Source: Candidatus Acidiferrales bacterium (lineage in GTDB: Bacteria; Acidobacteriota; Terriglobia; Acidiferrales; UBA7541). Taken from it: 64,000 nt of DNA. Below are positions 1 to 64,000 of this stretch, in pieces (within the stretch, counting starts at the first letter, position 1; every line of letters starts with the position of its first letter). Made by a program: the position numbers and the translations under genes. The notes under the pieces are model-generated. The model was not told the origin of the DNA and did no database searches. It saw only the letters and a program-made list of their open reading frames with translations. The stretch is taken from contig DATEHV010000008.1 of assembly GCA_035279445.1 (NCBI GenBank), positions 6,525 through 70,524 on the forward strand. The letters run 5' to 3'.

Positions 1-52
1 GGCCATCGCGGTCTCGCGAAACCAAATCCGCGACTTCCTTCCCATTAAGTAA
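1..52 (+). CDS. 3' end of an unidentified upstream CDS (partial, runs off the left edge)
   Basis: Frame 2 is open from the window edge to TAA at 50-52. Its third codon positions are G/C-rich like neighbouring genes. Only 16 codons, so no family assignment. Confidence 0.25.
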   Translation, partial: AIAVSRNQIRDFLPIK

Positions 53-112
53 TGCCCGACCCCCGAGCGGTGGAAAAATGCGCCGAGGCAGGCGTGCTAT
101 GATGAATCTAAG

Positions 113-1195
113 ATGCCTCTCCGCGCTTCGAATACGGTCATAAACCTGCTCGGAAAATCAGCGGAAGACCTCCGCGAATTCCTGCACAGTCTCGGCGAGC
201 CAGCCTATCGCGGCGCGCAGATTTACCATACGCTCTACGCAGAGCGACGCTTCGATTTCGCCGCGATGTCGAATTTACCTGCGGCGCTGCGCGAGCGGCT
301 GGCGCGCGAGGCCTCGATTGCGTTGCCGCGCGTGGTGCGCCGCTATCGCTCCTCCGACGGTACCGTGCGCTACGTCCTCGCCATTAGCGAAGCGAACGCC
401 GCGAACATCGAAACCGTCTTCATGCCGGAAGAAAACCGGCAGACGATCTGCATTTCGACGCAGGCGGGTTGTGCGGTGGATTGCCGATTCTGCCTCACCG
501 CCACGCTGGGCTTGGTGCGCAACCTGACCGCGGGCGAAATCGTCGGGCAGGTGCTTGTCGCGCTCGACGAAAACCGCGTGGCTCTCAAGCCGCAAACTAA
601 TATCGTCCTGATGGGACAGGGCGAGCCGCTGCTGAACTACGAGGCAGTGACGGCTGCGCTGCGAATCCTGCTCGACCCGAATGCAGTGGCGATTGCGCCG
701 AGGCATGCGGCGCTCTCGACCAGCGGCATCATCCCCGGCATCGAGCGGCTGGCGCGGGAAAAGCTGCGGCCGAACCTGGCGATATCGCTCAACGCGTCGT
801 CGAACGAGCAGCGCGACCAGATCATGCCCGTCAACCGAAAGTATCCGCTGGAAAAACTTCTGGAAGCGTGCCGGAAGTACCCGCTCAGGCCGCGGGAATG
901 GCTCCTGTTCGAGTACGTCCTCCTCGGCGGATTCAACGATTCGCCCGACGACGCGCTCCGCGTCGTAAAGCTGCTTGCGAATCTCCGCGCCAAGGTGAAT
1001 CTGATCCCGTGGAATCCTGGCGACCTGCCGCACAAAAGGCCGGATTCGCACCGCGTCGAGGAATTTCAGCGCATTCTCATTGAGAAAGGCGTGCCGTGTT
1101 TCGTGCGCGATTCGCGCGGGCAAGACGTGATGGCCGCCTGCGGCCAGCTCGCGCTGGCGGAAAGTGCGAGTTCTCAAGGGGCGGCAACAGCCTAA
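113..1195 (+). CDS. rlmN: 23S rRNA/tRNA adenine-C2 methyltransferase RlmN (radical SAM)
   Basis: 360-aa ORF with radical-SAM cluster motif CAVDCRFC. The MGQGEPL and C-terminal ...DVMAACGQL motifs are typical of the RlmN/Cfr family. Confidence 0.93.
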   Translation: MPLRASNTVINLLGKSAEDLREFLHSLGEPAYRGAQIYHTLYAERRFDFAAMSNLPAALRERLAREASIALPRVVRRYRSSDGTVRYVLAISEANAANIETVFMPEENRQTICISTQAGCAVDCRFCLTATLGLVRNLTAGEIVGQVLVALDENRVALKPQTNIVLMGQGEPLLNYEAVTAALRILLDPNAVAIAPRHAALSTSGIIPGIERLAREKLRPNLAISLNASSNEQRDQIMPVNRKYPLEKLLEACRKYPLRPREWLLFEYVLLGGFNDSPDDALRVVKLLANLRAKVNLIPWNPGDLPHKRPDSHRVEEFQRILIEKGVPCFVRDSRGQDVMAACGQLALAESASSQGAATA

Positions 1196-1265
1196 ACACC
1201 AATTTGTCGACCAGAGGAGGCGAAGTGTGGTCGCTGCGAAAGATCTTTGGCGGTAGTGCCAAAAA

Positions 1266-1601
1266 ATGACCAAAGCTCAGGCCGACCAGTTCATCCTCGA
1301 CCAGCTCAAAAGGCTCGGCGCCGGGATGAGCCAGCCGCGCGAAGTGATTCACTATCTGTATCTGCCGAGCGGCGAGGCCGCCCGCCAGGCCGCCGAAGCA
1401 TTGCAGTCGAAGGGATATCGGACTGAAGATAAGATGGCTGCAAACGCCAACATCAACCGTCAAAACCCGTATCTCGTGTTGGCTAAAAATCACATCGTGG
1501 CAAGCCCCCAGGCAGTCCAAGAGCTCCGCCGGCTGTTCGAGGAACTGGCGTCGTTTCACAACGGCGAATATGACGGATGGGAGGCGGCGGCCAAGCCCTG
1601 A
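1266..1601 (+). CDS. RraB-like (regulator of ribonuclease activity B family) small protein
   Basis: 111-aa ORF. The pattern REVIHYLYLPS...A..L...GY...ending in YDGWE resembles the RraB/DUF1260 fold family. Coding-like GC3. Confidence 0.6.
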   Translation: MTKAQADQFILDQLKRLGAGMSQPREVIHYLYLPSGEAARQAAEALQSKGYRTEDKMAANANINRQNPYLVLAKNHIVASPQAVQELRRLFEELASFHNGEYDGWEAAAKP

Positions 1602-1614
1602 CCCACGGGGCTGG

Positions 1615-2610
1615 TCAATCGTTGCGAATGCCGATTGCCGCCATCATGCGGCCGGTGGTGCGCTCGCGTCGATAGCTGAAAAAGAGTTCGGTACGGCACG
1701 CGGTGCAGAAACCGGACGACAGAATCTGCGCCTGCGGTACGCCCGCGCCGGCCAGGATGGCTCGATTCGCGGCGATGAGATCGAGATGAACTCGCAGCGG
1801 CGGGGGCTGGTGTCCGGGCGGCATCATCGTGAGCCAGGGAAGCCAGTTCGGATCGTTTTCGTCGGAGGCGAGCGCGTCGAATGGTCCGTCAAACCAATCG
1901 CGAGCCTTTGTGAACTGGGCGTGGAATTCCACCGCGACCTCGGGCCCGACTTCATAGCAGCAGCGGCCGATTCCGGGGCCGAGCGCGGCGATCACATCCT
2001 CCGGTCGCGTCCCGAACTCCATTTGCATCCGCCCCAGCGTTTTCTCGGCGATGCGGCCAAGCGTGCCGCGCCAGCCCGCATGCACTGCGGCGATGGCGCG
2101 CCGCTTCGTGTCCGCCAGAAGAATCGGAACGCAATCCGCGGTTTGCACGGCGAGCAGGACGCCGTGCTCGCGGGTAAAAAGCGCGTCGCCCTGGGAAGTA
2201 TTCTGAGCCTCGGCGGGCGAGGAACTCACGCGATGCACAACATCAGAGTGAATCTGCCGCAGCGTGACGCAGCGCATTTCGCCGGAGCCAAGAGCGCGAA
2301 AGAAACTTTTGCGGTTCTCACGTACGCACTCGCGCGAGTCCCAATCGGTGAATCCGAGGTTCAGCACCTGTTCGGGCGATTTGCCGCTGCCTTGCGTTTT
2401 CGCCGGAATGCTCGCGGCGAGCTCGCTTACGCCGCCGAAGCGCGTGCTGAACCCGTGGACCAGCCAGTCCAGCCGCGCAAGCGCCGTCGCTTCGAGGATC
2501 TGCAAGCGGCCGGCGTGGCGCAAGGTCCAAGCGGCGTGCTTGTTGGCCGGCACGCGCCCGGCCGCGCGCTTTTCCGGCGAGGCCGTTTTCTTCGCTAGGG
2601 TTGACGACAT
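1615..2610 (-). CDS. pgeF: Peptidoglycan editing factor PgeF / YfiH (DUF152, purine nucleoside phosphorylase-like)
   Basis: 331-aa ORF with the family triad context: QIHSDVV, TADCVPILL, HAGWRGT. It has a longer N-terminus than typical, so the start is uncertain. Confidence 0.85.
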   Translation of the reverse strand: MSSTLAKKTASPEKRAAGRVPANKHAAWTLRHAGRLQILEATALARLDWLVHGFSTRFGGVSELAASIPAKTQGSGKSPEQVLNLGFTDWDSRECVRENRKSFFRALGSGEMRCVTLRQIHSDVVHRVSSSPAEAQNTSQGDALFTREHGVLLAVQTADCVPILLADTKRRAIAAVHAGWRGTLGRIAEKTLGRMQMEFGTRPEDVIAALGPGIGRCCYEVGPEVAVEFHAQFTKARDWFDGPFDALASDENDPNWLPWLTMMPPGHQPPPLRVHLDLIAANRAILAGAGVPQAQILSSGFCTACRTELFFSYRRERTTGRMMAAIGIRND

Positions 2611-2699
2611 TCCTTACCTTCGCTTCCCGTGCTGTCGAGGCGCGTTTCGATTATATAATTGCCGCAACTCGCGCGCTTGCAGGGTGTTTTGGAGGCCGT

Positions 2700-3077
2700 T
2701 TGATCGTCGGACTCGGATTGGACATCGCCGAAATCGACCGGATCGAGGCGGCCGTCAAGCGCCACGGTGCGCCGTTCCTCGAGCGCCTTTTCACGCCCGC
2801 CGAAGTATCCTACTGCGAAAGCCACAAGAACAGATTCGAGCGCTATGCCGCCCGATTCGCTGCAAAAGAGGCGGCGATGAAGGCGCTCGGGACGGGCTGG
2901 AGCCGCGGCGTTCGATGGCGCGATATCGAAGTGGTGCGCGAGCCCGGTGGAAAGCCGACTCTGCGCCTCGAGGGCGCCGCGCGTGAAATCGCCGGCCGTT
3001 TGTGCGTGAAGAATATATCGCTATCCATCACGCATAGCGGCAACCTGGCCCTCGCCCAGGTCGTTTTCGAGAGCTAA
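2700..3077 (+). CDS. acpS: Holo-[acyl-carrier-protein] synthase AcpS
   Basis: Sequence (L)IVGLGLDIAEIDRIE...FTPAEVSYC...RFAAKEAAMKALG is classic AcpS. An in-frame TTG at 2700 is preceded by GGAGG at 2691-2695. The track ORF start at 2601 would overlap pgeF. Confidence 0.88.
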   Translation: MIVGLGLDIAEIDRIEAAVKRHGAPFLERLFTPAEVSYCESHKNRFERYAARFAAKEAAMKALGTGWSRGVRWRDIEVVREPGGKPTLRLEGAAREIAGRLCVKNISLSITHSGNLALAQVVFES

Positions 3078-4450
3078 CGGGCGCTGCGAGCGGGCGTCGC
3101 CGGATCCGCAAGGTCTTGCGCGTCCGCCGGAATGCGAATGTCGTGCCACTCGTTCACCGGATGGCGTCCGGGGATTCGCAGCTTCAGGTAATTTCCCGTC
3201 AGTGCTTCGGTCCAATCTTGCCCCCCACGGCCGAGCGTCAGCGCGCGCACGGCGCGCCCCGCCTGCGCCCTGCGGAACTCTTCGGACTTTCGCAGCCCGA
3301 GGGCCCGAAGACTCCGGGCCCGCTCGCGGATGGATTCCAGGCGAACGGCCCCGCCGAGATTCGCCGCTGCAGTTCCGGGGCGCGTCGAGAACGAAAACAC
3401 ATGCAGGTATGTGAACGGTTGTCGTTCGATGAATGCGAAGGTGGCGCGAAAATCTTCCTCCGTCTCGCCGGGAAAGCCCGCGATGACGTCCGCTCCGATC
3501 GCCGCGTCGGCCAGCGCGCGGCGGATGAGGCTCACGCGCTCGGCGTAGTGCTCGGAGCGGTACCAGCGGTGCATGGCGCGCAGGATTCGGTCGGAGCCCG
3601 ATTGCAGCGGCGCGTGAAAATGCGGCGCCAAGCGATCGGACGAGGCCACGAGCGCCACGAAATCTTCGGTGATGTCCTGCGGCTCGATTGAGCTGAAGCG
3701 AAGCTGCTCGAGTTCGGTCTCGTCGAGGATTCGCTGAACGACGCCGGCGAGTCCGGCGCGCGGGACGAGGTCGCGGCCATAGCTTCCGAGATTGATCCCG
3801 CTCAGGACGATTTCCCTCGCGCCCGCATCCACGAGCGTCCACACTTCGCGGATTACATCATCTGGAGGCAGGCTGCGGCTGCGCCCGCGCACGAAGGGAA
3901 TCACGCAGTAGGAGCAGCGATTGTTGCAGCCGTCCTGTATTTTCAGGATGGGCCGTGTGCGGTCGCCCGCCATCAGCGTCGCGGGCGCGATCTGTACTGC
4001 GGTTTGCGCGAAGATGTCGCCGGTCAGGATTCTCGCCGGGCCTCGTGCGAGCGACATCGCCGCGCCTTCGAGTTGCGCCAGCGGGAAGAAGTCGGCGCGC
4101 GCCGGCTGCGCCACAACCCCTTGAAGGATGTCGGGTATTTCCGCCTGGTGCGAATTCCCCACCACCCAGGCGACACCCTCCATCGCCGCAAGTTCCTCGG
4201 GCGCGCGCTGCGCGTAGCAGCCGGTGACAACGACGCACGCGCCGGGATTCGCGCGGTGAATTTTTCGTATGGCGTCGCGCGCCTGAGAATCCGCGGCAGC
4301 CGTCACGGTGCACGTGTTCAGCACGACGACGTCCGCGGACGCGTGACCCGCGGAGGGCGTCAGGCCCTTTTCGAGCAACGCGCTGCGAAGCGCGGCGGCG
4401 TCGGCCTCCGTAGCGCGGCAGCCAAAGTTCTCAATGGAAAATGTCGCCAT
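3074..4450 (-). CDS. mtaB: MiaB-like radical-SAM tRNA methylthiotransferase (MtaB type)
   Basis: 458 aa. N-terminal UPF0004 domain (FSIENFGCRATEAD), radical-SAM CNNRCSYCVIP, and a C-terminal TRAM-like region. The stop overlaps the acpS stop (convergent). Confidence 0.85.
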   Translation of the reverse strand: MATFSIENFGCRATEADAAALRSALLEKGLTPSAGHASADVVVLNTCTVTAAADSQARDAIRKIHRANPGACVVVTGCYAQRAPEELAAMEGVAWVVGNSHQAEIPDILQGVVAQPARADFFPLAQLEGAAMSLARGPARILTGDIFAQTAVQIAPATLMAGDRTRPILKIQDGCNNRCSYCVIPFVRGRSRSLPPDDVIREVWTLVDAGAREIVLSGINLGSYGRDLVPRAGLAGVVQRILDETELEQLRFSSIEPQDITEDFVALVASSDRLAPHFHAPLQSGSDRILRAMHRWYRSEHYAERVSLIRRALADAAIGADVIAGFPGETEEDFRATFAFIERQPFTYLHVFSFSTRPGTAAANLGGAVRLESIRERARSLRALGLRKSEEFRRAQAGRAVRALTLGRGGQDWTEALTGNYLKLRIPGRHPVNEWHDIRIPADAQDLADPATPARSAR

Positions 4451-4555
4451 GCGGTCGGGTGCGTTTCTGAAAACTTGAGGCAGGGATTATAGCAGCGAAT
4501 CGAGGCGGCTTCAGGACGTTACGCTGGGGTCGCGGTCGCTGCCGCGGACGGGGAG

Positions 4556-5233
4556 CTACTCTCCGGAGCCGCGCCGCTGGTAGCAGAGGAGAATCAAGTC
4601 CGCGCGGCGTCGCACGCCGAACTTTGCGAGAAGATTGGAAACGTGAAATTTTACGGTCCGCTCGGAAATATGCAGCCGGTCCGCCACTTCCTTGTTGGCC
4701 AGATTTTCCAGCAAGCCGCTGAGCACCTCTTGCTCCCGCCGGCTGAGTTCGTTCGGAGAATCCACGCGGAGGCGGCGTCCCTGCGTGCTGCTCAGGATGG
4801 AGTCCACAAAGCGGGACAAAACCGGGCGCGGAACCCAGATACCCCCGTTGGCCACCTGCGGCAGTGCGCGAGGGAGTTGTTGGCGGGCCTCGGCGTAGGT
4901 CAGGATACCTTTGGCGCCCTGGCGCAGCAGGGCGTAACTATCGGCCTCCTTGAGTTTGTCGCCAACGACCAGCAGCCGGGCGTTTGAGTAGCGTTCGAGA
5001 ATGTTTCCCAGCAGGGCTCCCGTGGCCTGGCGCGCCGCGTGAGCGTCGACGACATACACCGTCGCTTTCGGCACGTCGAGATTCCGCAAGTCCGGCGCCA
5101 ACATCGAATCGAGCTGTTTGCACGTAATCTGGAAGCCGGAATCTTCCAGCAAGCGATGGAATTCGTCCAAAACCATCGGATGCGGCGAAAGCAGGCAGAC
5201 CTTTAAATTAGACTTACCGTTCGACTTGGCCAT
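4556..5233 (-). CDS. LuxR-family transcriptional regulator with degenerate receiver-like N-domain
   Basis: C-terminal LuxR HTH (LSRREQEVLSGLLENLANKEVADRLHISERTVKFHVSNLLAKFGV). The N-terminal CheY-like fold lacks the acidic DD pair (LLSPHP instead) and the conserved Lys. Confidence 0.85.
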   Translation of the reverse strand: MAKSNGKSNLKVCLLSPHPMVLDEFHRLLEDSGFQITCKQLDSMLAPDLRNLDVPKATVYVVDAHAARQATGALLGNILERYSNARLLVVGDKLKEADSYALLRQGAKGILTYAEARQQLPRALPQVANGGIWVPRPVLSRFVDSILSSTQGRRLRVDSPNELSRREQEVLSGLLENLANKEVADRLHISERTVKFHVSNLLAKFGVRRRADLILLCYQRRGSGE

Positions 5234-5441
5234 TCTGAATTCAGGCTAGCCGAATTGATGGGCATGGGCAAGGAAGACGGAGCAGGCGATTTCATACCAG
5301 ACACGGGCATAAACGGCGTCAGGGGCGCCCAGAAGCCTGGCCTGAAAATTGGCGTGAGAGATTAGCGCGCGGCGTCGCGCACCGAGATACGCCGCCGCTG
5401 ATCCATGCTGAAACTGGCGAAACGCGAGGTTGCGGCAGAGA

Positions 5442-6518
5442 TCAGTCAGCCTGCGCCGGCGATTCGGTTGAAAGCTCGCCTTCCGCAACCGGCTTTCGTC
5501 TTGGGCGCTTCGCAGGCAGGCCCGCCTGACGGACCTTGTAAAGCAGTGCGCGATAGCTGATTTTCAGCACCTCGGCGGCCTTGCGACGGTTCCAGTGATT
5601 GGCCTGGAGCACCCTCAGGATTACGTCGCGCTCCGTCCGTCGTGTTACTTGCTGGGCGATGCGTTTGAGAGGAATGTTTCCGTCCGGCGTCGTCTCGTAC
5701 GTCAAATGGAAGGGCGCCTTTTCGGCGCGCTCGGCGTAGAACGCCTCCTCAGAACCCAGCACCACGTATCGCGCCATGCAGTTTTCCAGTTCGCGCACGT
5801 TGCCGGGCCAATCCCGTTGCTGCAGCAAATGGAGAGTCTCCCTCGAAACTGGGCTTGCCGCGCGTTGAAACCTCCGGTTGAATTGCTGGCCAAGGTATTC
5901 CACCAGATACGGAATGTCTTCGCGACGTTCTCGAAGCGACGGGAGAGTAATGGTGATCACGTTGATGCGATAGTAGAGGTCCGAGCGGAAGACTCCGTTA
6001 TCGATTTCGCGCTGGAGTTGCCGGTTCGTCGCGCAGATCACGCGCGCGTCCATGCGCCTTTCTTCATGGTCGCCGATGCGCGTGAAATGACCGTCCTGGA
6101 GCACGTGGAGCAGTTTCGCCTGCAGGTTCGCGTCGAGCTCGGCAATCTCATCCAGGAACAGCGTGCCGCCTTGGGCCAGCTCCATGCGGCCGGGTTTCGC
6201 GGCGTGGGCGCCCGTGAAAGCGCCCTTCTCAAAACCGAAGAGCTCGCTTTCGAGCAGTGTCCCCGGAATCGCCGGGCAGTTCACCTTCACGAATGGCCCC
6301 TCGCGCCATGGGGAACGGCTGTGAATGTAGCGCGCCAGGACTTCTTTTCCAGTTCCGCTTTCGCCGAGAATCAGGATGGGAACGTTCAATCCGGCCGCTC
6401 GCTCGACCTTGTGCCGCACGGTTCGCATTGCTGCGGAGGGGCCGAAAAAGATGTGCTCGGGCGGGAGCTCGTACGACTGTGACGCTATCTCGGGTTTCAG
6501 TGGGGCCGCGGAAGACAT
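5442..6518 (-). CDS. Sigma-54-dependent transcriptional activator (bacterial enhancer-binding protein) without receiver domain
   Basis: AAA+ sigma-54 interaction domain with Walker A GESGTGKE, a GAFTGA loop, DEIAEL Walker B and WPGNVRELEN, plus a C-terminal Fis-type HTH. Only ~30 aa precede the AAA+ core. Confidence 0.9.
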   Translation of the reverse strand: MSSAAPLKPEIASQSYELPPEHIFFGPSAAMRTVRHKVERAAGLNVPILILGESGTGKEVLARYIHSRSPWREGPFVKVNCPAIPGTLLESELFGFEKGAFTGAHAAKPGRMELAQGGTLFLDEIAELDANLQAKLLHVLQDGHFTRIGDHEERRMDARVICATNRQLQREIDNGVFRSDLYYRINVITITLPSLRERREDIPYLVEYLGQQFNRRFQRAASPVSRETLHLLQQRDWPGNVRELENCMARYVVLGSEEAFYAERAEKAPFHLTYETTPDGNIPLKRIAQQVTRRTERDVILRVLQANHWNRRKAAEVLKISYRALLYKVRQAGLPAKRPRRKPVAEGELSTESPAQAD

Positions 6519-6904
6519 TGAGATTATGGGTCAGGAACCGGCGCTGACAATTCTCCCCTCGATGGTATTGCACTCAGGACGCCAAACGCGCTTCTGTCCA
6601 CGCATGTATCGGCCCGGCTGTGGATTGCCCGGATTACTTGTAAGCCACTCATTGCATTAGGCTTGTCCAAAGTACGAGGACCACGACAGCCCACCCCGCA
6701 TGCCGAGCCCCCCACGCAAATCCAGTCAAGGCTCTGAAAACCCTTGGAACATAAGGGAAGGGGTGTTCCTAACGAGGGTCGAGGCGCGTTCCGGAGGGTA
6801 CCAAGCGCTCGGGCAGGCAATTACGAACGATCAGGGGATTCCGAGTTCGCGCTGTGCGGTACTGGAAGAGGCCTAAACTTCGCAGAATTCCCGCGCACTC
6901 GATT

Positions 6905-7243
6905 CTAGATGCGCGACCCTTCACCGCGAATGATGTCGTAGCGCTCGATCACCGCCGCGACGCCGATCGTTTCGTGATCATCGTCAGAGCGCTTGTCCAC
7001 GCGCACCACGCGACCATGTGCGCGAACGAAGACCTCTGCGCCGCGCGTGATTTCCGCCGGCAATGTCAGCGTGAAATCGACTTCGCTGCCGGGAATGAGA
7101 TCCTTCTCCACCGTGAAGTAAACTCCGCGCGTGGAAATGTCCCGCGTCTGGCCGGCGTGCAACTTGGGCTCTCGGTTGATGGGCATGCGGATATTCACCG
7201 GCAGGGACAGATCGTACCGGCGGGCCATACGGCGTTCGGTCAT
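6905..7243 (-). CDS. Stand-alone PilZ domain protein (c-di-GMP receptor type)
   Basis: 112 aa with an RRMARR (RxxxR) motif at the N-terminus and DISTRGV (DxSxxG). GGAG RBS upstream. Confidence 0.8.
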   Translation of the reverse strand: MTERRMARRYDLSLPVNIRMPINREPKLHAGQTRDISTRGVYFTVEKDLIPGSEVDFTLTLPAEITRGAEVFVRAHGRVVRVDKRSDDDHETIGVAAVIERYDIIRGEGSRI

Positions 7244-7300
7244 TCCTGCTGCTCCTTCAGTACTGGGTTGAAGTTCACAGCATCCCCCGCATACAGAATC

Positions 7301-7316
7301 AGCAATCTCTCTTCCA
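7301..7316 (-). promoter_or_regulatory. Candidate sigma-54 (-24/-12) promoter for the PilZ gene
   Basis: The minus strand reads TGGAAG-agaga-TTGCT. GG and GC have the canonical spacing (consensus TGGCAC-N5-TTGCW). The site lies ~58 nt upstream of the ATG at 7243, and two sigma-54 activators are encoded next door. Confidence 0.35.
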
Positions 7317-7781
7317 AACGCGACATCGCGTTCGGTTCTTGCCCCGCAGCTGCAGCGTTTGGCGGGCTCCCGCGCCTTTGCTCAAGGAAGGAGCACGCGC
7401 GGTGAGCAACCCCTTTGTAAACAACAGAGCTTTGTTTCTATCTCGGGTGGACGGCGATCACCACTCGGTTCACACGCGAAAGAGTTCCGCATGCGGCCTG
7501 TTTCGGACCGGAATACTAGACCATGGCAAAGGCAAATGGATAGTGCTATTTCGCGGCTTGTGCTCTAGATATGCAACTGTTTTCAGGGGTATAGGACTAC
7601 GCGCCGATCCACAACCCAGCCGCTATTTCTTGCGGAGTGCGCCGAGCCGCGCACGAAAGATTGTGACCTGCGGCGATATCGACAAAGTTAGAACCGGTTC
7701 GGTAGATCGGAACCGTTCCCCGAAGACTGGGACGCGCACTCGTGCTTCCGGCGCGCGCTGTTCACACCATCGCAGACAGTT

Positions 7782-9284
7782 TCAGGAACCGCGGACGCCC
7801 GGAGCTGCAGGAGTCTCTTCTGTCACGACTTCTCGTTTTGCCGCCGCGATTTTTGCTGCTTCCTTTGCCGCTGCCGAGCGCGAGCCTCGGCCGGAATCGA
7901 GATTGAACTGTCGCATCTTGTAGAGCAGCGCTTTGTAACTGATTCCCAGCATGTGAGCCGCGTCTTTTCGGCACCAGTTTGTTTTCTCCAGCGCGTCGGC
8001 GATCGCTTCCATTTCCGCTTCGTCCTTCAAGCCGCGCACGAGCGCCTTCAGCCCTTGTTCTTTGGGCGCCGGCGCTTCCTCGCGCGGAGAGACGCGCTGC
8101 TGCTGGCTGGTCATCTCCAGAAGTTCGCGGAAGCTGCCTTCGTCGTCTTCCAGAATTACATAGCGTTTGACGAAGTTCTCGAGTTCGCGCAGGTTGCCGG
8201 GCCACGAGTAGCGCACCGCGGCTTCGAGCAGGCTCTTCGAAGGATCGGGCGCCACCTTCTGGTACTTTTCGCTGTACTTGACCAGAAAGTGCCGAAACAA
8301 GAGCGGGATTTCCGTGGTGCGCTCCCGCAGTGGCGGGATGTGGAGCGAGAGTACGTTCAGCCGGTAATAGAGATCCTCGCGGAAGCGGCCCGTTCGCATC
8401 GCTTCCTTGACGTCCATATTCGTCGCGGCGAGTACGCGAACGTCCACGTTGACTACCGAGCGAGCGCCCAGGCGCGAATACTGGCCATCCTGTAACACGT
8501 GCAGGAGTTTTGCCTGCAGATGCGGGCTCATTTCCGCGATTTCATCCAGGAAGATGGTCCCCTTGTTGGCGAGCTCGAACTTGCCGGGCTTCGCCCGCAC
8601 GGCGCCCGTGAAAGCGCCCTGCTCGAATCCGAACAGCTCCGATTCCAGGAGTTCGCCCGGCAGTGCGGCGCAATTCACTTTGATGAAAGCCTGCTGGTTG
8701 CGTTTGGAACGGAGATGAACCATGCGCGCAACCACTTCCTTTCCGACGCCGCTTTCGCCGCTGATGAAAATGGGAACGTCGACCGGCGCAATCTGCAGGA
8801 TTTGCTGGCGAATCTTGAGCATCTGCGGGCTCGCGGCCAGAAACGAGATGTCCTCGGTCAGAGCCTCGCAATATTCCCGCAGCGCCTGATTTTCCGAGCG
8901 CAGTTGCTGCTTCTGCTGGCACTTCAGAAACGCGGCATCCAGCTCCGGCTTCTCAAACGGTTTGGTCAGGTAATCGAGCGCGCCCAGCCGAATCGCTTCG
9001 ACCACGGTGGTCACTTCGTTGGCGCACGAAAGCATGATCACGTTGAGCGAACGGTCCACCTGCATCAGCTGCCGCAGCGTCTCGAGCCCGTCCAGTTCGG
9101 GCATCAGCACGTCGAGAATGATGAAATCGGGCCGCTCTCCTTCGCCGACGCGCTGCAAAGCTTCCTTGCCGCTCGGCAGCGTTTCGACCTCGAATCCGTC
9201 CACTTCGAGCAACGTCCGGAGGTATTTCCGGATACTCGGCTCGTCGTCCACCACCATGATCTTCTCTTTAGCTTTCGTCGCCAT
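7782..9284 (-). CDS. NtrC-family sigma-54-dependent response regulator (REC + AAA+ + Fis HTH)
   Basis: 500 aa. Receiver domain (IMVVDDEPS...DFIILDVLMPELDG...LTKPF), AAA+ domain (GESGVGKE, GAFTGA, WPGNLRELEN) and a C-terminal HTH, followed by an Ala/Lys-rich tail. Confidence 0.9.
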   Translation of the reverse strand: MATKAKEKIMVVDDEPSIRKYLRTLLEVDGFEVETLPSGKEALQRVGEGERPDFIILDVLMPELDGLETLRQLMQVDRSLNVIMLSCANEVTTVVEAIRLGALDYLTKPFEKPELDAAFLKCQQKQQLRSENQALREYCEALTEDISFLAASPQMLKIRQQILQIAPVDVPIFISGESGVGKEVVARMVHLRSKRNQQAFIKVNCAALPGELLESELFGFEQGAFTGAVRAKPGKFELANKGTIFLDEIAEMSPHLQAKLLHVLQDGQYSRLGARSVVNVDVRVLAATNMDVKEAMRTGRFREDLYYRLNVLSLHIPPLRERTTEIPLLFRHFLVKYSEKYQKVAPDPSKSLLEAAVRYSWPGNLRELENFVKRYVILEDDEGSFRELLEMTSQQQRVSPREEAPAPKEQGLKALVRGLKDEAEMEAIADALEKTNWCRKDAAHMLGISYKALLYKMRQFNLDSGRGSRSAAAKEAAKIAAAKREVVTEETPAAPGVRGS

Positions 9285-9320
9285 CGTTTTTCCTGCGAAG
9301 CGAGATCTTCCCGCCTCGAT

Positions 9321-10538
9321 TTATTCGACGTAGATGGGCAGCAAGAAAGAGAATGAACTTCCGCGGCCCATTTCGCTGTCCACCCACACTTTGCCGCGAT
9401 GCGCCTGGATCAATCGTTTCGTAATCGCCAGCCCGAGACCCATGCCCGAAGACGAAGGATCCACCCGTACGAACTCCTCGAAAATCTCCTGGTGAAATTC
9501 CGCCGCGATCCCGGTGCCGGTATCGGTCACGGAAACCAGAACGCTGTTCGGACGTTCGCGCGCGCCGCGGCGCCGTTCCTGCGAAGGTGCCCCTTCAGCC
9601 AGCCGCCTCTCCCAGAAGTGCGGCTCGGCCACCAGCGTGACGCGTCCGCCCGCCGGTGTGTGCTTCAGCGCGTTATCGAGCAGGTTCACCATGCACTGCT
9701 GCACTTTCTGGTAATCGAACCGGAACAGCGGAAGATCCGGATTCACCTGAATCTCAAGATGCACGCCAGCGCGCTGGAATGCGTCATGCCAGCGCCCGGC
9801 CACGTCGTTCACACAGTCCCGCAGATCGTTTTCGTGCAACTGCAGCACCAGCTTGCCGCTCTCGAGCGCCGAATAGTTCAGGAACATGGAAACGAGCCGT
9901 ACCAGCCGGTCGCAGCTTTCCTTCGACTCCTGCAAGATATCCCTCTGCCGCTCGCTCACCTTTCCCAGCGATCCCGTAAGCAGGAGTTCGTAATACCCCT
10001 TCATTACCGCCAGAGGAGTTTTCAATTCGTGCGCCGCGGACGCCAGAAACACCGTCTTCTGACGGTTCGCTTCCTGCAGTCGCAAATAGGCGGCCAGGAG
10101 ATTGCGGTACGTCGTTTCTCGTTCCTGCATCAGCTCCTGAACGGTCTGGCGCATCGCAGCCTCGTCGCCGATCGGTCCGGCGGGAGTTGGTTCGAAAAAG
10201 ACGGCGAGCCAGTCCGGCTCCGGAAGCCAGCGAATTCGTGCGCGCGACTTGCCTTCGGCGGATTCGACCGAAAGATTGACCTCTTGCTCTCCCGCTTCCA
10301 ATTGGCTCAAGACTTCCCTGCGGTCGGCGCGGAGGAGGTCCTTGAACAGGTTGAGATCGCGCCGCGAGCTCAATCCGCGGGTGTTCAGAGCGTCCTGCGC
10401 GTGCAGATTCGTGAAGAGTACTTGTCCGCCGCGATCGGCCACGAGAAGCGGGCGGTCCACAGCGTCCAGCAGACTGGCGACGAGTTGAAAACTCGCCGGG
10501 CCGACCGTCTGCTTTTCCACAGTCACGCTTTTGGGCAA
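9321..10538 (-). CDS. Cytoplasmic sensor histidine kinase (PAS-like + HisKA + HATPase_c)
   Basis: 405 aa. H-box SAAHELKTPLAV, N-box LLDNALKHTP, G-boxes DTGTGI and GMGLGLAI. No obvious TM segments. 36 bp upstream of the NtrC-type RR on the same strand. Confidence 0.9.
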   Translation of the reverse strand: MPKSVTVEKQTVGPASFQLVASLLDAVDRPLLVADRGGQVLFTNLHAQDALNTRGLSSRRDLNLFKDLLRADRREVLSQLEAGEQEVNLSVESAEGKSRARIRWLPEPDWLAVFFEPTPAGPIGDEAAMRQTVQELMQERETTYRNLLAAYLRLQEANRQKTVFLASAAHELKTPLAVMKGYYELLLTGSLGKVSERQRDILQESKESCDRLVRLVSMFLNYSALESGKLVLQLHENDLRDCVNDVAGRWHDAFQRAGVHLEIQVNPDLPLFRFDYQKVQQCMVNLLDNALKHTPAGGRVTLVAEPHFWERRLAEGAPSQERRRGARERPNSVLVSVTDTGTGIAAEFHQEIFEEFVRVDPSSSGMGLGLAITKRLIQAHRGKVWVDSEMGRGSSFSFLLPIYVE

Positions 10539-10852
10539 CGCACTCTCCTGGCGGTTGAAACCCCAACAAACACACCACGCTCACACTTACCCTGGCGCTC
10601 GAGGGGAAACCTGTTGAGGAAGGGTATGCTCGCAAAGGGGCCAAAAAGAGTCAATGGTAAATGCGTCCTACATTTGCACAATCGCGGCAATCGTTTGCCG
10701 CTGCTTTTGTATATTCCCCTTCGAAGTGCTCCCGACCCCGCAACTCGGAACCCGCCATCGTATTGATAATGCAAGTGTTAAATAAAGTGCACGGTGGCGC
10801 AAGGACTTGCATTCAAATTGCGACTCAAAAGGGTACTACTACTTGGGTACCA

Positions 10853-11215
10853 ATGACCGTCAGAGAAAACGCCGTACATCAGAGGGTTGGCGTGCCGCAG
10901 CTGAGCGATGAGCGTCGCCGCTTTCAGCGTATCCATTTGCAGGTGCCGCTCTTCATTCGCGGTAGGGATGCGCAAGGCGATCAATTCATGGAGCTCGCGA
11001 AGACTTTGAACATTAGCGCTGTAGGGGCTTTTATAACGAGTCCGCGACCGCTGGCAGTCAACGGGTACGTCACGTTGACGATTCCCGCGCCGTCGATAAC
11101 CTCGTCCGGACTTGTGCCCGCGGGAATGGCGCCGATTCAGGCGCGAGTGAAACGCCAACAGGAAGCCGGCGATGTGCATTTGATCGGCGTTGAGTTCCTA
11201 AAACCCATCGGCTAA
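10853..11215 (+). CDS. Stand-alone PilZ domain protein
   Basis: RRRFQR (RxxxR) and NISAVGA (NxSxxG) motifs. ATG at 10853 chosen, because the track ORF start at 10661 lies in a non-coding-looking AT-richer leader. Confidence 0.72.
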   Translation: MTVRENAVHQRVGVPQLSDERRRFQRIHLQVPLFIRGRDAQGDQFMELAKTLNISAVGAFITSPRPLAVNGYVTLTIPAPSITSSGLVPAGMAPIQARVKRQQEAGDVHLIGVEFLKPIG

Positions 11216-11467
11216 CGATTTTCCGTTAATTTGAATCCCATCGGCAGTGCGTTGAGTCCAAAGTGGAATCACTTTTCACTTTCCGGCAAGCGCGCGGGTC
11301 CTCGCGCCGGCATTGTATACTGAGCGTTTATGCGTCTTGCTGGCAGCAACTTACGGCGGCCCTCGCCCCATTTCTTGTCTGGGATTGGACTGCCCCGTGC
11401 TGTAGACTAGCAGCCCCCGCATGCCTCCCTGAGTTCAGGGAGGGCTAGACTTACTCGGAACCCGTTC

Positions 11468-12655
11468 ATGCCCCAGCCCGGCGAAGCTATGCAACCGCAG
11501 CCCTCTGCGGAGGATTCGTTCTTGGACTTGCTGGTAGAGACCCTCGAGGGTCTCGACGAATCCGCTCGCGGGCAATTCCTGCGCCAGTTTCTCCGCACTG
11601 TGGCGCAGACGGATCTCACCGAGCTGCAAAGCAATGAATACTGGGCGCGCATTATCGAGCGGCGGCGCGAGCTCGCCGACAGCCTCGGAAAAAGAGTTTC
11701 GCTCAAAACGGCGATCGTCGATGTCCTTTCTTCAACGAATTTTCTTCGCGTTCCCATTCTCATCGAATATGACGAATTCAAGAAGCTGCAGATCAACGCG
11801 GCTACCGACGCGCTCACGGGTCTCTACAATCGCCGCCTCTTCGACGAGTATTGCGACAAGGAGCTGAACCGCGCGAAGCGCTATGGCCAGCAACTCGCCG
11901 TCGTCATCCTCGACCTGCACAAGCTCAAGGAAGTGAACGATCGGTACGGCCATCTGCAGGGCGACCAGGTTTTGCAAATTGCCGCCGCCACTCTGCGGAA
12001 AACCCTTCGCGCTTCGGATTTCGCTTTTCGCATCGGCGGTGACGAGTTTGCGGTGCTCTTGCCGCAGACCGATCCCGAGCAGGCCGTCACGCTTTGCCGC
12101 CGCGTCCGCTCTCAATACGAAGCGGAGCTCCGTCCGCTCAAACTCGATATCGGAGTGACTCTCGATTTCGGCGTGGCCGTGCATCCTCAGGACGGCGACC
12201 AGAAAAGCGATCTACTGGGCCTGGCGGACAAGAAACTCTACGAGCTGAAGCATGCGGGCCGCGCGTCGTCTCGCGTGATTCCGCTCGAACCGCCGCTGCG
12301 CGAGGCGCCCCCTCCTCTGCCTTCACTCCGAATCCCCACGGCCGCCCCTTCCGGGTCAGGCGCCGCTGCTGCCCCCGCCCTGCGCAGCGAGCAGCGGAAG
12401 TGGGAGCGCGTCTCGCTCGCCGGGACCAAGGCTCACGCCATTCTCACGGATGGCACCCAGAAAACCGCACGAGTGATCGACCTCAGTTATGGCGGTGTTG
12501 CCCTGCAATTTGAAAAAGGCGAAGACCTGCCCGCTCAGTTCAATGCCGTGCTGCACGTGCCCATTCTGCCTCCGGTGCGCGTGGTTCTTCGCAAAGCCTA
12601 TACGATGCGGACCGACGCTGGCCGCACGCGCGTCGGCTGCTCTTTCGTTTCGTAG
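11468..12655 (+). CDS. Diguanylate cyclase (GGDEF with I-site) fused to a C-terminal PilZ domain
   Basis: GLYNRRLF..., an RASD I-site 5 residues before the RIGGDEF active site, and a C-terminal PilZ with RKWER and DLSYGGV motifs separated by a Pro/Ala-rich linker. Confidence 0.9.
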   Translation: MPQPGEAMQPQPSAEDSFLDLLVETLEGLDESARGQFLRQFLRTVAQTDLTELQSNEYWARIIERRRELADSLGKRVSLKTAIVDVLSSTNFLRVPILIEYDEFKKLQINAATDALTGLYNRRLFDEYCDKELNRAKRYGQQLAVVILDLHKLKEVNDRYGHLQGDQVLQIAAATLRKTLRASDFAFRIGGDEFAVLLPQTDPEQAVTLCRRVRSQYEAELRPLKLDIGVTLDFGVAVHPQDGDQKSDLLGLADKKLYELKHAGRASSRVIPLEPPLREAPPPLPSLRIPTAAPSGSGAAAAPALRSEQRKWERVSLAGTKAHAILTDGTQKTARVIDLSYGGVALQFEKGEDLPAQFNAVLHVPILPPVRVVLRKAYTMRTDAGRTRVGCSFVS

Positions 12656-12774
12656 TCGGTGCGGGGACGCCTCTCCGGTCGCGCGCTGCGGGCCCTGCCC
12701 TTGCTGGAAAAATTTGCTGAGCCGGGTTACCATAGCACTTCCGTTCCGGCCCCCTCAGACTGATTGGACGTCCC

Positions 12775-13665
12775 ATGGCTCTCACATCTTTACCCACTCG
12801 TCTTCCCGTCCAAGGTGTCGGGCTGGAGGTATGGTTGGAACGCGTCCTCGAAAGAGCCGAGCGCGTCCAGCCGGCCTGGGACGCCGCCGACGTTCACGCC
12901 TTGCGCGTGGCGATCCGGCGCTGCCGGACGATGGCCGACGCGCTGAGTGAAGTGAATCCTGGCCCCGGCTGGCGCAAGCTGAAGAAATCCACCCGCGAGC
13001 TTTTTCGCGCTCTGGGCAAGCTCCGCGATACCCAGATGGAACGGGCCCTCGTGAAACGCCTCGGCCCCCCGGGCGACCCCCTGCGAAAACACATGCTGCG
13101 CCTGCTTTCCCGAGAGCAACAAAGATACCGGGAAAGCGCGGAGCAGGCGCTGATCCGGTTCGACCGCAAGGAGTGGAAAAAACTGTCGCGCAGGCTGGCA
13201 TCCAAGGCGCGATTCTTCCCTCTCGGCAGCGTCGTGTTTCAACGCCTGGCCCTTGCGAGATTGAACCGGGCGGCGGATTTGTATCGGAAGGCGCGGAAGC
13301 AGCGGAGCAGCGTCGCTTGGCACCGGCTGCGCGTCGGCCTGAAGCGCTTTCGCTACGTCGCCGAGAATTTCATGCCGCAGCGGTATGAGGCCTGGGCCGA
13401 CGACTTGAAGCGAATGCAGGACCTGTTGGGCGAAGTCCACGACCTCGACGTGCTGCGCGCCGACCTCCGCCGGCGCGTCACGGACGTGGACGCGGCGATC
13501 GTCGCGCAGTGGTTCGAAAGAATTGACCGAGAGCGAAAAGCACGCCTTCGGGAGTTCACCGAAAAATGCGCCGGCCCGGAATCCCCCTGGCTGACCTGGC
13601 GAGCCGGATTTCCTTGGGGCCCCGCCCTGGCGGCATCGTCGCTCGACGAGCGCCGAACCGCTTAG
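12775..13665 (+). CDS. CHAD domain protein (polyphosphate-granule associated family)
   Basis: 296 aa. Repeated basic helices VHALRVAIRRCR..., HRLRVGLKRFRYVAE, LGEVHDLDVL are typical of CHAD. Confidence 0.82.
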   Translation: MALTSLPTRLPVQGVGLEVWLERVLERAERVQPAWDAADVHALRVAIRRCRTMADALSEVNPGPGWRKLKKSTRELFRALGKLRDTQMERALVKRLGPPGDPLRKHMLRLLSREQQRYRESAEQALIRFDRKEWKKLSRRLASKARFFPLGSVVFQRLALARLNRAADLYRKARKQRSSVAWHRLRVGLKRFRYVAENFMPQRYEAWADDLKRMQDLLGEVHDLDVLRADLRRRVTDVDAAIVAQWFERIDRERKARLREFTEKCAGPESPWLTWRAGFPWGPALAASSLDERRTA

Positions 13666-13674
13666 ACGGACCTC

Positions 13675-14169
13675 CTAGCCCGCCAGTTCCCGCAGAACCT
13701 TCGGAGTGAGAATCCAGCGCAATTCCCACCGGCCTTGTGCCGGAGCGTGCTCGAAACAAGCCGCGCCTGCCTTCTTCAGCTCCGTGAACGCGCCGCGCGC
13801 CCCCGCCAGTTGCGCGATCATCAGGTCGAGATGGGGCGCGTGGCCGAAGCATGCGATCTCATTCGCCTTCAGGCGCGCGATTTCCTTCAGGAGTTCGGCG
13901 GGATTTGCCGCCGGCTTGAGCGCCTCGCTCAAGCGGATTTTCTCCGGCGAAAGTCCCAGCGCCTCCGCAAATATTTCCGCCGTCTGCGCCGCGCGGACGT
14001 AAGGGCTGCTAATCAGCGCGTCCGGTTTCGCTCCCAGCGCGCGCAGGCCGAGCGCGGCGGATCGCGTCTTCTGCACCCCCCGCGCCGTCAGCGGCCTCTC
14101 CGCTTCGGACGGGCATTTCGGGTCGCTGCGCTCCATGGCGATGCCGTGGCGAATCAGATAGAGGATCAT
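13675..14169 (-). CDS. sixA: Phosphohistidine phosphatase SixA
   Basis: 164 aa. N-terminal LYLIRHG (RHG catalytic motif) and SSPYVRAAQTAE match the histidine phosphatase superfamily, SixA size class. Confidence 0.85.
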   Translation of the reverse strand: MILYLIRHGIAMERSDPKCPSEAERPLTARGVQKTRSAALGLRALGAKPDALISSPYVRAAQTAEIFAEALGLSPEKIRLSEALKPAANPAELLKEIARLKANEIACFGHAPHLDLMIAQLAGARGAFTELKKAGAACFEHAPAQGRWELRWILTPKVLRELAG

Positions 14170-14172
14170 CGG

Positions 14173-15732
14173 CTACGCTACCTTTGTTCCGCGCTGCACC
14201 CGCCGGAATTCGGGCTTGAGGTGAAACTCCTTCTGGAACAGATCGGACTTGCGCTCGAGTCCCGCGAGATCGAGACGCGTGCCTTCAGCCGCGCGAATCT
14301 GGAAAATTGCCCGGCGCCCTGCAATTTGCACGTCCACGTCCGAGACTCGCTGGGCGTGCTCCGATTCCAGTTTCTCGGCGATGCGCAGCAGTGACGTCAG
14401 CAAACGAGCCTGCCGCCGCTGCGCGCCGTCGAGCGATGCGTACGATGCGTGCTCGACTTGCGGCTCCGACTTGCAATTGTGATAGCGCACGAGCGCCGCC
14501 ACCATTTCCCGCCGCCAACCCCGTAATCCCGGCACCTCGCCATTGCGCACCAGATACTCGCCGTGGCGGTGGTGCGATTTGCGGTGCACGAACTGCCCCA
14601 CGTCGTGCAGCAGCGCTGCGATCTCGAGTATCAGCCGCGCCTCCAGCCCCATTTCATGCAGCGGGCGCAATTGATCGAAGAGCGAGAGTGCGAGCCGCGC
14701 GACCTGCTCCGCATGCGGCGCGTTGTAGTCGTGCCGCCGCGCAAACCATCGCGCTCCGGCCAGCAGCTCCTCGGCGCGGCCCTTTTCTTCCTCCGACGCC
14801 GCTTCGGCCGAATACTGCTCGGCCACCAGGTCCAGCAGCAATCCCTCCCGCACGCCGACTCCCGGCGCGAGTAGCGAACGCAGGCTGAGCCACTCCGCGA
14901 CTGTCGTGATGATGATTGCCGCGATTCCCATCACTTCGGCGCGGTCCCGTCGCACGCGAAACGCCCTGACGCGCCCGGCCACGTCCAGGCCGAGCAGCCG
15001 CCAGGTCTGGTCGCGCAACAGCCGAACGTTGATCGTCGGCGTTCTCCCTGCCAGCGGGCCGGGAGCCAGCCGCACCAGCGCCTCGGCGTTGCCTCCGCAG
15101 GCTACGGCAATCGCGCGGGAAAGTTTCGGCGGCTCGGGAAGCGCGCTGCGCAGCAGCGACAATACGTGGTGCCGCAGCCGCCGCGCCGTGTCCTCGTCAA
15201 TCGCCCCTTCGATCGAATAGGTTTCCATCAGCCGGATGGTGCCGAGCGGCAGCGCGATGCGATGCTGCACGATGCCGCGCTCAAAAAAGTTCAGCTCCAG
15301 GCTCCCGCCGCCCAGATCGAAAATGAGCCTCGGGTGGATGCGTCCGCCGAGCGCCCACCGCACCGCCGAGCAGACCAGCCGCGCCTCCTCCTCGCTGCTG
15401 ATGACCTCGAGTTCGATTCCCGTTTTTCTTCGAATGCGCTCCATCAGGCGCCGGCAATTGCGCGCTTCCCGTGCCGCCGCCGTAGCCACCGCGCGATACG
15501 CCGTCACGTGCCACTGGTCCATGCGGTTGCGAAAGTGGCGGAAGGCGCGGGCCGCGCGGTCAATCGTATCGTCGTCGAGCAGGTGGCGCGTAAACGCGTG
15601 GTGGCCCAGCCGCACCGCGGCGCGCTCGCTTTCCAGGATCTGAATGTGCTGCGGCGAGGTGGCGCGCGCGATCACCAGGCGGATCGCGTTCGATCCGGCG
15701 TCGATCGCGGTCAGTTGAACCGGAGCGGCCAC
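14173..15732 (-). CDS. ppx: Exopolyphosphatase / guanosine pentaphosphate phosphohydrolase (Ppx/GppA) with C-terminal HD domain
   Basis: 519 aa. ASKHA N-terminal motifs (IDAGSNAIRLVIA, DLGGGSLEL) and a C-terminal LLHDVGQFV HD region. Its stop is 3 nt from the sixA start. Confidence 0.9.
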   Translation of the reverse strand: MAAPVQLTAIDAGSNAIRLVIARATSPQHIQILESERAAVRLGHHAFTRHLLDDDTIDRAARAFRHFRNRMDQWHVTAYRAVATAAAREARNCRRLMERIRRKTGIELEVISSEEEARLVCSAVRWALGGRIHPRLIFDLGGGSLELNFFERGIVQHRIALPLGTIRLMETYSIEGAIDEDTARRLRHHVLSLLRSALPEPPKLSRAIAVACGGNAEALVRLAPGPLAGRTPTINVRLLRDQTWRLLGLDVAGRVRAFRVRRDRAEVMGIAAIIITTVAEWLSLRSLLAPGVGVREGLLLDLVAEQYSAEAASEEEKGRAEELLAGARWFARRHDYNAPHAEQVARLALSLFDQLRPLHEMGLEARLILEIAALLHDVGQFVHRKSHHRHGEYLVRNGEVPGLRGWRREMVAALVRYHNCKSEPQVEHASYASLDGAQRRQARLLTSLLRIAEKLESEHAQRVSDVDVQIAGRRAIFQIRAAEGTRLDLAGLERKSDLFQKEFHLKPEFRRVQRGTKVA

Positions 15733-15735
15733 TCT

Positions 15736-16563
15736 TTAGCGCCAGAGATGAGCGAGCGCGTGCGAAGGCTTGTAGGTCGTGTTCTGGATGGCGAGATGCG
15801 TCGCGATCCGCCTGCGCAACATGCGATTCACTTCCGAGATGCTTCCTTCCCCATCCAGCTCCAGGAAGCCGTGCCGCTTCGAAAGATACTCGAACTCCCG
15901 CTTGATCATCGATTGGTAGCGGATGAACGATTGGAAGAGATCGTTTGAAAGCGACATGTCTCGTCCCGATTCCCAGTAGCTGATCGTCTGCGATTTCTTG
16001 AATTCGCGGTCAAACGCGATCTCCGGCCGCACGTTGAGCCAGAACGTCAGGTCCGGCCGCAGCGCGATTTCGTAAATCCCGTGCAGGTAGTCCCGGCCGA
16101 TTCCGCGCACCGCCGCCCGCGCGATCAGCGTAAAGATATAGCGGTCGGCGAGCACGATCAATCCCGATCGCAGCGCGGGCAGGATGCGCCGCTCCAGCTG
16201 GTCGAAAAAGTCCGTGCCGTACATCAGCGCAAGCGTCGTGCGCGTCACCGCGTTTTCCGCGAGCAATCCGTCGATGTCTTCGCCCACCAGAAACGACCGG
16301 CGCAATCCCATCGTTTCCACGGCGAAGCCTTCGCCCTCGAGCCACTCCGTCAGCAGCGAAATCTGCGTCGAGCGCCCTGAGCCGTCCGTGCCCTCCACCA
16401 CGATCAGGCTTCCGCTCAAATCCTCCGTGCGGACGCCCGGCATCGGCATTCCATAGAAGCGCGACGCGCCGTCGGCGGAGCCGTTCTTGCCCTTCTTCGC
16501 GTGCTTCGAGGGCCGCCCGTTTCCGGGCACCGTGGGAGCCGAATTGGCGCCGGGGCGTGTCAT
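15736..16563 (-). CDS. Thymidylate-kinase-like P-loop protein with Lys-to-Arg P-loop (paralog B)
   Basis: VVEGTDGSGRSTQ P-loop (Arg in place of the canonical Lys) and an LADRYIF motif, with a basic low-complexity N-tail. ATG at 16563 overlaps the stop of the upstream paralog (ATGA). The longer 470-aa track ORF is an out-of-context extension. Confidence 0.72.
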   Translation of the reverse strand: MTRPGANSAPTVPGNGRPSKHAKKGKNGSADGASRFYGMPMPGVRTEDLSGSLIVVEGTDGSGRSTQISLLTEWLEGEGFAVETMGLRRSFLVGEDIDGLLAENAVTRTTLALMYGTDFFDQLERRILPALRSGLIVLADRYIFTLIARAAVRGIGRDYLHGIYEIALRPDLTFWLNVRPEIAFDREFKKSQTISYWESGRDMSLSNDLFQSFIRYQSMIKREFEYLSKRHGFLELDGEGSISEVNRMLRRRIATHLAIQNTTYKPSHALAHLWR

Positions 16564-17297
16564 TTCTTTTTCTTCGGCGCGAACTGCTTCAGTTCGATTC
16601 GCTCTCCGAGGAGCTGGCGCATCAGCTTCTGCAGCTTGTTCACGCGGACGGTTCCGTCCATCAGCACGAAATTGTCCGTTTCGATCATCTGGTCGTAATT
16701 GGCCAGGATCCGCTCCTGGAAGATGCGGAAGCTCTCGGCGCGGTCGAGCGAGATACCGAGATCCATCCCGGCCTCGTAATACTTCAGCTTGGGACGCCCG
16801 GCGACGATTCGGTTCACCGCCACGTCGAGCGGCGCGCGAAAGTAAAAGGTGATGTCGGGAATCGGCGCGAAGCTGTAGAGGTTTCGCAGCCAGTGGGGAG
16901 CGCAGCCGCGCGCCGCGTCGCGCGCGAACGCGGTGTAAATGTAGCGGTCGGCGAGCACCAGATAGCCGCCGTGCAGCAGCGGCAGGATTTGCCGCTCGCA
17001 GCGGTCCGCGAAATCGGCGGCGTGCAGCATCGAGAATGTCGTCGCCGTCAGAAGCCGCCTCTGCTTTCCCCGCCGTGTCGCAGACTTCACCAGAGGCGAC
17101 GAATTCCATTCGGTGAAATGAATCCGGTAGCCGCCAATCTCGAGCCACCGCTTCAGCAGGTAGAGCTGCGTGCTTTTCCCCGAGCCGTCAATCCCCTCGA
17201 CCACCACCAGCGCCCCCGGATACGCGCGCTTCGCGACGGGCGCCTTTTCCGGGACCGGCTGTGCGGCGATAGGAGTTTCGGGAGCGACGGTAGCCAT
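16560..17297 (-). CDS. Thymidylate-kinase-like P-loop protein (paralog A)
   Basis: VVEGIDGSGKSTQ canonical P-loop and an LADRYIYT (DRY) motif. The lid region is unlike classical Tmk. The ATG at 17297 (MATVAPE...) is preferred over the track start. Confidence 0.72.
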   Translation of the reverse strand: MATVAPETPIAAQPVPEKAPVAKRAYPGALVVVEGIDGSGKSTQLYLLKRWLEIGGYRIHFTEWNSSPLVKSATRRGKQRRLLTATTFSMLHAADFADRCERQILPLLHGGYLVLADRYIYTAFARDAARGCAPHWLRNLYSFAPIPDITFYFRAPLDVAVNRIVAGRPKLKYYEAGMDLGISLDRAESFRIFQERILANYDQMIETDNFVLMDGTVRVNKLQKLMRQLLGERIELKQFAPKKKK

Positions 17298-17460
17298 GAA
17301 GGCACACCTGGACGTGAACAACCATGATACTTCGGAACCATTACGGCGCCATGAAAAAAGCATTACGTCCGTATGACTCGCGGAAACAATAGCTTGCGCG
17401 CATCCGGCGTCGCGTCGGCTCGCAGCGAGATGGCGCCCGGCGGGGTGCTATCATCCGGTT

Positions 17461-17982
17461 GTGCCGCCGCTAAACATGCGCAATTCTGGGCGATTCTCGA
17501 TTCTCGATGGGAGCTTTCGCATCAGTATCGCTCTGAAAGGCCTGCACGCACTGTTCGAGACGATCGGCGGGCTGATCTTGCTCAAGGTCGCACCTCAGAC
17601 CATCGATCGATTCGTCATTTCTGTTCTGCATCCGGAGCTGGCCGAAGATCCCCAGGATTTCGTCGCCGCGCACATCCGCCTTGCCAGCCAGCATTTTGTC
17701 GCAAGTGGCGGGCATTTCGCCTCTTGGTACCTCCTTTCCCACGGCGTAGTGAAGCTCGTGCTCGTCGTGTCGCTGTTCATGAACAAGCTTTGGGCGTATC
17801 CGTTGATGACGGCGTTGCTCACCGCATTTGCCGCCTACCAGACTTATCGATTCGCGCTCACGCATTCCCTCGCGATGATTCTGTTGACCGTCTTCGACGT
17901 CGTCGTCATCGCCCTCACTTGGCTCGAATACAGAAAGCAAAGGCGCGCCCGCGCTAATGGCCGCGCCGATCGTGCCCGCTGA
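17461..17982 (+). CDS. DUF2127-family integral membrane protein
   Basis: 173 aa with 4 hydrophobic helices. ISIALKGLHALFETIGGLILL and YLLSHGVVKL are characteristic of DUF2127. Confidence 0.65.
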   Translation: MPPLNMRNSGRFSILDGSFRISIALKGLHALFETIGGLILLKVAPQTIDRFVISVLHPELAEDPQDFVAAHIRLASQHFVASGGHFASWYLLSHGVVKLVLVVSLFMNKLWAYPLMTALLTAFAAYQTYRFALTHSLAMILLTVFDVVVIALTWLEYRKQRRARANGRADRAR

Positions 17983-18141
17983 CGAGAAAAGGGCGAGGTT
18001 AGTCCCAGTACCGCCGATGTTCCCGCCCATTGCAATTCTTGCGCGGTTCAAAACGAGCCGGTATCACATCCTCTGTGTGTTCATAGATTTAGAGGTGCCG
18101 GTCTGGAAGTGCGGCTGCTTCTAGAACTCCCGGAGGTGCTT

Positions 18142-18768
18142 ATGCTTGGACACCTGAGTAAGAGAAGTTACATCGCGATAGCGGTCGTCGGTACATTACT
18201 GCTGGCGGCGGTCGCAACACTGGGAGCGTCGGCGTGGTCGAGCCGGCGTGATCCCGTGACCGTGCCGGACTTGACCGCAATCCATGTAACGCTCAACAAC
18301 ACTGTGGCGAGCAACCAGAGCAGGCCCGGAGATCACTTCGAGGCCACCGTCTCACAGCCGATTGTCGTTGACGGCAAGACGGTCATTCCTGAGGGCGCAC
18401 AAGCCACCGGGCTTGTCGTTGACGCTCACCATTCCGGCAGATTGAGAGGTCGCGCGCGTCTACAACTCGCCCTCGAGACCGTCAGGGTGAACGGAAGTAG
18501 CTATCAGATCCACACCGCTTCTGACGTCCGAGTCGGCGGCAAGCACAAGAAGCGCAACCTCGTATTGATCGGAGGCGGCGCCGGCGGCGGTGCGCTCATC
18601 GGCGCAATCGCGGCGGGCGGCAAGGGCGCTCTGATCGGAGGACCGGTCGGCGCAGGAGCGGGCACGGCGGTCGCATTCTTCACCGGCAAGAAGGATGTGC
18701 GTCTTCGTGCCGAAACTCCGCTCACCTTCCGGTTGGCTCAGCCGGTCGCGATCAACGTGAAGAGCTGA
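18142..18768 (+). CDS. Secreted/membrane protein with C-terminal glycine-zipper
   Basis: Signal/anchor YIAIAVVGTLLLAAVATLGASA and a C-terminal GGGAGGGALIGAIAAGGKGALIGGPVGAGAG glycine zipper. ATG at 18142 is preceded by GGAGG. Confidence 0.6.
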   Translation: MLGHLSKRSYIAIAVVGTLLLAAVATLGASAWSSRRDPVTVPDLTAIHVTLNNTVASNQSRPGDHFEATVSQPIVVDGKTVIPEGAQATGLVVDAHHSGRLRGRARLQLALETVRVNGSSYQIHTASDVRVGGKHKKRNLVLIGGGAGGGALIGAIAAGGKGALIGGPVGAGAGTAVAFFTGKKDVRLRAETPLTFRLAQPVAINVKS

Positions 18769-18842
18769 CGAGTGCCCGTCCCTTCGATCCGCCCGCAACG
18801 CTTCTCGCGCCGGGCGGATACTTCGCGGAAGGGCAAACCATG

Positions 18843-18877
18843 AAAAAAGGCCCGCTGTTTTCCGGCGGGCCTTTTTC
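18843..18877. terminator. Bidirectional intrinsic terminator
   Basis: AAAAAA-GGCCCGC-tgttttccg-GCGGGCC-TTTTT lies between convergent genes (18142-18768 + and 18915-19628 -). Confidence 0.7.
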
Positions 18878-18914
18878 TTGCAACCTGCGGCGAGCGTTTC
18901 TCTCCCGCCTGAAT

Positions 18915-19628
18915 CTAAACGAGCAGCGTTCCTCCGTCGACATCCACTACGGCTCCGGTCATGAAAGTAGCAGTCATCATGGTCAAGACGACCGCCGCGA
19001 TTTCAGCGGGCCGGCCAGGTCGCGAAATCGGCTGTCGCTCCGTGAACGACTTGAGGACTGCGCCCCTTCTCTCGTCGGGTAGGCCCGCCCACAACTCTGT
19101 ATCGACTACGCCCGGCGCAATCACGTTGACGCGCACCGGCGCGAGTTCTACAGCAAGCGCCTTGCCCAGCGCCTCGACCGCCGCGTTGATCGCCGTCAAA
19201 GCGGCGGCGCCGCCGCCCGGCTTGCGCGACGCCACTCCCGAGAACAGCACCACAGATCCCGTCGGTGCCATGCGCGCAGCTTTAATTGCCGCGTATTGTC
19301 CCCAAAACTTGCTGTTCATCGACGCCTGTGCGTCGGCGATCGGCAGTTTTCGGAACTGGCCGATGGTCACCTGGTTCCCGGGCAGGACGAGGTGGTCGAT
19401 TTCTCCGGCTTCACCAAAGAACGCGCGCACGGACTCGGGATCGGTGAGATCAACCACTTTTCCCTGCACTGCGCCTCCCAGCAGCGCCACCGTTTCGTCC
19501 ACCCTCTGCCGACTGCGCGACGCGACTGTCACCCGCGCTCCAGCCGCCGCGGACTGCTCGGCGACGGCGCGCCCGATCCCGGATGTTCCACCGATGACGA
19601 CCACAACTTTTTTCTCGATGCTCTGCAT
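18915..19628 (-). CDS. Short-chain dehydrogenase/reductase (SDR) family oxidoreductase
   Basis: VVVIGGTSGIGRAVAE Rossmann motif and SDR length from the ATG at 19628. The upstream part of the track ORF looks non-coding. Confidence 0.85.
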   Translation of the reverse strand: MQSIEKKVVVVIGGTSGIGRAVAEQSAAAGARVTVASRSRQRVDETVALLGGAVQGKVVDLTDPESVRAFFGEAGEIDHLVLPGNQVTIGQFRKLPIADAQASMNSKFWGQYAAIKAARMAPTGSVVLFSGVASRKPGGGAAALTAINAAVEALGKALAVELAPVRVNVIAPGVVDTELWAGLPDERRGAVLKSFTERQPISRPGRPAEIAAVVLTMMTATFMTGAVVDVDGGTLLV

Positions 19629-20043
19629 TGGACTGCTCAAGGGTGTGCCTCCGGTTATGTTCGAGAGTGAGAGAATCCGATTGATTCGCCCCTTATATCG
19701 CACCGCGCCGGAAAAAGCTGTTCCCGTGTTGCGTCGTCTTGCCCGAAGTTCTTTGGAGCACACTCCACCAAAGTCCACGCGCGCGATCCCTTGCGCCTCG
19801 TTCTGTGTTATGGCAGCGTGGATCTAGAGGTGTGCAGTGCAAAGTTTGACGAAGGCAGGATGGAAGTCCCGGCCGCGAGGCCCGGAGGGAAGCGGCCGGA
19901 GCAGAACCTTGTCCCGGCCCCTGCACCCCGGACGACCCAACGAGGGTCGCCGCGCGGAGCGAAACACCCAATCCGCGTCCTGCGCGTTCCAGATGTCTTT
20001 CAGGGACGCGGGTCCGGCGGATGCGGGCGCCTCCACACGGCTA

Positions 20044-20072
20044 TTTCTAATCGACACTCCGGCGATTAGAAA
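20044..20072. promoter_or_regulatory. AT-rich perfect inverted repeat (candidate operator) upstream of ppk2
   Basis: TTTCTAATCG-N9-CGATTAGAAA. The half-site CTAATCGACAC recurs at 20112-20122, 23 nt before the ppk2 ATG. Confidence 0.3.
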
Positions 20073-20144
20073 TGACTCCAAAGCTATGAAAACAAAGGAT
20101 CGGCGCTCATGCTAATCGACACACTTTCAGGGGCCGCAAGCTGA

Positions 20145-20960
20145 ATGGCGACCATCTTCAGCAAGGAACTCGCGGTCTCACCCGGCGAAAAGGTGAACCT
20201 CGCGAAATATGATCCGGAGCAGACGCTCGGCTGGGAAAAAGACCGCAAGATGAAGGCGAGTCTCGAAAAAGCGATCGAGCGCATTGACCAGCAGCAGTAT
20301 CTGCTCTATGCCGAGCACAAACATGCGCTGCTCGTCGTCCTTCAGGGACTCGACGCGTCCGGCAAGGACGGCACCATCCGTCATGTCATGGCGGGCGTCA
20401 ATCCCCAGGGCTGCACTGTCGTTTCCTTCAAGAAGCCTTCTGTGGAAGAGGCGTCGCACGACTTCCTGTGGCGGATCCACAAGGCCGTTCCGGAATACGG
20501 CAACATCGGAATCTTCAACCGATCCCTTTACGAAGACGTTCTGGTCGTGCGAGTCCACAATCTCGTGCCCAAGGAGGTCTGGTCGCGGCGATACGATCAG
20601 ATCAATCGCTTTGAAGAGCTGCTGCACGACAACCGCGTGAAAATCGTGAAATTCTTTCTCCACATCAGCAAGGACGAGCAGCGAAAGCGCTTTCAGCAGC
20701 GCATCGGCGATCCCGACCGGAGGTGGAAAATCTCCGAGGCGGATTTCGACGAGAGAAAATTCTGGGACGACTACACGGAGGCCTACGAAGCGGCCCTTAC
20801 AAAATGCAACACGCGCCACGCGCCGTGGTACGTCATTCCCGCGAATAAAAAATGGTTCCGCAATCTCGCCGTTTCTCACACAATCGCCGAGACGCTGGAG
20901 GACATGCGCATGAAATTCCCGCTGCCGTCGGTGGACGTGAAAAAGATCCGGTGGAAATGA
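20145..20960 (+). CDS. ppk2: Polyphosphate kinase 2 (PPK2) family protein
   Basis: 271 aa. LLVVLQGLDASGKDGTI Walker-A-like motif, FLWRIHKAVPEYGNIGIFNRSLYEDV, and WYVIPANKKW are all typical of single-domain PPK2. Confidence 0.9.
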   Translation: MATIFSKELAVSPGEKVNLAKYDPEQTLGWEKDRKMKASLEKAIERIDQQQYLLYAEHKHALLVVLQGLDASGKDGTIRHVMAGVNPQGCTVVSFKKPSVEEASHDFLWRIHKAVPEYGNIGIFNRSLYEDVLVVRVHNLVPKEVWSRRYDQINRFEELLHDNRVKIVKFFLHISKDEQRKRFQQRIGDPDRRWKISEADFDERKFWDDYTEAYEAALTKCNTRHAPWYVIPANKKWFRNLAVSHTIAETLEDMRMKFPLPSVDVKKIRWK

Positions 20961-21003
20961 GCGGGCGCGCCATGGGAATCGCACGCCGGAGAGGCAGGAC
21001 GCC

Positions 21004-21567
21004 ATGAAGGGTTTCGTGATTGGAATTCTTGTGACTCTGATTGCCCTGGCCGCAGGCACCTGGTGGTGCCTCAAAACGGGCTATGTGAACTTCGCGGCGG
21101 ATCAGAAGCCGTCGGCTCTCGAAGCGAAACTGGCGATGGACGCGGTGGACGCTTCGACCGATCGCCGCGCTCCCCAGGACAAAAATCCCGTCGCGCCGAC
21201 GGAAGAAAATCTCGCGGCGGGCGCGAAGCTCTATCTCGACCACTGCGCCGGCTGCCACGGCCTCCCGTCGAACCCCGAGAGCGAGTTCGCGCGGTCGTTC
21301 AATCCGCCGGTGCCGGCGTTTTTCAAGGATGCCCCGGACATGTCCGAGGCGCAGAACTTCTACATCATCGAACACGGAATACGCTGGACCGGAATGCCCG
21401 CATGGGACAAAACTCTCAGCGCCCCGGAGATCTGGAAGATCGTCGCGTTCCTGAGCAACATCGAAAAGCTTCCGCCCGCAGCGCAGAAGGTGCTGGGTTC
21501 TCCGGCGACAAACGCGCCGATGCCCGCGCACATGAACATGCCGATGAACGCCCCGGCGAAACGCTGA
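21004..21567 (+). CDS. Membrane-anchored monoheme c-type cytochrome
   Basis: N-terminal TM helix, CAGCHG heme-binding motif, and a distal Met in GMPAW. Confidence 0.8.
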   Translation: MKGFVIGILVTLIALAAGTWWCLKTGYVNFAADQKPSALEAKLAMDAVDASTDRRAPQDKNPVAPTEENLAAGAKLYLDHCAGCHGLPSNPESEFARSFNPPVPAFFKDAPDMSEAQNFYIIEHGIRWTGMPAWDKTLSAPEIWKIVAFLSNIEKLPPAAQKVLGSPATNAPMPAHMNMPMNAPAKR

Positions 21568-21569
21568 AC

Positions 21570-21591
21570 GCCGATGTGTTTGGCTTTTTTT
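21570..21591 (+). terminator. Possible weak intrinsic terminator after the cytochrome c gene
   Basis: A short GCCGA/TTGGC stem followed by a T7 run immediately after the stop codon. Confidence 0.3.
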
Positions 21592-21620
21592 CGGGAACGG
21601 CTGGGATGCGCGGCCGGATT

Positions 21621-22322
21621 CTAGGCAGTTCGAAACCGCTCGGGGAAGCGCACTTCGCGGGTCTTATTCGACAGCTCCAGAGGGCGATGGGAAGGCTGCA
21701 CGCCAAATTCCCGCAGGTCGTAGTCGTCCGCCCTCCGGGACAGATCCACGCCTTCGCGCTCGATGACCGGCAAGCGCAGAAACCCATCCGCTCGCCGCGC
21801 CAGCTCGGCGCGATTGCGGACGCCGAACTTGCTCAGCAAGGCGGACACGTGAAACTTGACCGTCCGCACGGTGATGTTGAGCCTCGAAGCGATTTCCTTG
21901 TTGGCGCGATTGCAAACCACCGACTGCAGGATCTCCCTCTGCCGCGGGCTGAGAGGGGTGGAACTGGTGACCGCACGCCCTTCTTCGAGGAGTTCGGTCG
22001 CGCGAGACACCAGTCGATTCGTGAGGTTTTCCGCTGCGGGAACGAGAATCGCGAAATCGGCAGGATCGGAGCCGCGAACCAGGCACTGCATCGCCAGCAA
22101 GCCCGCCAGCCGCTCGACCGTGCCGTTCAGATCCGCGTTCGATTGGGCGCGAAAGTGCGCCACGCCGGTGGACTTGTCACAGAAAATCAACGTTTTGGAT
22201 TGCCCTGCGTTTTGCTTTCGATCGCGCTGGATCGGTTTCGGGAACGCGCGCACTTTCTTCACTCGGGCCTTTCCGTCACCGCCCACGGCTGCAGTGGGCA
22301 AATGGTTTCGAGCGCGCCGCAT
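21621..22322 (-). CDS. LuxR-family transcriptional regulator (start uncertain)
   Basis: LuxR HTH LSPRQREILQSVVCNRANKEIASRLNITVRTVKFHVSALLSKFGV followed by a ~55-aa tail. The ORF is open up to 22445. No convincing RBS for any candidate start. Confidence 0.6.
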   Translation of the reverse strand: MRRARNHLPTAAVGGDGKARVKKVRAFPKPIQRDRKQNAGQSKTLIFCDKSTGVAHFRAQSNADLNGTVERLAGLLAMQCLVRGSDPADFAILVPAAENLTNRLVSRATELLEEGRAVTSSTPLSPRQREILQSVVCNRANKEIASRLNITVRTVKFHVSALLSKFGVRNRAELARRADGFLRLPVIEREGVDLSRRADDYDLREFGVQPSHRPLELSNKTREVRFPERFRTA

Positions 22323-22595
22323 TTGCAACGCGAAACTGCCGAACTGCTTTGCCGATGAAAACGATTGAGGCCCCGAGAGCGCCTGAACGTCACACGCCGA
22401 AACACGCAACACGATCGAACGGGCCGAATTTGATACGCGAGGCACCTACGCTGCCAAAGCTTGTCAATTCTTGTAAGGCGCACCGATTGAATCGAATGCG
22501 TGCCTTCGCGGACGCAATGAGGACACAATTCTATGTAGAACTTTCCGATATGGGGCAATTTCTTCCGCAAACTCTTCCTTCCCGGAGGATTCTCA

Positions 22596-24284
22596 ATGAG
22601 TTATTTCCACAGCGGGACGGCGAGTGGTTATAATCCGGGCTCGGTAGTCCGCGGAGCGGCCATGACAGGCAGAGTTCCAAGGCCGGGCACAATGCCCTGG
22701 CGGCAAGAAACCGTACGAACATTCCTATGGTTCGGGGCGGTCGCGGCGCTCGTTGCGTCCCATGCTCTTTTTTCAGCGCCGTTGGCCTCCGCGCAAGCTG
22801 CCCCGATCAACCCGCCGCCCGGCTGGAAGCAGGTGCCCAGCGGACCGGGCACGTGTTCGGTCGGAAAATCGTGCGCAGACCTGGCGCCGGGCATGATTCA
22901 GAGCGCGCTCGGCCCTTCGCCGCTGAAAGAAAACCTTCGGTATCTCACCGACACCATCGGCGGACGTCTCACCGGCTCTCCGGCAGCGGACCGCGCCGCA
23001 GGCTGGGCGGTCGAGGCGTTGCGGCGCGCAGGCGTCGACGAAGTGCACACCGAAAAATTCACGGTTCCGGTCGGCTGGAGCGAAGGTCAAACGCACTTCG
23101 AGGTCCTCGCGCCGGTGCCTTTTCCGGTGCGTCTGGTCTCTATAGGCTGGTCGCCGCCGACGCCGGCGGGAGGAATCACCGCGGATGTGGTAGACGCCGG
23201 CGCCGGGGATGCCGCCGGATTCGCGAAGGCGAGCGGCGCAACTCAGGGCGCAATTGTGCTGGTCCACTCGAAGATTTTGGTCACGTGGGATGATCTCAAC
23301 CGCGAATACAAGACCGACGCGGCGATCATCGCCCGGGCCACGAAGGCGAGGGCGGCGGCGATATTCTGGATGTCCACGCGGCCGAATCTCCTTCTATATC
23401 GGCATACAGAAGTAATCGACGGTCACCTGGAGCCGCTTCCGCAGGCCGTGGTGGCGCGCGAAGACGCCGAGCGGATGGCGCGTTTCCTGGCCTCGGGGCA
23501 GAAAGTGCGCGTTCATTTCGAAATGCCGAATCACGTCGGCGGCCCGGTGGAATCGCAAAACGTGGTCGGCGAGATTCGCGGCCGCGAAAAACCGGACGAA
23601 TTTGTTCTGCTCGGCGCGCATATCGATTCCTGGGATCTGGGAACCGGGGCGCTGGACAACGGGAGCGCCGTCGCGATGGTGATCGACGCCGTGCGCGTGA
23701 TCCGCGCTTCCGGGAACGTACCCAGGCGCTCGATTCGCTTCGTGCTCTTTACCGGGGAGGAGCAAGTCATGCTCGGTTCGTGGGCTTACGCGCGGGCACA
23801 TCGCGCGGAACTGGATCGCATGATTGCGGCGATCGTCTTTGACGGCGGAACAGGCGCCGTGACCGGGTATTCGCTGGGCGGCCGCAATGACGCGCTTTCC
23901 GCGGTGCGCGATACGCTCGCCCCGCTCGCGCCCCTGGGCGTGAAGGATTTCACGCTCGATGCCTCGATCGACACCGACCGCTACGATTTCATGGTGGAGG
24001 GCGTGCTGACTCTCGATCCCAATCAAGAGCCCGCCAACTACATGCTGAACTATCACGCCACTTCGGACACGTTCGACAAGGTGGACATCGCCGAGCTGAA
24101 AAAGCAGACGGCGATCGCCGCCATCACGGCATACGCGCTTGCGGACCGGGAGGAGCGCATCGCATCGCGCCAATCGCGGCCACAAATCGGGCAGCTCCTG
24201 AAAGAAACGGGCCTCGAGGAAGAGATGAAAATTGAGGGCTTCTGGCCGTCGTGGGAAAGCGGCGATCGCGGCCGCCAGCCGTAG
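22596..24284 (+). CDS. Secreted M28-family aminopeptidase with PA domain
   Basis: Signal-like FLWFGAVAALVASHALFSAPLASAQA and M28 metal-ligand context LLGAHIDSWDLGTGALDNGSAVA...FTGEEQ. GGAGG RBS before the ATG at 22596. Internal starts at 22662 and 22692 are possible. Confidence 0.85.
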   Translation: MSYFHSGTASGYNPGSVVRGAAMTGRVPRPGTMPWRQETVRTFLWFGAVAALVASHALFSAPLASAQAAPINPPPGWKQVPSGPGTCSVGKSCADLAPGMIQSALGPSPLKENLRYLTDTIGGRLTGSPAADRAAGWAVEALRRAGVDEVHTEKFTVPVGWSEGQTHFEVLAPVPFPVRLVSIGWSPPTPAGGITADVVDAGAGDAAGFAKASGATQGAIVLVHSKILVTWDDLNREYKTDAAIIARATKARAAAIFWMSTRPNLLLYRHTEVIDGHLEPLPQAVVAREDAERMARFLASGQKVRVHFEMPNHVGGPVESQNVVGEIRGREKPDEFVLLGAHIDSWDLGTGALDNGSAVAMVIDAVRVIRASGNVPRRSIRFVLFTGEEQVMLGSWAYARAHRAELDRMIAAIVFDGGTGAVTGYSLGGRNDALSAVRDTLAPLAPLGVKDFTLDASIDTDRYDFMVEGVLTLDPNQEPANYMLNYHATSDTFDKVDIAELKKQTAIAAITAYALADREERIASRQSRPQIGQLLKETGLEEEMKIEGFWPSWESGDRGRQP

Positions 24285-24423
24285 CTAAGACGGACCGGCA
24301 ACGAAGCCTCGCCCGGAGAAACTTCGCGCGGGCGGACCGGCAGAAACGGCGCGGTTACTTGTGGGCCGCCAGGCTCCACGCCGAATTTCCGGCGCGCGCA
24401 GCGTCACGTATAATAAATTTGAA

Positions 24424-24915
24424 ATGGCGATGATCCAGCGGGGGGAGCGCCGGGAGATCCCTGCTTCGGCGGGCGAAAAGAAGCAGCGGCGAATTCTCGG
24501 CGTGGACTATGGGCGCAAACGAATCGGCCTCGCGCTTTCGGACGAACTGGGCATGACGGCGCAACCGCTGGCAACGCTGGTCCGCGCGAACCGGCAGAAT
24601 GATCTCCGCCGGCTGCGCGAGATTTGCCGCAAGCACGGCGTCGGCCGAGTGGTCGTCGGCCAGCCATTGCACTTGAGCGGAGAGGCCGGCCCGATGGCCG
24701 AAGAAGCGGCGCGATTTGCCGAGCGCCTGCGCAAGGGCCTGGGCATCGAAGTGGACTTGCAGGACGAGCGGCTGACGAGCTGGGAGGCGGAAACGCAAGC
24801 GCCGGTTCGGCGAAAGCGCGCGCCGCTGGACGATGTGGCTGCGGCGATCCTGCTGCGCGACTACCTCGAAAAAACGCGCGAAGCGAGTCCCAGCGCCGCA
24901 GCGGAGAAGGATTAG
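24424..24915 (+). CDS. ruvX: Holliday-junction resolvase-like nuclease RuvX (YqgF)
   Basis: ILGVDYGRKRIGLALSD motif and C-terminal DERLTS...D..AAAILL. ATG at 24424 chosen. Confidence 0.85.
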   Translation: MAMIQRGERREIPASAGEKKQRRILGVDYGRKRIGLALSDELGMTAQPLATLVRANRQNDLRRLREICRKHGVGRVVVGQPLHLSGEAGPMAEEAARFAERLRKGLGIEVDLQDERLTSWEAETQAPVRRKRAPLDDVAAAILLRDYLEKTREASPSAAAEKD

Positions 24916-24921
24916 CCGACG

Positions 24922-25974
24922 ATGCGACGCCTGGGCATTCTGGCGCTACTGGCGATCGCCGCTCTGGGCGCAGGCGCGGGCTGGATCGATTCGCAGATCA
25001 GCCGGCCGTATCGAGGCCACCGGCCGGAAAAAGTCTTCGTGGATATTCCGCACGGCACCTCGCGGTGGGGCGTCGCCGGAATTCTCCGGCGCAACGACGT
25101 AATCCGAAATCAGCTGGCGTTTGCGCTGTTCAGCGCGTGGCACTTCCGGAAGCGGCCGCAGGCCGGCGAATATCTCTTCGATCATCCAGTGAATACGCGC
25201 GAGGTTTTCTGGAAACTTGCGCACGGCCGCATCTTCGTTCACATCGTGACGGTGCCGGAAGGCTGGACGATGTACGACATCGCCGCGGAGCTCGAGCGGG
25301 AGGGCGTCTGCAGCAGGGAGGATTTCCTGGCTGCGGCGCACGACACCTCGCTCATCTCGGACCTCGCACCGCAAGCCCGCAGTTTAGAAGGGTATCTTTT
25401 CCCCTCGACGTACGAATTCGCGCGACAGGACACCTGCGAGCAGGTGGTCAAGCGAATGGTTCAGAGTTTCCGGGCCGTATGGGAATCGCTCGAACCGTCG
25501 GCGTCGCCCCACCCGGAAGGGTTGACCTCCGCTCAAATCGTGACTCTGGCTTCGCTGGTCGAGCGGGAGACGCCGAATGCGGAAGAGCGGCCGCTGGTGG
25601 CCGGAGTGTTCTACAATCGATTGCGGCGCGGCTCCCGGATGCAATGCGATCCGACCGTGCAGTATGCGATGGAGCTGGCCGGACATCCGGAGAAAAACTT
25701 GCGGGCCGCCGATCTACACATGGACTCGCCCTACAACACCTACGAACATCGCGGCCTGCCCCCGGGACCGATCGCGAATCCCGGCGAAGCGTCACTGCGA
25801 GCGGCGCTCGCGCCAGCGCCAACCGACTATCTGTTTTTTGTCGCCAACGATGAAGGCGGCCACGCCTTCAGCCGCACGCTGGTGGAACACAACCGCAATG
25901 TCGCGCGGCTGCGCCGCCTGCGCGCGGGTGACGCCCAGGCGGCCGATCCGGCACCCAAGAAATTGCAGCGCTGA
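24922..25974 (+). CDS. mltG: Endolytic murein transglycosylase MltG (YceG)
   Basis: N-terminal TM anchor and the YceG signature SLVERE...VFYNRL...LQCDPTVQY...YNTYEHRGLPPGPIANPG. Confidence 0.9.
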   Translation: MRRLGILALLAIAALGAGAGWIDSQISRPYRGHRPEKVFVDIPHGTSRWGVAGILRRNDVIRNQLAFALFSAWHFRKRPQAGEYLFDHPVNTREVFWKLAHGRIFVHIVTVPEGWTMYDIAAELEREGVCSREDFLAAAHDTSLISDLAPQARSLEGYLFPSTYEFARQDTCEQVVKRMVQSFRAVWESLEPSASPHPEGLTSAQIVTLASLVERETPNAEERPLVAGVFYNRLRRGSRMQCDPTVQYAMELAGHPEKNLRAADLHMDSPYNTYEHRGLPPGPIANPGEASLRAALAPAPTDYLFFVANDEGGHAFSRTLVEHNRNVARLRRLRAGDAQAADPAPKKLQR

Positions 25975-25981
25975 GGTCCAC

Positions 25982-26569
25982 GTGACGGCAGAACACTCCA
26001 ACAAGAACGTGGCGGGCGAGTCTCCCTCGAAGAAAGCCTTGATTCTGGAGGTGGCGCACGGGCTGGCCAAGCCGCGCTTCACGCCCGCTGAAGTGGAGCA
26101 GATTCGCAGGCAATTGATCGCGCAGCTCGGCGCGCAGGGGAAGACCTCGGCGGATTACATCACGAGCGTATTGGAAGAAGCGGGCATGCGCGTGGTGTGG
26201 TCCACGCGGTCCGATACCGAGGGGCGTTACGAGGAGGAGTTCACCGACCTGCTGCACTTCTCGACGTTCACGGAAGCCGAGATGTGCCTGGTGCGGCTGG
26301 ACGAATTGCTTCGAAAGTTCCTGGTCGAGGGCGAGCGGAGCGCGACGGAGCGCGTGCGCGAAGTGGCCCGCCTGGGGCGGCGCCGCGCGGAGATGATCGC
26401 GCGGAATCACAAGGTGGAGCCGGAGAAGCGGGCGCACAAGGAAGAGGTCGCCCAGTGGTTCGCCATTTGGCTGGAGACGCCGGACGCGTTTTTCGACTGG
26501 CTCGAGCTGCGCAAGCAATCTCCCGAGTTTCAGAAAAGCTTCCCGCACGGATTCGACGACGAGGATTAG
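25982..26569 (+). CDS. Hypothetical protein (no recognisable family)
   Basis: 195 codons from GTG at 25982, with strong GC3 and a helical, charged sequence. Its stop TAG at 26567-26569 abuts the next start. Confidence 0.55.
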   Translation: MTAEHSNKNVAGESPSKKALILEVAHGLAKPRFTPAEVEQIRRQLIAQLGAQGKTSADYITSVLEEAGMRVVWSTRSDTEGRYEEEFTDLLHFSTFTEAEMCLVRLDELLRKFLVEGERSATERVREVARLGRRRAEMIARNHKVEPEKRAHKEEVAQWFAIWLETPDAFFDWLELRKQSPEFQKSFPHGFDDED

Positions 26570-27124
26570 GTGTATCTGCTTGACATCGAACCGCTCGATT
26601 TGGGTGCGGACGTGCGCTCGGTCGGCCTCGATCTCGTGGAGGCGGATGAGAATCGCGAGCCGGTGCGCGGCGACGACGCGGCGCGCATCTGGAGCCGCGT
26701 CCTTCGAGCGGCGGCGGGCCCGGAACCCTGGACTCTCGATTTTTTCAGCCACCTCGAACGCGTGCGCGAATTCTGCGAACATCACCAGATTGCCTATCGC
26801 GAGGCCAGCAAACGCGCAATTGCGATTCCCGCGCCGGAGCCGGCCGCTCTCGAATCCCTCATCGGCCGATTTCAGGGCGAGACCTTCGGAGCCCGCGCCG
26901 GCGCGCCGGTGGTTTCGGGCGATCCCGCTCTCGAGGGTGAGCTCGCGGGCCGTGGCGTTGACGCCTACCATGCCGCTTTTCCAAAATATTTCTTCTGCGC
27001 CGTGTGCGGATTTGAAGATGGCTCGCTCGTCCTGCTGAGCCAGAGGCTTTCGGCCGGAGAAGTGATTCGCCGCGTGCGGCCCGTGCTGCAAGAACTCGAC
27101 GTCGAAGTCCGCCTGCCGAATTAG
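26570..27124 (+). CDS. Hypothetical protein (no recognisable family)
   Basis: 184 codons. The GTG start is immediately after the previous stop (translational coupling). Coding-like GC3. Contains one CxxC (CAVCG). Confidence 0.55.
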   Translation: MYLLDIEPLDLGADVRSVGLDLVEADENREPVRGDDAARIWSRVLRAAAGPEPWTLDFFSHLERVREFCEHHQIAYREASKRAIAIPAPEPAALESLIGRFQGETFGARAGAPVVSGDPALEGELAGRGVDAYHAAFPKYFFCAVCGFEDGSLVLLSQRLSAGEVIRRVRPVLQELDVEVRLPN

Positions 27125-27218
27125 CCGCCTTGTCGGGGTTGCTTGGTCAGCAACCTTGGTACATCGGTACCATTCCTCCCACCAATGGTTCTAGTACAAT
27201 CGATTGGAGAGCAAGGAG

Positions 27219-30095
27219 ATGCAGCCTCTCCAAGGTGAGTTGACCGTGGCCAGCGAGTCCATAGTCCCCAATGCACGGGCCTTCGTGCGGAGCCTCAACG
27301 TTCTCCTTAAGTACTCACGGCTCTATGGTTTAGACCACCTTCGCTCTGCCGGGCAGTTCGAAGTCAGCTGGAATGAGCTGGAGGAGGCCGTCCGCGCGGC
27401 CGGGGATGCCGGGCTGCTGCTGGGAGCCTCCGGTTCGCAGCTGCTCCTGGACGGCGTCCCGCTCGAGTCCACCACCGCCGAACGCAGCTTCGCCGACCTG
27501 CTCAACAATGCCGGCGTCGCCAGCATCGCATTTCTGCCGACAGTCGGCCGCGGAGACTTCGCCAATCTGGTGAAGGCGTTCATGGAGACGGGCCCGAAGG
27601 CTGCACCACTGGGCGAACGGCTGGAGAAATACTTCGGGACGGGAAACACCGCTGGAATTCGCGTCAACGAAATCCGCTTTGTCGCTGAAGACGCGGCCTT
27701 CTCCGAGGCGCGCGTCGCCGCGCAATTGACGGTGAAGACCCTGGGAGCCGATGCCGAACGCGTGCAGGATTGGTTCCGCAGTCCCGAGAAAATGATTCAG
27801 CTGATCGCCGCGGCGGAGGGCGCGCACGGAGGGCCGGGGGGACCCGGCACGGGGCCTGGCGGACTGGGACCTGGAGCGGGACCCGGAGCGGGACCGGGAC
27901 CCGGACAGGGAGGCGGAACAGGCACGGGTTCGGGGTCTGGTGGCGGTGGGGGAGGCAGCGGCACGGGTTCAGGGTCGGGTGGTGGATTCGCCGGCGCCGG
28001 AACTGGCGGCGGTGGCGTCGCAGGAGTCGGAATCGGAGCAGGCGGTTCGGGGTCAGCAGTAGGATTCCTGAGCGGCATGCAGGGTGGGGGCTCCGCCCAA
28101 GTTCCGCCGATGGGTGAGGCGGAAATGCAGAGTTTGTTGCGGCTGCTTGCGCAGTTTGGCGAAGCCACCCACGCCAAGTCCGTGCAAGTGACCGACCAGC
28201 TGGCCTGGACACAGAAGCTCGCCGCGCTGCCTCAAAATGCGCAGTGGACTCTGCGGCAGGCGCTGGCAACCGTGGCGGCGAAGACTCCCTCGGCAAAAGT
28301 GGACGAGACCATGCTGCTGCGGCTGGCCGAAGACCTGGCAATCCGCTTCGCGCTCGATCGCTTCCAGCGCGGCGAAGTGCGCGTCAACGCCGTGCGGCAG
28401 ATGCTCGACAAGATGGGCCACGAGCTGGAAACGCTGCGAAAGCTGCTGAAGGCACGCGAGGACAAGATGGCCACCGCGGGACTCGCGGTGGAATCTCACG
28501 CGGATGTGCTCGACCGCCAGTTCTGGGCCGCGGTGCCGGAATCGGGCAAGCGAGCGGTGCTCACCTCGGCGGAGGCGTGGTGCATCCCGCCGCGGAACGT
28601 GCAGCAATACGTCGAAGAGCTGCTCGGGCGCGGCGAAGCGGATGTCGCCGGAGACGTGCTGCTGAAATATGCGTCGTGCGTGCGAAACAAGGATGCGGAA
28701 GCGCGAAAGAAGGCCGCCATCGGGCTGGGCCAGCTCGCGGAGTTGTACAGCAAAGGAGCGAGCCAGCGATTGCAGGACGCACTCACCCAGATCGGGCAGC
28801 AACTGGCCGCCGAAAAGGACGCGGAGCTACAGACTTTGTTGAGCGCGGCTTTCGTGCGATTGAGCCAGGAAGCGGCTTCGCGGCGCTACTACCGCGCGAT
28901 GCAGCAAGCGCTCGATTCGATCACCGACCTCGAGGAACTCCGCCCGGCGTGGGCGCAAAGCCTGCGTCCACGGCTGGGAGTTGAAAACCGAATTTCTGAA
29001 TTCATCGAAGAGGCGCTGACGGCCGAGGCGATGCCGGAAGGCCTGGTGGGCTTGCTGATGCGCGTTCCGCAAGGGGCGGCGGAGCAACTCGCGGTGCGGC
29101 TGGCGCGTTCGGGGCGGCGCAGCGAGCGGGAGGCCGTGGTCCAGCTGGCAAAAGAGGTGGGAAGCGCCTGCGCCAGGCATTTGAAGGAAATCCTCAAGTC
29201 GGAGGCGCCTGCCAAAGCGGCGACGGTCGTGGGGCTGCTGAGCCGCGTGGACGTGCAGGCCGTGGAGGATCTGCTGCCCGTGCGACTGCGGAACGGCGGG
29301 CGCGGCTTCCACGATGCGGCCGTGCGCCAGCTCTCGATCGCGGGAGCGCCGGAACGCGGCCAGCTGCTCGCGGACTCGATCGAAATGCTGGACCCGATGG
29401 TCTTGCCGCTGGCGCTCGATGAAATCGGAATGTGCGCGGACCAGAAGACCGCGACGATGCTTCTCCGATTGGCGGAAGGAGAGATCCTGCCGGACGGCGC
29501 CGAGTACCTGCGCGTCAAGGCGATCGAAGCGCTGGGTCGGATGCGCGCATTGGCCGCCGCGGGACATCTGCGGCGTTTTGTGGAAGCGCGAAAGGCATTC
29601 GGCTGGGCCTATCCGGAGGAGATGCGCATGGCGGCGGCGCAGGCTTTGATGAAGCTCGATCCGGAATGGATGGAGGCGTTTCTGTCCCACTCGGGCCTGG
29701 ATCAGAGAGTGATGGCGCTCGCTCCGCTGGACCCGATACCCGACCGCGACGTCGTGCGGCATCGGCGGTATCGCAGAATTCGGCTGCCGCGGAATGTGCC
29801 CGCCGTGATTACGTCGGCGCGCGGAAAGTATTCATCGGCGATCAGCGTACTGAGTCTCGAGGGCGGGCTGTTGAGCGGCGACATCCAACTCGCCGTGGGA
29901 ACGGAAGCGACGTTGAAGATTCCTGCGGGGCTTCGCTCGATCAACATGCAGGCCGTGGTGCGATTCGTTCGATCACACCAGGCGGGCTTCGAAATGGTGG
30001 GTATGGGGCTCGACGACCGCACAAAGCTTCGCCGGCTGCTCGTATCGCTGGGCAGTCCCGACCCCACGACCAGTCAACCTCAACCAAGCGAATAA
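27219..30095 (+). CDS. Large HEAT-like repeat protein with internal Gly-rich disordered region and C-terminal PilZ-like domain
   Basis: ~958 aa. Gly-rich tract GPGGPGTGPGGLGPGAGPGAG...GSGSGGGG at ~27819-28091. HEAT/PBS-lyase-like repeats (LRVKAIEALGRMRALAAAGHL). C-terminal RRYRR ... LSLEGG PilZ-type motifs. ATG at 27219 has a GGAGA 8 nt upstream; TTG at 27204 is also possible. Confidence 0.8.
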   Translation: MQPLQGELTVASESIVPNARAFVRSLNVLLKYSRLYGLDHLRSAGQFEVSWNELEEAVRAAGDAGLLLGASGSQLLLDGVPLESTTAERSFADLLNNAGVASIAFLPTVGRGDFANLVKAFMETGPKAAPLGERLEKYFGTGNTAGIRVNEIRFVAEDAAFSEARVAAQLTVKTLGADAERVQDWFRSPEKMIQLIAAAEGAHGGPGGPGTGPGGLGPGAGPGAGPGPGQGGGTGTGSGSGGGGGGSGTGSGSGGGFAGAGTGGGGVAGVGIGAGGSGSAVGFLSGMQGGGSAQVPPMGEAEMQSLLRLLAQFGEATHAKSVQVTDQLAWTQKLAALPQNAQWTLRQALATVAAKTPSAKVDETMLLRLAEDLAIRFALDRFQRGEVRVNAVRQMLDKMGHELETLRKLLKAREDKMATAGLAVESHADVLDRQFWAAVPESGKRAVLTSAEAWCIPPRNVQQYVEELLGRGEADVAGDVLLKYASCVRNKDAEARKKAAIGLGQLAELYSKGASQRLQDALTQIGQQLAAEKDAELQTLLSAAFVRLSQEAASRRYYRAMQQALDSITDLEELRPAWAQSLRPRLGVENRISEFIEEALTAEAMPEGLVGLLMRVPQGAAEQLAVRLARSGRRSEREAVVQLAKEVGSACARHLKEILKSEAPAKAATVVGLLSRVDVQAVEDLLPVRLRNGGRGFHDAAVRQLSIAGAPERGQLLADSIEMLDPMVLPLALDEIGMCADQKTATMLLRLAEGEILPDGAEYLRVKAIEALGRMRALAAAGHLRRFVEARKAFGWAYPEEMRMAAAQALMKLDPEWMEAFLSHSGLDQRVMALAPLDPIPDRDVVRHRRYRRIRLPRNVPAVITSARGKYSSAISVLSLEGGLLSGDIQLAVGTEATLKIPAGLRSINMQAVVRFVRSHQAGFEMVGMGLDDRTKLRRLLVSLGSPDPTTSQPQPSE

Positions 30096-30228
30096 CGCCG
30101 CGCGCGCCGATCGCTTTCCCGGCGTCACGGGCAACCGCGCGACTCCCGCAATCGCTGCCCTCCCCAAACCTGGCAGGGTCATCACCTTCATTGGCGCTGA
30201 ACCGTGCAACCAATTGCTTCGGGCGCGG

Positions 30229-30597
30229 TCAGCAAGCGGACGCTTTGCGTTCCGCGGCAGGAATCATTGACGGAACGATGCGGTGAAAGGGAAGCAGGCT
30301 GAAAAACTTCTGCCTGCACGGGTCGCACCGGTAGGCCGGAAAACCGGCACAGCGTTTCAAAAATACGAGGGTGCCATCATCGACGCGGTTTTTTGCGATG
30401 CGCTCGAGATCGAAATTTCCGCAGCGCGGGCAGTGGGCGTAGCGCGAGAAGGAAATCGGCACGTTCCAAGCGTGGAATCGCAGCTCGCAGGTGTGGCATC
30501 GCCACGGCCGCAGGCCCAACCCCGTGGCGACGAAATCGATGATGCCTCCGCGATGCGAACGAAAACACTCCGCACTTCGGCATCTCGGACAGATCAT
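30229..30597 (-). CDS. Cys-rich double zinc-ribbon protein (hypothetical)
   Basis: 122 aa with four CxxC pairs (CPRC, CHTC, CPRC, CDPC) spaced as two zinc ribbons. Confidence 0.6.
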   Translation of the reverse strand: MICPRCRSAECFRSHRGGIIDFVATGLGLRPWRCHTCELRFHAWNVPISFSRYAHCPRCGNFDLERIAKNRVDDGTLVFLKRCAGFPAYRCDPCRQKFFSLLPFHRIVPSMIPAAERKASAC

Positions 30598-30715
30598 TTC
30601 GGCGTGCCCCCCAGGATATTTCCGGTGAGCATACCGAAAACCTCCCGCAGCGGCAAGAGCTGCGAGAGGAGAGAAACCCGCGGACGGTGTAAGATACGCT
30701 GAAGAAGGAACCCGA

Positions 30716-31147
30716 ATGGCCGACTATACCGCCGCGCACGCACGGGCAGGAATTGACGCCAAGCTGCCCAAACTCGACACATGGCCGAACCATTTTCCCG
30801 GCTACGAAATCACGATTCGATTTCCCGAATACACGTCGGTATGTCCCAAGACGGGGCTGCCCGATTACGGCGCGATCACAATCCGGTATCAGCCGAAGAA
30901 GCTGTGCCTGGAGCTGAAGGGCCTCAAGATGTACTTGCTGGCATACCGCAACCTCGGAATTTTCTATGAGAACGCGGTGAACCGGATGCTGCGTGATATC
31001 GTCGCGGCCATCCGCCCGGATTGGTGCCGCGTCACCGGCGAGTTCACGCCGCGCGGCGGCTTGACGACGACCGTCGAGGCTCGCTGGTCCGGCGGTAGAG
31101 GCGCGAGGCGCGCCGGGGATAGACTTCGCACTCCGGCTCGGCGATAA
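30716..31147 (+). CDS. queF: NADPH-dependent 7-cyano-7-deazaguanine reductase QueF (type I)
   Basis: FPEYTSVCPKTGLPDYG (catalytic Cys context), ELKGLKMYL and FYENAVNRMLRDI are typical of YkvM-type QueF. Confidence 0.9.
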   Translation: MADYTAAHARAGIDAKLPKLDTWPNHFPGYEITIRFPEYTSVCPKTGLPDYGAITIRYQPKKLCLELKGLKMYLLAYRNLGIFYENAVNRMLRDIVAAIRPDWCRVTGEFTPRGGLTTTVEARWSGGRGARRAGDRLRTPARR

Positions 31148-31189
31148 TCCGCACAAGCAATGCGCGGCGATTGCCGCCAAGGAGGCTCG

Positions 31190-32053
31190 ATGAGTTCGAC
31201 CCCGGATCCAATCGTTGAAGGAGCGGTTCTGCCGCGCTGGGTGACGGTGCTTTTTGTCATCGCATTTGCGCTGGTCGGCTATCTTCTGTACGCCGACTAC
31301 GCGCAGCGGGATGCCCTGCACAAGAGCCAGGAGGACGCGGCGAAGAAGACGCAGGCGATGGTCGCCGAACTCGACAAGACCAACTCGCGAATCGCGGACT
31401 TGAAAGGGCAGTTGGACGTCACGTCGCAGAAACTGGGATTGACGGAAGATGAGCTCGCCCGCGCTCGCGGCCTGGCGACGGCCGTGCGATCAGAACAGCA
31501 GAAAAGCGACACCCAGTTTCGCCAAGAGCTTGGCGCGGTTCAGGCGGATACTTCGACGAAGTTCGGGCAGATGGCGACGCAGCTCAACGGGACGCAGACG
31601 GATCTGAACGCGACGAAAGCGGATCTCGAAGCCACCAAGGGTCAGATGCAGAGTATGAAGGGCGACTTGGGAGTCCAGAGCGGCTTGATCGCCCGGAATC
31701 ACGACGAAGTGGAAGAGCTGAAGCGAATCGGCGAGCGCGATATCTTCGAATTCTCGCTGAACAGGTCGGCGAAAGGCCCCGAGCACGTCGGCCCGATTCA
31801 GGTGCAGCTCCGCAAGACGGACACCAAGAAATTCAAGTACACGGTGAACGTGGTCGCCGACGACAAGACCATCGAAAAGAAGGACAAGACGGTCGGCGAG
31901 CCCGTCCAGTTTTACGTCCGCGGCGCGCGCGCGCCTTACGAGATCGTCGTGTTTGACGTTTCCAAGAACGGGGCGAAGGGTTATTTGAGCGCGCCGAAGT
32001 CCGCGGCCGCTGCACCCCCCGCGCCAGCCGCTGCCCCGCCGCCGGCGAATTGA
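31190..32053 (+). CDS. Membrane-anchored coiled-coil protein (hypothetical)
   Basis: AAGGAGG RBS before the ATG at 31190. One TM helix (WVTVLFVIAFALVGYLLY), a ~150-aa heptad-like region, a small beta-rich C-domain and an Ala/Pro tail. Confidence 0.65.
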   Translation: MSSTPDPIVEGAVLPRWVTVLFVIAFALVGYLLYADYAQRDALHKSQEDAAKKTQAMVAELDKTNSRIADLKGQLDVTSQKLGLTEDELARARGLATAVRSEQQKSDTQFRQELGAVQADTSTKFGQMATQLNGTQTDLNATKADLEATKGQMQSMKGDLGVQSGLIARNHDEVEELKRIGERDIFEFSLNRSAKGPEHVGPIQVQLRKTDTKKFKYTVNVVADDKTIEKKDKTVGEPVQFYVRGARAPYEIVVFDVSKNGAKGYLSAPKSAAAAPPAPAAAPPPAN

Positions 32054-33105
32054 CCGTATCGCGCTCGGGGGCGGGAGATACGCGTCTTTTGCAAGAGCTT
32101 CTGCTCGCGTTCGTGGCGGCTGCCTGCGCGTGCGGCGTTAGCGGGACGGTAAGCCGCGCGCAGGATACTGGGAAGGCCGCCGAGCATCCGCTTCAATCCG
32201 CCACCGAACTCGTGAAGGTGGAGACGAGCGTGGTGGACAAGCGCGGCGATTTCGTCAGCGGCCTTTCGCAGAGCGATTTTCGAGTATTCGACGGCGGAGC
32301 CGAGCGGCCGATTGAGTTCTTCGCGCCGGTCGAGGCTCCGGCGCAAGTGCTCGTGATGATCGAGACGAGCCCCGCCGTCTACCTGATCCACAACGAGCAT
32401 CTCGTCGCAGCGTACGCTCTTCTGGACGGCCTCGCCGCCGACGATCAGGTGGCGCTCGTCACCTACGATCAGAAACCCCGCGCAGTCCTCGACTTTACGC
32501 CGGACAAATCCGCACTGCTCGCGGCGATCAATCAAGTGCAGTACACAATCGGCATGGGCGAGCTGAATTTTTACGACTCGGTCTCGGCGGTGCTCGACTG
32601 GCTCGCAACCACATCGGGGAAGCGGGCGATGGTGATTCTCTCGACCGGACTCGATTCCTCCCCGCCGGAGCGCTGGGACTTGCTCGTGCAGAAATTGCAA
32701 GGCGAGGACGTAGTCATTTTTTCCGTGGCGCTGGGCGGCACCCTACGCGGGGACACCGACAAGCAGCCGAAGAAGGGTGCGGCGAAGCGCGGCGCCAAGC
32801 AGGGAGGCTCCGCCGCGGAGGCGGAGTTCGCCAGGGCCGATAGCGCCCTCCGTTCGCTTGCCTCCATTACCGGCGGGCGCGCCTATTTTCCTCAATCGGG
32901 CAAGGACTTCGCGCCGATCTACCACGAGATCGCGACGGCGCTGGGGCATCAATATGTGCTGGGGATCGTGCCGGCACACGACGGGCAGTATCACACGCTC
33001 GGCGTCCAGGTGCTCGATCGTGGCAGCGCGCCCGCGGCGACATCCTCGAAAAAAGCCGAATATCGCGTACTCGCCCGTGCCGGATATCTGGCTCCGAGGC
33101 CTTGA
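32050..33105 (+). CDS. VWFA-related acidobacterial-type domain protein (secreted)
   Basis: The N-terminal VETSVVDKRGDFVSGLSQSDFRVFDGG...PIEFF module followed by a vWA-like fold (VMIETSPAV...VALVTYD...) resembles the TIGR03436-type architecture. The start overlaps the previous stop. Confidence 0.78.
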   Translation: MTVSRSGAGDTRLLQELLLAFVAAACACGVSGTVSRAQDTGKAAEHPLQSATELVKVETSVVDKRGDFVSGLSQSDFRVFDGGAERPIEFFAPVEAPAQVLVMIETSPAVYLIHNEHLVAAYALLDGLAADDQVALVTYDQKPRAVLDFTPDKSALLAAINQVQYTIGMGELNFYDSVSAVLDWLATTSGKRAMVILSTGLDSSPPERWDLLVQKLQGEDVVIFSVALGGTLRGDTDKQPKKGAAKRGAKQGGSAAEAEFARADSALRSLASITGGRAYFPQSGKDFAPIYHEIATALGHQYVLGIVPAHDGQYHTLGVQVLDRGSAPAATSSKKAEYRVLARAGYLAPRP

Positions 33106-33156
33106 CTCGTATAATCTCAGGGCGCGCCCGAGTTTAGGGAGGCGCGCGGAGGCTTC

Positions 33157-34380
33157 ATGAACCGGCGAGTTGCCATTTTGTCGGGGGCGATATTTGCGCT
33201 GATCGCCGGGCGATCGGGCCGGGTGGGATTGACGGCACAGCCCTCGCCGCACGCCCAAGCGAACGCCGCACCCGCGCAGCAACCGGTTGCTTACGCCCGC
33301 TTCGCGTTCGGCGGGAATGCCGCTCAGATTCCCGCGGAGTTCATCGGCAATCTAATCCTCGTGCCCGCGCACGTCAGGCAGAGCCAGCCGTTGCTCTTTG
33401 AACTCGATTCGACGGCGGCGGTTTCGTCGATCGACCCCGGTCGCGCGTCCGAGCTAGGTATCGCAGACCTGCGGGCCCCGGTCCTCAATTTTAGCGGCGT
33501 CGATATTTCGCTCAGCGGCATCGCCAAAATCGCCCGAAAAGATTTCAGCGCGCAGGTGGGACGGCCGTACGAAGGCACCATCGGCAACGACATCCTCGAG
33601 GGCGTCGTAGTCGAACTGGATTACGTGCGCCAAGGGGTGCGGCTCTACGATCCGGCACCTTACCAATATTCCGGCAAAGGCAAGATCCTTCCTTTGACTT
33701 TTGTCGGAGGAATGCCGGTAGTGAAAGCGAGGGTCACCATCGGGGGGCGCAAGGCTCCTGACGCCGATTTCATTGTGAACACGGCCCTTGACGCGCCCGT
33801 GGTTATTTCCGACAAGTTCGCGCAGGCGCACCATCTTATCTCGTCACATACGAGAACGATTCCCGCGACCGGACTGCAGCTCGGCGGGAGCGATCGCGCC
33901 GTGTTCGCGAGACTGGAGGAATTCCAGATCGGACCTTACAGGGTAGAGGAGCCGCTCGCGGCGTTTTCTCAGGGGAGTTTGCCGGACGCCGGCGACTTGC
34001 GCATTGCCGGCGAAATCGGCGGAGGGATGCTGCGGCGCTTTGACGTGGTTTTCGATTACGCGCGGCGGCAGATGATTCTCGACCCCAGCAGCGACTTCCG
34101 TGCCGACGATCTCGAAAACATGAGCGGGCTCTCGATCGTCGCCAAAGGGCCGGGGCTCAAGCAGTTTGAGATCGCGGAAGTGAGGCCCGGATCGCCGGGG
34201 GCCGACGCGGGAATCCGGAAAGGCGATGTTATTGCGGGCGTGGACGAGGAAGCCGCCGCGGATCTTTCGCTGGTTTCCATCCGCGACCTTTTTCGTCAGG
34301 TGGGTCACAAGTACAAGCTGCTGATTGAACGGGACGGCAGAACGCTTCCGATTACCGTCCAAATGCGCCGCCAGCTCTGA
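33157..34380 (+). CDS. Secreted retropepsin-like aspartyl protease with C-terminal PDZ domain
   Basis: Signal peptide, two aspartic-protease-like half sites (LFELDSTAAVS, FIVNTALDAPV), and a PDZ domain (IAEVRPGSPGADAGIRKGDVIAGVDE). Confidence 0.72.
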   Translation: MNRRVAILSGAIFALIAGRSGRVGLTAQPSPHAQANAAPAQQPVAYARFAFGGNAAQIPAEFIGNLILVPAHVRQSQPLLFELDSTAAVSSIDPGRASELGIADLRAPVLNFSGVDISLSGIAKIARKDFSAQVGRPYEGTIGNDILEGVVVELDYVRQGVRLYDPAPYQYSGKGKILPLTFVGGMPVVKARVTIGGRKAPDADFIVNTALDAPVVISDKFAQAHHLISSHTRTIPATGLQLGGSDRAVFARLEEFQIGPYRVEEPLAAFSQGSLPDAGDLRIAGEIGGGMLRRFDVVFDYARRQMILDPSSDFRADDLENMSGLSIVAKGPGLKQFEIAEVRPGSPGADAGIRKGDVIAGVDEEAAADLSLVSIRDLFRQVGHKYKLLIERDGRTLPITVQMRRQL

Positions 34381-34406
34381 TCCCCGGCGGAGGGCGCTCG
34401 AGATCG

Positions 34407-36866
34407 CTATTCGAACCTGTGCAGCGTGGTGGCCATCTGGCTTAGCCGCGAATCCACTTTCGCGAAGACGCTGCCCGGCTCGAACTTGCCGGTGGGACTT
34501 CGCCTGCCGGCGTGGACCCCGGTGAGAATCTCGATTCCCTGCTCAATCGTCCCTACGGGATAGATTTGGAATCGGCCGTTTGCGACGGCTTCGATCACTT
34601 CGTCGCGCAACATCAAATCGTCCACATTTTCGGCGGGGATCAGCACGCCCTGCTTGCCGGTGAGGCCCTTCAGCCGGCACACGTCGTAAAAGCCCTCGAT
34701 CTTCTGATTGACGCCGCCGATGGGCTGGACATCGCCCTGCTGATTCACGGAGCCGGTGACGGAGAGTTCCTGCCGGATGGGCAATCCGGAAAGCGCGGAA
34801 AGCAGCGCGTAGATTTCGGTGGAGCTGGCGCTATCGCCATCGACGCCGGAATAGGACTGTTCGAAGCAGACGCTCGCGGAGAGCGAAAGCGGCTTGTCCT
34901 GCGCAAACGTGCGCCGCAAATAGCCCGCGATGATCTGCACGCCCTTGTCGTGGAACCGTCCGCTGAGATTCGATTCGCGCTCGATATTGATGATGCCCGA
35001 TTTTCCGAGAGCGATCGACGCAGTGATGCGCACGGGCTTGCCGAACGCGTAGCCGCCGATTTCCATCACGCTCAGGCCGTTCACCTGTCCGACGCGGCCG
35101 CCGGTGGTGTCGATGAACACCAGGTTCTGTTCGATCATCTCGCGGATTTTCGTTTCCAGCAGATTGTGGCGGTCGATTTTTGCATCGAGGGCCTGGCGCA
35201 CATGCCCGGCCGTGATGATGCGGCAGGCGTCGTTCCGAGCGGCATAAGAGGATTCGCGAGCCAGGTCGGCGAGATCGAAAAAGCGCGTGGTGATCTTGCC
35301 GCGGCGGCCGGCAAGGCGCACACCGTGCTCGAGAATCGAGGCGACGGCCGAGCGGTCGAAATGCAGCAACTTCTCGTCCTCGACGAGCTTGCGCAGGCGC
35401 CCGCCGTAGTGTCGCAAGACCTCGTCGCTCCATTTCATTTCTTCATCGAACTCGACGCGAACTTTGAAGATTTTCTTGAAGTCGTCTTCGTAGTCGTAGA
35501 GCAGCTCATACATCTCGCGGTCGCCGATCAAGATGATTTTTGAGTGGATGTCGATGGGTTCGGGCTTGAGCGCGCTGGGACTGAACGGGAAAAACATGTC
35601 AACGGGCTGAATCTCGAGCTTGCCGTGATTGAGCGTGCGCTTGAGCGTGCGCCACACGCCCGCTTCGGTCATGGTGTCGAGCGCGTACATCACCAGAAAC
35701 CCGCCGTCGGCGCGCAGAAGGGAACCGCCGCGCAAGTCCATGAAGTCGGAGTTCCAGCCGCCGCGGCTGTCGTAGCTGCGGTGCACAGTCCCGAAAAGAT
35801 TCGCGTAGGTGGGAATCGTCTCGAAAATCACCGGACACTTCTCGTGTTCGGTGTGCGCGAGGATCACGTTGACGCCGTATATGCGAAAGGGATCGCGCTC
35901 GGTGCGCTCCGGGCGCGGAGCGCCGCCGCCTTCCGAGGGCGGCTGCTCCTCTTCGCCCTCGCGCTCCTTGAAGGGATCCAGATTGTCGAGGACGTGGTGC
36001 CGAACCTCCTCGAGGTATTCGGAAATCTGCAGGCTGGCGTATTTTTCCTTCAGCTCTTCGATCACGCCGTCCACCAGCACGGATGCCGCCTCCTGCTCGA
36101 GGTAGCTCATTTCGCTTGCTAGCTCGCGGGAGAGCGAAAGCGTCCGGCGATAGACGATGGTGAACTCCTGCCGAAACTGGTCGTACTTCCGCTCGAGGTC
36201 TTCGGCAGCGCTGTTTTCGAGTTTCCCGTCCTGCACCATCTTGGGGATTTCCTCGATTGGTACCATCTGGCCGTCGAGCACGGGAAAAATCTCCGGGAGA
36301 GCGACGGCTCCCACCTGCATGCGGCCGAGCGCAAACTGCTCTCGCGCGATCCGCCGCGTGAAGTCGTCCATCAACTCCTTTTCGCGCAGCGTGAAGCGCT
36401 CGACGATGCGCGTCTTCTGGCGCTGAAACGGCTCGCCCTCGAATACCTGTGGAATGCGGCGGCGGAGGAAATCGATTCCGGACTCGACCTCCTTCTTGAA
36501 GGCGTTGGCCTGGCCGCGGGGCAGAGTCAGCAAGCGCGGCCGGTCGGGATTCTTGAAATTGTTGACGTAGCAGCGGTCCGGCGCCGGCTCCGTCTGCGGA
36601 TGCATCTCTTCGATCATCCGCACGATCATGCCTCCGCGGCTGGTCCCGGAGAGTCCGCAGACGAAGAGATTGTACCCGGAGGCGGTCAGCTCCACGCCCA
36701 TGCGGAGCGCGCGCAGCGCCCGCTCCTGCCCCATGTCGCCTCCGACCGGTTCGACTTGGGCCGTAGTCTCAAACGGGATGGTGGCGGGGTCGCAGCGCCA
36801 CCGGAGCTTCTCCGGCGATAGGCTCGGGTGTTGCGGATTGGAGTTCTTCGTCATGCGGCGACGCAT
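34407..36866 (-). CDS. Lon-like protease with degenerate AAA+ module (LonC-like)
   Basis: 819 aa. C-terminal S16 domain with Ser-Lys dyad context (GVDGDSASSTE ... GGVNQKIEGF). The Walker-A position reads GLSGTSRGGM (not GxxGxGKT). Confidence 0.82.
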   Translation of the reverse strand: MRRRMTKNSNPQHPSLSPEKLRWRCDPATIPFETTAQVEPVGGDMGQERALRALRMGVELTASGYNLFVCGLSGTSRGGMIVRMIEEMHPQTEPAPDRCYVNNFKNPDRPRLLTLPRGQANAFKKEVESGIDFLRRRIPQVFEGEPFQRQKTRIVERFTLREKELMDDFTRRIAREQFALGRMQVGAVALPEIFPVLDGQMVPIEEIPKMVQDGKLENSAAEDLERKYDQFRQEFTIVYRRTLSLSRELASEMSYLEQEAASVLVDGVIEELKEKYASLQISEYLEEVRHHVLDNLDPFKEREGEEEQPPSEGGGAPRPERTERDPFRIYGVNVILAHTEHEKCPVIFETIPTYANLFGTVHRSYDSRGGWNSDFMDLRGGSLLRADGGFLVMYALDTMTEAGVWRTLKRTLNHGKLEIQPVDMFFPFSPSALKPEPIDIHSKIILIGDREMYELLYDYEDDFKKIFKVRVEFDEEMKWSDEVLRHYGGRLRKLVEDEKLLHFDRSAVASILEHGVRLAGRRGKITTRFFDLADLARESSYAARNDACRIITAGHVRQALDAKIDRHNLLETKIREMIEQNLVFIDTTGGRVGQVNGLSVMEIGGYAFGKPVRITASIALGKSGIINIERESNLSGRFHDKGVQIIAGYLRRTFAQDKPLSLSASVCFEQSYSGVDGDSASSTEIYALLSALSGLPIRQELSVTGSVNQQGDVQPIGGVNQKIEGFYDVCRLKGLTGKQGVLIPAENVDDLMLRDEVIEAVANGRFQIYPVGTIEQGIEILTGVHAGRRSPTGKFEPGSVFAKVDSRLSQMATTLHRFE

Positions 36867-36905
36867 CGGTTTGTCCGAAGGGCGCTACTCTAGCACGGCA
36901 TCCGT

Positions 36906-38144
36906 TTACTTCGCACCCGCGTGCGACGCAGTGTTTCCAGCGTGGACAACGGGAGCGTAGAGGTCGAGAACGCTGGCCGCCGTCGCCACCACAATTGGCC
37001 CGAGTACGACTCCCAGCATCCCAAACACGGCGATCCCGCCGAGAACGCTGATGAACACGACCAAGCCGCCCATCTCCGCACGGCCGCTGATCAGCCACGG
37101 GCGAATCAGGTTGTCCACCAGCCCCACGATTACGCTGCAGAAGACCGCAAGAATGATCCCGCGGGCCAGGTGACCTCCGGCCATCAGGCTGATGGAGACG
37201 GGAACCCAGATGAGTGCGGAGCCCACGAGCGGGACGAAGGAAAAAAATCCCATCATCACACCCCAGAAAATGGGTGCCCGGATCCCGGTGAGCGCGAATG
37301 CCGTGCCGCCGAGTGCGCCGTGGGCGGCGGCGGCCACCAGGCTCGACGTCACGCTCGCGAAGATCAGGCTTCGCGCGTCTCTGAGCATTCGTTCGCGCTG
37401 AGCCGACTCAAAGGGCAGCACTTCCCGCAGCCGCTCCACGATCGAATCGCCGTCGCGATAGAGATAAAACATCGCGAGGATGGTCACGCCCAAATGAAAA
37501 AGGAACAGCGCGGTGTTCCGCAGGATGTTTCCGAGCTCGGCGGCAACAAACTCTCCCGCTTGCTCGCCGTAGCGACGCAGCGATCTTGCCAGATCGGGCG
37601 AACCCGCCTCCGGGAAGCGATGCTGAATCCGGACCCACAGATCGTTTACCCACGTGAAATGGCCATTGGCAACCTGCATCTGGACGGACTGCACCGCATT
37701 CACACCCTGCCGGACAAACGCAATCATCACGAGCAGCGTGGGCACAATGAGTATCAGAGTCACCGCGGCGGTCGCCGCGAGGGCTGCCGTTGTCCGATTC
37801 CCGCGCCGAGCGAGTCGTTCGTAGGCGGGATAGGAGACCACCACAAGTACAGCGGCCCACGCCAGCGGAACAAGAAAAGGAGCGAAAACGAGGTAGACCA
37901 GATACACGAGCAAAATTACGATGCCGTAAAACAGCGCGGTGCCGATCCGCTTCTGCGAACTCTGTTCGATCGTCAAGTCGCCTCCCGCAGTCCGGATTCC
38001 GGCAAGGAGACTGATAGTTGCAATCCCTACGTTTGTCAACTGGGCGAGCGAAGTCGCGTGGCACGCGCGGGTGCTATAATCAAGGCAGTTCCGATTTGGA
38101 TTCCCTCCATGACGCAGCCTGCGTGCCAGCACAAGCGCACTCAA
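36906..38144 (-). CDS. AI-2E family transporter (PerM/UPF0118 permease); start uncertain
   Basis: Multi-pass membrane protein. FAPFLVPLAWAAVLVVVSYP and the C-terminal LGGIAVFGMLGVVLGPIV are typical of AI-2E/PerM. The true start is probably an alternative codon downstream of 38144. Confidence 0.78.
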   Translation of the reverse strand: MSALVLARRLRHGGNPNRNCLDYSTRACHATSLAQLTNVGIATISLLAGIRTAGGDLTIEQSSQKRIGTALFYGIVILLVYLVYLVFAPFLVPLAWAAVLVVVSYPAYERLARRGNRTTAALAATAAVTLILIVPTLLVMIAFVRQGVNAVQSVQMQVANGHFTWVNDLWVRIQHRFPEAGSPDLARSLRRYGEQAGEFVAAELGNILRNTALFLFHLGVTILAMFYLYRDGDSIVERLREVLPFESAQRERMLRDARSLIFASVTSSLVAAAAHGALGGTAFALTGIRAPIFWGVMMGFFSFVPLVGSALIWVPVSISLMAGGHLARGIILAVFCSVIVGLVDNLIRPWLISGRAEMGGLVVFISVLGGIAVFGMLGVVLGPIVVATAASVLDLYAPVVHAGNTASHAGAK

Positions 38145-38267
38145 CTCATCGCCAAAGACAGTGACGCCCAGTATCGGGAATGCCTCGACTGCGGCGAAAT
38201 CCTCGAAGCCGGAGAAATGGAAAAGAAAGAAGGTGCCGGCTTCGACGAATCCCTCTCCGACGCCTGA
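38109..38267 (+). CDS. Possible small zinc-ribbon protein (52 aa)
   Basis: ATG ORF MTQPACQH...YRECLDCGEILEAGE... with C-x-H ... CxxC, an acidic tail and coding-like GC3. It overlaps only the doubtful N-terminal extension of the permease ORF. Confidence 0.3.
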   Translation: MTQPACQHKRTQLIAKDSDAQYRECLDCGEILEAGEMEKKEGAGFDESLSDA

Positions 38268-38357
38268 GCCTGGCGCAGGACTGCTCGGAAAGAAAGCTAC
38301 CGCGAGATGGTTCGCGGGGCGTAGAATCCGCCGCGAAGGGTGTTGCGGGAGGCGACC

Positions 38358-38816
38358 ATGTGGAGATACCTACTGGTTCTCTCGATTCTTCTGTTTGCGG
38401 CGTTCGCATCCGGGGCAGGGCAAGAACAAAAGCCCGCCGAGAATGCAGCGCCTGCAGAAGCCAAGGCCCCTCCGGAGGCCGTGGCCCAGCCCAATCCCGT
38501 GAAGCCGACGGCGGAGTCCCTTGCTCAGGGCAAAAAGGTGTACGGCTACGATTGCGCGATGTGCCACGGCGTCGAGGGCGACGGCAAAGGCGACCTCGCG
38601 ACGGACATGAAGCTGCAACTCGCGGATTATCGCGACCCCGCATCTCTGAAGGACAAAACGGACGGCGAGCTCTTCTACATCATCCAGAAGGGCAAAGGCG
38701 ACATGCCGCAGGAGGGCAGCCGCGCGAAGCCGAATGAGATCTGGAACCTCGTCAACTACGTCCGGTCATTCGCAAAGAAGGGCGCTCCGCCAAAGGACAA
38801 GCCTGCGTCTCCCTAG
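38358..38816 (+). CDS. Secreted class I c-type cytochrome
   Basis: GGGAGG RBS, signal peptide MWRYLLVLSILLFAAFASGAG, CAMCHG heme motif, and a distal Met in GDMP. Confidence 0.82.
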   Translation: MWRYLLVLSILLFAAFASGAGQEQKPAENAAPAEAKAPPEAVAQPNPVKPTAESLAQGKKVYGYDCAMCHGVEGDGKGDLATDMKLQLADYRDPASLKDKTDGELFYIIQKGKGDMPQEGSRAKPNEIWNLVNYVRSFAKKGAPPKDKPASP

Positions 38817-38837
38817 TCGTGTTTCTGTTGCCCGCGA

Positions 38838-40097
38838 TTACTTCTGGGGAGGAACGAGGCTCGGATCGATGCGGTGAGCTTCGTTGAATTCAAGCGTCGC
38901 TCCGGCGGAATCGCCCAAATAGCGCAGAATCGTGCCCAGATTGTAGTGTGCCTGCGCGAAGTCGGGTTTCAGATGAATCGCTTCACGATAGCGGTCTGCC
39001 GCAGGCCGGTATTGTCCTTTGGCGAAGAGGGTATTCGCCAGATTAAAACGCGCATATGCGTTCTCCGGTTGGACCGCGATCAACCTCACAAGGATGTCTT
39101 CTGAGCCCTTAAGGTCGCCCGTTTGCACGAGTGCCGCACCGAGTCCGAGCATGGCGTCGGCGTAGTCGGGCTGCACGTCGAGGGCCCTGCGAAAGCTTGC
39201 GGCGGCCTCTTTCGCATGGTTCTGGCTCAAATATGCATTCCCCAGATTGGAGAGCGCGTATGCAGAGCGGGGATCCAAGGCCAACCCCTTCTGGTATGCG
39301 CCGATCGCATCTTCGAACTTATTCTGATCCTGGTACGCGCGGCCGAGATTGAACTCGGCTTCGGGCTGATCCGGCTTTAGAGCCAGGCTTTTCTGAAGGC
39401 TTGAGATGGCGTCATCCAGGCTACCTTGGACGTGTTGCAGGCGGCCTAGCTCGGACCAGGCCGAGGCTTCGCTTGGGCGGGAGGCCACGATCTTGACGTA
39501 AAGATCGATGGCCTCATCGGTGCGTCCAGCTTGCTCGAGTGCCACTCCAAGATTGTTCAGGGCGTCGGGATAGCCGGGTTTTAGAGCCAGAGCTTTGCGG
39601 TAGTTTGCGATGGCGTCATCCACGTGACCCGTGGCAAACATTGCGGCGCCCATGCCGTTCCAGGCTTCCGGTGAATCCAGCTTGAGTGCCAGCGACTTCT
39701 GATAAAACGAAATCGAATCGTCGTATTTCCGTTCGTGGTAGAGCGCCAGTCCGATGTTGCTTTCGGTGATGGGGTCGTTGGGCTTGAATTTTAGCGCCAG
39801 AGTCAGATCGGAGAGGGCCTCGTCATACTTTCCCTGCGAATCGAGCGCGAGACCAAGATTCGTGAGCGCTGCCGCATTTGCCGGGTTGAGCACGAGCGCC
39901 TGCCGGTAGAGCGCAATGGCTTCCTCAACCTTGCCGCGCTCGTACAGATCGCGCCCTTGATTGGAGAGTGCCGCGGAAGAGTTAATTTGATCGATGGATG
40001 TCTTCTGCTGCGCCCGCGCAAGTCTTCCGCAGGCAGCCATCCAGACGAACGCCACCACGAAACCCGCGCATCCAAGCCCAAATCGCCTCCGGAGCAT
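38838..40097 (-). CDS. Secreted tetratricopeptide (TPR) repeat protein
   Basis: Signal peptide, then ~10 tandem 34-aa TPR units (A..Y..AL.L.P....A..NLG.A). Confidence 0.88.
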   Translation of the reverse strand: MLRRRFGLGCAGFVVAFVWMAACGRLARAQQKTSIDQINSSAALSNQGRDLYERGKVEEAIALYRQALVLNPANAAALTNLGLALDSQGKYDEALSDLTLALKFKPNDPITESNIGLALYHERKYDDSISFYQKSLALKLDSPEAWNGMGAAMFATGHVDDAIANYRKALALKPGYPDALNNLGVALEQAGRTDEAIDLYVKIVASRPSEASAWSELGRLQHVQGSLDDAISSLQKSLALKPDQPEAEFNLGRAYQDQNKFEDAIGAYQKGLALDPRSAYALSNLGNAYLSQNHAKEAAASFRRALDVQPDYADAMLGLGAALVQTGDLKGSEDILVRLIAVQPENAYARFNLANTLFAKGQYRPAADRYREAIHLKPDFAQAHYNLGTILRYLGDSAGATLEFNEAHRIDPSLVPPQK

Positions 40098-40230
40098 ACG
40101 GCAAATCCTCTCGTGAATTGCGAGGAGGATATCATGCGCGGGGGCCTCCGGGCGAGGACAGGAGTATCACTAGCGTGAAGTAATGTTTTGAGTTAGGCTC
40201 GGCGCCTTAAGGCTATGCCTTCTGCTTGGC

Positions 40231-41772
40231 ATGCTCTTCAAGACTTTCAGCGCCGCAGTGTTCGGGATTGACGCCTACCTGGTGGAGGCCGAGGTGGACG
40301 TCGGCCCCGGCCAGGCGGGAATTTTCAACGTCGTGGGGCTGCCGGACAATGCCGTCCGGGAGAGCCGCGAACGAATCAAGGCGGCGCTGCGGAATTGCGG
40401 ATTCGATTACCCGTCCTATCAGGTCGTTACCGTCAATCTCGCGCCCGCCGATATCCGCAAGGAAGGCTCCGCGTTCGATTTGCCGATGGCGCTGGGACTT
40501 CTCGGCTGCCAGGGAACTTTCTTCGGAAAGCTGCTGGACTCCTACGTTTTCCTCGGGGAACTCTCGCTCGATGGCGGCGTGCGCTCCGTGCGCGGGGCGC
40601 TCTCGGCGGCGCTTGCCGCCCGCGAGCGCGGCATTCCGAACCTCGTGGTGCCGGAAGCAAACGCGCGGGAAGCGGCAGTGGTCGAGGGCATGCACGTCTA
40701 TCCCGTTAAGTCGCTGCCCCAGGCGGTGGATCTGATGAACGCGCCCGAAAGCTTCCAGCCGATTCAAGTGGATACGTCGCAGATGCTCGCGGAAGCGAGC
40801 CAGTACGCGGTTGACCTGCGCGACGTGCGCGGGCAGATGGCGGCGAAACGCGCGCTGGAGGTTTCTTGCGCCGGGAGCCACAACATTCTCCTGATCGGTC
40901 CGCCGGGCGCGGGCAAGACGATGCTCGCGAAACGCATCCCTACAATTCTGCCGCCGATGTCGCTCGAAGAAGCCATCGAGACGACGCGAATTCACAGCGT
41001 GGCGGGGCTGCTCGAAGACGCTCGCGGACTGGTGGGAACGCGGCCGTTTCGGTCGCCGCACCATACCATCAGCGACGCGGGCCTGATCGGCGGGGGAGCC
41101 GTGCCGCGCCCGGGCGAAGTCTCTCTCGGGCACAACGGCGTGCTTTTCCTCGATGAGCTGCCCGAATTTCAGCGCAACGTGCTGGAGGTGATGCGCCAGC
41201 CGCTTGAGGACGGATGCGTGACGATCGCCCGCGCCGCGGTTTCGGTGAGCTTTCCGTCGCGATTCATGCTGGCCGCGGCGATGAATCCGTGTCCTTGCGG
41301 TTTTTTCGGCGATGCCACGCGCGAATGTCATTGCTCGCCGCCGCAGATCCAGCGCTACGTTTCGAAAATTTCCGGACCGTTGCTTGATCGCATCGACATT
41401 CACATCGAAGTTCCGGCCGTGAAGTATAAGGAGCTGCGTGGCGAGGCGGAAATCGAAAGCTCGGCAAGCGTGCGCGACCGCGTCCTGCGCGCGCGGGAGA
41501 TTCAGCTGGAGCGCTACAAGGGCGAAAAAACCCTCTATGCCAACGCGCAAATGCCGCCCAAACTGATTCGCACGCACTGCGCCATCTCCGCCGAGGGCGA
41601 AAAACTGCTCGAATCTGCGATTCAACGCCTGGGTCTTTCCGCGCGCGCCCACGACCGCATCCTGAAGGTCTCGCGGACGATTGCCGACCTCGAAGGAGCG
41701 CCAGCAATCCTGCCGAAGCATTTGAGCGAAGCCATCCAGTACCGCACGCTCGACCGCACCTATTGGGCCTGA
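40231..41772 (+). CDS. comM: YifB/ComM family Mg-chelatase-like ATPase
   Basis: 513 aa. Lon-like N-domain ([13 protein letters not shown]), Walker [21 protein letters not shown], and a C-terminal [18 protein letters not shown]. Confidence 0.9.
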
Positions 41773-41869
41773 ACCGCGGCGGGTTCCGGGAGAGCCCGTC
41801 CGATTGACGGCTGCGCGGCGGCTGTGATACGCATTAGCCGTTTGTTTAGTATGGTTTCGCTCGATTTCG

Positions 41870-42319
41870 ATGGCGGCTCCCAACCAACGTCTCGAGGTCA
41901 CGCTCGACACGCAGCTGGAAAGCGTGGACCTCGCTGAAAATATCGTGAAACGCGCCGCCGAAGCCGCCGGCTTCAGCGAAGACGACATCCATAAGCTCGG
42001 CATGGCGGTGCGCGAGGGCGTGATCAACGCATACAACTACGGCAACTGCCGCGACCGGCGGAAAAAGATACTGCTGGCGGTCGAGTTCGAGCCGGAAAAG
42101 ATGGTCGTGCACGTGGTCGATGAAGGAGGCGGCTTCGAACTGGCCGAAGTCGCCGACCCGCTTGCCGAAGAAAACCTGCTGCGCACCTCGGGACGCGGCC
42201 TTTTCCTGATGCGCGCGTTCATGGACGATCTCACCGTGCGCCGCGGTCCCGGCGGGGGAGCCGACCTGGTGATGTCGAAGCGGCTCCCGCATCGCATTTC
42301 GAGGAACGGCCAGTTTTAA
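41870..42319 (+). CDS. Anti-sigma-factor-type serine kinase (RsbW/SpoIIAB-like HATPase)
   Basis: 149 aa with an N-box (REGVINAYNYG), DEGGGF, and GRGLFLMRAFMD. Confidence 0.8.
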   Translation: MAAPNQRLEVTLDTQLESVDLAENIVKRAAEAAGFSEDDIHKLGMAVREGVINAYNYGNCRDRRKKILLAVEFEPEKMVVHVVDEGGGFELAEVADPLAEENLLRTSGRGLFLMRAFMDDLTVRRGPGGGADLVMSKRLPHRISRNGQF

Positions 42320-42348
42320 CCGGAGTAGAATCCCTCACTGAGGATTCC

Positions 42349-42693
42349 GTGCCCCTGCAAGGAACATGCCGCGACGTGGGCGATGTTGTCGTGGTGGATT
42401 TCAGCGGCAAGATCACGCTCGGCGAGGCCAGCGCGACGCTGCGGCGGACGATCCGCGAACTCGTCGACAACGGACGCCGCAAGATCCTCCTGAATCTGAG
42501 CGACGTCGATTACATCGATAGCTCGGGAATCGGAGAGCTCGTGGGCGCTTTCACCACCGTGCGCGGCGCCAATGGCGATTTGAAGCTCGTCTATCTCACG
42601 AAGCGCGTTCATGACATCCTGCAGATCACGCGTTTATACCTCGTCTTCGACGTGCAGACGGATGAGGCCACTGCGGTGAACAGCTTCCGCTGA
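42349..42693 (+). CDS. STAS-domain anti-sigma-factor antagonist (RsbV/SpoIIAA-like)
   Basis: 114 aa. [12 protein letters not shown] carries the phosphorylatable Ser context. GTG start 30 nt after the kinase gene. Confidence 0.85.
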
Positions 42694-42866
42694 ACCTCGT
42701 TTCTTCGCACTCCGTTCCGCGCTCGTTTCCGATTCCCAAACTCTGGACACTGAAAACGGTTTGTGCAAGAATCCCGCCGCTGATGGGGTCTGGCAGTCCC
42801 GGGAAAGCGCGAGTCCGGGCTTGCGGACGCCCGAATCGGGACTTCACTCGAAGAGGAGTAGAACCG

Positions 42867-43073
42867 TTGGCTCGAGAACAGGGTGTAGTGAAGTGGTTCA
42901 ACGCTTCAAAGGGTTATGGGTTCATCCAGCGTCAGTCGGGGGAGGACGTCTTCGTTCACTTCTCCGCCATCGAGATGGACGGATACAAGTCGCTGAACGA
43001 AGGCCAGCTTGTCGAGTTTGAGGTCCGTCAGGGCCCCAAGGGCTTTCAAGCTGAAAACGTAACGAAGGTTTAG
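42867..43073 (+). CDS. Cold-shock protein (CspA family)
   Basis: [15 protein letters not shown] (RNP1) and VFVHFSAI (RNP2). In-frame TTG at 42867 is preceded by AAGAGGAG. Long (~170 nt) leader upstream. Confidence 0.9.
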
Positions 43074-43088
43074 CACACGCTCAATCGA

Positions 43089-43125
43089 AGGCCCCGTTTC
43101 GCGCTCCCGGGATGGGGCCTTTTCT
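43089..43125 (+). terminator. Intrinsic terminator after csp
   Basis: AGGCCCC ... GGGGCCT stem followed by TTTTCTT directly after the csp stop. It lies inside the 5' part of track ORF 43112, which argues for a later start of the next gene. Confidence 0.5.
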
Positions 43126-43249
43126 TGTGGCGGCGCGCCGTGTGCGGCGAGGTTCGAAAGCGTTCCAACGGGCCTGCGATCGCTGGAATTCGCTCGCTTG
43201 CGCGATTGTGATACGATTCGATGTCAGAGAGTTCCTCAGGAGCTCGGAC

Positions 43250-43963
43250 GTGGCGCAGCATATTACCCGCAGGGAACTGAAAAAGGATGAAGTGCGCGAG
43301 ACGTTCGCGCACGGCGCAGAAGCTGTCCTTTCGCACCAGCAACTGGCCTCGTACATCCTGATCGCAGCGGCGGTGATTGCCCTGGGCTTCTTCGGCTGGA
43401 GGATGTACGGCCAGCGCCAGACGGTGAAGGCCTTGGCGGCTTTCGACGACGCCATGAAGATTTTCGGCGCGCCTGTCGGCGCCTCGCCGGCGCCGGGCGA
43501 AGTCGCCTACACGGATGCGAACAAAAAGTTCGCCGACGCGCAGAAGAAGTTTTCCGAAGTGGGCTCGAAATATCCGCGCACTCATCCCGGCGAACTCGCG
43601 CGCTACTACGCAGCGCTCAGCTTCGAGCGGCTGGACAAGAATGACGACGCGAGAAAGGGCCTTCAGAGCCTCGCGAACGGCAGCGATGAAGAAGTCGCCG
43701 CCATGGCGCGGCTCGAGCTGGCCGGACTGGACGACCGCACCGGACAGGGCGATGAGGCGGTCAAGCTTTATCAGCAGCTGATCGCGAAGCCGACGGTGCT
43801 CGTGCCGAAATCGGTCGTCATGTTGACTCTCGCCGGGCACTACCGGGACAAGAATCCTTCCGAGGCGGCCAGGCTCTACGCAGAGATCAAGGCCGAATAT
43901 CCCAACACGCCGATCGCCGAACAGGCGGACCAGGCGCTCGCTCTGCTTCCCGGCAAATCCTGA
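43250..43963 (+). CDS. Membrane-anchored TPR-like protein (YfgM/ybgF-like architecture)
   Basis: From GTG at 43250: (M)AQHITRRELKKDEV, one TM helix (YILIAAAVIALGFFGW), then TPR-like helices ending ...EYPNTPIAEQA. Confidence 0.62.
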   Translation: MAQHITRRELKKDEVRETFAHGAEAVLSHQQLASYILIAAAVIALGFFGWRMYGQRQTVKALAAFDDAMKIFGAPVGASPAPGEVAYTDANKKFADAQKKFSEVGSKYPRTHPGELARYYAALSFERLDKNDDARKGLQSLANGSDEEVAAMARLELAGLDDRTGQGDEAVKLYQQLIAKPTVLVPKSVVMLTLAGHYRDKNPSEAARLYAEIKAEYPNTPIAEQADQALALLPGKS

Positions 43964-43991
43964 TCGCCTAGAACCCGAGTTCGTGCGGGAC

Positions 43992-44363
43992 TCAGCGGCT
44001 TCGTCCGCGAGCTCCGCGGCACCGAGTCTTTGACGGCTTCGGCGCCACCAGGAGATAGCTGCCTTTGACGAGCCCGCCGACCTCTTTCCAGTTGAGCGGC
44101 GCTGCATAGGCTCGCAAGGTCACCCAGCCGTGCTTTCCAATGTAGGGCGTGCGAAAAAACCTGGGATCGCTTAGGAAAACGCCCTGCAGAATTTTGCCCA
44201 CTTTCAGACAGATGCCCAGCTCGCCCTTGTACTCCTCCAGCACCGCAAACGTCTTCTTCTGAATTTGGAAGGTCGGGTGTCCGAACGTGACGGTCTCGAT
44301 GGCTTGCGGTAGGCCGAGGCAGATCATTCTCAGTTTTCTGAGAATCGTTGATTCCGGAATCAT
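43992..44363 (-). CDS. MmcQ/YjbR family protein
   Basis: LRMICLGLPQAIE..TFGHPTF.I.KKTFA...GKHGWVTL pattern is typical of YjbR. ATG at 44363. Confidence 0.72.
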   Translation of the reverse strand: MIPESTILRKLRMICLGLPQAIETVTFGHPTFQIQKKTFAVLEEYKGELGICLKVGKILQGVFLSDPRFFRTPYIGKHGWVTLRAYAAPLNWKEVGGLVKGSYLLVAPKPSKTRCRGARGRSR

Positions 44364-44442
44364 CCGCGCATCATAGCAGCGGATCCGGTTTGGCGCGGCC
44401 GCGGCGGCCTGCAGGTAGCCGGGGCCGCCCGGATGCACTAAA

Positions 44443-45588
44443 ATGGCGGCGATGCCGCTCGAATCCTACGCCATGGATGTGCGGCGGTCGCGCGGACGCC
44501 GTTTTTCTGAACCGCAGCATCCCTACCGCAACGATTACGCGCGCGACCGCGATCGCGTGATTCATGCCCGCGCATTTCGCCGGCTCGAGGCCAAAACGCA
44601 GGTTTTCACCACGCGATTCTCCGATCATTTTCGCAACCGGCTCACGCACACACTCGAAGTGGCGCAGATCGCGCGCACGGTATCCGGCGCGCTCCGGATC
44701 AATACGGACCTCACCGAGGCGCTCGCGCTGGTCCACGATATCGGCCATTCGCCTTTCGGGCACGCCGGTGAAAAGCAGCTGGACGCCCGCATGCGCGAGC
44801 ACGGCGAAGGCTTCGACCACAATCTCCACGCGCTGCGGATCGTCGAGCAATTCGAACAGCGCTATCTCGATTTCCCCGGCCTAAATCTCACGTTCGAGGT
44901 CCGCGAAGGAATCATTAAACACTCGCGGGATTTCGCGGCGGGAGAGTCTCCTGCGCTGGAGGAATATCTGCTGGGCCAGAAGCCGCCTCTCGAAGCGCAG
45001 ATCATCGATCTGGTGGACGAAATCGCGTACAACACGGCCGACCTGGACGACGCCTTTGAAGCGCGCGTGCTCGATTTCGAACAGCTTCGCGCGGAAGTAC
45101 CCGTCTTCGGCGCGGCCTACGACGACGTGGATCGCCGCTATCCCGGCGGTTTGCGCAAATTGAAGTTCAACGAAGCGCTCAAGCGCGTCCTCGACCGCCT
45201 CGCGACCGACTTGATCGAGAACACTCGCCGGCGTGTGGAGGCGAGCGGCGTCGAGACCGTCGAAGAGGTGCGCCGCCAGGAAGCCCGCCTTGCGGGCTTT
45301 TCGCCCGAGGCCGCCCGTGAGAATGCGGGCCTGAAGCACTTCCTCAATGCGAGGGTCTATTCCCATCCGATAATTGCCGAGGAGCGCGAGCGCTCCGTGG
45401 CCGCGCTCGACGCTCTGTTCCGTTTCTTCCTCGACCACCCCGGCCGGATGCCCGAACACTACGCCGCGCTGGCCAAAGTCGAGCCGCGCCACCGCGTCGT
45501 CTGCGACTACATAGCCGGGATGACGGACCATTTCCTCTTGCGCCAGTGCCGCGAGCTGCTGGCTGCCCCGGCAGGTAAAACGGGTTAA
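44443..45588 (+). CDS. dGTPase-like HD-domain triphosphohydrolase
   Basis: YARDRDRVIHARAFRRLEAKTQVF, NRLTHTLEVAQIAR, VHDIGHSPFGH and DLVDEIAY are hallmark dGTPase-family motifs. Confidence 0.87.
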   Translation: MAAMPLESYAMDVRRSRGRRFSEPQHPYRNDYARDRDRVIHARAFRRLEAKTQVFTTRFSDHFRNRLTHTLEVAQIARTVSGALRINTDLTEALALVHDIGHSPFGHAGEKQLDARMREHGEGFDHNLHALRIVEQFEQRYLDFPGLNLTFEVREGIIKHSRDFAAGESPALEEYLLGQKPPLEAQIIDLVDEIAYNTADLDDAFEARVLDFEQLRAEVPVFGAAYDDVDRRYPGGLRKLKFNEALKRVLDRLATDLIENTRRRVEASGVETVEEVRRQEARLAGFSPEAARENAGLKHFLNARVYSHPIIAEERERSVAALDALFRFFLDHPGRMPEHYAALAKVEPRHRVVCDYIAGMTDHFLLRQCRELLAAPAGKTG

Positions 45589-45706
45589 CGCGACAGCGCC
45601 GTTGCCCAACTGGTGTCAGCCGGGGCACGCTGGGCGGGGCCTTCCTTGACACGCAAACCAGGGGACATATAATGGCTTTTCGCTCGAAAAAACGCGGGGA
45701 AATCCA

Positions 45707-46240
45707 ATGTTTTTGGATGTAAACGAACTCGCCCTTCGAAAGACGCGCATCCGGAAAAGCTACTCCCCGGGCACGCTCGACTTTCATTCCAGCGAATTCC
45801 GCCAACTGGAACCGCTCGAAGTCCGTGCCACGGCGGAGCTGGTCGAGGGGCAGATCCGCATCTGCGGGAACCTGCACACGCGGGTCGAACTGGTGTGCGC
45901 GCGCTGCCTCGACACGGTTGTGGAGGAGATCAGCCGGGACTTCGATCTTTTCTACCGCCCCATGACGTCCATCGCGGCGGAAGAGGAACTCCATCTGAAT
46001 CTTGACGATACGGAGATCGCGTTCTTCGAGGGAGACGGCCTGTTTCTCGCCGACGTGCTGGCCGAACAGGTGAATCTCGCGCTTCCGATGAAGGTGATTT
46101 GTTCGAGCGATTGCCGCGGGCTTTGTCCCCACTGCGGCGCCAACCTGAACAACGAGGAATGCCGCTGCGAAAAGAACGGCGCCGACCCCCGGCTCGCCCC
46201 ACTCGCCCGGCTGAAGCAAGACTGGTTCAAAAAGCAATAA
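45707..46240 (+). CDS. yceD: YceD/DUF177 family protein (large-subunit rRNA accumulation protein)
   Basis: 177 aa with a C-terminal CxxxCxGLCPxCG-like motif (CSSDCRGLCPHCGANLN), positioned directly upstream of rpmF. Confidence 0.82.
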   Translation: MFLDVNELALRKTRIRKSYSPGTLDFHSSEFRQLEPLEVRATAELVEGQIRICGNLHTRVELVCARCLDTVVEEISRDFDLFYRPMTSIAAEEELHLNLDDTEIAFFEGDGLFLADVLAEQVNLALPMKVICSSDCRGLCPHCGANLNNEECRCEKNGADPRLAPLARLKQDWFKKQ

Positions 46241-46303
46241 GACGCTACACTGGTTGTTTCCATTCAGGCCGTCGTGAGCAGCGGCCTGTCACGAGGAGCC
46301 GGA

Positions 46304-46492
46304 ATGCCCAATCCAAAGCGACGACACTCCAAGAGGCGGACGTCCACTCGCCGCGCCCACGACCATCTCCATTTGCCGACCCTGGGCGAATGTCCGAATT
46401 GCCACGAAAAAAAGCTGCCCCATCGCGCGTGCCCCAAGTGTGGTTACTACAACGGTCGCGAAGTGATTGACACCGCGGCCAAGACGGCCTAA
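46304..46492 (+). CDS. rpmF: 50S ribosomal protein L32
   Basis: [19 protein letters not shown]... and CPNC...CPKCG zinc-ribbon. AGGAG RBS before the ATG at 46304. Confidence 0.92.
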
Positions 46493-46527
46493 CTTTCCCT
46501 CGCCTGCCGCTTCAAGCTGGTGCCGAT

Positions 46528-47544
46528 ATGACGACCATTGCCCTGGATGCCATGGGAGGCGATCATGCGCCTCGCGTCGAAGTCGAAGGAGCCATCCTCG
46601 CGGCGCGGGAGCTGGACGTGCGCGTCCTGCTCGTGGGCGTCGAGTCGGCGGTCCGCCAGGAGCTTGACCGCCACAGGGTGCGGGGCCTGCCGGTTGAAAT
46701 CGTGAACGCGACCGAAGTGATCACGATGCACGATTCGCCGTCGCACGCCTTTCGCCGCAAGAAGGAGAGTTCCCTGCACGTGGCCGCGCGCCTGGTGCGC
46801 GACGCCAAGGCCGATGCGCTGGTGAGCGCCGGTAATACCGGCGCGGTGATGACCATTGCGCGATTCGTGATCGGCACGCTCCCTTCGGTCGACCGGCCGG
46901 CCCTTGCCGCCGCCTTTCCGAACATGAAGGAAAAGATATCGGTGATTCTGGACGTGGGCGCGAACGTGGATTCCAAGCCGGAACAGATCGAACAGTTCGC
47001 CGTAATGGGTGAAATCTATTACCGCGCGATCTGGGGCGTGAAGCGTCCGCGCGTCGCGCTGCTTTCGATCGGCGAGGAAGAGGCCAAGGGCAACGACCTC
47101 ACGCGAGAGGCCGCCGCGCTGCTGAAGCAGCTGCCGCTGAATTTCACGGGAAACGTCGAGGGGCGCGACGTCTTTCGCGGAAACGTGGACGTGGTCGTAT
47201 GCGACGGCTTCATCGGCAACATTGCGCTCAAGCTCAGCGAAGGGCTCGTCGAGCATATCGGCGGGATGCTGAAGAAAGCGATCAAGAGCAGCCTGACTTC
47301 GCAGATCGGCTACGCCCTTTCGAAGCGCGCCTTTGACGATTTTCGAAAGCGCACCGACTATTCCGAAACGGGCGGCGCTCCGCTGCTCGGCGTGCGCGGC
47401 ATCACCGTGATCGGGCACGGGCGCTCGAACCCGAACGCCATCAAGAACGCCATCCGTGTCGCCGCCGAACTCTGCCGTTCCCGCGTGAACGAGAAAATCG
47501 AACAGGAGCTTTCCGCTGCCGCCGCCATTCCCGCACGCGGCTGA
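46528..47544 (+). CDS. plsX: Phosphate acyltransferase PlsX
   Basis: [27 protein letters not shown] and GHGRSN motifs. Confidence 0.92.
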
Positions 47545-47567
47545 ACCGGGCGGAAACCGCGATCGCC

Positions 47568-48527
47568 ATGAGCAAGCTCGCCTTCCTTTTTCCGGGCCAG
47601 GCCTCGCAGTATTCCGGCATGGGCCGCGATCTCGCGCAGAATTTTCAGGAGTCGCGCGCGGTGTTCGAGGAGGCGGATGCGGCGCTCGGCTTCTCGATTT
47701 CGCGCCTCTGCTTTGAGGGCCCGGAAGACTCGCTCAAGCTCACCGAAAACACGCAGCCCGCGATTCTGACCGTTTCCGTGGCGGCGCATCGCGCGCTCGA
47801 GACCCGTGGGATCACGCCGGACTTTGCTGCCGGGCACAGCCTCGGCGAATACTCTGCTCTGGTCGCCGCCAAATCTTTGGATTTCCCCGCCGCTGTGAAG
47901 CTGGTGCACGGCCGCGGCCGCTATATGCAGGAGGCGGTGCCCGCCGGAGAAGGAGCGATGGCGGCGATTCTGGGGCTCTCTCCCGCGGACGTCTCCGAAG
48001 TCTGCAGGAAAGCCGCCGGAAGTGAGGTGGTTTCTCCCGCAAATCTCAACTCTCCCGAGCAGACCGTAATCGCCGGAAACGCCGCCGCGGTGAAACGAGC
48101 GGTCGAGATCGCGTCACAATCGGGCGCCAAGCGCGCCGTTATTCTGCCGGTTTCCGCGCCGTTTCACTGCGCCCTGCTGCTGCCTGCACAGAAGCGTTTG
48201 GAGCCGGACCTGCGTGCGGCGGCGTTCGGCGCGCTGCGATTTCCGCTGGTCAATAATGTGGATGCCGAAGCCGTGGAGTCGGGTGAGGAAGCGCGCGAGG
48301 GCCTGATTCGCCAGGTGACGATGCCGGTGCGCTGGCTCGATTCCGTGCGCGAAATGATCGACCAGGGCGTGGACATCTTCGTCGAGGTCGGGCCGGGAAA
48401 GGTTCTTTCGGGTTTGTTGCGCCAAATCGACCGCTCGGTGCGCTGCTTCAACGTAGAGGACGCTGCGAGCTTGCACGCCACGCTCGACAGAATCGCCCAG
48501 GCGCGCGCGGAGACGCCGGAGGCGTAA
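47568..48527 (+). CDS. fabD: Malonyl-CoA:ACP transacylase FabD
   Basis: FLFPGQASQ and GHSLGEYSALV (active-site Ser); 319 aa. Confidence 0.92.
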   Translation: MSKLAFLFPGQASQYSGMGRDLAQNFQESRAVFEEADAALGFSISRLCFEGPEDSLKLTENTQPAILTVSVAAHRALETRGITPDFAAGHSLGEYSALVAAKSLDFPAAVKLVHGRGRYMQEAVPAGEGAMAAILGLSPADVSEVCRKAAGSEVVSPANLNSPEQTVIAGNAAAVKRAVEIASQSGAKRAVILPVSAPFHCALLLPAQKRLEPDLRAAAFGALRFPLVNNVDAEAVESGEEAREGLIRQVTMPVRWLDSVREMIDQGVDIFVEVGPGKVLSGLLRQIDRSVRCFNVEDAASLHATLDRIAQARAETPEA

Positions 48528-48540
48528 CGGCGCGGGGTTG

Positions 48541-48569
48541 GTAGGGGCGTAGCACCGCTACGCCCGGCG
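48541..48569 (+). repeat. REP-like palindromic element, left copy
   Basis: GTAGGGGCGTAGCACCGCTACGCCCGGCG has an internal hairpin GGCGTAGC-acc-GCTACGCC. Its perfect reverse complement occurs at 48720-48748. Confidence 0.8.
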
Positions 48570-48719
48570 AGCGATCTTGGCACCGTCGCTCCGATCCGAG
48601 GGATGCAAGATGCCAAAGGGTTTGGAATTTTCGTACCGCACTAGAACCAAATCGCTGGAGTTGTGCCAAGCATGGGTGACCTAAACGAGGCAAATGGGGT
48701 AAGCTTCGCCAAGGATGTG

Positions 48720-48748
48720 CGCCGGGCGTAGCGGTGCTACGCCCCTAC
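48720..48748 (-). repeat. REP-like palindromic element, right copy (inverted)
   Basis: CGCCGGGCGTAGCGGTGCTACGCCCCTAC is the exact reverse complement of 48541-48569. It lies ~30 nt upstream of the RayT-like ORF. Confidence 0.8.
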
Positions 48749-48777
48749 GGCTGGAGGTTGTTTCATCTGTGCCGGAG

Positions 48778-49359
48778 ATGAACGTCGAGAAGCTACTGCC
48801 GCGACGCCACACCGTTCGTTTGCCGCAGTACGATTACTCGCGACCGGGTGCGTACTTTCTTACGATATGCACGAGGGAAAGAAGATCCCTATTCAGGACA
48901 GTGGTCGGACGGACGGCGAAACTGAGCGGTGTGGGGAAAATTGTTGACGAGTGTTGGCGCGCGATTCCGTCACATTTTTCGAATGTTCAAGTCCCTATCC
49001 ACGTCGTAATGCCGAATCATGTTCACGGAATCGTCTTGATTCGAAAGCGGCTCGCGTGAGACGTGAAGAGAGGCCCAGTGACGCATAACTCGCGGCGGCT
49101 CGGCGCGCACGTATCGGGCTCGATTCCGACGATCGTGCGATCATTCAAGTCTATCGCCGCCCGTCGAATCCGGGAGCACGGAGCGGCGCCGACACTGGAA
49201 GTGTGGCAGCGCGGATATTTCGAACGCATCATTCGCAGCGAGGAAGAATTCGGAAGGATCTGGGAGTATATTCGCCTGAATCCGGCAACGTGGAACACCG
49301 ACGAAGAGAATCCCGAATCAAGCACAACGGTGCGAAACCTGCCAGTTGCCCGCAGCTGA
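48778..49359 (+). pseudogene. REP-associated tyrosine transposase (RayT / IS200-like Y1 transposase) interrupted by one in-frame TGA
   Basis: HUH motif (MPNHVHGIV) in track ORF 48715-49059 and the catalytic Tyr region (WQRGYFERIIR) in ORF 49063-49359. Both are in the same frame, separated only by TGA at 49057-49059. The start could also be GTG at 48769. Confidence 0.72.
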
Positions 49360-49385
49360 GAGACACGACAGAGTTTGGCCCCCAT

Positions 49386-50132
49386 ATGTTTTCGCTCAAA
49401 GATAAAGTTGCGCTGGTCACCGGCGCCTCGCAGGGAATCGGCCGGGCCACGTCGCTCGCACTCGCCGAAGCCGGAGCGAAGGTTGCCGTCGCGGCGCGGA
49501 GCGCGGATAAACTCGCCGCGCTCGTGGCTGCAATCGAAGCCGCCGGCGGCGCTGCGCTTGCGGTGCCGATGGATGTGGCCGACGCCGCGCAAGTAAAAGC
49601 CGGTTTCCAGCAGGCCCTCGCGAAATTCGGCAGGCTCGACATCCTCGTCAACAACGCCGCGGTGACCCGCGACACTCTCGCTCTGCGGATGAAGCTCGAG
49701 GATTGGGACGCCGTGCTGCGGACGAATCTCACCGGCGCGCATTTGTGCATTCAGCAGGCGCTGGGCGCGATGCTCAAGCAGCGCTACGGGCGCATCATCA
49801 ACCTCGCCTCCGTGGTCGCCGAAACCGGGAATGCCGGACAGGCGAACTACGTAGCGTCGAAGGCCGGCCTGATCGGCCTCACCCGCGCGATCGCTGTCGA
49901 GGTCGCTTCGCGAAACATCACCGTCAACGCCGTCGCGCCCGGCTTCGTCGAAACCCCCATGACGGATCCGCTCTCGCAGGAATTAAAGGACAAAATGAAA
50001 TCGATGATTCCGTTGGGGCGTTTCGGCAAAGATCGCGAAGTCGCCGCCGCCGTCGTCTTCCTCGCCAGTGACGAAGCCGCCTATATCACCGGGCAAGTGC
50101 TCGGCGTGAACGGCGGCATGCACATGGGGTGA
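49386..50132 (+). CDS. fabG: 3-oxoacyl-ACP reductase FabG
   Basis: ALVTGASQGIGRA, NNAAV, and YVASKAG (YxxxK) motifs. 248 aa from the ATG at 49386. Confidence 0.9.
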   Translation: MFSLKDKVALVTGASQGIGRATSLALAEAGAKVAVAARSADKLAALVAAIEAAGGAALAVPMDVADAAQVKAGFQQALAKFGRLDILVNNAAVTRDTLALRMKLEDWDAVLRTNLTGAHLCIQQALGAMLKQRYGRIINLASVVAETGNAGQANYVASKAGLIGLTRAIAVEVASRNITVNAVAPGFVETPMTDPLSQELKDKMKSMIPLGRFGKDREVAAAVVFLASDEAAYITGQVLGVNGGMHMG

Positions 50133-50162
50133 TTTTGGAGCCGGGCGAATCGAGGCAATAGG

Positions 50163-50906
50163 ATGTCCATCGAATCCTACGAGCAGCTGATGGCTTTGAA
50201 GGAAGTCGGCCGGATTTGCCAGCTGGCTCTGCGCGCGATGGCAAGTTTCGTTCGTCCGGGCGTAACGACGCTGGAGGTTGCCGCCGTGGGATCCGGAATC
50301 ATGCGGGGAAACGGCGCACGCTCGGCTCCGGCGATGGTCTACGGTTTTCCCGGCGACGTCTGCATCAGCATCAACGACGAAGCGGTCCATGGAATTCCCG
50401 GCAGCAGACGGATTCGACCCGGCGATTTGGTCAAGCTCGACGTGACGTTTGAAAAGAACGGGTTCATGGGCGATGCCGCGATCACGGTTCCGATCGAGCC
50501 TGTAACGGGCGAGGCCCGCCGGCTGGTTTCGTGTGCCGAGCGCGCTTTTGATCAGGCCATGCGCGTGGCCCGCGCGCACCATCGCGTCAACGAGATTGGC
50601 CGGGTTGTGGAACGCGAAGTGAAGCGCAGCGGATTTTCCGTGATCCGCGCGCTCGGGGGCCACGGCATCGGCCGCACGATTCATGAGCCGCCGAGCGTTC
50701 CGAACTTCAACGACGCCGCGGCGCGCCAGCGCCTGACCTCCGGCCTGGTCTTGACGGTCGAACCGATCATTGCGATGGGCGTCGGCCGGTCCGTCACGGC
50801 CGAAGACGGCTGGACCGAGCGCACCGCCGACGGCAGCCTCTCCGCTCATTTCGAGCACACCATCGTCATCACCGAACGCGCGCCCATTTTATTGACTGCG
50901 GCGTAG
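50163..50906 (+). CDS. map: Type I methionine aminopeptidase
   Basis: 247 aa. HGIP, D..K.D, GHGIG and EHT metal-ligand contexts (VHGIPGS, VKLDV, LGGHGIGR, FEHTIV). Confidence 0.9.
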   Translation: MSIESYEQLMALKEVGRICQLALRAMASFVRPGVTTLEVAAVGSGIMRGNGARSAPAMVYGFPGDVCISINDEAVHGIPGSRRIRPGDLVKLDVTFEKNGFMGDAAITVPIEPVTGEARRLVSCAERAFDQAMRVARAHHRVNEIGRVVEREVKRSGFSVIRALGGHGIGRTIHEPPSVPNFNDAAARQRLTSGLVLTVEPIIAMGVGRSVTAEDGWTERTADGSLSAHFEHTIVITERAPILLTAA

Positions 50907-51056
50907 GCGCAAAGGCGCCTCGCGCGCGGCCGCGAATGCCGCCAAATGGTTGACCCGGCGATAGGCCCCGCATAGAATGGGCAGGTCAACACGGGCGCAA
51001 TTCTCCTGGCGTGCGGCCCCAGGTCCCAGATCGCCGACATCGGAGGAACTATCAGA

Positions 51057-51299
51057 ATGGCCAGCGTCGAAGAACGCGTGAAGCAGATTATTGTCGAGCA
51101 GCTCGGTGTGGATGAAGGCGAAGTGACTCCCAGCGCTTCGTTTGTGGACGACCTTGGCGCCGACTCGCTCGACACGGTCGAGCTGGTGATGGCCTTCGAG
51201 GAAGCGTTCGGTATCGAAATCCCGGATGAGGATGCCGAAAAAATTGCCACGGTGAAGGACGCGATCGAGTACATCGACAAGCATTCCAAGGTGAAGTAA
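51057..51299 (+). CDS. acpP: Acyl carrier protein
   Basis: 80 aa with [17 protein letters not shown] (phosphopantetheine Ser). Confidence 0.95.
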
Positions 51300-51343
51300 G
51301 CAGTCCCGCCGGGTGATCCCATCCTGAACAGGAGAAGTTACCC

Positions 51344-52588
51344 TTGAACCGCCGAGTTGTCGTGACGGGCGTTGGCCTCGTATGCGGTTGCGGCATTGGA
51401 ACCGAAGAGGTATGGCGCAACCTGCTGGCCGGAAAAAGCGGCATCGGCCGCGTCACCGCGTTTGACGTCTCCGCATTCGACTGCCAGATCGCCGGCGAGA
51501 TCAAGAATTTCGATCCCCTGAACTGGATCGAGAAAAAAGAACTTAAAAAAATGGCCCGGTTCATCCAGGTCGCCATGGCGGCGTCGGAGTTTGCCATGTG
51601 CATGGCCGGCCTGAAAATCACTCCGGAGATCGCCGACGCGGCTGGCGTTTTCATCGGGTCGGGCATTGGCGGATTCGACGTGATCGAGAGGGAACACTCG
51701 AAGTACCTCAACGGCGGCCCCGGAAAGATTTCCCCGTTTTTCATTCCTTCGGCCATTGTGAACCTTGCGGCGGGAAACGTCTCGATCCGCTACGGCGCGA
51801 AGGGGCCGAATTCGGCCACGGCCACGGCCTGCTCCGCCGGGGCTCATGCCGTCGGCGACGCTTTCAAAATCATCCAGCGATGCGACGCGGAAGTGATGAT
51901 CGCGGGCGGCTCCGAGGCGGCGGTCACGCCCATGAGCATCGGCGGCTTCGGTGCGATGCGCGCACTTTCGACGCGCAACGGCGAGCCCGAGCGCGCCAGC
52001 CGCCCCTTCGATGCGCAGCGCGACGGCTTCGTCGTCGGAGAGGGCGCGGGTATGCTGATCCTCGAATCGCTCGAGTTTGCCCAGCGGCGCGGAGCCAACA
52101 TCTTCGCCGAAATCGTCGGCTACGGGATGTCCGGCGACGCGTTCCACATCACGCAGCCCGCCGAGGGAGGCGACGGCGGGTATCGCGTTACGCTCGCCGC
52201 CATCAAGGATGCGAAGATCACTCCCGCCGACGTCGGTTACGTCAATGCGCACGGCACCTCCACGCCCATCGGCGACGCCATCGAGACGACCGCGCTTAAG
52301 CGCGTTTTCGGCGACCGTGCAAAGAAGGTTCCCATCAGCTCGACCAAGTCCATGACCGGCCATCTCCTCGGCGGCGCGGGCGGCCTGGAAGCGGGCATCA
52401 GCGTCCTCGTGTTGCGCGATCAGATTCTTCCGCCGACGATCAACCTCGAGAATCCCGATCCCGCGTGCGATCTCGATTACGTTCCCAACCAGGCGCGGAA
52501 GGCGGAAGTCGTGTACGCGCTTTCGAATTCGTTCGGTTTTGGCGGAACCAACGCCTCGCTGCTCTTCAAACGATGGGAGGGGCGCTGA
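51344..52588 (+). CDS. fabF: 3-oxoacyl-ACP synthase II FabF
   Basis: RRVVVTGVG, active-site ATACSAG, HGTSTP and GHLLGGAG motifs. TTG start. Confidence 0.92.
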   Translation: MNRRVVVTGVGLVCGCGIGTEEVWRNLLAGKSGIGRVTAFDVSAFDCQIAGEIKNFDPLNWIEKKELKKMARFIQVAMAASEFAMCMAGLKITPEIADAAGVFIGSGIGGFDVIEREHSKYLNGGPGKISPFFIPSAIVNLAAGNVSIRYGAKGPNSATATACSAGAHAVGDAFKIIQRCDAEVMIAGGSEAAVTPMSIGGFGAMRALSTRNGEPERASRPFDAQRDGFVVGEGAGMLILESLEFAQRRGANIFAEIVGYGMSGDAFHITQPAEGGDGGYRVTLAAIKDAKITPADVGYVNAHGTSTPIGDAIETTALKRVFGDRAKKVPISSTKSMTGHLLGGAGGLEAGISVLVLRDQILPPTINLENPDPACDLDYVPNQARKAEVVYALSNSFGFGGTNASLLFKRWEGR

Positions 52589-52590
52589 TC

Positions 52591-53361
52591 GTGAAAATCG
52601 GAGTTTGCGTCAAGCAGGTCCCCGCCAAGGACGCGCCGCTTGCAATCGCCGAAAGCGGCGCATGGATTCGCGAATCCGATATCGGCTTCGAGACGAATGA
52701 GCCGGACGGCTTCGCCCTCGAGGAAGCGCTGCGCCTCAAGGAAAAGCACGGCGGCGAGGTCGTGGCGATTTCGATGGGACCGGAGCGCGCCAAGCAGACC
52801 ATCAAGGAAGCCCTCGCCAAGGGCGCCGAGCGCGGCATCCACATCTCCGACCCCGAGTTCTTCAAGCTGGATCCCCTGACCTCGGCGCGTTCGCTCGCCG
52901 CCGCGATCGAAAAAGAGAACTTCGATCTCATCCTCACCGGCCTTCAAAGCGACGATCAGGGTTTCGGCCAGACCGGCGTGCTGCTCGCCGAATTGCTGGG
53001 CCGGGCGCACGCGACGATCATCATGGCCATCGAAGTTTCCGGCGGCCGCATGAAATTGAAGCGCGAGCTCGAGGCCGGATGGTTCCAGTGGGTCGAGCTG
53101 CCGCTCCCGGCGGTGATCACGATCCAGTCCGGAATCAACAAGCCGCGCTACGCCACCCTCAAGGGCATCATGGCCGCGAAAAAAAAGGAGATCGCCACGG
53201 TCGAGCGCGCCTCGCTCGGCGTCGCGGACGCGCGGACGCAGCAGGTCCAGAAAATTTACGTTCCGCAAAAAACGAAGAAGACCGAATTCATCACCGGCTC
53301 GCCGAAAGAGGCCGCCGCGAAATTGATCGAGAAGCTGCGGCACGAAGCGCGGGTGCTGTGA
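52591..53361 (+). CDS. etfB: Electron transfer flavoprotein beta subunit
   Basis: (M)KIGVCVKQVP, VVAISMGP and DLILTGLQSDD motifs. GTG at 52591 is 2 nt after the fabF stop and preceded by GGGAGGGG. Confidence 0.85.
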   Translation: MKIGVCVKQVPAKDAPLAIAESGAWIRESDIGFETNEPDGFALEEALRLKEKHGGEVVAISMGPERAKQTIKEALAKGAERGIHISDPEFFKLDPLTSARSLAAAIEKENFDLILTGLQSDDQGFGQTGVLLAELLGRAHATIIMAIEVSGGRMKLKRELEAGWFQWVELPLPAVITIQSGINKPRYATLKGIMAAKKKEIATVERASLGVADARTQQVQKIYVPQKTKKTEFITGSPKEAAAKLIEKLRHEARVL

Positions 53362-53430
53362 CGATCCGTTTAAGATCGTCATCCTGAGGGAGTCCGCTGC
53401 CGCGGACGACCGAAGGATCTCTCTTTGACG

Positions 53431-54435
53431 ATGGACATGGCGAAAATGAAAATTCTCCTGATCACCGAGCAGCGCGAAGGCAAGTGGAACAAGGTCAGCT
53501 TCGAAACCCTTGCGGCGGTGCAGCAAATTGCCCAGCAAGCGAAAGCCACGATCTCGGGCGCCGTCATCGGCAAGGGCGTCGCGCCTCTCGCCGACGACCT
53601 CGCCGGCTACCAGCTCGATGAAGTGCTCCTGGTCGAGCACGACCTGCTCGAGCAATACACGCCCGACGCGTTTTCGCTCGCGCTCCGCCAGGTGATCGAG
53701 AGCGCGAAGCCGGACCTCGTTCTCTTGCCGCACACCTATCAGGTGCGCGATTTCGCGCCGAAGCTGGCTGCCTCTCTGCAGAAGGGAATGATCGGTGACT
53801 GTATCGCCTACCGCTACGAAAATGGAAAGCCTGTCTTCGTCCGTCAGATGTTTCAGGGCCGCACGGCGGCGGACGTCGGGTTTACGGGAGAGCCGCCGTG
53901 GATCGCGTCGTTCCAGGCCGGAGCATTCCGCGCGGACCTGGCCGCAAAGCATGCCGGCGGCAAGGCGGCCGTGAAGCCCGTGGGCGTCAATTTGAAGCCG
54001 GAGCAGATTCGCACCAAACCCTTGGAGCTATTTCGCGAGGCAAAACAGGCGGTGGATCTGACGCAGGCGCCCATACTGGTTTCCGTCGGCCGCGGCATCA
54101 AGGCCCCGGAAAATATTCCCATGGCGGAAAAGCTTGCGAAACTACTGGGCGGAGAAATCTCCGCGTCGCGCCCGATTTGCGACGAGGGTTGGCTGCCCAT
54201 GGACCGCCAGATCGGCAGCTCGGGACAGACCGTGGTGCCGAAGCTCTATCTCGCGCTCGGCATCAGCGGCGCCATCCAGCACGTGGTCGGGATGAAAGGC
54301 TCGCGAACCATCGCCGCGATCAACAAGGACCAAAACGCGCCGATCTTCGAAGTCGCGGACTACGGTATCGTCGGCGACCTCTTTGAGATCGTTCCGGCCA
54401 TGATCGAAGAGTTGGAAAAAACGAAAGCCGGCTAG
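53431..54435 (+). CDS. etfA: Electron transfer flavoprotein alpha subunit
   Basis: C-terminal FAD-binding signature [19 protein letters not shown]...[21 protein letters not shown]. Confidence 0.87.
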
Positions 54436-54680
54436 CCCGCGTTTTTCAGTTTCAGGCGCGACTTATTTTCCTCGAGGAAACCGCGAAGATCGTCCGATCG
54501 GTCGAGCAGGCGAATCCACTGCTCGTAGTAGAGGGTCACCGGGAATCGCCCCAGACCGTACACGCTGACTCCGCCCTTTTCACCCACGCGAAATTCGAGG
54601 CTGCCCCTCGGCCTCGCGCCGCTCTGTTTCTCGAGTTCCGCGATGCGCGCCAGCAATTCTTCCTTGGTTGGTTCCGGCAT
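54432..54680 (-). CDS. Small hypothetical protein (82 aa)
   Basis: ATG at 54680 with a GGAGAGAG RBS. N-terminal helix (EELLARIAELEK) plus a beta-rich part (GGVSVYGLGRFPVTLYYEQW). Its stop overlaps the etfA stop (convergent). Confidence 0.5.
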   Translation of the reverse strand: MPEPTKEELLARIAELEKQSGARPRGSLEFRVGEKGGVSVYGLGRFPVTLYYEQWIRLLDRSDDLRGFLEENKSRLKLKNAG

Positions 54681-54801
54681 AATCTCTCTCCAGGAATTCT
54701 CTGAAGAAATCATACCAGAGAACCGAACCTCACCGCCCCGGGAGCTTGGGGCACACGCCGGCGCAGGAATCGCCGAATCAGTTCGCTGTGAGGTCGCCGC
54801 G

Positions 54802-55536
54802 CTAGTCGCGAAACACGAATTCCAGCTCGATGCCTGCCACGGCGATGACGTCGCCCGCGGAGAGTTTTGTAGGGTGTGCGATTGGCACGCCGTTGACGCT
54901 CGGAGTTTTGTCCGCCGCGCCCACGTAATAGGAGTTATCTTCGCGGCGGTTGATTTGCGCAGCGGCTTTCGGCGCGAACCAGCCCTTGAGTTTCACGGTG
55001 GCCAGCGCGGATTTCCCCACGACCGTCAGTTTGTTATTGAGAGCGTATTCCCGCTGATCGGTTCTGCCTTTTCGCACTACGAGTGTGGGCACTTTCAACC
55101 GCGCCGGAGCCACTTGCGAACTCTCGCCGACCGACGCGACCTTCTGGAGAAACTCGCGGCGCTCTTTTGTATCCAGCATGACCGTTTCGTTGATTTTCGG
55201 CGCGGGCGCGCGCGAGCCGCCGTTTGCGGGGGCGAAGCCGTCGAGTTCCTTGGACTCAGAGACCACGATGGTGTGCTTGCCGATGCCGACGGAGTCTCCC
55301 GGTTTCAGCGTCACCATCTTCACGCGCTGCCCGTTGACGAACGTCCCGTTCATGCTGCCGAAGTCCTCCAGCATCAAGCGCCCCTCTTCGTTGAACACGC
55401 GGGCGTGATAGTGCGAAACCGCCGGATTGTCGATCACCAGCGCGTTCTCGGGAGAACGCCCGATGCTGACCTCCTTCGTCCCGACCGATACTTCGCTCAA
55501 CACCGAGTTCTCGAATTTCAGCACGAGCTTTGGCAT
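54802..55536 (-). CDS. Double FHA-domain protein
   Basis: The N-terminal FHA is VSIGRSPENALVIDNPAVSHYHARV...GSMNGTFVNG. A second, more divergent FHA-like unit lies in the C-terminal half (LTVVGKS...NGVPI). Confidence 0.85.
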   Translation of the reverse strand: MPKLVLKFENSVLSEVSVGTKEVSIGRSPENALVIDNPAVSHYHARVFNEEGRLMLEDFGSMNGTFVNGQRVKMVTLKPGDSVGIGKHTIVVSESKELDGFAPANGGSRAPAPKINETVMLDTKERREFLQKVASVGESSQVAPARLKVPTLVVRKGRTDQREYALNNKLTVVGKSALATVKLKGWFAPKAAAQINRREDNSYYVGAADKTPSVNGVPIAHPTKLSAGDVIAVAGIELEFVFRD

Positions 55537-55594
55537 CTGCGTCCTCCGCCGAAAATCAAATCCAGAATCCGAAAATGGCCTTTTCGTTTCTTCC

Positions 55595-56419
55595 CTACAC
55601 CGAATCCTTGAACCATTTGCCCAGGCGGCCGATCCGCGCGAACGCGCCGACCAGCTTCGGCGCGCGGCGCAGCACGATGGTCGTGATGTTGTCTCCGCCT
55701 CCCGCCTGCTTCGCGAGATCGATCAGGCGGTCGGCGGCCTCCTGCGCGTCGTCGCTCTCGGCGAGAACCGCGGCTACCTGCGCGTCCGTAAGCTCGCGCG
55801 TGAGTCCGTCGGTGCAGAGCAGCACCGTGTCGCCTTCCATCACAAGTTCTTCGCTCACGTCCACGTCCACTTCCGGTTCGATGCCCAGCGCACGGATCAG
55901 CACGCTCTGCAGCGCGCTGCTGCCCGCTTCCTGCTCGGTCATCCTTCCCCGGCGCATTTGCTCGGCGACGAATGAATGATCCTGAGTGAGCTGCTCGAGC
56001 TCGTCGCCGCGCAGGCGATAGGCCCGGCTGTCTCCGACGTGGACCAGGCTCATCCGCTCGCCGTCGAAGCGAACCGCTACCACCGTGGCGCCCATCCGTT
56101 GTTCGGCGCCGTCATGCTTCGCCGCATCGTGGACCACTTCGTTCGCCAGTCGCGCGGCGCTCGCCAGGCGGTTCGAAATCCCGGAAACTCCCTCGATGCG
56201 CTGGCCATGCAGGGGCAGCGACGGATTCGCTTCGGCTTCGCGGCAGTGCGCGAGCACTGTTTCGACAGCGAGACGGCTTGCTACCTCGCCCGACGCCAGC
56301 CCGCCCATGCCGTCCGAGAGGACGAAGAGATTCATCTCCGGGGCCACACGAAAGCTGTCCTCGTTGTTCCCGCGGACACAGCCCGTGTCGCTCTGCGCTC
56401 CGAATTCCATCTCCCTCAC
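55595..56419 (-). CDS. PP2C-family Ser/Thr protein phosphatase
   Basis: SDTGCVRGNNEDSF, FVLSDGMGG, LLCTDGL and GGGDNITTIVL motifs. Confidence 0.9.
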   Translation of the reverse strand: MREMEFGAQSDTGCVRGNNEDSFRVAPEMNLFVLSDGMGGLASGEVASRLAVETVLAHCREAEANPSLPLHGQRIEGVSGISNRLASAARLANEVVHDAAKHDGAEQRMGATVVAVRFDGERMSLVHVGDSRAYRLRGDELEQLTQDHSFVAEQMRRGRMTEQEAGSSALQSVLIRALGIEPEVDVDVSEELVMEGDTVLLCTDGLTRELTDAQVAAVLAESDDAQEAADRLIDLAKQAGGGDNITTIVLRRAPKLVGAFARIGRLGKWFKDSV

Positions 56420-56486
56420 CGTTGGTGTTTCTCGGTTGTAAGTGCGCGCCGTCCGATCTGCGCATCCCAGCGCGCAGGCCTCACTC

Positions 56487-58244
56487 CTAATTCGAACCCG
56501 GGCGCTGATTTCCCAGCGGATTTTTCACCAAGCGAACGTTGGGAAAACCCTGTGCCTTGAGCCAGTCCATCGCGCTTTCGACGCGTTCCGGGCCGAACGG
56601 GCCGGTGAGCACCACGAAGAATTCTCCCTTGTCGTTGTGTCGCGGGATCACCACCACGGGCAACCCGAGATCTTCGATTTTCTTCGCCGTGATCTGCGCG
56701 CGGTCCTCGCGTTCGAATCGGCCGATCCACAGGTAACTTGGCGTGTGGTCGTTCACGGGCGGCACAGCGACAGGCTCGGTTTCGCCGAATGCCTTGTCAG
56801 CTCGCCGCTGCACTTCCTGAGGCGCAACGCCCTGCCGGGGCGCGGGCGACGGATTCTTCGCAGGCGCAGCTGCTCGCGGCGCTGCGTTCGCCAGTGCACG
56901 TTTGGATGGCTTCAACACTTGGGGCTGTGGCGGCGGCGCGGGTTTCGCCACGGCGGGCGCAGTCGCCTCAGGTTTCGATTCGACCGGCGCAGCGGCAACG
57001 GGTTCGGGCTGCGCGGCCGGGATTGCAAGCGCGAAGTCGGGCGGCACCGGCGCCGGAGATTGCGCCGGCGGAGATAGGTTCTCGGCGGACTGCATGACCT
57101 GCTCGGCGCGCAATCCCGCGTAGGCCGCGCCGACGAGCAACACTCCCAGCAGGACCCACACCAGGGGCGAAGGGCGGTTCGGCTCTGGCGCGAGGAGCAC
57201 AGGCGGCGCTGCCAGCGTGGCGTGGCTCGAATAGGTTGGTGCGACGGCGGCCGGGGCCGGCAGGGCGGCCATCGTTCCGGTGGCGCGCAGAGCCGTTTCG
57301 AGTTCGCCGATTGATTGAAAACGCCTCGCTGGTTCCTTCTCTAGGCACTTCAGAATCGCGCGCTCGATCGAGACGGGCACCGTTGGCTCGATCTCGTGAG
57401 GCGGCGTCGGCGATTCCCGCATTTGCTTCAGTGCGATCGCGACGGCATTGTCGGCCTGAAACGCCGGCACTCCGGTAAAGACCTCATACATGATCAGGCC
57501 GAGCGAATAAACGTCGGTGCGGTAGTCCACCGATTTTCCAGCCACCTGTTCGGGAGCCATGTACGCCGGGGTGCCCACCATCGAGCCGGTGAGCCGCGTC
57601 ATCGCCTCCATCGAACGCGCGATCCCGAAATCCATGATCTTCACGTTGCCCTGCGCGTCGAGCATCACGTTCTCGGGTTTCAGATCGCGATGGACGATTC
57701 CCTGTGCGTGCGCTTCCTGCAGGCCGGAGCAGATCTGTCCCACCAGGTCGATTGCCTTGCGCGGCGGGAGGCCGCCGAAGCGGTTCAGCACCGAGCGCAG
57801 GCTATCGCCCTCCACGAATTCCATGGATGTGTAGGCGACTCCGTTGATGCGGTTGAACTCGTGTACGCGGCATACGTTTTTGTGCGTGATTTTTCGCGCG
57901 AAAAGGAGCTCGTTCTTGAACCGGTCCATCATCGACTGATCGGACGCGATTTCTGGCTTCAGGAGCTTGAGGGCGACCGTTTCGCCCGTCTCGCGATCCC
58001 GCGCCTTGTAGACGTTGCCCATGCTTCCGTGTCCTGCCTCGGAGAGAATGTCGTAGCGCTGCGACAGCGCTGCCAGGGCCGTGGAGCTGAGGTGCGGCGT
58101 AGAGGTGGGCGCGGCCGCCGGCTGGGTGATCAGCGCCGAAGCCTCCGGAACGTCGCTCAGGAGGAGCGTCTTCTGGTTCTCGACCGGGCCGCGTGCGTCG
58201 TCCGGAGGCGGAAAACCAGAGCTCGGATTATTCGTTTTGGCCAT
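56487..58244 (-). CDS. Hanks-type Ser/Thr protein kinase with TM helix and extracytoplasmic C-terminal SPOR domain
   Basis: Kinase motifs GHGSMGNVYKA, VALK, HRDLKPEN, DFGIA and GTPAYMAPE. TM helix LVWVLLGVLLVGAAYAGL, a Pro/Ala-rich linker, and a C-terminal SPOR-like YLWIGRFEREDRA...FFVVLTGPFG.... Confidence 0.9.
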   Translation of the reverse strand: MAKTNNPSSGFPPPDDARGPVENQKTLLLSDVPEASALITQPAAAPTSTPHLSSTALAALSQRYDILSEAGHGSMGNVYKARDRETGETVALKLLKPEIASDQSMMDRFKNELLFARKITHKNVCRVHEFNRINGVAYTSMEFVEGDSLRSVLNRFGGLPPRKAIDLVGQICSGLQEAHAQGIVHRDLKPENVMLDAQGNVKIMDFGIARSMEAMTRLTGSMVGTPAYMAPEQVAGKSVDYRTDVYSLGLIMYEVFTGVPAFQADNAVAIALKQMRESPTPPHEIEPTVPVSIERAILKCLEKEPARRFQSIGELETALRATGTMAALPAPAAVAPTYSSHATLAAPPVLLAPEPNRPSPLVWVLLGVLLVGAAYAGLRAEQVMQSAENLSPPAQSPAPVPPDFALAIPAAQPEPVAAAPVESKPEATAPAVAKPAPPPQPQVLKPSKRALANAAPRAAAPAKNPSPAPRQGVAPQEVQRRADKAFGETEPVAVPPVNDHTPSYLWIGRFEREDRAQITAKKIEDLGLPVVVIPRHNDKGEFFVVLTGPFGPERVESAMDWLKAQGFPNVRLVKNPLGNQRPGSN

Positions 58245-58467
58245 AATTCGACCTCTTTAGGATAGGCGAAAAACCCCATGCAAGGGACGGATCGCGGGCC
58301 GCGTGTGAGGAAAGAGTATCCTGTACCACCGGCCTAAGAGGCTGTTGAGCAAAGATTTGCGCCGCGATTCCGGCCCGCGCCTGCGAAGGGTGACTTGAGA
58401 ATTGTCTTGCCCGGTGGAATCGCTGATATCAGAATGAACCGTTCCGTCGGCTGAGTCGCAAGTATCT

Positions 58468-59838
58468 GTGTATCGGGGGATTCCGTTGAAGCTTTCCGTG
58501 ATCGGCACCGGCTACGTGGGCCTGGTGACTGGAGCTTGCCTGGCGGAAATAGGACACCACGTGGTGTGCACGGACAACGATGCGGAGAAAATACAGGCGC
58601 TCGAATCCGGCAAAATTCCCATCTACGAGCCCGGGCTGGAAAGCGTAATTCCCAAAGTTCGCAAAGAGGGCCGGCTCAGTTTTCGCGCGAATCCGGCGGA
58701 CGCGATTGGCTCGGGCGACGCGATTTTTATCTGCGTGGGCACGCCCCCGTTGCCGAATGGGGACGCGGACCTCAGCGCGATCGATCACGTCGCGCGCATC
58801 GTGGCGACCGAAGCGAAATCTCCCAAGCTGGTGATCGAGAAGAGCACCGTGCCGGCGCGAACGGGGCAGGAGCTGAAGCGCGCGCTTTCGGTCTATGCCC
58901 GGAAGACGAACGTGACGTTTCGAGTGGCTTCGAACCCCGAATTCCTGCGCGAGGGAACGGCCGTCGGCGATTTCCTGCATCCCGATCGGATCGTCGTAGG
59001 CGTCGAGGATGAAACGGCCGAGCGCCAGCTCAAGGAGATTTATCAGCCCATCCTGGATCGCGCGTTCAATTGCCCCGTTCATGCGCAGGCGTGCCCGGAT
59101 GCCCCGGCGCCTGCGTGGCTCGTGACCACGATCAACAGCGCCGAGCTGATCAAGCATGCGTCGAATTCCTTCCTCGCGCTGAAGATTTCCTACGCGAACA
59201 TGGTGGCCGATCTCGCCGAGCGGCTGGGCGCCGATATCGGAGAAGTGGTCCGCGCCATCGGGATGGACCCGCGCATCGGGCCGAGCTTTCTTTCTGCCGG
59301 TTTGGGTTTCGGCGGATTCTGCCTACCGAAGGACCTGCAGGCCTTCGTGCATCTTGCGGAGCGTTCCGGCGTGGATTTTTCGATGCTGCGGGAGGCGGAG
59401 AAGATCAACAAGCGGCGCATCGAACGTTTTTTCGAGAAGATGCGCGCGGCGCTCTGGGTGGTTCGCGGCAAGCAGATCGGAGTGCTCGGCCTCGCCTTCA
59501 AACCGAACACGGACGACATTCGCTTCGCCCCGGCGATCGACTTGATCGGCCTGCTCCTCGCCGAAGGCGCCCGCGTGCGCGCCTACGATCCCGCGGCCAT
59601 GGAAAAAGCCCGCGCCGTGCTGCCGCAGGTCGAATACGCGAAGTCTCCCTACGAAGCCGCGGAGAATGCCGAAGCGCTGCTGATCGCCACGGAATGGGAC
59701 GAGTTCCGAAAGCTCGATTGGAGCCGCCTGCGGGACGCGATGGCGCGACCGCTCGTCTTCGATGGGCGCAACCTGCTCTCGCCCCGCGAAATGAAAGATC
59801 GCGGCTTCGAGTATCGTTCCTTCGGCCGGCCAGATTGA
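58468..59838 (+). CDS. ugd: UDP-glucose 6-dehydrogenase
   Basis: KLSVIGTGYVGLVTGACLAE, and GFGGFCLPKD (catalytic Cys). The start may instead be TTG at 58486. Confidence 0.9.
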   Translation: MYRGIPLKLSVIGTGYVGLVTGACLAEIGHHVVCTDNDAEKIQALESGKIPIYEPGLESVIPKVRKEGRLSFRANPADAIGSGDAIFICVGTPPLPNGDADLSAIDHVARIVATEAKSPKLVIEKSTVPARTGQELKRALSVYARKTNVTFRVASNPEFLREGTAVGDFLHPDRIVVGVEDETAERQLKEIYQPILDRAFNCPVHAQACPDAPAPAWLVTTINSAELIKHASNSFLALKISYANMVADLAERLGADIGEVVRAIGMDPRIGPSFLSAGLGFGGFCLPKDLQAFVHLAERSGVDFSMLREAEKINKRRIERFFEKMRAALWVVRGKQIGVLGLAFKPNTDDIRFAPAIDLIGLLLAEGARVRAYDPAAMEKARAVLPQVEYAKSPYEAAENAEALLIATEWDEFRKLDWSRLRDAMARPLVFDGRNLLSPREMKDRGFEYRSFGRPD

Positions 59839-59868
59839 AATTCACGCAGGCAAGAAAAGCTGCGGCAC

Positions 59869-60819
59869 TCAGCCCGCGCTGCTTGCCGACGCAATCTGCT
59901 GCCGGAAAAAATCGTAGGTAAGCCGCAAGCCCTCTTCCAATTTAACTTTCGGCTCCCAATGCAAGATTTGGCGGGCCTTCGTGATGTCGGGACAGCGCTG
60001 CTTGGGATCGTCCTGCGGGAGCGGGCGAAGCACAATTGGCACATCGGCGCCGACGAGCGCGCGCACGCGCTCCGCGAACTCGAGAATCGTGATCTCCTGC
60101 GGATTGCCGATGTTCACCGGCTCGTGTTCGTCCGATTCGAGCAAACGGTAGATGCCTTCGACCAAATCCGAAACGTAACAAAAACTCCGGGTCTGCTTTC
60201 CGTCGCCGTAAACGGTGATGGGCTCGCCGACGAGCGCCTGATAGAGAAAATTCGGAAGCGCCCGGCCGTCGTTGAGGCGCATGCGGGGTCCATAGGTGTT
60301 GAAGATGCGCACGATGTGCGTATCGAGGCCGTGGTAGCGGTGATAGGCCATGGTGATTGCTTCCGCGAATCTCTTGGCCTCGTCGTACACACCGCGGGGC
60401 CCGATCGGATTCACGTGTCCCCAGTACGTCTCCGGCTGCGGGCTTACTTCGGGGTCGCCGTAACATTCCGACGTGGAGGCCTGAAGAAATTTTGCCTTTT
60501 TCGCCATCGCCAGGCCCAGCGCATTGTGGGTCCCGAGCGCTCCGACTTTCAGTGTCTGGATCGGGAATTTCAGATAGTCGGGAGGGCTTGCCGGCGAAGC
60601 GAAGTGGAGCACGGCATCCACAGGTCCCTCAACCTCGATGTATTTCGAAACGTCCTGCCGGGCGAACGTGAATCGCGGGTGCGAGAGCAGATGGCTGACA
60701 TTCGAATCGGCGCCGGTGACAAGATTGTCGAGGCAAAAAACGTCCCAGCCCTTCGCGATGAAGAAATCGCAGAGGTGGGAACCCAGGAAACCCGCTCCGC
60801 CTGTTATGACCGCGCGCAA
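59869..60819 (-). CDS. uxs: UDP-glucuronate decarboxylase (UDP-xylose synthase), SDR family
   Basis: [24 protein letters not shown], and YDEAKR (YxxxK). 316 aa. Confidence 0.88.
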
Positions 60820-60954
60820 GTTTGTTTGTCCGCTCCTTCGAGGATTTGTTTGCCGAGCGCCGGATTCATTATGTACGAAATCGACGCTGAGACGAAGGGT
60901 TCGGAAATGACTCCTGGCCGCGAGGGTTACGCCGGCAGGCAGCCCACTTCGAGC

Positions 60955-61054
60955 AAAATGCGCCCGCCTAAAAGGCGGCCGCTACAAAGGCAAACGCAAA
61001 GGCAAGAGCAAAAGCAAGAGCAAAAGCAAAAGCAAAAGCAAAAGCGGATCCCTC
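60955..61054 (+). repeat. Repeat-family element, copy A (core + expanded GCAARA hexamer tract)
   Basis: AAAATGCGCCCGCCTAAAAGGCGGCCGCTACAAAGGCAAACGCAAAGGCA + hexamers + GGATCCCTC. Near-identical core at 61960-62006. Confidence 0.85.
60990..61043 (+). repeat. Hexanucleotide-phased microsatellite (GCAANN)9, including 4 consecutive perfect GCAAAA units
   Basis: Read directly: gcaaac gcaaag gcaaga gcaaaa gcaaga gcaaaa gcaaaa gcaaaa gcaaaa. Confidence 0.9.
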
Positions 61055-61691
61055 GGCTTCCGTGCGCCGCTCGAAATTTCGATCCTGGCCGGGTCGAAAA
61101 GTGTGACACTTCGCGGGGGCCGCTTTCGTTTGTTTTGAACGAGTTACACGGTGATTTGATCGGCATGGTGTGACACTTCGTTTGTCGAGGTTCGAGACTG
61201 ATCGTTCGAGGCGAGGAGTGGGAATCCTGTCTGTGCGTTTGAATTGCGCGAGCGATGCTTAATCCAATGCCAAATCTTGCGAGAGCGAGCGACTTCGCCG
61301 GCTTGGTGGAGGCCTTTGAACCGTGTCGATTAGAAAAAGGGAGGGCGATGAGAGGCGATAGTCGCACCGTCAATTTTCAAAGAGCGTCCGGCCCTCGTTA
61401 AGAGGGCGGCAGTGGTCTCTCAGGGCCGGCTCGCCGCCGGCACCAGGAGCCATCCCAGGGGCTCGATTCCATAGCAGGGCCATTAAAGATCTCCCGAGCG
61501 CCTCTCACCGAGGCCTCGGGAGCCCTAATTGAAGCTATCACACGGCGCAAGTCCCCGCAGATTTGCGTACACCTCTAGCGATATGAGGGGAAGAGGCTTA
61601 GCTGAGGGTTGAGAGGCCGAAAAAGATGCGAATTCGGCGCGGGTGACAAGTGGGCGGGGAAGCCGTCTCTCTTGCACGGCGAAGCGGCTTA

Positions 61692-61745
61692 CCCGCCCCG
61701 CCTGAAGGCGGCTGCTACGAAGGCAAGTGCGAAAGCGAATCCCTC
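61692..61745 (+). repeat. Repeat-family element, copy C (unexpanded)
   Basis: CCCGCCCCGCCTGAAGGCGGCTGCTACGAAGGCAAGTGCGAAAGCGAATCCCTC has the same order of blocks as copies A and B, with only three GCNNNN hexamers. Confidence 0.7.
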
Positions 61746-61959
61746 GTCGATCGGACTGCGATCTCACTCGAGATGATAACGAAGGACAGAACCACGGTGT
61801 GGCAGCGGCGAAGTCCATCCCACCCTTCGCAAGACGCGCGAAGGATGGGCCACCCACAAAACCGTCTTGGGCGTTAAGCCGCGAGACGGCGAAGATGTTT
61901 GCCGGACACGTCACACCGCGCCCCCAAAAAGACGCCTGCGAGACGCCGGCGTCACGAAG

Positions 61960-62047
61960 AAAATGCGCCCGCCTAAAAGGCGGCCGCTACGAAAGCAAAC
62001 GCAAAGGCATAAGCATAAGCATAAGCATAAGCATAAGCAGATCCCTC
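61960..62047 (+). repeat. Repeat-family element, copy B (core + GCATAA tract)
   Basis: AAAATGCGCCCGCCTAAAAGGCGGCCGCTACGAAAGCAAACGCAAAGGCA + (GCATAA)5 + GCAGATCCCTC. The core has 2 mismatches to copy A. Confidence 0.85.
62007..62036 (+). repeat. Perfect hexanucleotide microsatellite (GCATAA)5
   Basis: Read directly. It sits at the position homologous to the GCAARA tract in copy A. Confidence 0.92.
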
Positions 62048-62165
62048 ACCGCCATCCGCCAACGGCGCGGGTGGGTTCGGGATGACCGCGAGGGGGAGGG
62101 CCAGCGCGACAAGGGCGAGAGTGAAGCGCACAGGCAGGATTGCCTGTGCCACGACAACGAATCTT

Positions 62166-62205
62166 GCCCGCCTGAAAGCAGCCGCTACGAAACCAACGGC
62201 GAACA
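62166..62205 (+). repeat. Repeat-family element, copy D (degenerate 5' half)
   Basis: GCCCGCCTGAAAGCAGCCGCTACGAAACCAACGGCGAACA aligns to the core CCGCCTGAAGGCGGCYGCTACGAA. Confidence 0.55.
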
Positions 62206-62283
62206 CCCACGCTGGCAAACCGAGCATGGGGCGCCCGGAAGACCCAAACGTCGAAGCCCGGGGCGCAAAGGGCGAGCTACGAC

Positions 62284-62327
62284 GGCAAATGCAAAAGCCG
62301 CGCACGAGCTTTCGCCTTGCATTTGCC
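62284..62327. other. Strong extended hairpin in the leader/promoter region of the Ig-like protein gene
   Basis: GGCAAATGCAA ... TTGCATTTGCC is a perfect 11-bp stem, with an inner AAGC/GCTT pairing. It lies 124 nt upstream of the ATG at 62451. Confidence 0.6.
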
Positions 62328-62450
62328 GCGGCTGGTTGCTTGATACGCCATAGCGGGCGGTCATTCTCGGTCGTGGGAGCCGATTTTTGTGCTCTAAATA
62401 ATAGAGGCGATTCACGGAAATCAAGAGGCGGGTGAATTCAAGGGGTGGAT

Positions 62451-64000
62451 ATGGCGACGGCGAAGCGCACAGGATTCCCTCCCATTTTGTGCCTGGCGAT
62501 GCTGTTTTTTGTGCAGAACTACGGCTGCCTGAGCTGCTCGGGAATTCCGTCGAACTTCAACTCGGTGGTGCTGTCTGCGAGCGCACGTCAGATCGGCCCG
62601 AACGGCGTGGTCACCATCACGGCGACGGTCCCGAAAGACACGACCGGCGCGGGCGTGACGTGGACCTCCAATGCGCCGCCAAACCCGGGGACATTTACGC
62701 CAACGAGCGTTACCCAGTCGAGCTATACGGCTCCGTCGTCTGTCGCAAGCCAGTTCACGGTGACGATTACGGCCACTACATTGAGCGCATCAATTACTCC
62801 GCCTGAGGTGGCGTCGATAACGATCACCGTTACGCCGCCGCAGCCGTTGAGCATCACGACGACGACGCTGCCGAGCGGCATCGTCGGTAAGGCGTATCCC
62901 GCTGGGACGCAGCTGCAGGCCACCGGCGGTGTGACGCCTTACACATGGGCGCTCACTGCAACTTCGAGCCCGCTTCCCGCCGGCCTGACGCTCGCTGCGG
63001 ATGGAACCATCACCGGCACGCCGACCGCCAGCGGGACTTTCAACTTCAACGTCCAGGTCACGGACAGCGACACACCGCCCGTGGTCAAGACGGCGCCGCT
63101 GACCATCAAGGTCACCGACCTGCTGACCGGAAAATACGCGTTTGAATTCAGCGGATTCAAGGCCAACGGCACCGTGGTGGTTGCAGGCAGCTTTACATCG
63201 GACGGACTCGGAAACATCACGGCGGGCGTCGAGGATTTGAATTCGATCACGGGGCCGCCCACGAGCGGGACTCTGGAAACCTTTACGGGCACCTACACGC
63301 TCGGCGCCGACAACCGCGGCACGCTGACATTCATTACGAACAAATCGGGGACGCTAGTTTACGCGTTTGCGCTGGATGCCACGGGCGTCCATGGACGCAT
63401 GGTCGAATTCGACACGACGTCCGGGATACGCGGATCGGGCGAGCTCGCGCAGCAGACCACCTCGACCTGCGGTGCGAACACGCTTTCCGGGAGCAGCGGA
63501 ACCGGCTTTGCCATCGAAGTCCTGGGCGCAGCCGGAAGTTTTCCGGGAGTGTCGCCGGGCGCGGTGGCGTTTGCGGGGCGGTTCACTGCCGAAGTGCCGC
63601 CGAGTTCGGGCAGTATAGGAACGATCGACAACGGAGAGATCGACGCGAACGTCCCGAATGGGACGGCCATCAACCCACTGACGCTCTCGGGCACGTTCCA
63701 GACGACCGCCCAGACCGCACGGTGCACGATGAGCGTTTCTCCTTCGACGCTTGCGAGCGAAACGTTCAGCGTCTATCCGATTTCGTCCACGGCGGGATTG
63801 CTCACGGAGGCATTCGTGGTCGAGACCGACACGGTGAGCGCGGGCACTCCTTACATCACGGCCGGCAAACTGATTCAGCAAGTCGGGTTCCCCTTTACCG
63901 TGCCGAGTAACCTCTTTACGGCAACCAGCGTCGCGGGCCTATCCGGCAACGCAATTCCAAACGGCGGCGCGGCCTACCAGCCGTTCGCGGGCATCGCGGA
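62451..64000 (+). CDS. Large secreted/surface protein with Ig-like (putative Ig / Big-type) repeats; 3' partial
   Basis: ATG at 62451 after AAGGGGTGG. Signal-like ILCLAMLFFVQNYGCLSCSG. Repeats of the type LSITTTTLPSGIVGKAYPAGTQLQATGGVTPYTWAL...LPAGLTLAADGTITGTPTASGTFNFNVQVTDS. The frame stays open to the window end. Not listed in the ORF track because no stop is reached. Confidence 0.78.
   Translation, partial: MATAKRTGFPPILCLAMLFFVQNYGCLSCSGIPSNFNSVVLSASARQIGPNGVVTITATVPKDTTGAGVTWTSNAPPNPGTFTPTSVTQSSYTAPSSVASQFTVTITATTLSASITPPEVASITITVTPPQPLSITTTTLPSGIVGKAYPAGTQLQATGGVTPYTWALTATSSPLPAGLTLAADGTITGTPTASGTFNFNVQVTDSDTPPVVKTAPLTIKVTDLLTGKYAFEFSGFKANGTVVVAGSFTSDGLGNITAGVEDLNSITGPPTSGTLETFTGTYTLGADNRGTLTFITNKSGTLVYAFALDATGVHGRMVEFDTTSGIRGSGELAQQTTSTCGANTLSGSSGTGFAIEVLGAAGSFPGVSPGAVAFAGRFTAEVPPSSGSIGTIDNGEIDANVPNGTAINPLTLSGTFQTTAQTARCTMSVSPSTLASETFSVYPISSTAGLLTEAFVVETDTVSAGTPYITAGKLIQQVGFPFTVPSNLFTATSVAGLSGNAIPNGGAAYQPFAGIA

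Follow-up and report, generated by a model that had tools for sequence, protein, structure and literature searches.

Among the closest described counterparts of the locus reported here are PspF with PspA in E. coli and HrpR-HrpS with HrpV in Pseudomonas syringae, sigma-54 activators that lack a regulatory domain and that a separate protein controls. PspA acts on PspF, and HrpV on HrpS. The sigma-54-type activators FleQ, FlrA, VpsR and BerB bind c-di-GMP directly and thereby also tie this molecule to transcription by sigma-54 activators; in FleQ the LFRS and KExxxRN motifs have been described (PMC7288161). Most characterised PilZ proteins have enzymes or motors as targets (reviews PMC12564702, PMC10519070). 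The single-domain PilZ proteins of the Pseudomonas aeruginosa pairs HapZ-SagS, MapZ-CheR1 and TssZ-HinK are adaptors: HapZ acts on the kinase SagS (PMC12564702, PMC10912698) and TssZ binds the LasR-type regulator HinK (PMC10912698). The literature searched contained neither a PilZ adaptor for a sigma-54 activator nor an earlier description of the present block.

The locus belongs to the soil acidobacterium Candidatus Acidiferrales bacterium (GCA_035279445.1, contig DATEHV010000008.1). The window, meaning the whole 64,000-nucleotide stretch analysed, covers positions 6,525-70,524 of the forward strand, and a seven-gene signalling block occupies window positions 4556-12655 on both strands. An HMM check was run on the genes and domains that an earlier note had read from the sequence, and the Pfam matches agree with that reading:

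4556..5233, minus strand: LuxR/GerE-type regulator (Pfam GerE, 67 bits)
5442..6518, minus strand: EBP2, sigma-54 activator, AAA+ and HTH (Pfam Sigma54_activat 227 bits, AAA_lid_14, HTH_8)
6905..7243, minus strand: PilZa, stand-alone, 112 aa (Pfam PilZ, 37.8 bits)
7782..9284, minus strand: NtrC-type response regulator (Pfam Response_reg, Sigma54_activat, HTH_8)
9321..10538, minus strand: soluble histidine kinase, its N-terminal domain weakly PAS-like (Pfam HisKA, HATPase_c)
10853..11215, plus strand: PilZb, stand-alone, 120 aa (Pfam PilZ, 36.2 bits; the open frame starts at 10661)
11468..12655, plus strand: diguanylate cyclase, GGDEF with C-terminal PilZ (Pfam GGDEF, 153.5 bits)

Two assignments held in part. 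The GGDEF domain of the proposed GGDEF-PilZ fusion is secure at the score listed, but its C-terminal PilZ domain scores 17.2 bits, under the Pfam cut-off of 22.5, with its motifs kept. The proposed pseudo-receiver of the LuxR-type protein has no Pfam Response_reg match; a receiver fold is nevertheless supported by full-length alignments to the NarL-family response regulators ChrA, EvgA and RcsB in the PDB and by an NCBIfam NarP match over residues 9-222. An invariant LLSPHP stands where the acidic pair is expected (19 genus genomes), and the receiver is degenerate and probably non-phosphorylatable. Three of the four PilZ domains of the window do lie in the block, the fourth being in a 963-aa protein at 27204-30095. 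The 3.5-Mb genome contains 20 PilZ matches, or one per ~175 kb, 13 true sigma-54 activators and a single RpoN gene, whereas the block packs a pair of stand-alone PilZ genes, a fused PilZ and two activators into 8 kb. This clustering of signalling genes exceeds chance.

The catalytic and ligand-binding motifs of the block's proteins are all intact. Within the genus, the kinase H-box AAHELKTP is invariant, as are GAFTGA and the residues of the canonical phospho-acceptor pocket (DD, D58, S, K) in the response regulator; GAFTGA and Walker A/B are kept in EBP2. The cyclase, whose N-terminus is helical and uncharacterised, conserves RASD-N5-GGDEF, which includes an RxxD I-site, together with RKWER and DLSYGG. 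PilZa carries RRMAR and DISTRG in all orthologues, and PilZb has RRFQR and NISAVG in its family alignment; both are thus single-domain proteins of 112-120 aa with RxxxR and D/NxSxxG, like HapZ, MapZ and TssZ. Unlike FleQ, both activators lack the LFRS arginine switch and the N of KExxxRN (KEVLARY, KEVVARM), and in contrast to the FleQ group the c-di-GMP receptor here would be a separate PilZ protein.

EBP2 has neither a receiver nor a sensor domain, with only ~25 residues preceding the AAA+ core. Orthologues (E<=1e-100) were found in 103 of 301 class genomes, in open frames that are all ~350-400 aa long, and a regulatory domain is missing throughout the class Terriglobia. EBP2 resembles PspF and HrpS in this respect; its score against the PspF equivalog, however, is 264 bits (cut-off 444), and the small protein encoded beside it is PilZ, replaced in relatives by a CBS pair, instead of PspA or HrpV. 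The response regulator falls under the cut-off of every named NCBIfam equivalog, including PrsR (368 bits, cut-off 503). The PrsK/PrsR/PrsT system of PEP-CTERM/exosortase likewise has a sigma-54-type two-component pair, although the kinase here, unlike PrsK, is small and soluble.

Gene order of the whole block is identical in 18/18 same-genus genomes fetched, with variation confined to the flank beside the cyclase gene. A core of four genes (histidine kinase, NtrC-type regulator, PilZb, EBP2) is kept across the class Terriglobia. Among the 80 best PilZb-family loci, which all come from different species genomes, 78 show the same core order. The core recurs, in places rearranged, in families f3, f5, f7, f11, f12 and f13, and at least seven families retain it. 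For the PilZb family itself, species genomes yielded 493 loci, and its protein clusters number at least 4774. Conservation of synteny, which the earlier note had proposed to check, is therefore found genus-wide for the whole block and class-wide for the core, and the view that the block genes would form one conserved functional unit is supported. It could be imagined that signalling genes, being abundant, came together here by chance and have no functional link, given that such genes are common in Acidobacteriota and that other PilZ clusters exist elsewhere in this genome; the synteny just described and the promoter type common to the genes contradict it, and it is regarded as extremely improbable.

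The LuxR gene, PilZa and the cyclase do not belong to the ancestral module; they are family-specific additions, PilZa being a paralogue specific to the source organism's family. PilZb is the module's ancestral PilZ. Kinase orthologues in other families are ~310 aa long without any sensor domain, and the PAS-like N-terminus of the kinase, like the CBS-pair protein of relatives, is a later addition in the source organism's family.

Promoters were predicted by phylogenetic footprinting on 19 genus genomes, with distant families compared too:

5243..5271, minus strand: candidate sigma-70-like promoter of the LuxR gene, TTGCCC-N17-TAGCCT, conserved
6568..6586, minus strand: sigma-54 promoter of ebp2, TTTGGCGTCCTGAGTGCAA, conserved, ~66 nt before the ATG
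6756..6769, unstranded: dyad GGAA-N6-TTCC, candidate activator-binding site, ~184 nt upstream of the ebp2 promoter
7300..7318, minus strand: sigma-54 promoter of pilZa, TTTGGAAGAGAGATTGCTG, conserved, 58 nt before the ATG
7510..7577, minus strand: candidate upstream activator sites, GTTGCATA..TAG.GCAC and T.GTCTAGTATT.C, conserved, 190-260 nt upstream of the pilZa promoter
10626..10654, minus strand: candidate sigma-70-like promoter of the kinase-regulator operon, TTGACT-N17-GAGCAT, conserved
10806..10822, plus strand: element CTTGCATTCAAATTGCG, TTGCAT-N5-TTGCG, conserved, 46 nt before the pilZb ATG
11384..11402, plus strand: sigma-54 promoter of the cyclase gene, ATTGGACTGCCCCGTGCTG, conserved, ~66 nt before the ATG

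In each of the 19 genomes, pilZa, ebp2 and the cyclase gene are all preceded, at a constant distance, by a -24/-12 promoter with exact GG-N10-GC spacing. Their TGG/TGC core columns are 99-100% conserved, against averages of 52-67% for the intergenic alignments (ebp2, 100% against 52%; pilZa, 99% against 59%; cyclase, 100% against 67%). The ebp2 promoter keeps its position in 26 of 28 distant loci as well. Before pilZa the strict pattern TTTGGAA-N5-GATTGCT is present in 18 of the 19 genus loci (ATCGCT in the nineteenth) and in six other genera of the family, and before the cyclase gene most relatives have TTGCT. The dyad upstream of ebp2 occupies the same position in 18 of 19 genus genomes while its spacer sequence varies. 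No -24/-12 site was found upstream of the LuxR gene or of the NtrC-type regulator gene (19 genomes each), or of the kinase-regulator operon (any genome compared). Within this operon a 36-nt gap separates the kinase gene from the regulator gene that follows it.

The pilZb element has, in the genus, the form of a sigma-54 promoter with TG replacing the -24 GG; since GG is near-invariant, it may have ceased to be a sigma-54 promoter. At the homologous place in other families the canonical TTTGGCAC-N5-(G/A)TGC is present, so that sigma-54 promoters of both ebp2 and pilZb extend to distant families. Two sites proposed earlier by the author of the note were not conserved, namely the favoured -24/-12 candidate before pilZb (TGGCGC at 10795, its spacing off by one base) and, as a separate finding, GAACC/GGTTC palindromes at 7691-7719. 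No upstream site common to all four sigma-54-type promoters was found. Sigma-54-like sites were not enriched across the whole window, and a genome-wide position-weight-matrix scan performed no better than its control, so that no regulon is definable from it.

The island is probably a single regulatory unit, in which a two-tier sigma-54 cascade has c-di-GMP signalling proteins as its regulated products. The kinase/NtrC operon, with its sigma-70-like promoter, adjoins four genes with sigma-54-type promoters of their own, pilZb, pilZa, ebp2 and the cyclase gene. The kinase would phosphorylate the NtrC-type regulator, which together with RpoN would activate these four genes. The cyclase would then raise c-di-GMP within limits set by the I-site and the PilZ domain that it carries, and the small PilZ proteins, having bound c-di-GMP, would act as adaptors on a partner within the module. 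EBP2, having no regulatory domain, would be controlled by its amount and probably also by a trans-acting partner, and would pass the signal to a regulon outside the block. An activator gene transcribed from a sigma-54 promoter is under another activator, as in the flagellar cascades FleQ->FleSR and FlrA->FlrBC; here, however, the block contains no flagellar genes and we infer the order of the tiers. The same feature sets ebp2, predicted to be sigma-54-dependent under a two-component system, apart from pspF and hrpS. The closed RpoN/c-di-GMP circuit of the earlier note is thus partly supported: a two-tier cascade with c-di-GMP receptors and a cyclase as products agrees with its sigma-54 wiring and its single unit, but closure of the loop is a conjecture. 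Its suggestion that the small PilZ proteins are regulated outputs gains support, because conserved -24/-12 promoters precede pilZa and, ancestrally, pilZb.

Such outputs need not feed back. The PilZ proteins and the cyclase may be plain outputs acting on machinery encoded at other loci, for example polysaccharide synthases or motility proteins, a serious possibility that is nonetheless held to be rather unlikely. The promoters mark these genes as targets, the known PilZ proteins mostly act on enzymes or motors as noted above, and other families have polysaccharide and exosortase genes close to the module. In another family a PrsT-type TPR protein that passes the equivalog cut-off follows EBP2 in 31 of 79 type-A loci, one type-A locus additionally has EpsI and an exosortase, and these neighbours point to exopolysaccharide and exosortase surface functions. 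No structural target, however, is conserved as a neighbour: a PEP-CTERM gene follows EBP2 in only 4/79 loci and PrsT in the 31/79 just given, whereas the PilZ-regulator linkage is nearly invariant. No exosortase was found in the window's own genome, and the surface-polysaccharide link therefore fails here.

If instead the PilZ proteins act on a regulator, EBP2 is one candidate. In a sharper form of the cascade reading, which does not contradict it, a stand-alone PilZ protein would supply the missing regulatory domain of EBP2 in trans, the c-di-GMP-bound form docking on the AAA+ ring and switching the activator on or off, by analogy with PspA on PspF or HrpV on HrpS. EBP2 has no such domain anywhere in the class; in the commonest arrangement (78/80 loci) ebp2 directly follows pilZb, both on one strand; and in the source organism's family the position directly upstream of ebp2 is taken by PilZa or a CBS pair, PrdR being a CBS pair fused to a sigma-54 activator. 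The proposal is nevertheless considered rather unlikely. The best 150 relatives of PilZb included no fusion of PilZ to an activator, and in arrangements B and C ebp2 has moved while pilZb still adjoins the kinase operon, which makes that operon, and not ebp2, the invariant neighbour of pilZb.

This last observation bears on feedback of c-di-GMP through PilZ to the kinase or the NtrC-type regulator, with EBP2 as a transcriptionally controlled second tier. In every arrangement observed, pilZb and the kinase operon are transcribed divergently, the ancestral kinase is sensor-less and would need input from elsewhere, and HapZ-SagS provides a precedent for a kinase-binding adaptor. The shared intergenic region may, on the other hand, simply hold the regulator's sites for the pilZb promoter, and feedback through PilZ on the two-component pair is considered unlikely.

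Two kinds of known adaptor partner, a histidine kinase and a LuxR-family regulator, are encoded in the block. PilZ might partner the LuxR-type protein, as TssZ does HinK, or the latter might itself bind c-di-GMP like VpsT of Vibrio cholerae, which with VpsR likewise combines a LuxR/CsgD-type protein with an atypical receiver and an activator-type regulator in a c-di-GMP circuit. The conserved W-V-[P/S/A]-R at residues 133-136, with W133 and R136 invariant in 19 genus genomes, aligns with the VpsT motif W[F/L/M][T/S]R (PMC7288161), and a basic residue lies 11 positions upstream, like K120 of VpsT. Only two of the four motif positions are matched in 17/19 genomes, however (WVPR here), the two proteins are not closely related (E=1.7e-6, mostly over the HTH), and LuxR, confined to the source organism's family, lies outside the conserved core. 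Both variants are regarded as improbable.

Compared with HapZ, MapZ and TssZ, the predicted adaptor genes of the cascade are sigma-54-dependent and genomically fixed to regulators. In the ancestral core, where kinase and activator are both sensor-less, the PilZ protein is the sole recognisable ligand-binding part, and the conserved linkage suggests a possible PilZ-to-activator partnership. Hundreds of related species share the four-gene core.

The open-reading-frame listing and Pfam agree on seven consecutive signalling genes at the positions that the earlier note had read from the sequence:

4556-5233, minus strand: LuxR/GerE regulator
5442-6518, minus strand: EBP2, a sigma-54 activator with an AAA+ domain and HTH only
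6905-7243, minus strand: PilZa
7782-9284, minus strand: NtrC-type response regulator
9321-10538, minus strand: HisKA/HATPase kinase
10853-11215, plus strand: PilZb
11468-12655, plus strand: GGDEF cyclase with a C-terminal PilZ-like domain

Pfam recognised the GerE, Sigma54_activat, stand-alone PilZ and GGDEF domains named in that note, but it placed the PilZ domain of the cyclase below the cut-off and did not recognise a receiver in the LuxR protein. The genome, a 3.5-Mb assembly of 46 contigs, contains one rpoN, 20 PilZ matches and 13 true sigma-54 activators, so that the signalling density of the block is far above the genome average. The G+C content of window positions 5000-12000 is 0.58-0.60, against 0.62-0.66 in the flanks, despite the antiquity of this syntenic island; its long regulatory intergenic regions are probably the cause. 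Rfam returned no RNA family over 4300-13000, c-di-GMP riboswitches included. Elsewhere in the window, a 963-aa protein (27204-30095, plus strand) has a C-terminal PilZ (31 bits) as its sole recognisable domain, and Pfam matches nothing in its 850 N-terminal residues.

Conservation in relatives, on which the earlier note had staked its reading, is borne out. EBP2 orthologues with 70-83% identity occur in all 24 same-genus genomes searched. In each of the 18 of these from which 19-kb regions were taken, the order is identical: MtaB-like protein, LuxR, EBP2, PilZa, NtrC-type regulator, kinase, divergent PilZb and cyclase. Beyond the cyclase gene, the CHAD/SixA/Ppx flank is shared by just five of the 18, which puts the end of the block at that gene. 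An eighth gene, encoding a CBS-pair protein of 144 aa that is 80-95% identical among relatives, lies between pilZa and ebp2 in 11 of the 18 genomes (for example at 6420-6854 of the homologous locus L036); other genera of the family also carry it. Window positions 6519-6904 lack this gene, which has been lost in the window's subclade. The CBS-pair protein gives a match to the N-terminal CBS portion of PrdR, in which such a pair is fused to a sigma-54 activator.

Across the class, EBP2 orthologues (E ≤ 1e-100), all of them short open frames, were found in 103 of the 301 genomes sampled (46 of 131 genera). A four-gene core of kinase, NtrC-type regulator, PilZb and EBP2 recurs at about 22 of 28 distant loci, in three arrangements:

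Arrangement A: regulator < kinase < > PilZb > EBP2
Arrangement B: PilZb < > kinase > regulator > EBP2
Arrangement C: as in the family of the window's genome

Species genomes scanned with the PilZb-family alignment yielded at least 493 loci; 78 of the best 80 have arrangement A, and all 80 lie in metagenome-assembled Terriglobia genomes. The arrangement-A kinase (about 310 aa) consists of HisKA and HATPase_c without a sensor domain, and the accompanying EBP2 has about 355 aa. Since the ancestral kinase and EBP2 both lack a sensor, PilZ is the one component of the ancestral module that is recognisable as ligand-binding. The kinase gene of other families (6690-7634 of locus L157, and the 79 type-A loci L077-L156) shares an overlap of 4 nt with the regulator gene. 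A protein of about 250 aa with a receiver-like N-terminus and a C-terminal PilZ (59 bits) follows EBP2 in 13 of the 79 type-A loci; at one of them, L080, it lies about 600 nt downstream.

Each intergenic region was aligned across the window and the 18 genus genomes, and a sigma-54 promoter was called where GG and GC, spaced by exactly 10 nt, recur at the same place before a gene. Mean column identity in these alignments is 52-67%, with 10-22% of columns at 90% or more. In all 19 genus genomes, pilZa, ebp2 and the cyclase gene are each preceded by an invariant GG-N10-GC whose distance to the start codon is fixed, and the TGG/TGC core columns of the three are 99-100% conserved. Footprinting thus gave three predicted promoters, listed here with the conserved element of pilZb:

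7318-7300, minus strand: predicted sigma-54 promoter of pilZa, TTTGGAA-N5-GATTGCT
6586-6568, minus strand: predicted sigma-54 promoter of ebp2, TTTGGCG-N6-GTGCA
11384-11402: predicted sigma-54 promoter of the cyclase gene, ATTGGACT-N5-(G/T)TGCT
10806-10822: conserved pilZb element, CTTGCATTCAAATTGCG, the sigma-54 consensus with TG for GG

The ebp2 promoter is also present at 26 of the 28 distant loci. The pilZb element departs from GG-N10-GC within the genus, whereas in other families the homologous position carries a canonical site (e.g. TTTGGCAC-N5-GTGC), the arrangement-A consensus being TTTGGCcCC.aAg.TGCT. No -24/-12 site precedes the kinase operon or the LuxR gene in any genome compared; both have conserved sigma-70-like elements instead. 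Two further features first read from the sequence alone, the TGGCGC site at 10795 and a set of palindromes at 7691-7719, lack conservation.

About 180 nt upstream of the ebp2 promoter, a GGAA-N6-TTCC dyad, the spacer of which varies in sequence, is found in 18/19 genus genomes. A further element, AGTACTAA.ACT.G.GTAC (10833-10851, plus strand), stands directly before the pilZb start codon in 18/19, possibly as an operator or as an element of the 5'-UTR. The region before the LuxR gene (5243-5307, minus strand) has conserved blocks CCCGTnTCTGGTATGAAAT and TTGCCC-N17-TAGCCT, and the unusual -10-like hexamer is so close to the ATG (about 10-15 nt) that the leader is probably very short. A sigma-54 consensus scan of the window showed no enrichment and missed three of the real conserved sites, because these score 8/12. 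A position-weight matrix derived from 158 instances of the promoters gave 14 matches in the genome versus 18 in the reversed-sequence control, so no regulon is definable. Scanning the genome for dyad plus promoter returned the ebp2 site and one other place, with no convincing gene downstream of it, versus one in the control; no upstream activator motif common to all four promoters was found.

EBP2 and the NtrC-type regulator each score about 226 bits for Sigma54_activat and have a C-terminal HTH_8, and within the genus both keep GAFTGA and Walker A/B (GESGxGKE, FLDEI), which identifies them as enhancer-binding proteins. The regulator has a receiver predicted to be phosphorylatable, its full phospho-acceptor pocket (VVDDEP, ILDVLMP, MLSC and LTKPF) being invariant in the genus, and the kinase H-box is likewise kept. 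No protein of the block reaches an NCBIfam equivalog cut-off. Among named NtrC-family regulators, AtoC (436 versus 714 bits), NtrC (373 versus 559), PrsR (368 versus 503) and ZraR were rejected in this way for the NtrC-type protein. EBP2 resembles PspF in having AAA+ plus HTH only, but scores 264.5 bits versus the PspF cut-off of 443.55. FleQ-type activators that bind c-di-GMP carry an LFRS arginine switch and a post-Walker-A KExxxRN (PMC7288161). At these positions, matched by eye, EBP2 has HIFFGPS and KEVLARY and the NtrC-type regulator has DISFLAA and KEVVARM, so that neither shows these two FleQ motifs. The public call for the EBP2 gene (5442-6518) is 328 aa (entry P0001, 92% coverage) versus an open frame of 358 aa, indicating that gene callers chose a later start; in orthologue alignments conservation begins at about residue 12-18.

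The predicted c-di-GMP components are the two small PilZ proteins and the cyclase. PilZa (37.8 bits) and PilZb (36.2 bits) exceed the PF07238 gathering cut-off of 22.5 bits, and every orthologue of either keeps RxxxR and [D/N]xSxxG (RRMAR and DISTRG in PilZa; RRFQR and NISAVG in PilZb). Domain scores and motifs together make both predicted c-di-GMP receptors. The cyclase PilZ scores 17.2 bits, under the same cut-off; its motifs, RKWER and DLSYGG, are kept within the genus. The GGDEF domain of the cyclase (PF00990, 153.5 bits) has an intact GG[D/E]EF and an RxxD I-site five residues upstream; RASD-FAFRI-GGDEF is kept in 18/19 genus genomes, the remaining one having GGDEL. The PilZb family comprises at least 4774 protein clusters in a large protein collection (metagenomes), none of which carries a functional name.

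The N-terminus of the LuxR protein has no Pfam receiver match, yet the whole protein can be aligned with NarL-family regulators. It probably does not form a phosphorylatable receiver: SP replaces DD, G replaces T/S and the Lys is missing, and LLSPHP is kept within the genus where the acidic pair is expected. VpsT-type LuxR/CsgD proteins bind c-di-GMP through W[F/L/M][T/S]R and an upstream Lys (PMC7288161). The LuxR protein has W133-V-P-R136 and R122, which differs from this motif; its W and R are counterparts of the key VpsT residues. In the genus the form is W-V-[P/S/A]-R, with W and R invariant, V always at position 2 and WVSR in 2/19 genomes. A PDB search with the linker fragment alone, for alignment with VpsT, returned nothing useful.

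The best-supported reading of the block is a two-tier sigma-54 cascade with a c-di-GMP layer; the c-di-GMP/RpoN circuit proposed in the earlier note is thereby supported in part and sharpened by the conserved linkage and the sigma-54 promoters. As to who activates whom, we infer that the kinase/regulator pair, made from an ordinary promoter, would drive pilZb, pilZa, ebp2 and the cyclase gene through their sigma-54 promoters. EBP2 would then serve as second-tier activator, and the cyclase and PilZ proteins would add the c-di-GMP layer.

What the PilZ proteins would bind admits three plausible answers. EBP2 has no regulatory domain, and the gene upstream of ebp2 in the family always encodes a PilZ or a CBS pair, the latter being fused to a sigma-54 activator in PrdR; these observations make EBP2 a plausible partner, although the best 150 PilZb relatives, all stand-alone or multi-PilZ proteins, include no PilZ-activator fusion. 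The kinase or the NtrC-type regulator is also a plausible partner, as pilZb is divergent from the kinase operon in all arrangements, the kinase lacked a sensor ancestrally, and a PilZ that acts on a kinase has a precedent in HapZ-SagS. The LuxR regulator, plausible by the precedent of TssZ-HinK, a PilZ adaptor paired with a LuxR-family regulator (PMC10912698), lies outside the four-gene core. The literature searched contained no description of a PilZ-sigma-54 activator partnership, and nothing relevant on PilZ with Sigma54_activat. Tentatively, and with the odds against it, the stand-alone PilZ could be a trans-acting input for EBP2 or the sensor-less kinase, c-di-GMP controlling sigma-54 transcription via a detached receptor. 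Such a receptor, itself made from a sigma-54 promoter, would form a self-reinforcing switch.

No structural target is indicated by the genes of the window; neighbours in other loci suggest control of a surface polysaccharide. In another family, a PrsT-type TPR protein above its own equivalog cut-off follows EBP2 in 31 of 79 arrangement-A loci; EpsI and an exosortase come next in one of these, and a family-2 glycosyltransferase occurs in 13 arrangement-A loci. EBP2 paralogues at two homologous loci (L071:4989-6374 and L072:4944-6239) have as neighbours a sugar transferase of the polysaccharide priming type and an export protein resembling Wza; these paralogues have an N-terminal extension of about 100-130 residues. 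No exosortase was found in the window's genome; one is present in 14 of 18 genus relatives, yet not adjacent to the block. A PrsK/PrsR/PrsT exosortase set, expected to co-occur with an exosortase (EpsH) and PEP-CTERM proteins, was rejected for the block on these grounds. A PEP-CTERM gene, first seen after EBP2 in one locus, follows it in only 4 of 79 overall and was discarded as a standing neighbour.

Terriglobia rank among the most abundant bacteria in soil, and how they regulate their genes has hardly been studied; sigma-54 activators and c-di-GMP are the two best-known lifestyle-switch systems. The conserved four-gene unit joins the two in hundreds of species genomes, a linkage not yet described. 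In FleQ, VpsR, FlrA and BerB the nucleotide is bound by the activator itself, whereas the receptor predicted here is a small protein in its own right, its gene locked in position to those of a kinase and an activator that both lack a sensor. The system is built from known kinds of parts in an arrangement not previously described. Its conservation is wide enough to merit experiments, and the mapped promoters provide concrete hypotheses that are testable without growing the uncultured host. If true, control of sigma-54 transcription by a detached PilZ would be an undescribed mode of c-di-GMP action, present in hundreds of Terriglobia species.

Follow-up and report, generated by a model that had tools for sequence, protein, structure and literature searches.

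A predicted family-3 polyphosphate kinase of an acidobacterium and the arginine P-loop of its regulatory subunit

Two overlapping genes of a Candidatus Acidiferrales bacterium are best read, with a probability of about 0.85, as encoding a bacterial family-3 polyphosphate kinase (PPK3), one gene for its catalytic and the other for its regulatory subunit. The first-pass annotation of this DNA did not recognise the pair as a described system. PPK3 of Sulfolobus acidocaldarius was, however, posted in 2024 and published in 2026, so a system already in the literature accounts for the pair (Hofmann et al., bioRxiv 2024; JBC 2026, PMC12995831). The Sulfolobus enzyme, SaPPK3, is a heteromer of a catalytic subunit, cPPK3 (Saci_2019), and an inactive but activating subunit, rPPK3 (Saci_2020), encoded in one operon; the pair shows PPK activity, an approximately ten-fold activation by the r-subunit and tetramer formation (PMC12995831). 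PPK3 was introduced as a largely archaeal enzyme with "a few" members in bacteria, and Acidobacteriota homologs were already mentioned in the 2024 preprint (Hofmann et al.).

Gene pair and operon

The two genes, referred to here as A and B, were analysed within a stretch of 64,000 nucleotides (the window). The features discussed in the text are as follows.

16560-17297, minus strand: gene A, 245 aa, predicted to encode the catalytic subunit cPPK3 (48% identity to Saci_2019 and position in the c clade)
15736-16563, minus strand: gene B, 275 aa, predicted to encode the regulatory subunit rPPK3 (synteny, r-profile and tree)
16560-16563, minus strand: ATGA in which the stop of A and the start of B overlap (seen in the sequence itself)
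17177-17175, minus strand: Lys41 (aaa) in the Walker A motif of A, GIDGSGKST, VVEGIDGSGKSTQ (codon-by-codon check)
16946-16944, minus strand: Arg118 (cgc) of the DRY in LADRYI of A (codon-by-codon check)
16374-16372, minus strand: Arg64 (cgc) in the Walker A motif of B, GTDGSGRST, VVEGTDGSGRSTQ (codon-by-codon check)
16143-16141, minus strand: Arg141 (cgc) in LADRYI of B, D140-R141-Y142 (codon-by-codon check)
16468-16563, minus strand: N-terminal tail of B, residues 1-32 (predicted disordered, pLDDT < 50)
16480-16506, minus strand: basic patch KHAKKGKNG of B, residues 20-28 (kept in close homologs)
16432-16458, minus strand: r-specific motif FYGMPMPGV of B, residues 36-44, just before strand beta-1
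14173-15732, minus strand: ppx, Ppx/GppA-family exopolyphosphatase with HD domain III, 519 aa (PF02541, PF21447, PF01966)
13675-14169, minus strand: sixA-like phosphohistidine phosphatase, 164 aa (PF00300)
12775-13665, plus strand: 296-aa CHAD-domain protein, its gene convergent with sixA (PF05235, 92 bits)
20145-20960, plus strand: one-domain PPK2, 271 aa (PF03976, 242 bits; TIGR03709, 392 bits, above its cut-off)

The TGA stop of A (16562-16560) shares two nucleotides with the ATG start of B (16563-16561), an overlap suggesting that the two genes are translationally coupled. The start of A is placed at MATVAPE, which gives the same 245 residues that gene callers report on identical contigs, while the open reading frame could extend to 17363. 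A and B are paralogs that align over 211 residues without gaps at 34% identity. The first-pass annotation had described them as thymidylate-kinase-like (Tmk-like) paralogs overlapping by ATGA, with GSGKST in A and GSGRST in B, and the codon-by-codon check bears this out; LADRYI in both proteins and the basic tail of B were likewise found as described.

A, B, ppx and sixA form a tight operon with A as its first gene. The linkage to ppx noted in the first pass is real, as ppx starts 3 nt past the stop of B; sixA, the last gene of the operon, starts 3 nt past the stop of ppx. The CHAD gene holds the same position in close relatives (L003-L008). The PPK2 gene is encoded on the strand opposite to the operon, 2.8 kb upstream of it, and is associated with it by neighbourhood while standing outside it. 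Relatives L004-L009 likewise have a PPK2 gene on the opposite strand upstream of cPPK3, and in L005-L008 the two genes directly adjoin. No PPK1 was found among the ten long open reading frames of the window scanned against Pfam, and searching the operon for promoters and terminators returned nothing above chance. A role in anti-phage defence was considered and set aside, the sole pointer being a weak PADLOC match to the candidate family PDC-M51B.

The sixA product scores 69.9 bits against TIGR00249, just below the cut-off of 74.5, and the ppx product falls below the cut-offs of TIGR03706 (204.9 bits), NF008260 and NF008108. Because this Ppx/GppA-family neighbour stays below the cut-offs of both PPX and GppA models, A and B might instead be a kinase for another phosphorylated nucleotide, e.g. 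in (p)ppGpp metabolism. This is highly improbable, since the CHAD and PPK2 neighbours point to polyphosphate (polyP), c-r fusions to PPX domain III exist, and the homologous SaPPK3 both makes and uses polyP and does not accept GTP as phosphoryl donor in the synthesis direction (PMC12995831).

Proposed assignment of the pair to PPK3

A carries the c-specific EWNSS motif and every residue that is invariant among 81 c-type sequences. A has the c-invariant residues W64, N65, K78, R99, R168 and K172, whereas B carries other residues at these positions, and B is closer than A to Saci_2020 (30% vs 25% identity). A c-subunit 88% identical to that of this locus is encoded on the chromosome OY970264.1 of a close relative. 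The best match to A and B among solved structures is STK_15430, a cPPK3 homolog of Sulfurisphaera tokodaii (phmmer E 1.9e-58 and 200.9 bits for A to PDB 2plr/5h70; E 1.5e-37 for B). The AF2 model of B (pLDDT 88.4) adopts the Tmk fold and again matches 2plr/5h70 best in the PDB, with a TM-score of 0.89-0.93. STK_15430 itself is c-type; B departs from it in the Walker lysine and in the c-specific basic residues. With the r-profile the Sulfolobales r-subunits reach 143-158 bits, compared to 91 bits with the c-profile. A phylogeny of the pair, proposed in the first pass as a check, was built by neighbour-joining from 59 sequences with two partial Tmk outgroups. A falls in a c clade with a bootstrap value of 97/100 and B in an r clade with 70/100, and PPK3 separates from canonical Tmk with 87/100. 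Some observations weigh against the PPK3 assignment: B keeps the DRX arginine whose loss is used to explain rPPK3 inactivity (PMC12995831), the bootstrap value of the r clade is just 70 in a simple neighbour-joining tree, and a PPK2 gene lies near A and B, whereas PPK1 and PPK2 are described as absent from most PPK3 genomes (PMC12995831).

The arrangement of the genes is also shared with Sulfolobus. In both cases the c and r genes are adjacent, overlapping paralogs of Tmk fold, c being the upstream one, neither subunit retains the dTMP-site motifs, and ppx and sixA accompany the pair, being co-transcribed with it in Sulfolobus with CHAD adjoining. The order of genes differs, as the re-read S. 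acidocaldarius locus is sixA-ppx-c-r-CHAD and the order here is c-r-ppx-sixA. The ppx product is 519 aa long with an extra HD domain here and 411 aa long in Sulfolobus, a PPK2 gene lies nearby here, and the hosts are a mesophilic soil acidobacterium and a thermoacidophilic archaeon, respectively.

Since A and B are homologs of Saci_2019 and Saci_2020, for which these properties were shown experimentally, the first-pass proposal of an obligate heteromer, with an active and a degenerate Tmk-like subunit acting on polyP, gains support. By analogy, A and B would have the same activity, activation and complex as the Sulfolobus pair. A is predicted to bind ATP or ADP at a normal site formed by Walker A, DRY and lid, and a basic cleft in place of the dTMP pocket would receive the end of the polyphosphate chain, so that the terminal phosphate could be moved reversibly between ATP and polyP. 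B, a paralog without the Walker A lysine and without most of the c-specific basic residues, is probably non-catalytic; most likely it stimulates A within an alpha2-beta2 complex of the two, in the way that Saci_2020 acts on Saci_2019. The ATGA overlap may keep production of the two subunits in step. With an exopolyphosphatase and SixA in the operon, and CHAD and PPK2 nearby, the locus may constitute a module for polyP turnover.

Databases label many homologs of A and B as dTMP kinases, and the S. tokodaii homolog was deposited as one (PDB 2plr, 4nzy, 4rzx, 5h70), although it is now read as cPPK3. If A, B or both were ordinary dTMP kinases, the linkage to ppx would be incidental. Scoring against PF02223 and PF03976 (PPK2), proposed in the first pass, succeeded for the former, with modest scores above the Pfam gathering score (68 bits for A, 67 bits for B), and gave no match for the latter even at E <= 10. 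On the TIGR00041 dTMP-kinase equivalog model, however, A (80.5 bits) and B (78.4 bits) are both below the cut-off of 83.25. In an alignment with the Tmk of Thermus thermophilus and Staphylococcus aureus, the dTMP-binding motif REPGG gives way to EWNSS in A and to GLRRS in B, and AYQG to FARD and IARA, respectively. NMR assays showed no dTDP formation by Saci_2019 or Saci_2020 (PMC12995831), the earlier assay of the S. tokodaii protein measured ADP only, and the pairing and polyP neighbourhood are conserved across phyla. Taken together, the dTMP-kinase label is very unlikely to be right. The six-frame open reading frames of the 64 kb window contain no third Tmk homolog; a canonical dTMP kinase is reported elsewhere in PPK3-bearing genomes (PMC12995831). 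Canonical Tmk (TIGR00041/PF02223; T. thermophilus, A. aeolicus, S. aureus) shares the fold, P-loop, DRY and lid with A and B, yet matches them in sequence at just E ~1e-11 to 1e-13, and it is a homodimer, whereas A and B are a predicted heteromeric pair in a polyP operon lacking REPGG and AYQG.

The absence of a PF03976 match also disposes of membership in PPK2, the true PPK2 in the window scoring 242 bits, and the kinship with PPK2 enzymes on which the first pass had partly based its polyP substrate does not hold; PPK3 is a family within the dTMP-kinase superfamily. In two-domain class II PPK2, such as P. aeruginosa PA3455, an active P-loop kinase module is likewise joined by a paralogous one that is inactive and serves oligomerisation, an analogy drawn in PMC12995831. 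It belongs to another family, its modules are fused rather than encoded by separate genes, and its nucleotide and polyP sites are swapped relative to PPK3 (PMC12995831).

The predicted regulatory subunit and its arginine P-loop

The text of PMC12995831 states that rPPK3s lack the DRX arginine, a defect invoked there to explain their inactivity. This does not apply to B, which retains DRY, nor to the r-subunits from loci of GTDB species, where this arginine is found in 78/78. The Sulfolobales r-subunits have the P-loops IMSSGKTT or IEGSGRTA together with DGY; Saci_2020 keeps the lysine, has lost the P-loop aspartate and carries DGY, unlike B with its DRY and Walker arginine. We read loss of the DRX arginine as a feature of the Sulfolobales branch and not of the family as a whole. 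Judged by sequence, the arginine-type r-subunit is a departure from rPPK3 as described in that text.

The Walker A arginine at the position of Arg64 is likewise present in 78/78 r-subunits of the GTDB species loci, and all six arginine codons are used for it among the 76 r-subunits with a readable codon. The pattern G-x-D-G-S-G-R-S-T occurs in 120/120 of the closest homologs of B (79-100% identical). These counts exclude a sequencing error as the origin of the arginine P-loop. Conservation in r-subunits reaches 99-100% at the DRY arginine, at R149 and R153 and at the lid residue R186. The r-subunits as a whole evolve faster than the c-subunits (mean pairwise identity of 48% vs 57%).

From its relation to Saci_2020, B would be catalytically dead. 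This inactivity is less secure than that of Saci_2020, because the DRX arginine, the lid arginine and the rest of the P-loop are intact and strongly conserved in B. Walker A lysine-to-arginine mutants, e.g. RecA K72R, retain ATP binding while hydrolysis is poor. It is conceivable, albeit unlikely, that B is a working part of PPK3, with an allosteric site sensing ATP/ADP or else a weakly active second catalytic site, and that its Walker A arginine has been selected. The invariance of Arg64 across all six codons fits this, as do the ATP binding of RecA K72R-type mutants and the near-complete retention of the DRY arginine, R149, R153 and R186 compared to the decayed motifs of the Sulfolobales r-subunits; moreover, the two-domain proteins P0320 and P0326 lack the Walker lysine in both domains and retain a GRST domain. 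On the other hand, phosphoryl transfer is normally crippled when arginine replaces the Walker lysine, B lacks the basic residues of c-subunits that are proposed to hold polyP, r-subunits evolve faster than c-subunits, and Saci_2020, the only r-subunit assayed, is inactive. A PPK3 in which A catalyses and B stimulates is thus preferred.

Compared to Saci_2020, B has an N-terminal extension of approximately 50 residues holding the basic tail and the FYG motif. The FYG region is ordered in the AF2 model (block pLDDT 77-92). The motif is conserved in r-subunits as FYGxGLPG; a strict pattern for it occurs in 47/78 r-subunits and relaxed variants in most others, spanning bacterial and Nitrososphaerota loci, with Gly38 92% conserved; among the sequences compared, no c-subunit and no Sulfolobales r-subunit has the motif.

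These features lead to a tentative and, on balance, doubtful proposal that has to be taken as a whole. Most r-subunits of PPK3 would form an "Arg-type" class unlike that of Sulfolobus, spread over soil Acidobacteriota, Verrucomicrobiota, Chloroflexota, Nitrospirota and ammonia-oxidising archaea and marked by the FYGxGLPG element. Rather than a mere scaffold, such a subunit might have a full nucleotide site with a selected arginine and act as an energy-charge sensor that binds ATP or ADP without turnover and sets the direction or rate of the c-subunit. The Arg-type r-subunit poses a concrete question on how PPK3 is controlled.

Distribution across genomes

A survey of species-level (GTDB) genomes found the c-r pair at no fewer than 80 loci, in at least 80 genomes from about ten phyla. 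The r gene directly follows c in 77/80 of the listed loci, and the flanking genes of these 80 include PPX at 59, SixA at 38 and CHAD at 25, so ppx is co-conserved with the pair in many relatives, a point on which the first-pass annotation had made its reading depend. The 448 relatives from a pattern search were left out as a count of PPK3 because one of the two search patterns also fits canonical Tmks. Thousands of metagenomic proteins match the pair and nearly all of them are labelled dTMP kinase. Given this spread and this labelling, abundant soil bacteria may make or tap polyphosphate with an enzyme hidden by present annotation.

Natural fusions of c to r, and of c-r to PPX domain III, are also found, and the c-r fusions give indirect support to an interaction between the two subunits. 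The r-domain of one natural fusion, P0244, is not of the arginine type.

Genes and operon in the window

Genes A and B are an overlapping minus-strand pair encoding thymidylate kinase (Tmk)-like proteins, and the first-pass annotation described them accurately in full detail, including coordinates, P-loops, LADRYI motifs, N-terminal tail of B and the ATGA overlap, i.e. four bases common to the stop codon of A (TGA) and the start codon of B (ATG). A and B align without a gap over 211 residues at 34% identity, and gene callers returned the same calls on two identical metagenome contigs. A 470-aa ORF with a GTG start that lies in the frame of B and extends over A (15736-17148, minus strand) was rejected as a high-G+C artefact; homologs and gene callers support a start within the ATGA overlap, which gives B its 275 aa. 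A signalling cluster with c-di-GMP and sigma-54 components (7782-12655) adjoins the polyphosphate (polyP) operon.

Polyphosphate-related and signalling genes in the window
17297-16560, minus: gene A, 245 aa, carrying VVEGIDGSGKSTQ and LADRYI
16563-15736, minus: gene B, 275 aa, carrying VVEGTDGSGRSTQ and LADRYI, with an N-terminal tail that includes KHAKKGKNG
14173-15732, minus: ppx, Ppx/GppA-family exopolyphosphatase with an HD domain, 519 aa, beginning 3 nt past the B stop
13675-14169, minus: SixA-like phosphatase, beginning 3 nt past the ppx stop
12775-13665, convergent with sixA: CHAD-domain gene
20145-20960, plus: one-domain PPK2 (TIGR03709, 392 bits), 2.8 kb from the operon
11468-12655: GGDEF protein that also matches PilZ weakly, below threshold
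10661-11215: PilZ protein
9321-10538: histidine kinase
7782-9284: sigma-54 response regulator
27204-30095: protein of 963 aa whose C-terminal domain is PilZ

The pair had been proposed as an undescribed system, and this part of the proposal did not stand. The sixA-ppx-saci_2019-saci_2020-CHAD operon of Sulfolobus acidocaldarius encodes a heteromeric family-3 polyphosphate kinase, SaPPK3 (Hofmann et al., bioRxiv 10.1101/2024.08.28.610084; J Biol Chem 2026, PMC12995831). The catalytic subunit Saci_2019 (cPPK3) forms polyP from ATP and catalyzes the reverse reaction, ATP from ADP and polyP, faster; the regulatory subunit Saci_2020 (rPPK3) is inactive by itself, raises activity about ten-fold when mixed 1:1 with cPPK3, and forms with it a complex that behaves as alpha2-beta2 (PMC12995831). 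Neither protein phosphorylates dTMP, and the Sulfurisphaera tokodaii cPPK3 is STK_15430 (PMC12995831). Homologous c-r pairs were reported from Nitrososphaeraceae and “a few” bacteria, where they share operons with PPX, SixA, CHAD and genes for phosphate transport (PMC12995831), and the preprint names Acidobacteriota among the PPK3-bearing bacteria (10.1101/2024.08.28.610084). The novelty here is an uncharacterised bacterial representative of a published system.

Probable assignment of A and B to PPK3

Judged by their sequences, A and B are not ordinary thymidylate kinases. PF02223 (Pfam) matched them weakly (A 68 bits, B 67 bits), and both narrowly missed the NCBI dTMP-kinase equivalog cut-off of 83.25 (A 80.5, B 78.4). 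Aligned with the T. thermophilus and S. aureus Tmks, A has EWNSS and B has GLRRS where the dTMP-binding REPGG motif is expected, and the AYQG motif is replaced by FARD and IARA, respectively. The PPK2 profile matched neither protein even at E ≤ 10, and no third Tmk homolog was found within the window. Among solved structures, canonical Tmks match A and B at about E 1e-11 to 1e-13, and STK_15430 (“probable thymidylate kinase”; 2plr/5h70) is far ahead at 1.9e-58 to A and 1.5e-37 to B.

For comparison, the loci of S. acidocaldarius and S. tokodaii were retrieved and their r genes translated. A is 48% identical to Saci_2019, and Saci_2020 is closer to B (30%, 96.7 bits) than to A (25%, 70 bits). 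Two profiles were built, one from 82 c-type sequences and the other from 79 r-type sequences. Against the r-profile the r-subunits of Sulfolobales reach 143-158 bits, compared with 91 bits against the c-profile; the Sulfolobales c-subunits reach about 270 bits against the c-profile and about 200 bits against the r-profile. In a bootstrapped neighbour-joining tree rooted on canonical Tmks, the c sequences form a clade with 97/100 support and the r sequences, those of Sulfolobales included, one with 70/100; PPK3 itself is recovered at 87/100. The AlphaFold2 model of B (pLDDT 88.4, pTM 0.83; residues 1-32 disordered) has STK_15430 entries as its best PDB matches (TM 0.89-0.93), followed by canonical Tmks. 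From these identities, profile scores, tree and fold, A is most likely a cPPK3 and B an rPPK3.

The best-supported account combines what the sequences show (gene structure, homology, conservation and the state of the motifs) with catalysis and assembly inferred from the Sulfolobus enzyme. A would bind ATP/ADP in the Tmk manner and pass the terminal phosphate, in either direction, between the nucleotide and the end of a polyP chain lying in a basic cleft, B would partner with and activate A, and the operon would link this reaction to PPX hydrolysis of polyP. The suggestion of an active/degenerate Tmk-like heteromer acting on polyP thus holds up, by analogy with the SaPPK3 homologs.

A predicted Arg-type regulatory subunit

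The inactivity of B is the least secure step of this account. The loss of the arginine in the Asp-Arg-x (DRX) motif was offered as the explanation for rPPK3 inactivity (PMC12995831); this holds for the Sulfolobales rPPK3s, which in both species read DGY (P-loops IMSSGKTT and IEGSGRTA), but not for B, which retains D140-R141-Y142. Across the surveyed loci the DRX arginine, R149 and the lid arginine R186 are invariant in 78/78 r-subunits, and R153 is 99% conserved. The Walker-A (P-loop) position is likewise arginine in all 78, written with all six Arg codons in the 76 species with a readable codon, so that it is kept by selection rather than by shared descent of one codon and is not a sequencing error. 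This Arg-type regulatory subunit is a modest new point that contradicts the DRX-arginine generalisation of the paper (PMC12995831).

The c-invariant residues W64, N65, K78, R99, R168 and K172 are gone from r and plausibly form the polyP site. The rest of the nucleotide site of B is intact. A Walker-A Lys-to-Arg change usually keeps nucleotide binding and cripples transfer, e.g. RecA K72R. Together these suggest that B could be a nucleotide-binding regulatory site instead of a bare scaffold, a reading we consider rather unlikely. An r-specific N-terminal element, [RK]FYGxG[LI]PG (16432-16458, minus strand, in B), lies about a dozen residues ahead of strand beta-1 and is ordered in the AlphaFold2 model of B. 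It is conserved in the r-subunits of bacteria and Nitrososphaerota (loci L003-L082) and was not found in c-subunits or Sulfolobales r-subunits; an interface element is one possibility. The r-subunits evolve somewhat faster than the c-subunits (mean pairwise identity 48% vs 57%).

Conservation, neighbours and fusions

One genome per GTDB species was surveyed with the c-type alignment as query, and the best 80 loci were taken, the 80th being 59% identical to A. By record titles, these comprise Acidobacteriota (Acidoferrales, the closest at 85-90% identity and hence the group to which the window's organism belongs, other Terriglobia and Pyrinomonadaceae), many Verrucomicrobiota, Chloroflexota, Nitrospirota, Thermodesulfobacteriota, Sumerlaeota, Goldiibacteriota, Gemmatimonadota and, among archaea, many Nitrososphaerota. 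The r gene directly follows c on the same strand in 77 of the 80, and two of the other three stop at a contig edge. In L073 (Thermoproteota MAG, 5.9 kb contig), cPPK3 is followed by an opposite-strand CHAD gene and no r gene, the only such case among surveyed loci with sufficient flank. PPX occurs in the fetched flanks of 59 of the 80 listed loci, along with SixA (38), PPK2 (10) and CHAD (25); the counts were seeded with proteins of the window, and divergent CHAD proteins are under-counted. An exhaustive profile search with B gave 144 clusters (50% identity) at E < 1e-30. The analysis thus gives evidence that PPK3 is much commoner in soil bacteria than “a few”, and nearly all such proteins still carry a dTMP kinase annotation.

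Most PPK3 genomes are reported to lack PPK1 and PPK2 (PMC12995831), whereas two polyP kinase families are co-located here. The Acidoferrales relatives L004-L009 also carry an opposite-strand PPK2 upstream of c, as the immediate neighbour in L005-L008.

Natural fusions among the profile-search clusters join c to r, or c and r to PPX domain III, and are independent evidence that the subunits would work together and with the phosphatase. The single-chain proteins P0261, P0280, P0291 (650-696 aa) and P0244 (460 aa) are cPPK3-rPPK3, or cPPK3-rPPK3 with Ppx/GppA domain III (HD), and their r-domain P-loops (GAHHAGVTH, GVPGSGTSL, GSDYSGHYQ) are far more decayed than those of free-standing Arg-type r-subunits. 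Two-domain P0320 and P0326 (454 and 471 aa) have N-terminal P-loops without Lys or Arg (EGLDRAGTD, EGLDRSGTG) and an Arg-type C-terminal domain (EGIDHAGRST, ADRY), leaving the Walker lysine in neither domain; if they are active, the chemistry must fall to the Arg-type domain. P0368, P0385 and P0389 combine a c-type PPK3 domain with a DUF2252/APH-like domain in a chain without an r-domain, P0368 also with an MFS transporter, and may put the same kinase module to another use.

Follow-up and report, generated by a model that had tools for sequence, protein, structure and literature searches.

A gene-free 1.6-kb island between divergent uxs and Ig-like genes in an Acidobacteriota genome: very probably a cluster of REP-type elements

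What fills the 1.6 kb between the divergent uxs and Ig-like surface protein genes in the 64,000-nt stretch of Acidobacteriota DNA analysed here (hereafter "the window")? An earlier note, made from the letters of this stretch, called the island non-coding and offered three readings of it: a nest of REP/MITE-like elements mobilised by a RayT such as the one at 48778, one or more structured RNAs, or a complex regulatory region of the Ig-like gene. The non-coding call is borne out. The codon-usage model built for this analysis, which recovers the neighbouring genes, called zero genes in 60820-62444, the resulting gap of 1625 nt exceeds every other gene-free stretch of the window (the runner-up is 929 nt), and the island's ORFs had no significant Pfam match (the sole match, PF24341, reached E = 0.006 and 16.5 bits for a cut-off of 27). 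Broadly speaking, the island is very probably a cluster of REP-type elements accumulated in the divergent uxs/Ig-like intergenic region, where short hairpin repeats (REP elements, passengers of RayT transposases) piled up specifically in this lineage, and both a new RNA gene and a purpose-built control region are disfavoured. Since the same REP repeats are scattered through soil Acidobacteria genomes, the island would be ordinary mobile-repeat debris, which would explain the window's most conspicuous non-coding stretch.

The recurrent unit of the island is a ~45-nt element, REP1, with four same-strand (+) copies at 60952, 61686, 61957 and 62156 (copies A to D) and a weak fifth (Table 1). On the minus strand, each unit reads GTAG and then an imperfect G+C hairpin of 9 bp, the arrangement by which repetitive extragenic palindromes (REPs) are defined. 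In copy A, the plus strand reads an A-rich lead, a CGCCCGCCT-aaa-AGGCGGCCG hairpin with a C.C mismatch, and CTAC-AAAGGCAA, the GTAG foot preceding the hairpin on the minus strand. Copies A and C are 87-95% identical, with a common TAAAA loop, an upstream ATG and 15 nt of tail in common, and fold as single-stranded DNA with z about -2.4. A repeat search placed the copies at 60961, 61694, 61966, 62167 and, weakly, 62256, all on the + strand, so that the positions first given for these copies were correct to within a few bases, as was their shared orientation. The degenerate core then proposed (0 matches expected in shuffled sequence) is exact at 61698 and has 3 mismatches at 62168, but misses copies A and C, whose loop is one base longer than an ungapped pattern accommodates. 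Likewise, the stem-loop ascribed to every copy folds well in A and C but is weakened in B and lost in D, and the partial fifth copy keeps its tail but has a degenerate stem. Together with ancestral sequence, this fifth tail forms a 12-bp perfect inverted repeat (62283-62294 / 62317-62328, fold -18 kcal/mol).

Matches to R1, a covariance model built from 89 REP1 family members, are irregularly spaced (734, 271 and 199 nt from start to start), and the REP1 copies and the other footed hairpins of the island all lie on the + strand. A CRISPR array was considered and rejected because of this irregular spacing, the repeat identity being 60-95%. By inspection, no MITE hallmark (terminal inverted repeat or target-site duplication) was evident around the units. 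As REP1 is confined to the island within the 64 kb, apart from a single marginal R1 match inside an ORF (33522-33580, 16.8 bits), a high copy number in the source genome is suggested by its relatives.

Table 1. Features of the island and of the RayT-like locus in the same window (R1, covariance model of REP1; L numbers, loci from other genomes).
Feature	Position	Strand	Evidence
Inverted pair of another REP, GTAG-GGGCGTAGC-acc-GCTACGCCC	48541-48565, 48724-48748		Perfect 9-bp stems, CTAC/GTAG foot; 95% match in L043
RayT-like Y1 transposase gene, in-frame TGA at 49057-49059	48778-49359	+	REP_Tyr_transpos 55 bits (cut-off 80); Pfam Y1_Tnp 24.8 bits
Ancestral uxs-proximal upstream block, motif ATTATnnnCGAAA at ~60868-60880	60820-60900	-	Aligns with L119, L121, L122, L123
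REP1 copy A	60952-60995	+	R1 62.4 bits, E = 6e-18; ssDNA fold -9.6 kcal/mol
Hexanucleotide microsatellite GCAAAA/GCAAGA, extending the purine-rich REP1 tail	60985-61045	+	Tandem Repeats Finder: period 6, 10.2 copies, score 87
Family 2 hairpin, degenerate (GGATCCCTC...GATCC), palindrome TCGAAATTTCGA inside	61047-61085	+	Same place after REP1 and microsatellite as 62040-62086
~80-nt conserved element, two GTGTGACACTTCG boxes 67 nt apart, not REP-like	61101-61180	+	81% identical to L112 4490-4580
Unique spacer (no repeat family, coding signal or homologue)	61190-61685		No blastn/tblastx match (1.1 Mb of related loci), no Pfam match
REP1 copy B, stem partly eroded	61686-61728	+	R1 46.2 bits; fold -5.6 kcal/mol
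Family 2, degenerate (GAATCCCTC...CGAGATGATAAC)	61737-61780	+	Composite order as at copies A and C
Family 3 REP-like hairpin, CCCACCCTTCGC-loop-GCGAAGGATGGG, then CCAC (minus-strand GTGG foot)	61819-61853	+	-10.6 kcal/mol, z = -4.5
Degenerate REP-like hairpin, GACGCC..GGCGTC-ACGAAG	61931-61959	+	Fold -9.9 kcal/mol
REP1 copy C, sister of A	61957-62000	+	R1 61.7 bits; fold -9.6 kcal/mol
Microsatellite (GCATAA) x5.5	62007-62039	+	Tandem Repeats Finder: 100% matches, score 66
Family 2, canonical: GATCCCTC, variable inner hairpin, TCGGGATGAC	62040-62086	+	One of 24 pattern matches across loci and window
Family 4 REP, CACAGGCA-gga-TTGCCTGTG, then CCAC (minus-strand GTGG foot)	62129-62152	+	-11.0 kcal/mol, z = -6.1
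REP1 copy D, decayed	62156-62198	+	R1 24.7 bits; two stem pairs broken, no stable fold
Weak fifth REP1-like copy, tail GCTACGACGGCAAATGCAAAAGC	62256-62298	+	60-65% identity to reference copies
Ancestral Ig-like upstream block (GGTTGCTnnATACGC...CGGTCATTCTC...TCTAAATAA...AGGrG-ATG)	62310-62450	+	70-77% nt identity with L119, L120, L121, L122, L127

Beyond the window, REP1 proved to be dispersed: a 20-nt core pattern of it is present, among the matches listed, in more than 118 eight-kb blocks of public genomes, often several per genome. Among these listed matches, 104 blocks are from Acidobacteriota, Terriglobia or Acidoferrales, mostly Ca. Acidoferrales, and a single MAG contributes up to 11 core-bearing blocks; the covariance model gave 106 matches in 60 blocks. 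The consensus of the 89-sequence alignment is AAAnnCGCCCGCCT-loop-AGGCGGCCG-CTAC-AAAGGCAA, with a 9-bp stem and a conserved C.C mismatch. CTAC follows the 3' arm in 89/89 copies, a figure partly imposed by the search pattern, and is kept in members that lie outside this selection and in stem variants (...gccCTAC, ...cgCTAC). REP1 is predominantly extragenic (154 of 170 matches outside predicted genes), and in 87 of 131 cases a co-directional gene precedes its GTAG-sense strand, the median distance from the stop codon being 68 nt (p = 2e-4), which is the usual placement of REPs (PMC3733652). Family-wide, adjacent REP1 pairs are on the same strand in 25 cases vs. 2 inverted ones, a strong preference for head-to-tail order, which REPs do not usually show.

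The family is also associated with RayT transposases. In one genome (locus L069), the ORF at 3130-3651 is a bona fide RayT (NCBIfam REP_Tyr_transpos 106 bits, cut-off 80) bracketed by REP1, which lies at 2949-2983, immediately ahead of the start codon (3094-3118) and across the stop codon (3640-3666), and a 56%-identical RayT (L068) has REP1 upstream, so that REP1 brackets or precedes a RayT in at least two other genomes. Upstream of a third, 43%-identical RayT (L074) lies an inverted pair that differs in its stem but has the same CCGCTACAAA tail, and a RayT-like gene in L005 has family-4 REPs on its flanks. With its GTAG foot and imperfect hairpin, its occurrence at more than 100 Acidobacteriota loci and a RayT bracketed in another genome, REP1 shows that the first reading, a nest of REP/MITE-like elements, was right. 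The mobiliser named in that reading is not supported: the RayT-like gene at 48778 has an in-frame TGA, scores below the NCBIfam cut-off, is 26% identical to the L069 RayT, and stands just downstream of a different REP (the 48541/48724 pair, GGGCGTAGC-GGT-GCTACGCCC-CTAC). This gene does not appear to be cognate to the REP1 of the island, and no L069-type RayT was found in the 64-kb window.

Other modules are interspersed with the REP1 copies. The microsatellites seen at first reading were recovered as two tracts, and the order "REP1, GCAA-rich spacer, family 2" (GATCCCTC…GGGATGAC) recurs elsewhere, once in L108 and twice in L110. Palindrome TCGAAATTTCGA is present at 61071-61082 as described, and GACGCCGGCGTC exists as well but lies at 61942-61953, one base from the position first given. 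Family 3, which contains the 12-bp stem noted at 61819-61849 (-10.6 kcal/mol, z = -4.5), has 19 related copies in 15 loci, the inner stems of which differ yet stay complementary, and family 4 has 14 copies from 9 sources, with covariation (G-C, C-G and T-A) at one stem pair. The hairpin at 61931-61959 is related to GCCGGCG-nnn-CGCCGGC-GCTAC elements, with intact relatives in L013, L055 and L093. A generic scan of the window for a hairpin followed by CTAC or CCAC yielded 23 matches vs. 14-30 in Markov simulations, hence no overall enrichment, the informative strong zero-gap cases being those at 48541, 48724, 60961, 61819, 61966 and 62129.

Five orthologous loci (L119, L121, L120, L122 and L123; uxs 84-90% and Ig-like 47-66% identical in amino acids) have intergenic regions of 299, 298, 218, 218 and 253 nt, respectively. 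The only parts of the window that can be aligned to this intergenic DNA are ~60855-60885 and 62310-62446, and as the edges alone are conserved, ~1.35 kb of the island is a lineage-specific insertion. An assembly chimera was rejected on inspection, both flanks being syntenic with the orthologous loci.

These orthologues weigh against the view that the island was selected as a complex region controlling the Ig-like gene and/or uxs (e.g., an insulator or a protein-binding-site array), which we consider very improbable. The position between divergent genes of surface-related functions would suit such a region, as would the hairpin followed by a T tract that REP1 presents on the uxs-coding strand, and E. 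coli REP clusters bind IHF, gyrase and Pol I (summarised in PMC6006769). However, the orthologues suffice with 218-299 nt containing only the gene-proximal blocks, and the same blocks are kept here; the complex control region suggested earlier for the Ig-like gene is thus at odds with orthologues that retain these short gene-adjoining blocks without the island interior. Copies B, D and the fifth are decaying, which argues against selection on each unit, and the same units occur mostly at the 3' ends of unrelated genes. In the flanks of REP1, autocorrelation at period 6 is weak (0.309 vs. 0.277 in control intergenic DNA), and we do not claim a binding-site array.

It is very improbable that one or more structured non-coding RNAs specific to this locus (an sRNA or a cis-regulatory leader) are encoded in the island. 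Several of its hairpins are far more stable than shuffled controls, REPs are often transcribed, and 61101-61180 is ~80% conserved at two other places on one related MAG contig. Nevertheless, the earlier option of a locus-specific RNA is not supported, given the lack of the island interior at all five orthologous loci and the presence of the repeated units in more than 100 unrelated gene contexts. The Rfam search proposed at first reading returned no family at either gathering or permissive thresholds (Rfam 15, whole window: 0 matches at gathering score; at E <= 10, the best sub-threshold matches had E >= 0.37 and were to unrelated eukaryotic or enterobacterial families). Moreover, no promoter-like site was found in 60500-62700, terminator-like sites were not in excess of expectation, and consensus folding of the three sequences of the 61101-61180 element on either strand gave no usable covariation.

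A contingency (phase-variation) locus, in which the hexanucleotide microsatellites tune surface polysaccharide or protein genes by repeat number, would account for two nearly perfect period-6 tracts upstream of surface-related genes, yet it is highly improbable, as neither tract falls within the conserved blocks near the promoters (the distances are ~165 nt to the uxs start codon and ~410 nt to the Ig-like start codon) and both are extensions of the purine-rich REP1 tail in a family with a weak period-6 signal. An unrecognised protein-coding gene has a negligible probability: although ORFs of 148, 129 and 208 aa are present, they cross repeats and microsatellites and fall below the threshold of the codon-usage model, the lone Pfam match (PF24341) is far sub-threshold, tblastx found no protein-level match save the 80-nt element conserved at the DNA level, and the absence of the island from the orthologous loci together with the negative codon model answers the question. 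For annotation, the spurious ORFs 60927-61373, 61650-61877 and 61727-62353 can be masked, and an RNA-gene proposal is unnecessary here.

How might a cluster of REP-type elements have reached this size? What is established for REP/RayT and IS200/IS605 systems suggests a plausible mechanism: the REP1 hairpin would form in single-stranded DNA, and RayT would recognise the hairpin and its GTAG foot, and cut and rejoin there, seeding new copies. The island would then have grown by insertion of further REP-like families (families 3 and 4 with their GTGG foot, and that of GATCCCTC...GGGATGAC), by local duplication of the composite unit of REP1, spacer and family 2 (copies A and C), and by slippage of purine-rich hexamer tails into microsatellites. 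An intergenic region of ~220-300 nt would thereby have swollen to 1631 nt, with the core upstream blocks of both genes left at its edges. Any effect on expression would be a by-product; as the uxs-coding strand reads a hairpin and then a short T tract, REP1 could, like REPs elsewhere, stabilise RNA ends or keep transcription from running into uxs.

Classical REPs are found preferentially as inverted doublets that follow genes, whereas the island's copies are all head-to-tail and in a divergent promoter region. In other respects REP1 resembles the GTAG REP/RayT systems, or REPtrons (Nunvar, 2010, PMC2817692; Di Nocera, 2013, PMC3733652; Messing, 2012, PMC3479197; Quentin, 2018, PMC6006769): it is likewise a short imperfect G+C palindrome with a GT[AG]G 5' foot (a foot that the GTGG-footed families 3 and 4 also have), it has, in related genomes, many extragenic copies mostly downstream of genes, it brackets the L069 RayT and precedes the L068 RayT, and, as in REPtron genomes, several REP classes coexist in one genome. 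Unlike the described REPtrons, the REP1 family is from Ca. Acidoferrales/Terriglobia; the Acidobacteria surveyed in PMC3733652 and PMC6006769 have tyrosine transposases with long terminal inverted repeats or CnGA-footed structures, not GTAG REPs. The family documented here, with its GTAG foot and a cognate RayT, belongs to soil bacteria of Ca. Acidoferrales/Terriglobia, where REP/RayT systems appear little described in these surveys. It also carries a practical warning for the assembly and binning of such genomes.

The island also recalls the BIMEs of E. coli, intergenic mosaics of REPs and other short conserved motifs of up to hundreds of bases. In BIMEs, the REPs are regularly spaced and alternate in orientation (PMC2817692), whereas the island's units are in one orientation and irregularly spaced, and its microsatellite and GATCCCTC...GGGATGAC hairpin are unrelated to BIME motifs. 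REP1 belongs to the same class as REPINs, i.e., RayT-dependent non-autonomous elements (Bertels and Rainey, 2011, PMC3116915), and both the 48541/48724 pair and the one upstream of the L074 RayT have the appearance of REPINs, but the island has no inverted REP1 doublet and the family consists mostly of singletons and tandem arrays. It is tempting to speculate, although we consider it unlikely, that the REP1 family, unlike REPIN doublets, grows as one-directional head-to-tail arrays with purine-rich hexamers as spacers, for example by RayT insertion beside an existing GTAG foot or by replication slippage. Growth of this kind would produce "REP islands" on the kilobase scale, able to move divergent promoters away from each other. 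The head-to-tail habit is of modest interest for REP/RayT evolution. As for family 2, its minus strand (...CCGA, an inner hairpin, GAGGGATC) is similar by description to the CnGA-foot hairpins of class 3 TnpA-Y1 transposases (Quentin, 2018, PMC6006769), structures of Acidobacteria and Planctomycetes that reach high copy number (~600 in Solibacter usitatus, PMC6006769). Unlike in those systems, a search for HuH/Y motifs in the window and the fetched loci found no class 3 transposase gene near the family 2 copies, the only genes recovered being the known RayT-like ones in L005 and L069.

Finally, ~500 nt of the island (61190-61685) and the 80-nt boxed element fit none of the repeat families. When 61090-61700, the central part of the island, was compared by blastn and tblastx with the remainder of the window and with 1.1 Mb of related loci, nothing but the boxed element matched, and the spacer contains the compound hairpin described in the earlier note, which folds at 61491-61522 (-14.3 kcal/mol, z = -4.5). 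The boxes of the 80-nt element are the 13-bp direct repeat GTGTGACACTTCG reported at 61101 and 61168, which was confirmed at both positions. Besides its L112 copy, the element occurs at ~2440-2520 of L010, both loci lying on one Acidobacteriota MAG contig in unrelated gene contexts, and a role of this GTGTGACAC-boxed element as an undescribed small RNA or regulatory module is conceivable, if unlikely.

The island (60820-62450) lies between the starts of minus-strand uxs and the plus-strand Ig-like gene, and a codon-usage model trained on long ORFs recovered both neighbours with zero genes called between them, making this the longest gene-free gap of the window (1625 nt vs. 929 nt for the second longest), as an earlier note had it. 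The sole Pfam match among the island ORFs was far sub-threshold (PF24341, E = 0.006, 16.5 bits, cut-off 27). The repeat family described in that note was confirmed by a repeat search, with all copies on the plus strand (see table) and zero occurrences of its core pattern expected in shuffles; the reported microsatellites, 13-nt direct repeat, palindromes and hairpins were all found, offset by at most one base.

To place the main repeat, REP1, its 20-nt core GGCGGCYGCTACRAARGCAA was scanned against one genome per prokaryotic species. Matches occurred in >118 eight-kb blocks. Among those listed, 104 are Acidobacteriota (chiefly Ca. Acidoferrales/Acidiferrales and Terriglobia MAGs), and a single MAG contributes as many as 11. 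Eleven of the 14 listed non-Acidobacteriota matches, inside genes and without the hairpin, were set aside as chance matches. Full copies (48-64 bits) on contigs binned as Saccharimonadales, Verrucomicrobiia and Methylomirabilota (loci L002, L014 and L031) more likely reflect mis-binned Acidobacteriota contigs than horizontal spread.

The consensus of 89 aligned copies is AAAnnCGCCCGCCT-loop-AGGCGGCCG-CTAC-AAAGGCAA, in which a 9-bp stem carries a conserved C.C mismatch, the loop varies in length, and a CTAC that is invariant, in part because the search pattern required it, directly follows the second arm on its 3' side. On the opposite strand this reads as GTAG, an imperfect hairpin and a short T tract; a GTAG foot with an imperfect hairpin is the defining anatomy of repetitive extragenic palindromes (REPs; PMC3733652; PMC6006769), and we classify the REP1 unit, on its predicted fold, as a GTAG-footed REP. 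The CTAC/GTAG foot is kept also in copies outside the search pattern and in variants with other stems. A covariance model of the 89 members gave 106 matches in the first 60 blocks and scored the four island copies at 62, 62, 46 and 25 bits; over the 64-kb window it found no further REP1 save one marginal match within an ORF. Four loci (L006, L013, L029, L056) hold long-loop copies with 25-40-nt insertions (e.g., ...cccttcg..ctcagggtaaa...), which look like another small repeat nested within the REP.

In placement, the REP1 family resembles known REPs, which are usually extragenic and 3' of genes (PMC3733652): 154 of 170 family matches lie outside predicted genes, and for 87 of 131 the GTAG-sense strand is found 3' of a gene read in the same direction (median 68 nt from the stop codon, p = 2e-4). 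REP1-bearing intergenic regions exceed the average size (median 300 nt vs. 133), the window island being near the top of observed sizes (largest sampled, 2082 nt). Less usual for REPs are the position of the window cluster in a divergent promoter region and the nearly exclusive head-to-tail arrangement of adjacent copies (25 same-strand pairs vs. 2 inverted, p = 6e-6).

REP1 also brackets a REP-associated tyrosine transposase (RayT) gene elsewhere. At locus L069, a 173-aa ORF scores 106 bits against the NCBIfam model of that name (cut-off 80), and REP1 occurs 150 nt upstream, directly before the start codon in GTAG sense and across the stop codon, which is a classical REPtron. The stop codon is within the downstream REP1 loop (3640-3666, ...GCGCCCGCC-TGA-AAGGCGG...), so the 3' end of the transposase gene and its own REP overlap. 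At L068, REP1 precedes a RayT 56% identical to that of L069; at L074 (43% identical), the upstream inverted pair has a different stem and the same CCGCTACAAA tail. The earlier reading of a nest of REP/MITE-like elements was thus right in general, given the footed hairpin, its dispersal and its association with RayT. The partner then proposed, the RayT-like gene at 48778, is not supported: it is a different protein with a sub-threshold family score, its frame holds a single in-frame TGA (49057-49059) between the HuH (HVHGIV) and catalytic-tyrosine (WQRGYFERII) motifs, and a different REP adjoins it. This second REP class, GTAG-GGGCGTAGC-acc-GCTACGCCC, forms a REPIN-like perfect inverted pair, 158 nt apart, on the upstream side of the gene. 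The TGA may mark a pseudogene, stem from a sequencing error or be recoded. The right-hand element with its upstream flank (48706-48749) is 95% identical to a Ca. Acidiferrales MAG locus (L043).

Other modules of the island are likewise dispersed repeats. In family 4, one stem pair occurs as G-C, C-G and T-A, and its elements flank a RayT-like gene at L005; the inner stems of family 3 vary yet remain complementary. The order REP1, GCAA-rich spacer, family 2 occurs three times in the island and again at L108 and L110. Copies A and C are sisters: they have the same loop, 15 nt of tail and an ATG upstream in common, with weaker similarity farther upstream. This points to a composite unit that was duplicated locally and whose hexamer tracts would then have diverged to GCAAAA/GCAAGA vs. 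GCATAA; B, D and the fifth copy are eroding.

Features of the window and related elements (window coordinates unless a locus is named)
Feature	Position	Strand	Details
Conserved ~80-nt stretch	20043-20126
Second-class REP pair	48541-48565; 48724-48748		inverted
RayT-like gene	48778-49359		Y1 transposase; 26% identical to L069 RayT
uxs	59869-60819	-	UDP-glucuronate decarboxylase-type; Pfam GDP_Man_Dehyd/Epimerase, E = 1e-50 or better
uxs-side aligned block	~60855-60885		around ATTATnnnCGAAA
REP1 copies A, B, C, D	60961; 61694; 61966; 62167	+
REP1 fifth copy	62256	+	weak
Boxed element	61101-61180; L112 4494-4572; L010 about 2440-2520		~80 nt; two near-palindromic GTGTGACACTTCG boxes 67 nt apart
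Unique sequence	61190-61685		~500 nt; includes strong compound hairpin
Family 3	61819-61853		CCCAC...ATGGGGCACCC; 19 copies
Family 2	62040-62086		canonical copy; GATCCCTC, variable hairpin, TCGGGATGAC; 24 copies
Family 4	62129-62152		CACAGGCA-gga-TTGCCTGTG-CCAC, GTGG foot; 14 copies in 9 sources
Ig-like-side aligned block	62310-62446		~140 nt, well conserved
Ig-like gene	starts past 62450	+	putative Ig domain; Pfam He_PIG match

Metagenomes scanned with the Ig-like protein as query yielded orthologous loci that show the window's divergent pairing of uxs (84-90% amino-acid identity) with an adjacent Ig-like gene (47-66%), at intergenic lengths of 299 (L119), 298 (L121), 218 (L120), 218 (L122) and 253 nt (L123). 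These align only with the two edge blocks of the window's intergenic region; the ~1.35 kb between them has no counterpart, and no REP1 copy was found across 79 kb of these loci. By this comparison the island reads as a lineage-specific insertion, and the missing interior and absent REP1 therefore argue against a locus-specific RNA gene or essential control region. Immediately upstream of the Ig-like gene, 62310-62450 (including GGTTGCTnnATACGC, CGGTCATTCTC and TCTAAATAA) is 70-77% identical in nucleotides to five loci (L119, L120, L121, L122, L127) whose Ig-like protein is only 56-66% identical; conservation here is thus unusually high, and the block is a candidate promoter or 5'-leader element.

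Apart from the ~500 nt of unique sequence and the boxed element, the island is most probably ordinary REP-type repeat debris, with REP1 as a sequence family new within the known REPs and unusual in its head-to-tail habit. The best-supported explanation is that RayT-dependent hairpin elements would have built up passively in the uxs/Ig-like intergenic region, with local duplication and microsatellite slippage as further contributors to its growth. On the biochemistry established for the E. coli RayT (PMC3479197; PMC3733652), we infer that REP1 spread would be RayT-catalysed. Any terminator, insulator or RNA-stabilising effect of the island would be a side-effect.

The ~80-nt boxed element lacks a GTAG foot and gave no Rfam match; its internal TTTGTTTT and GAGTTA are conserved. 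One Acidobacteriota MAG contig carries it at ~80% identity at two sites separated by 192 kb (L112, L010), whose contexts are unrelated: one adjoins a secreted-protein gene start and the other is just past a deoB-like gene. The element may be a small RNA, a mobile element of low copy number or two binding sites for a protein. In that deoB-like ORF (L010 2444-3724, long-read MAG), the ~80 residues at the C-terminus look frameshifted (Arg-rich nonsense), which suggests indel errors, and homopolymer-level detail in these MAGs therefore needs caution. Elsewhere in the window, the stretch at 20043-20126 is 80-83% identical to several unrelated loci (L016, L022, L060, L099) and probably represents a small conserved gene, for instance one for a tRNA.
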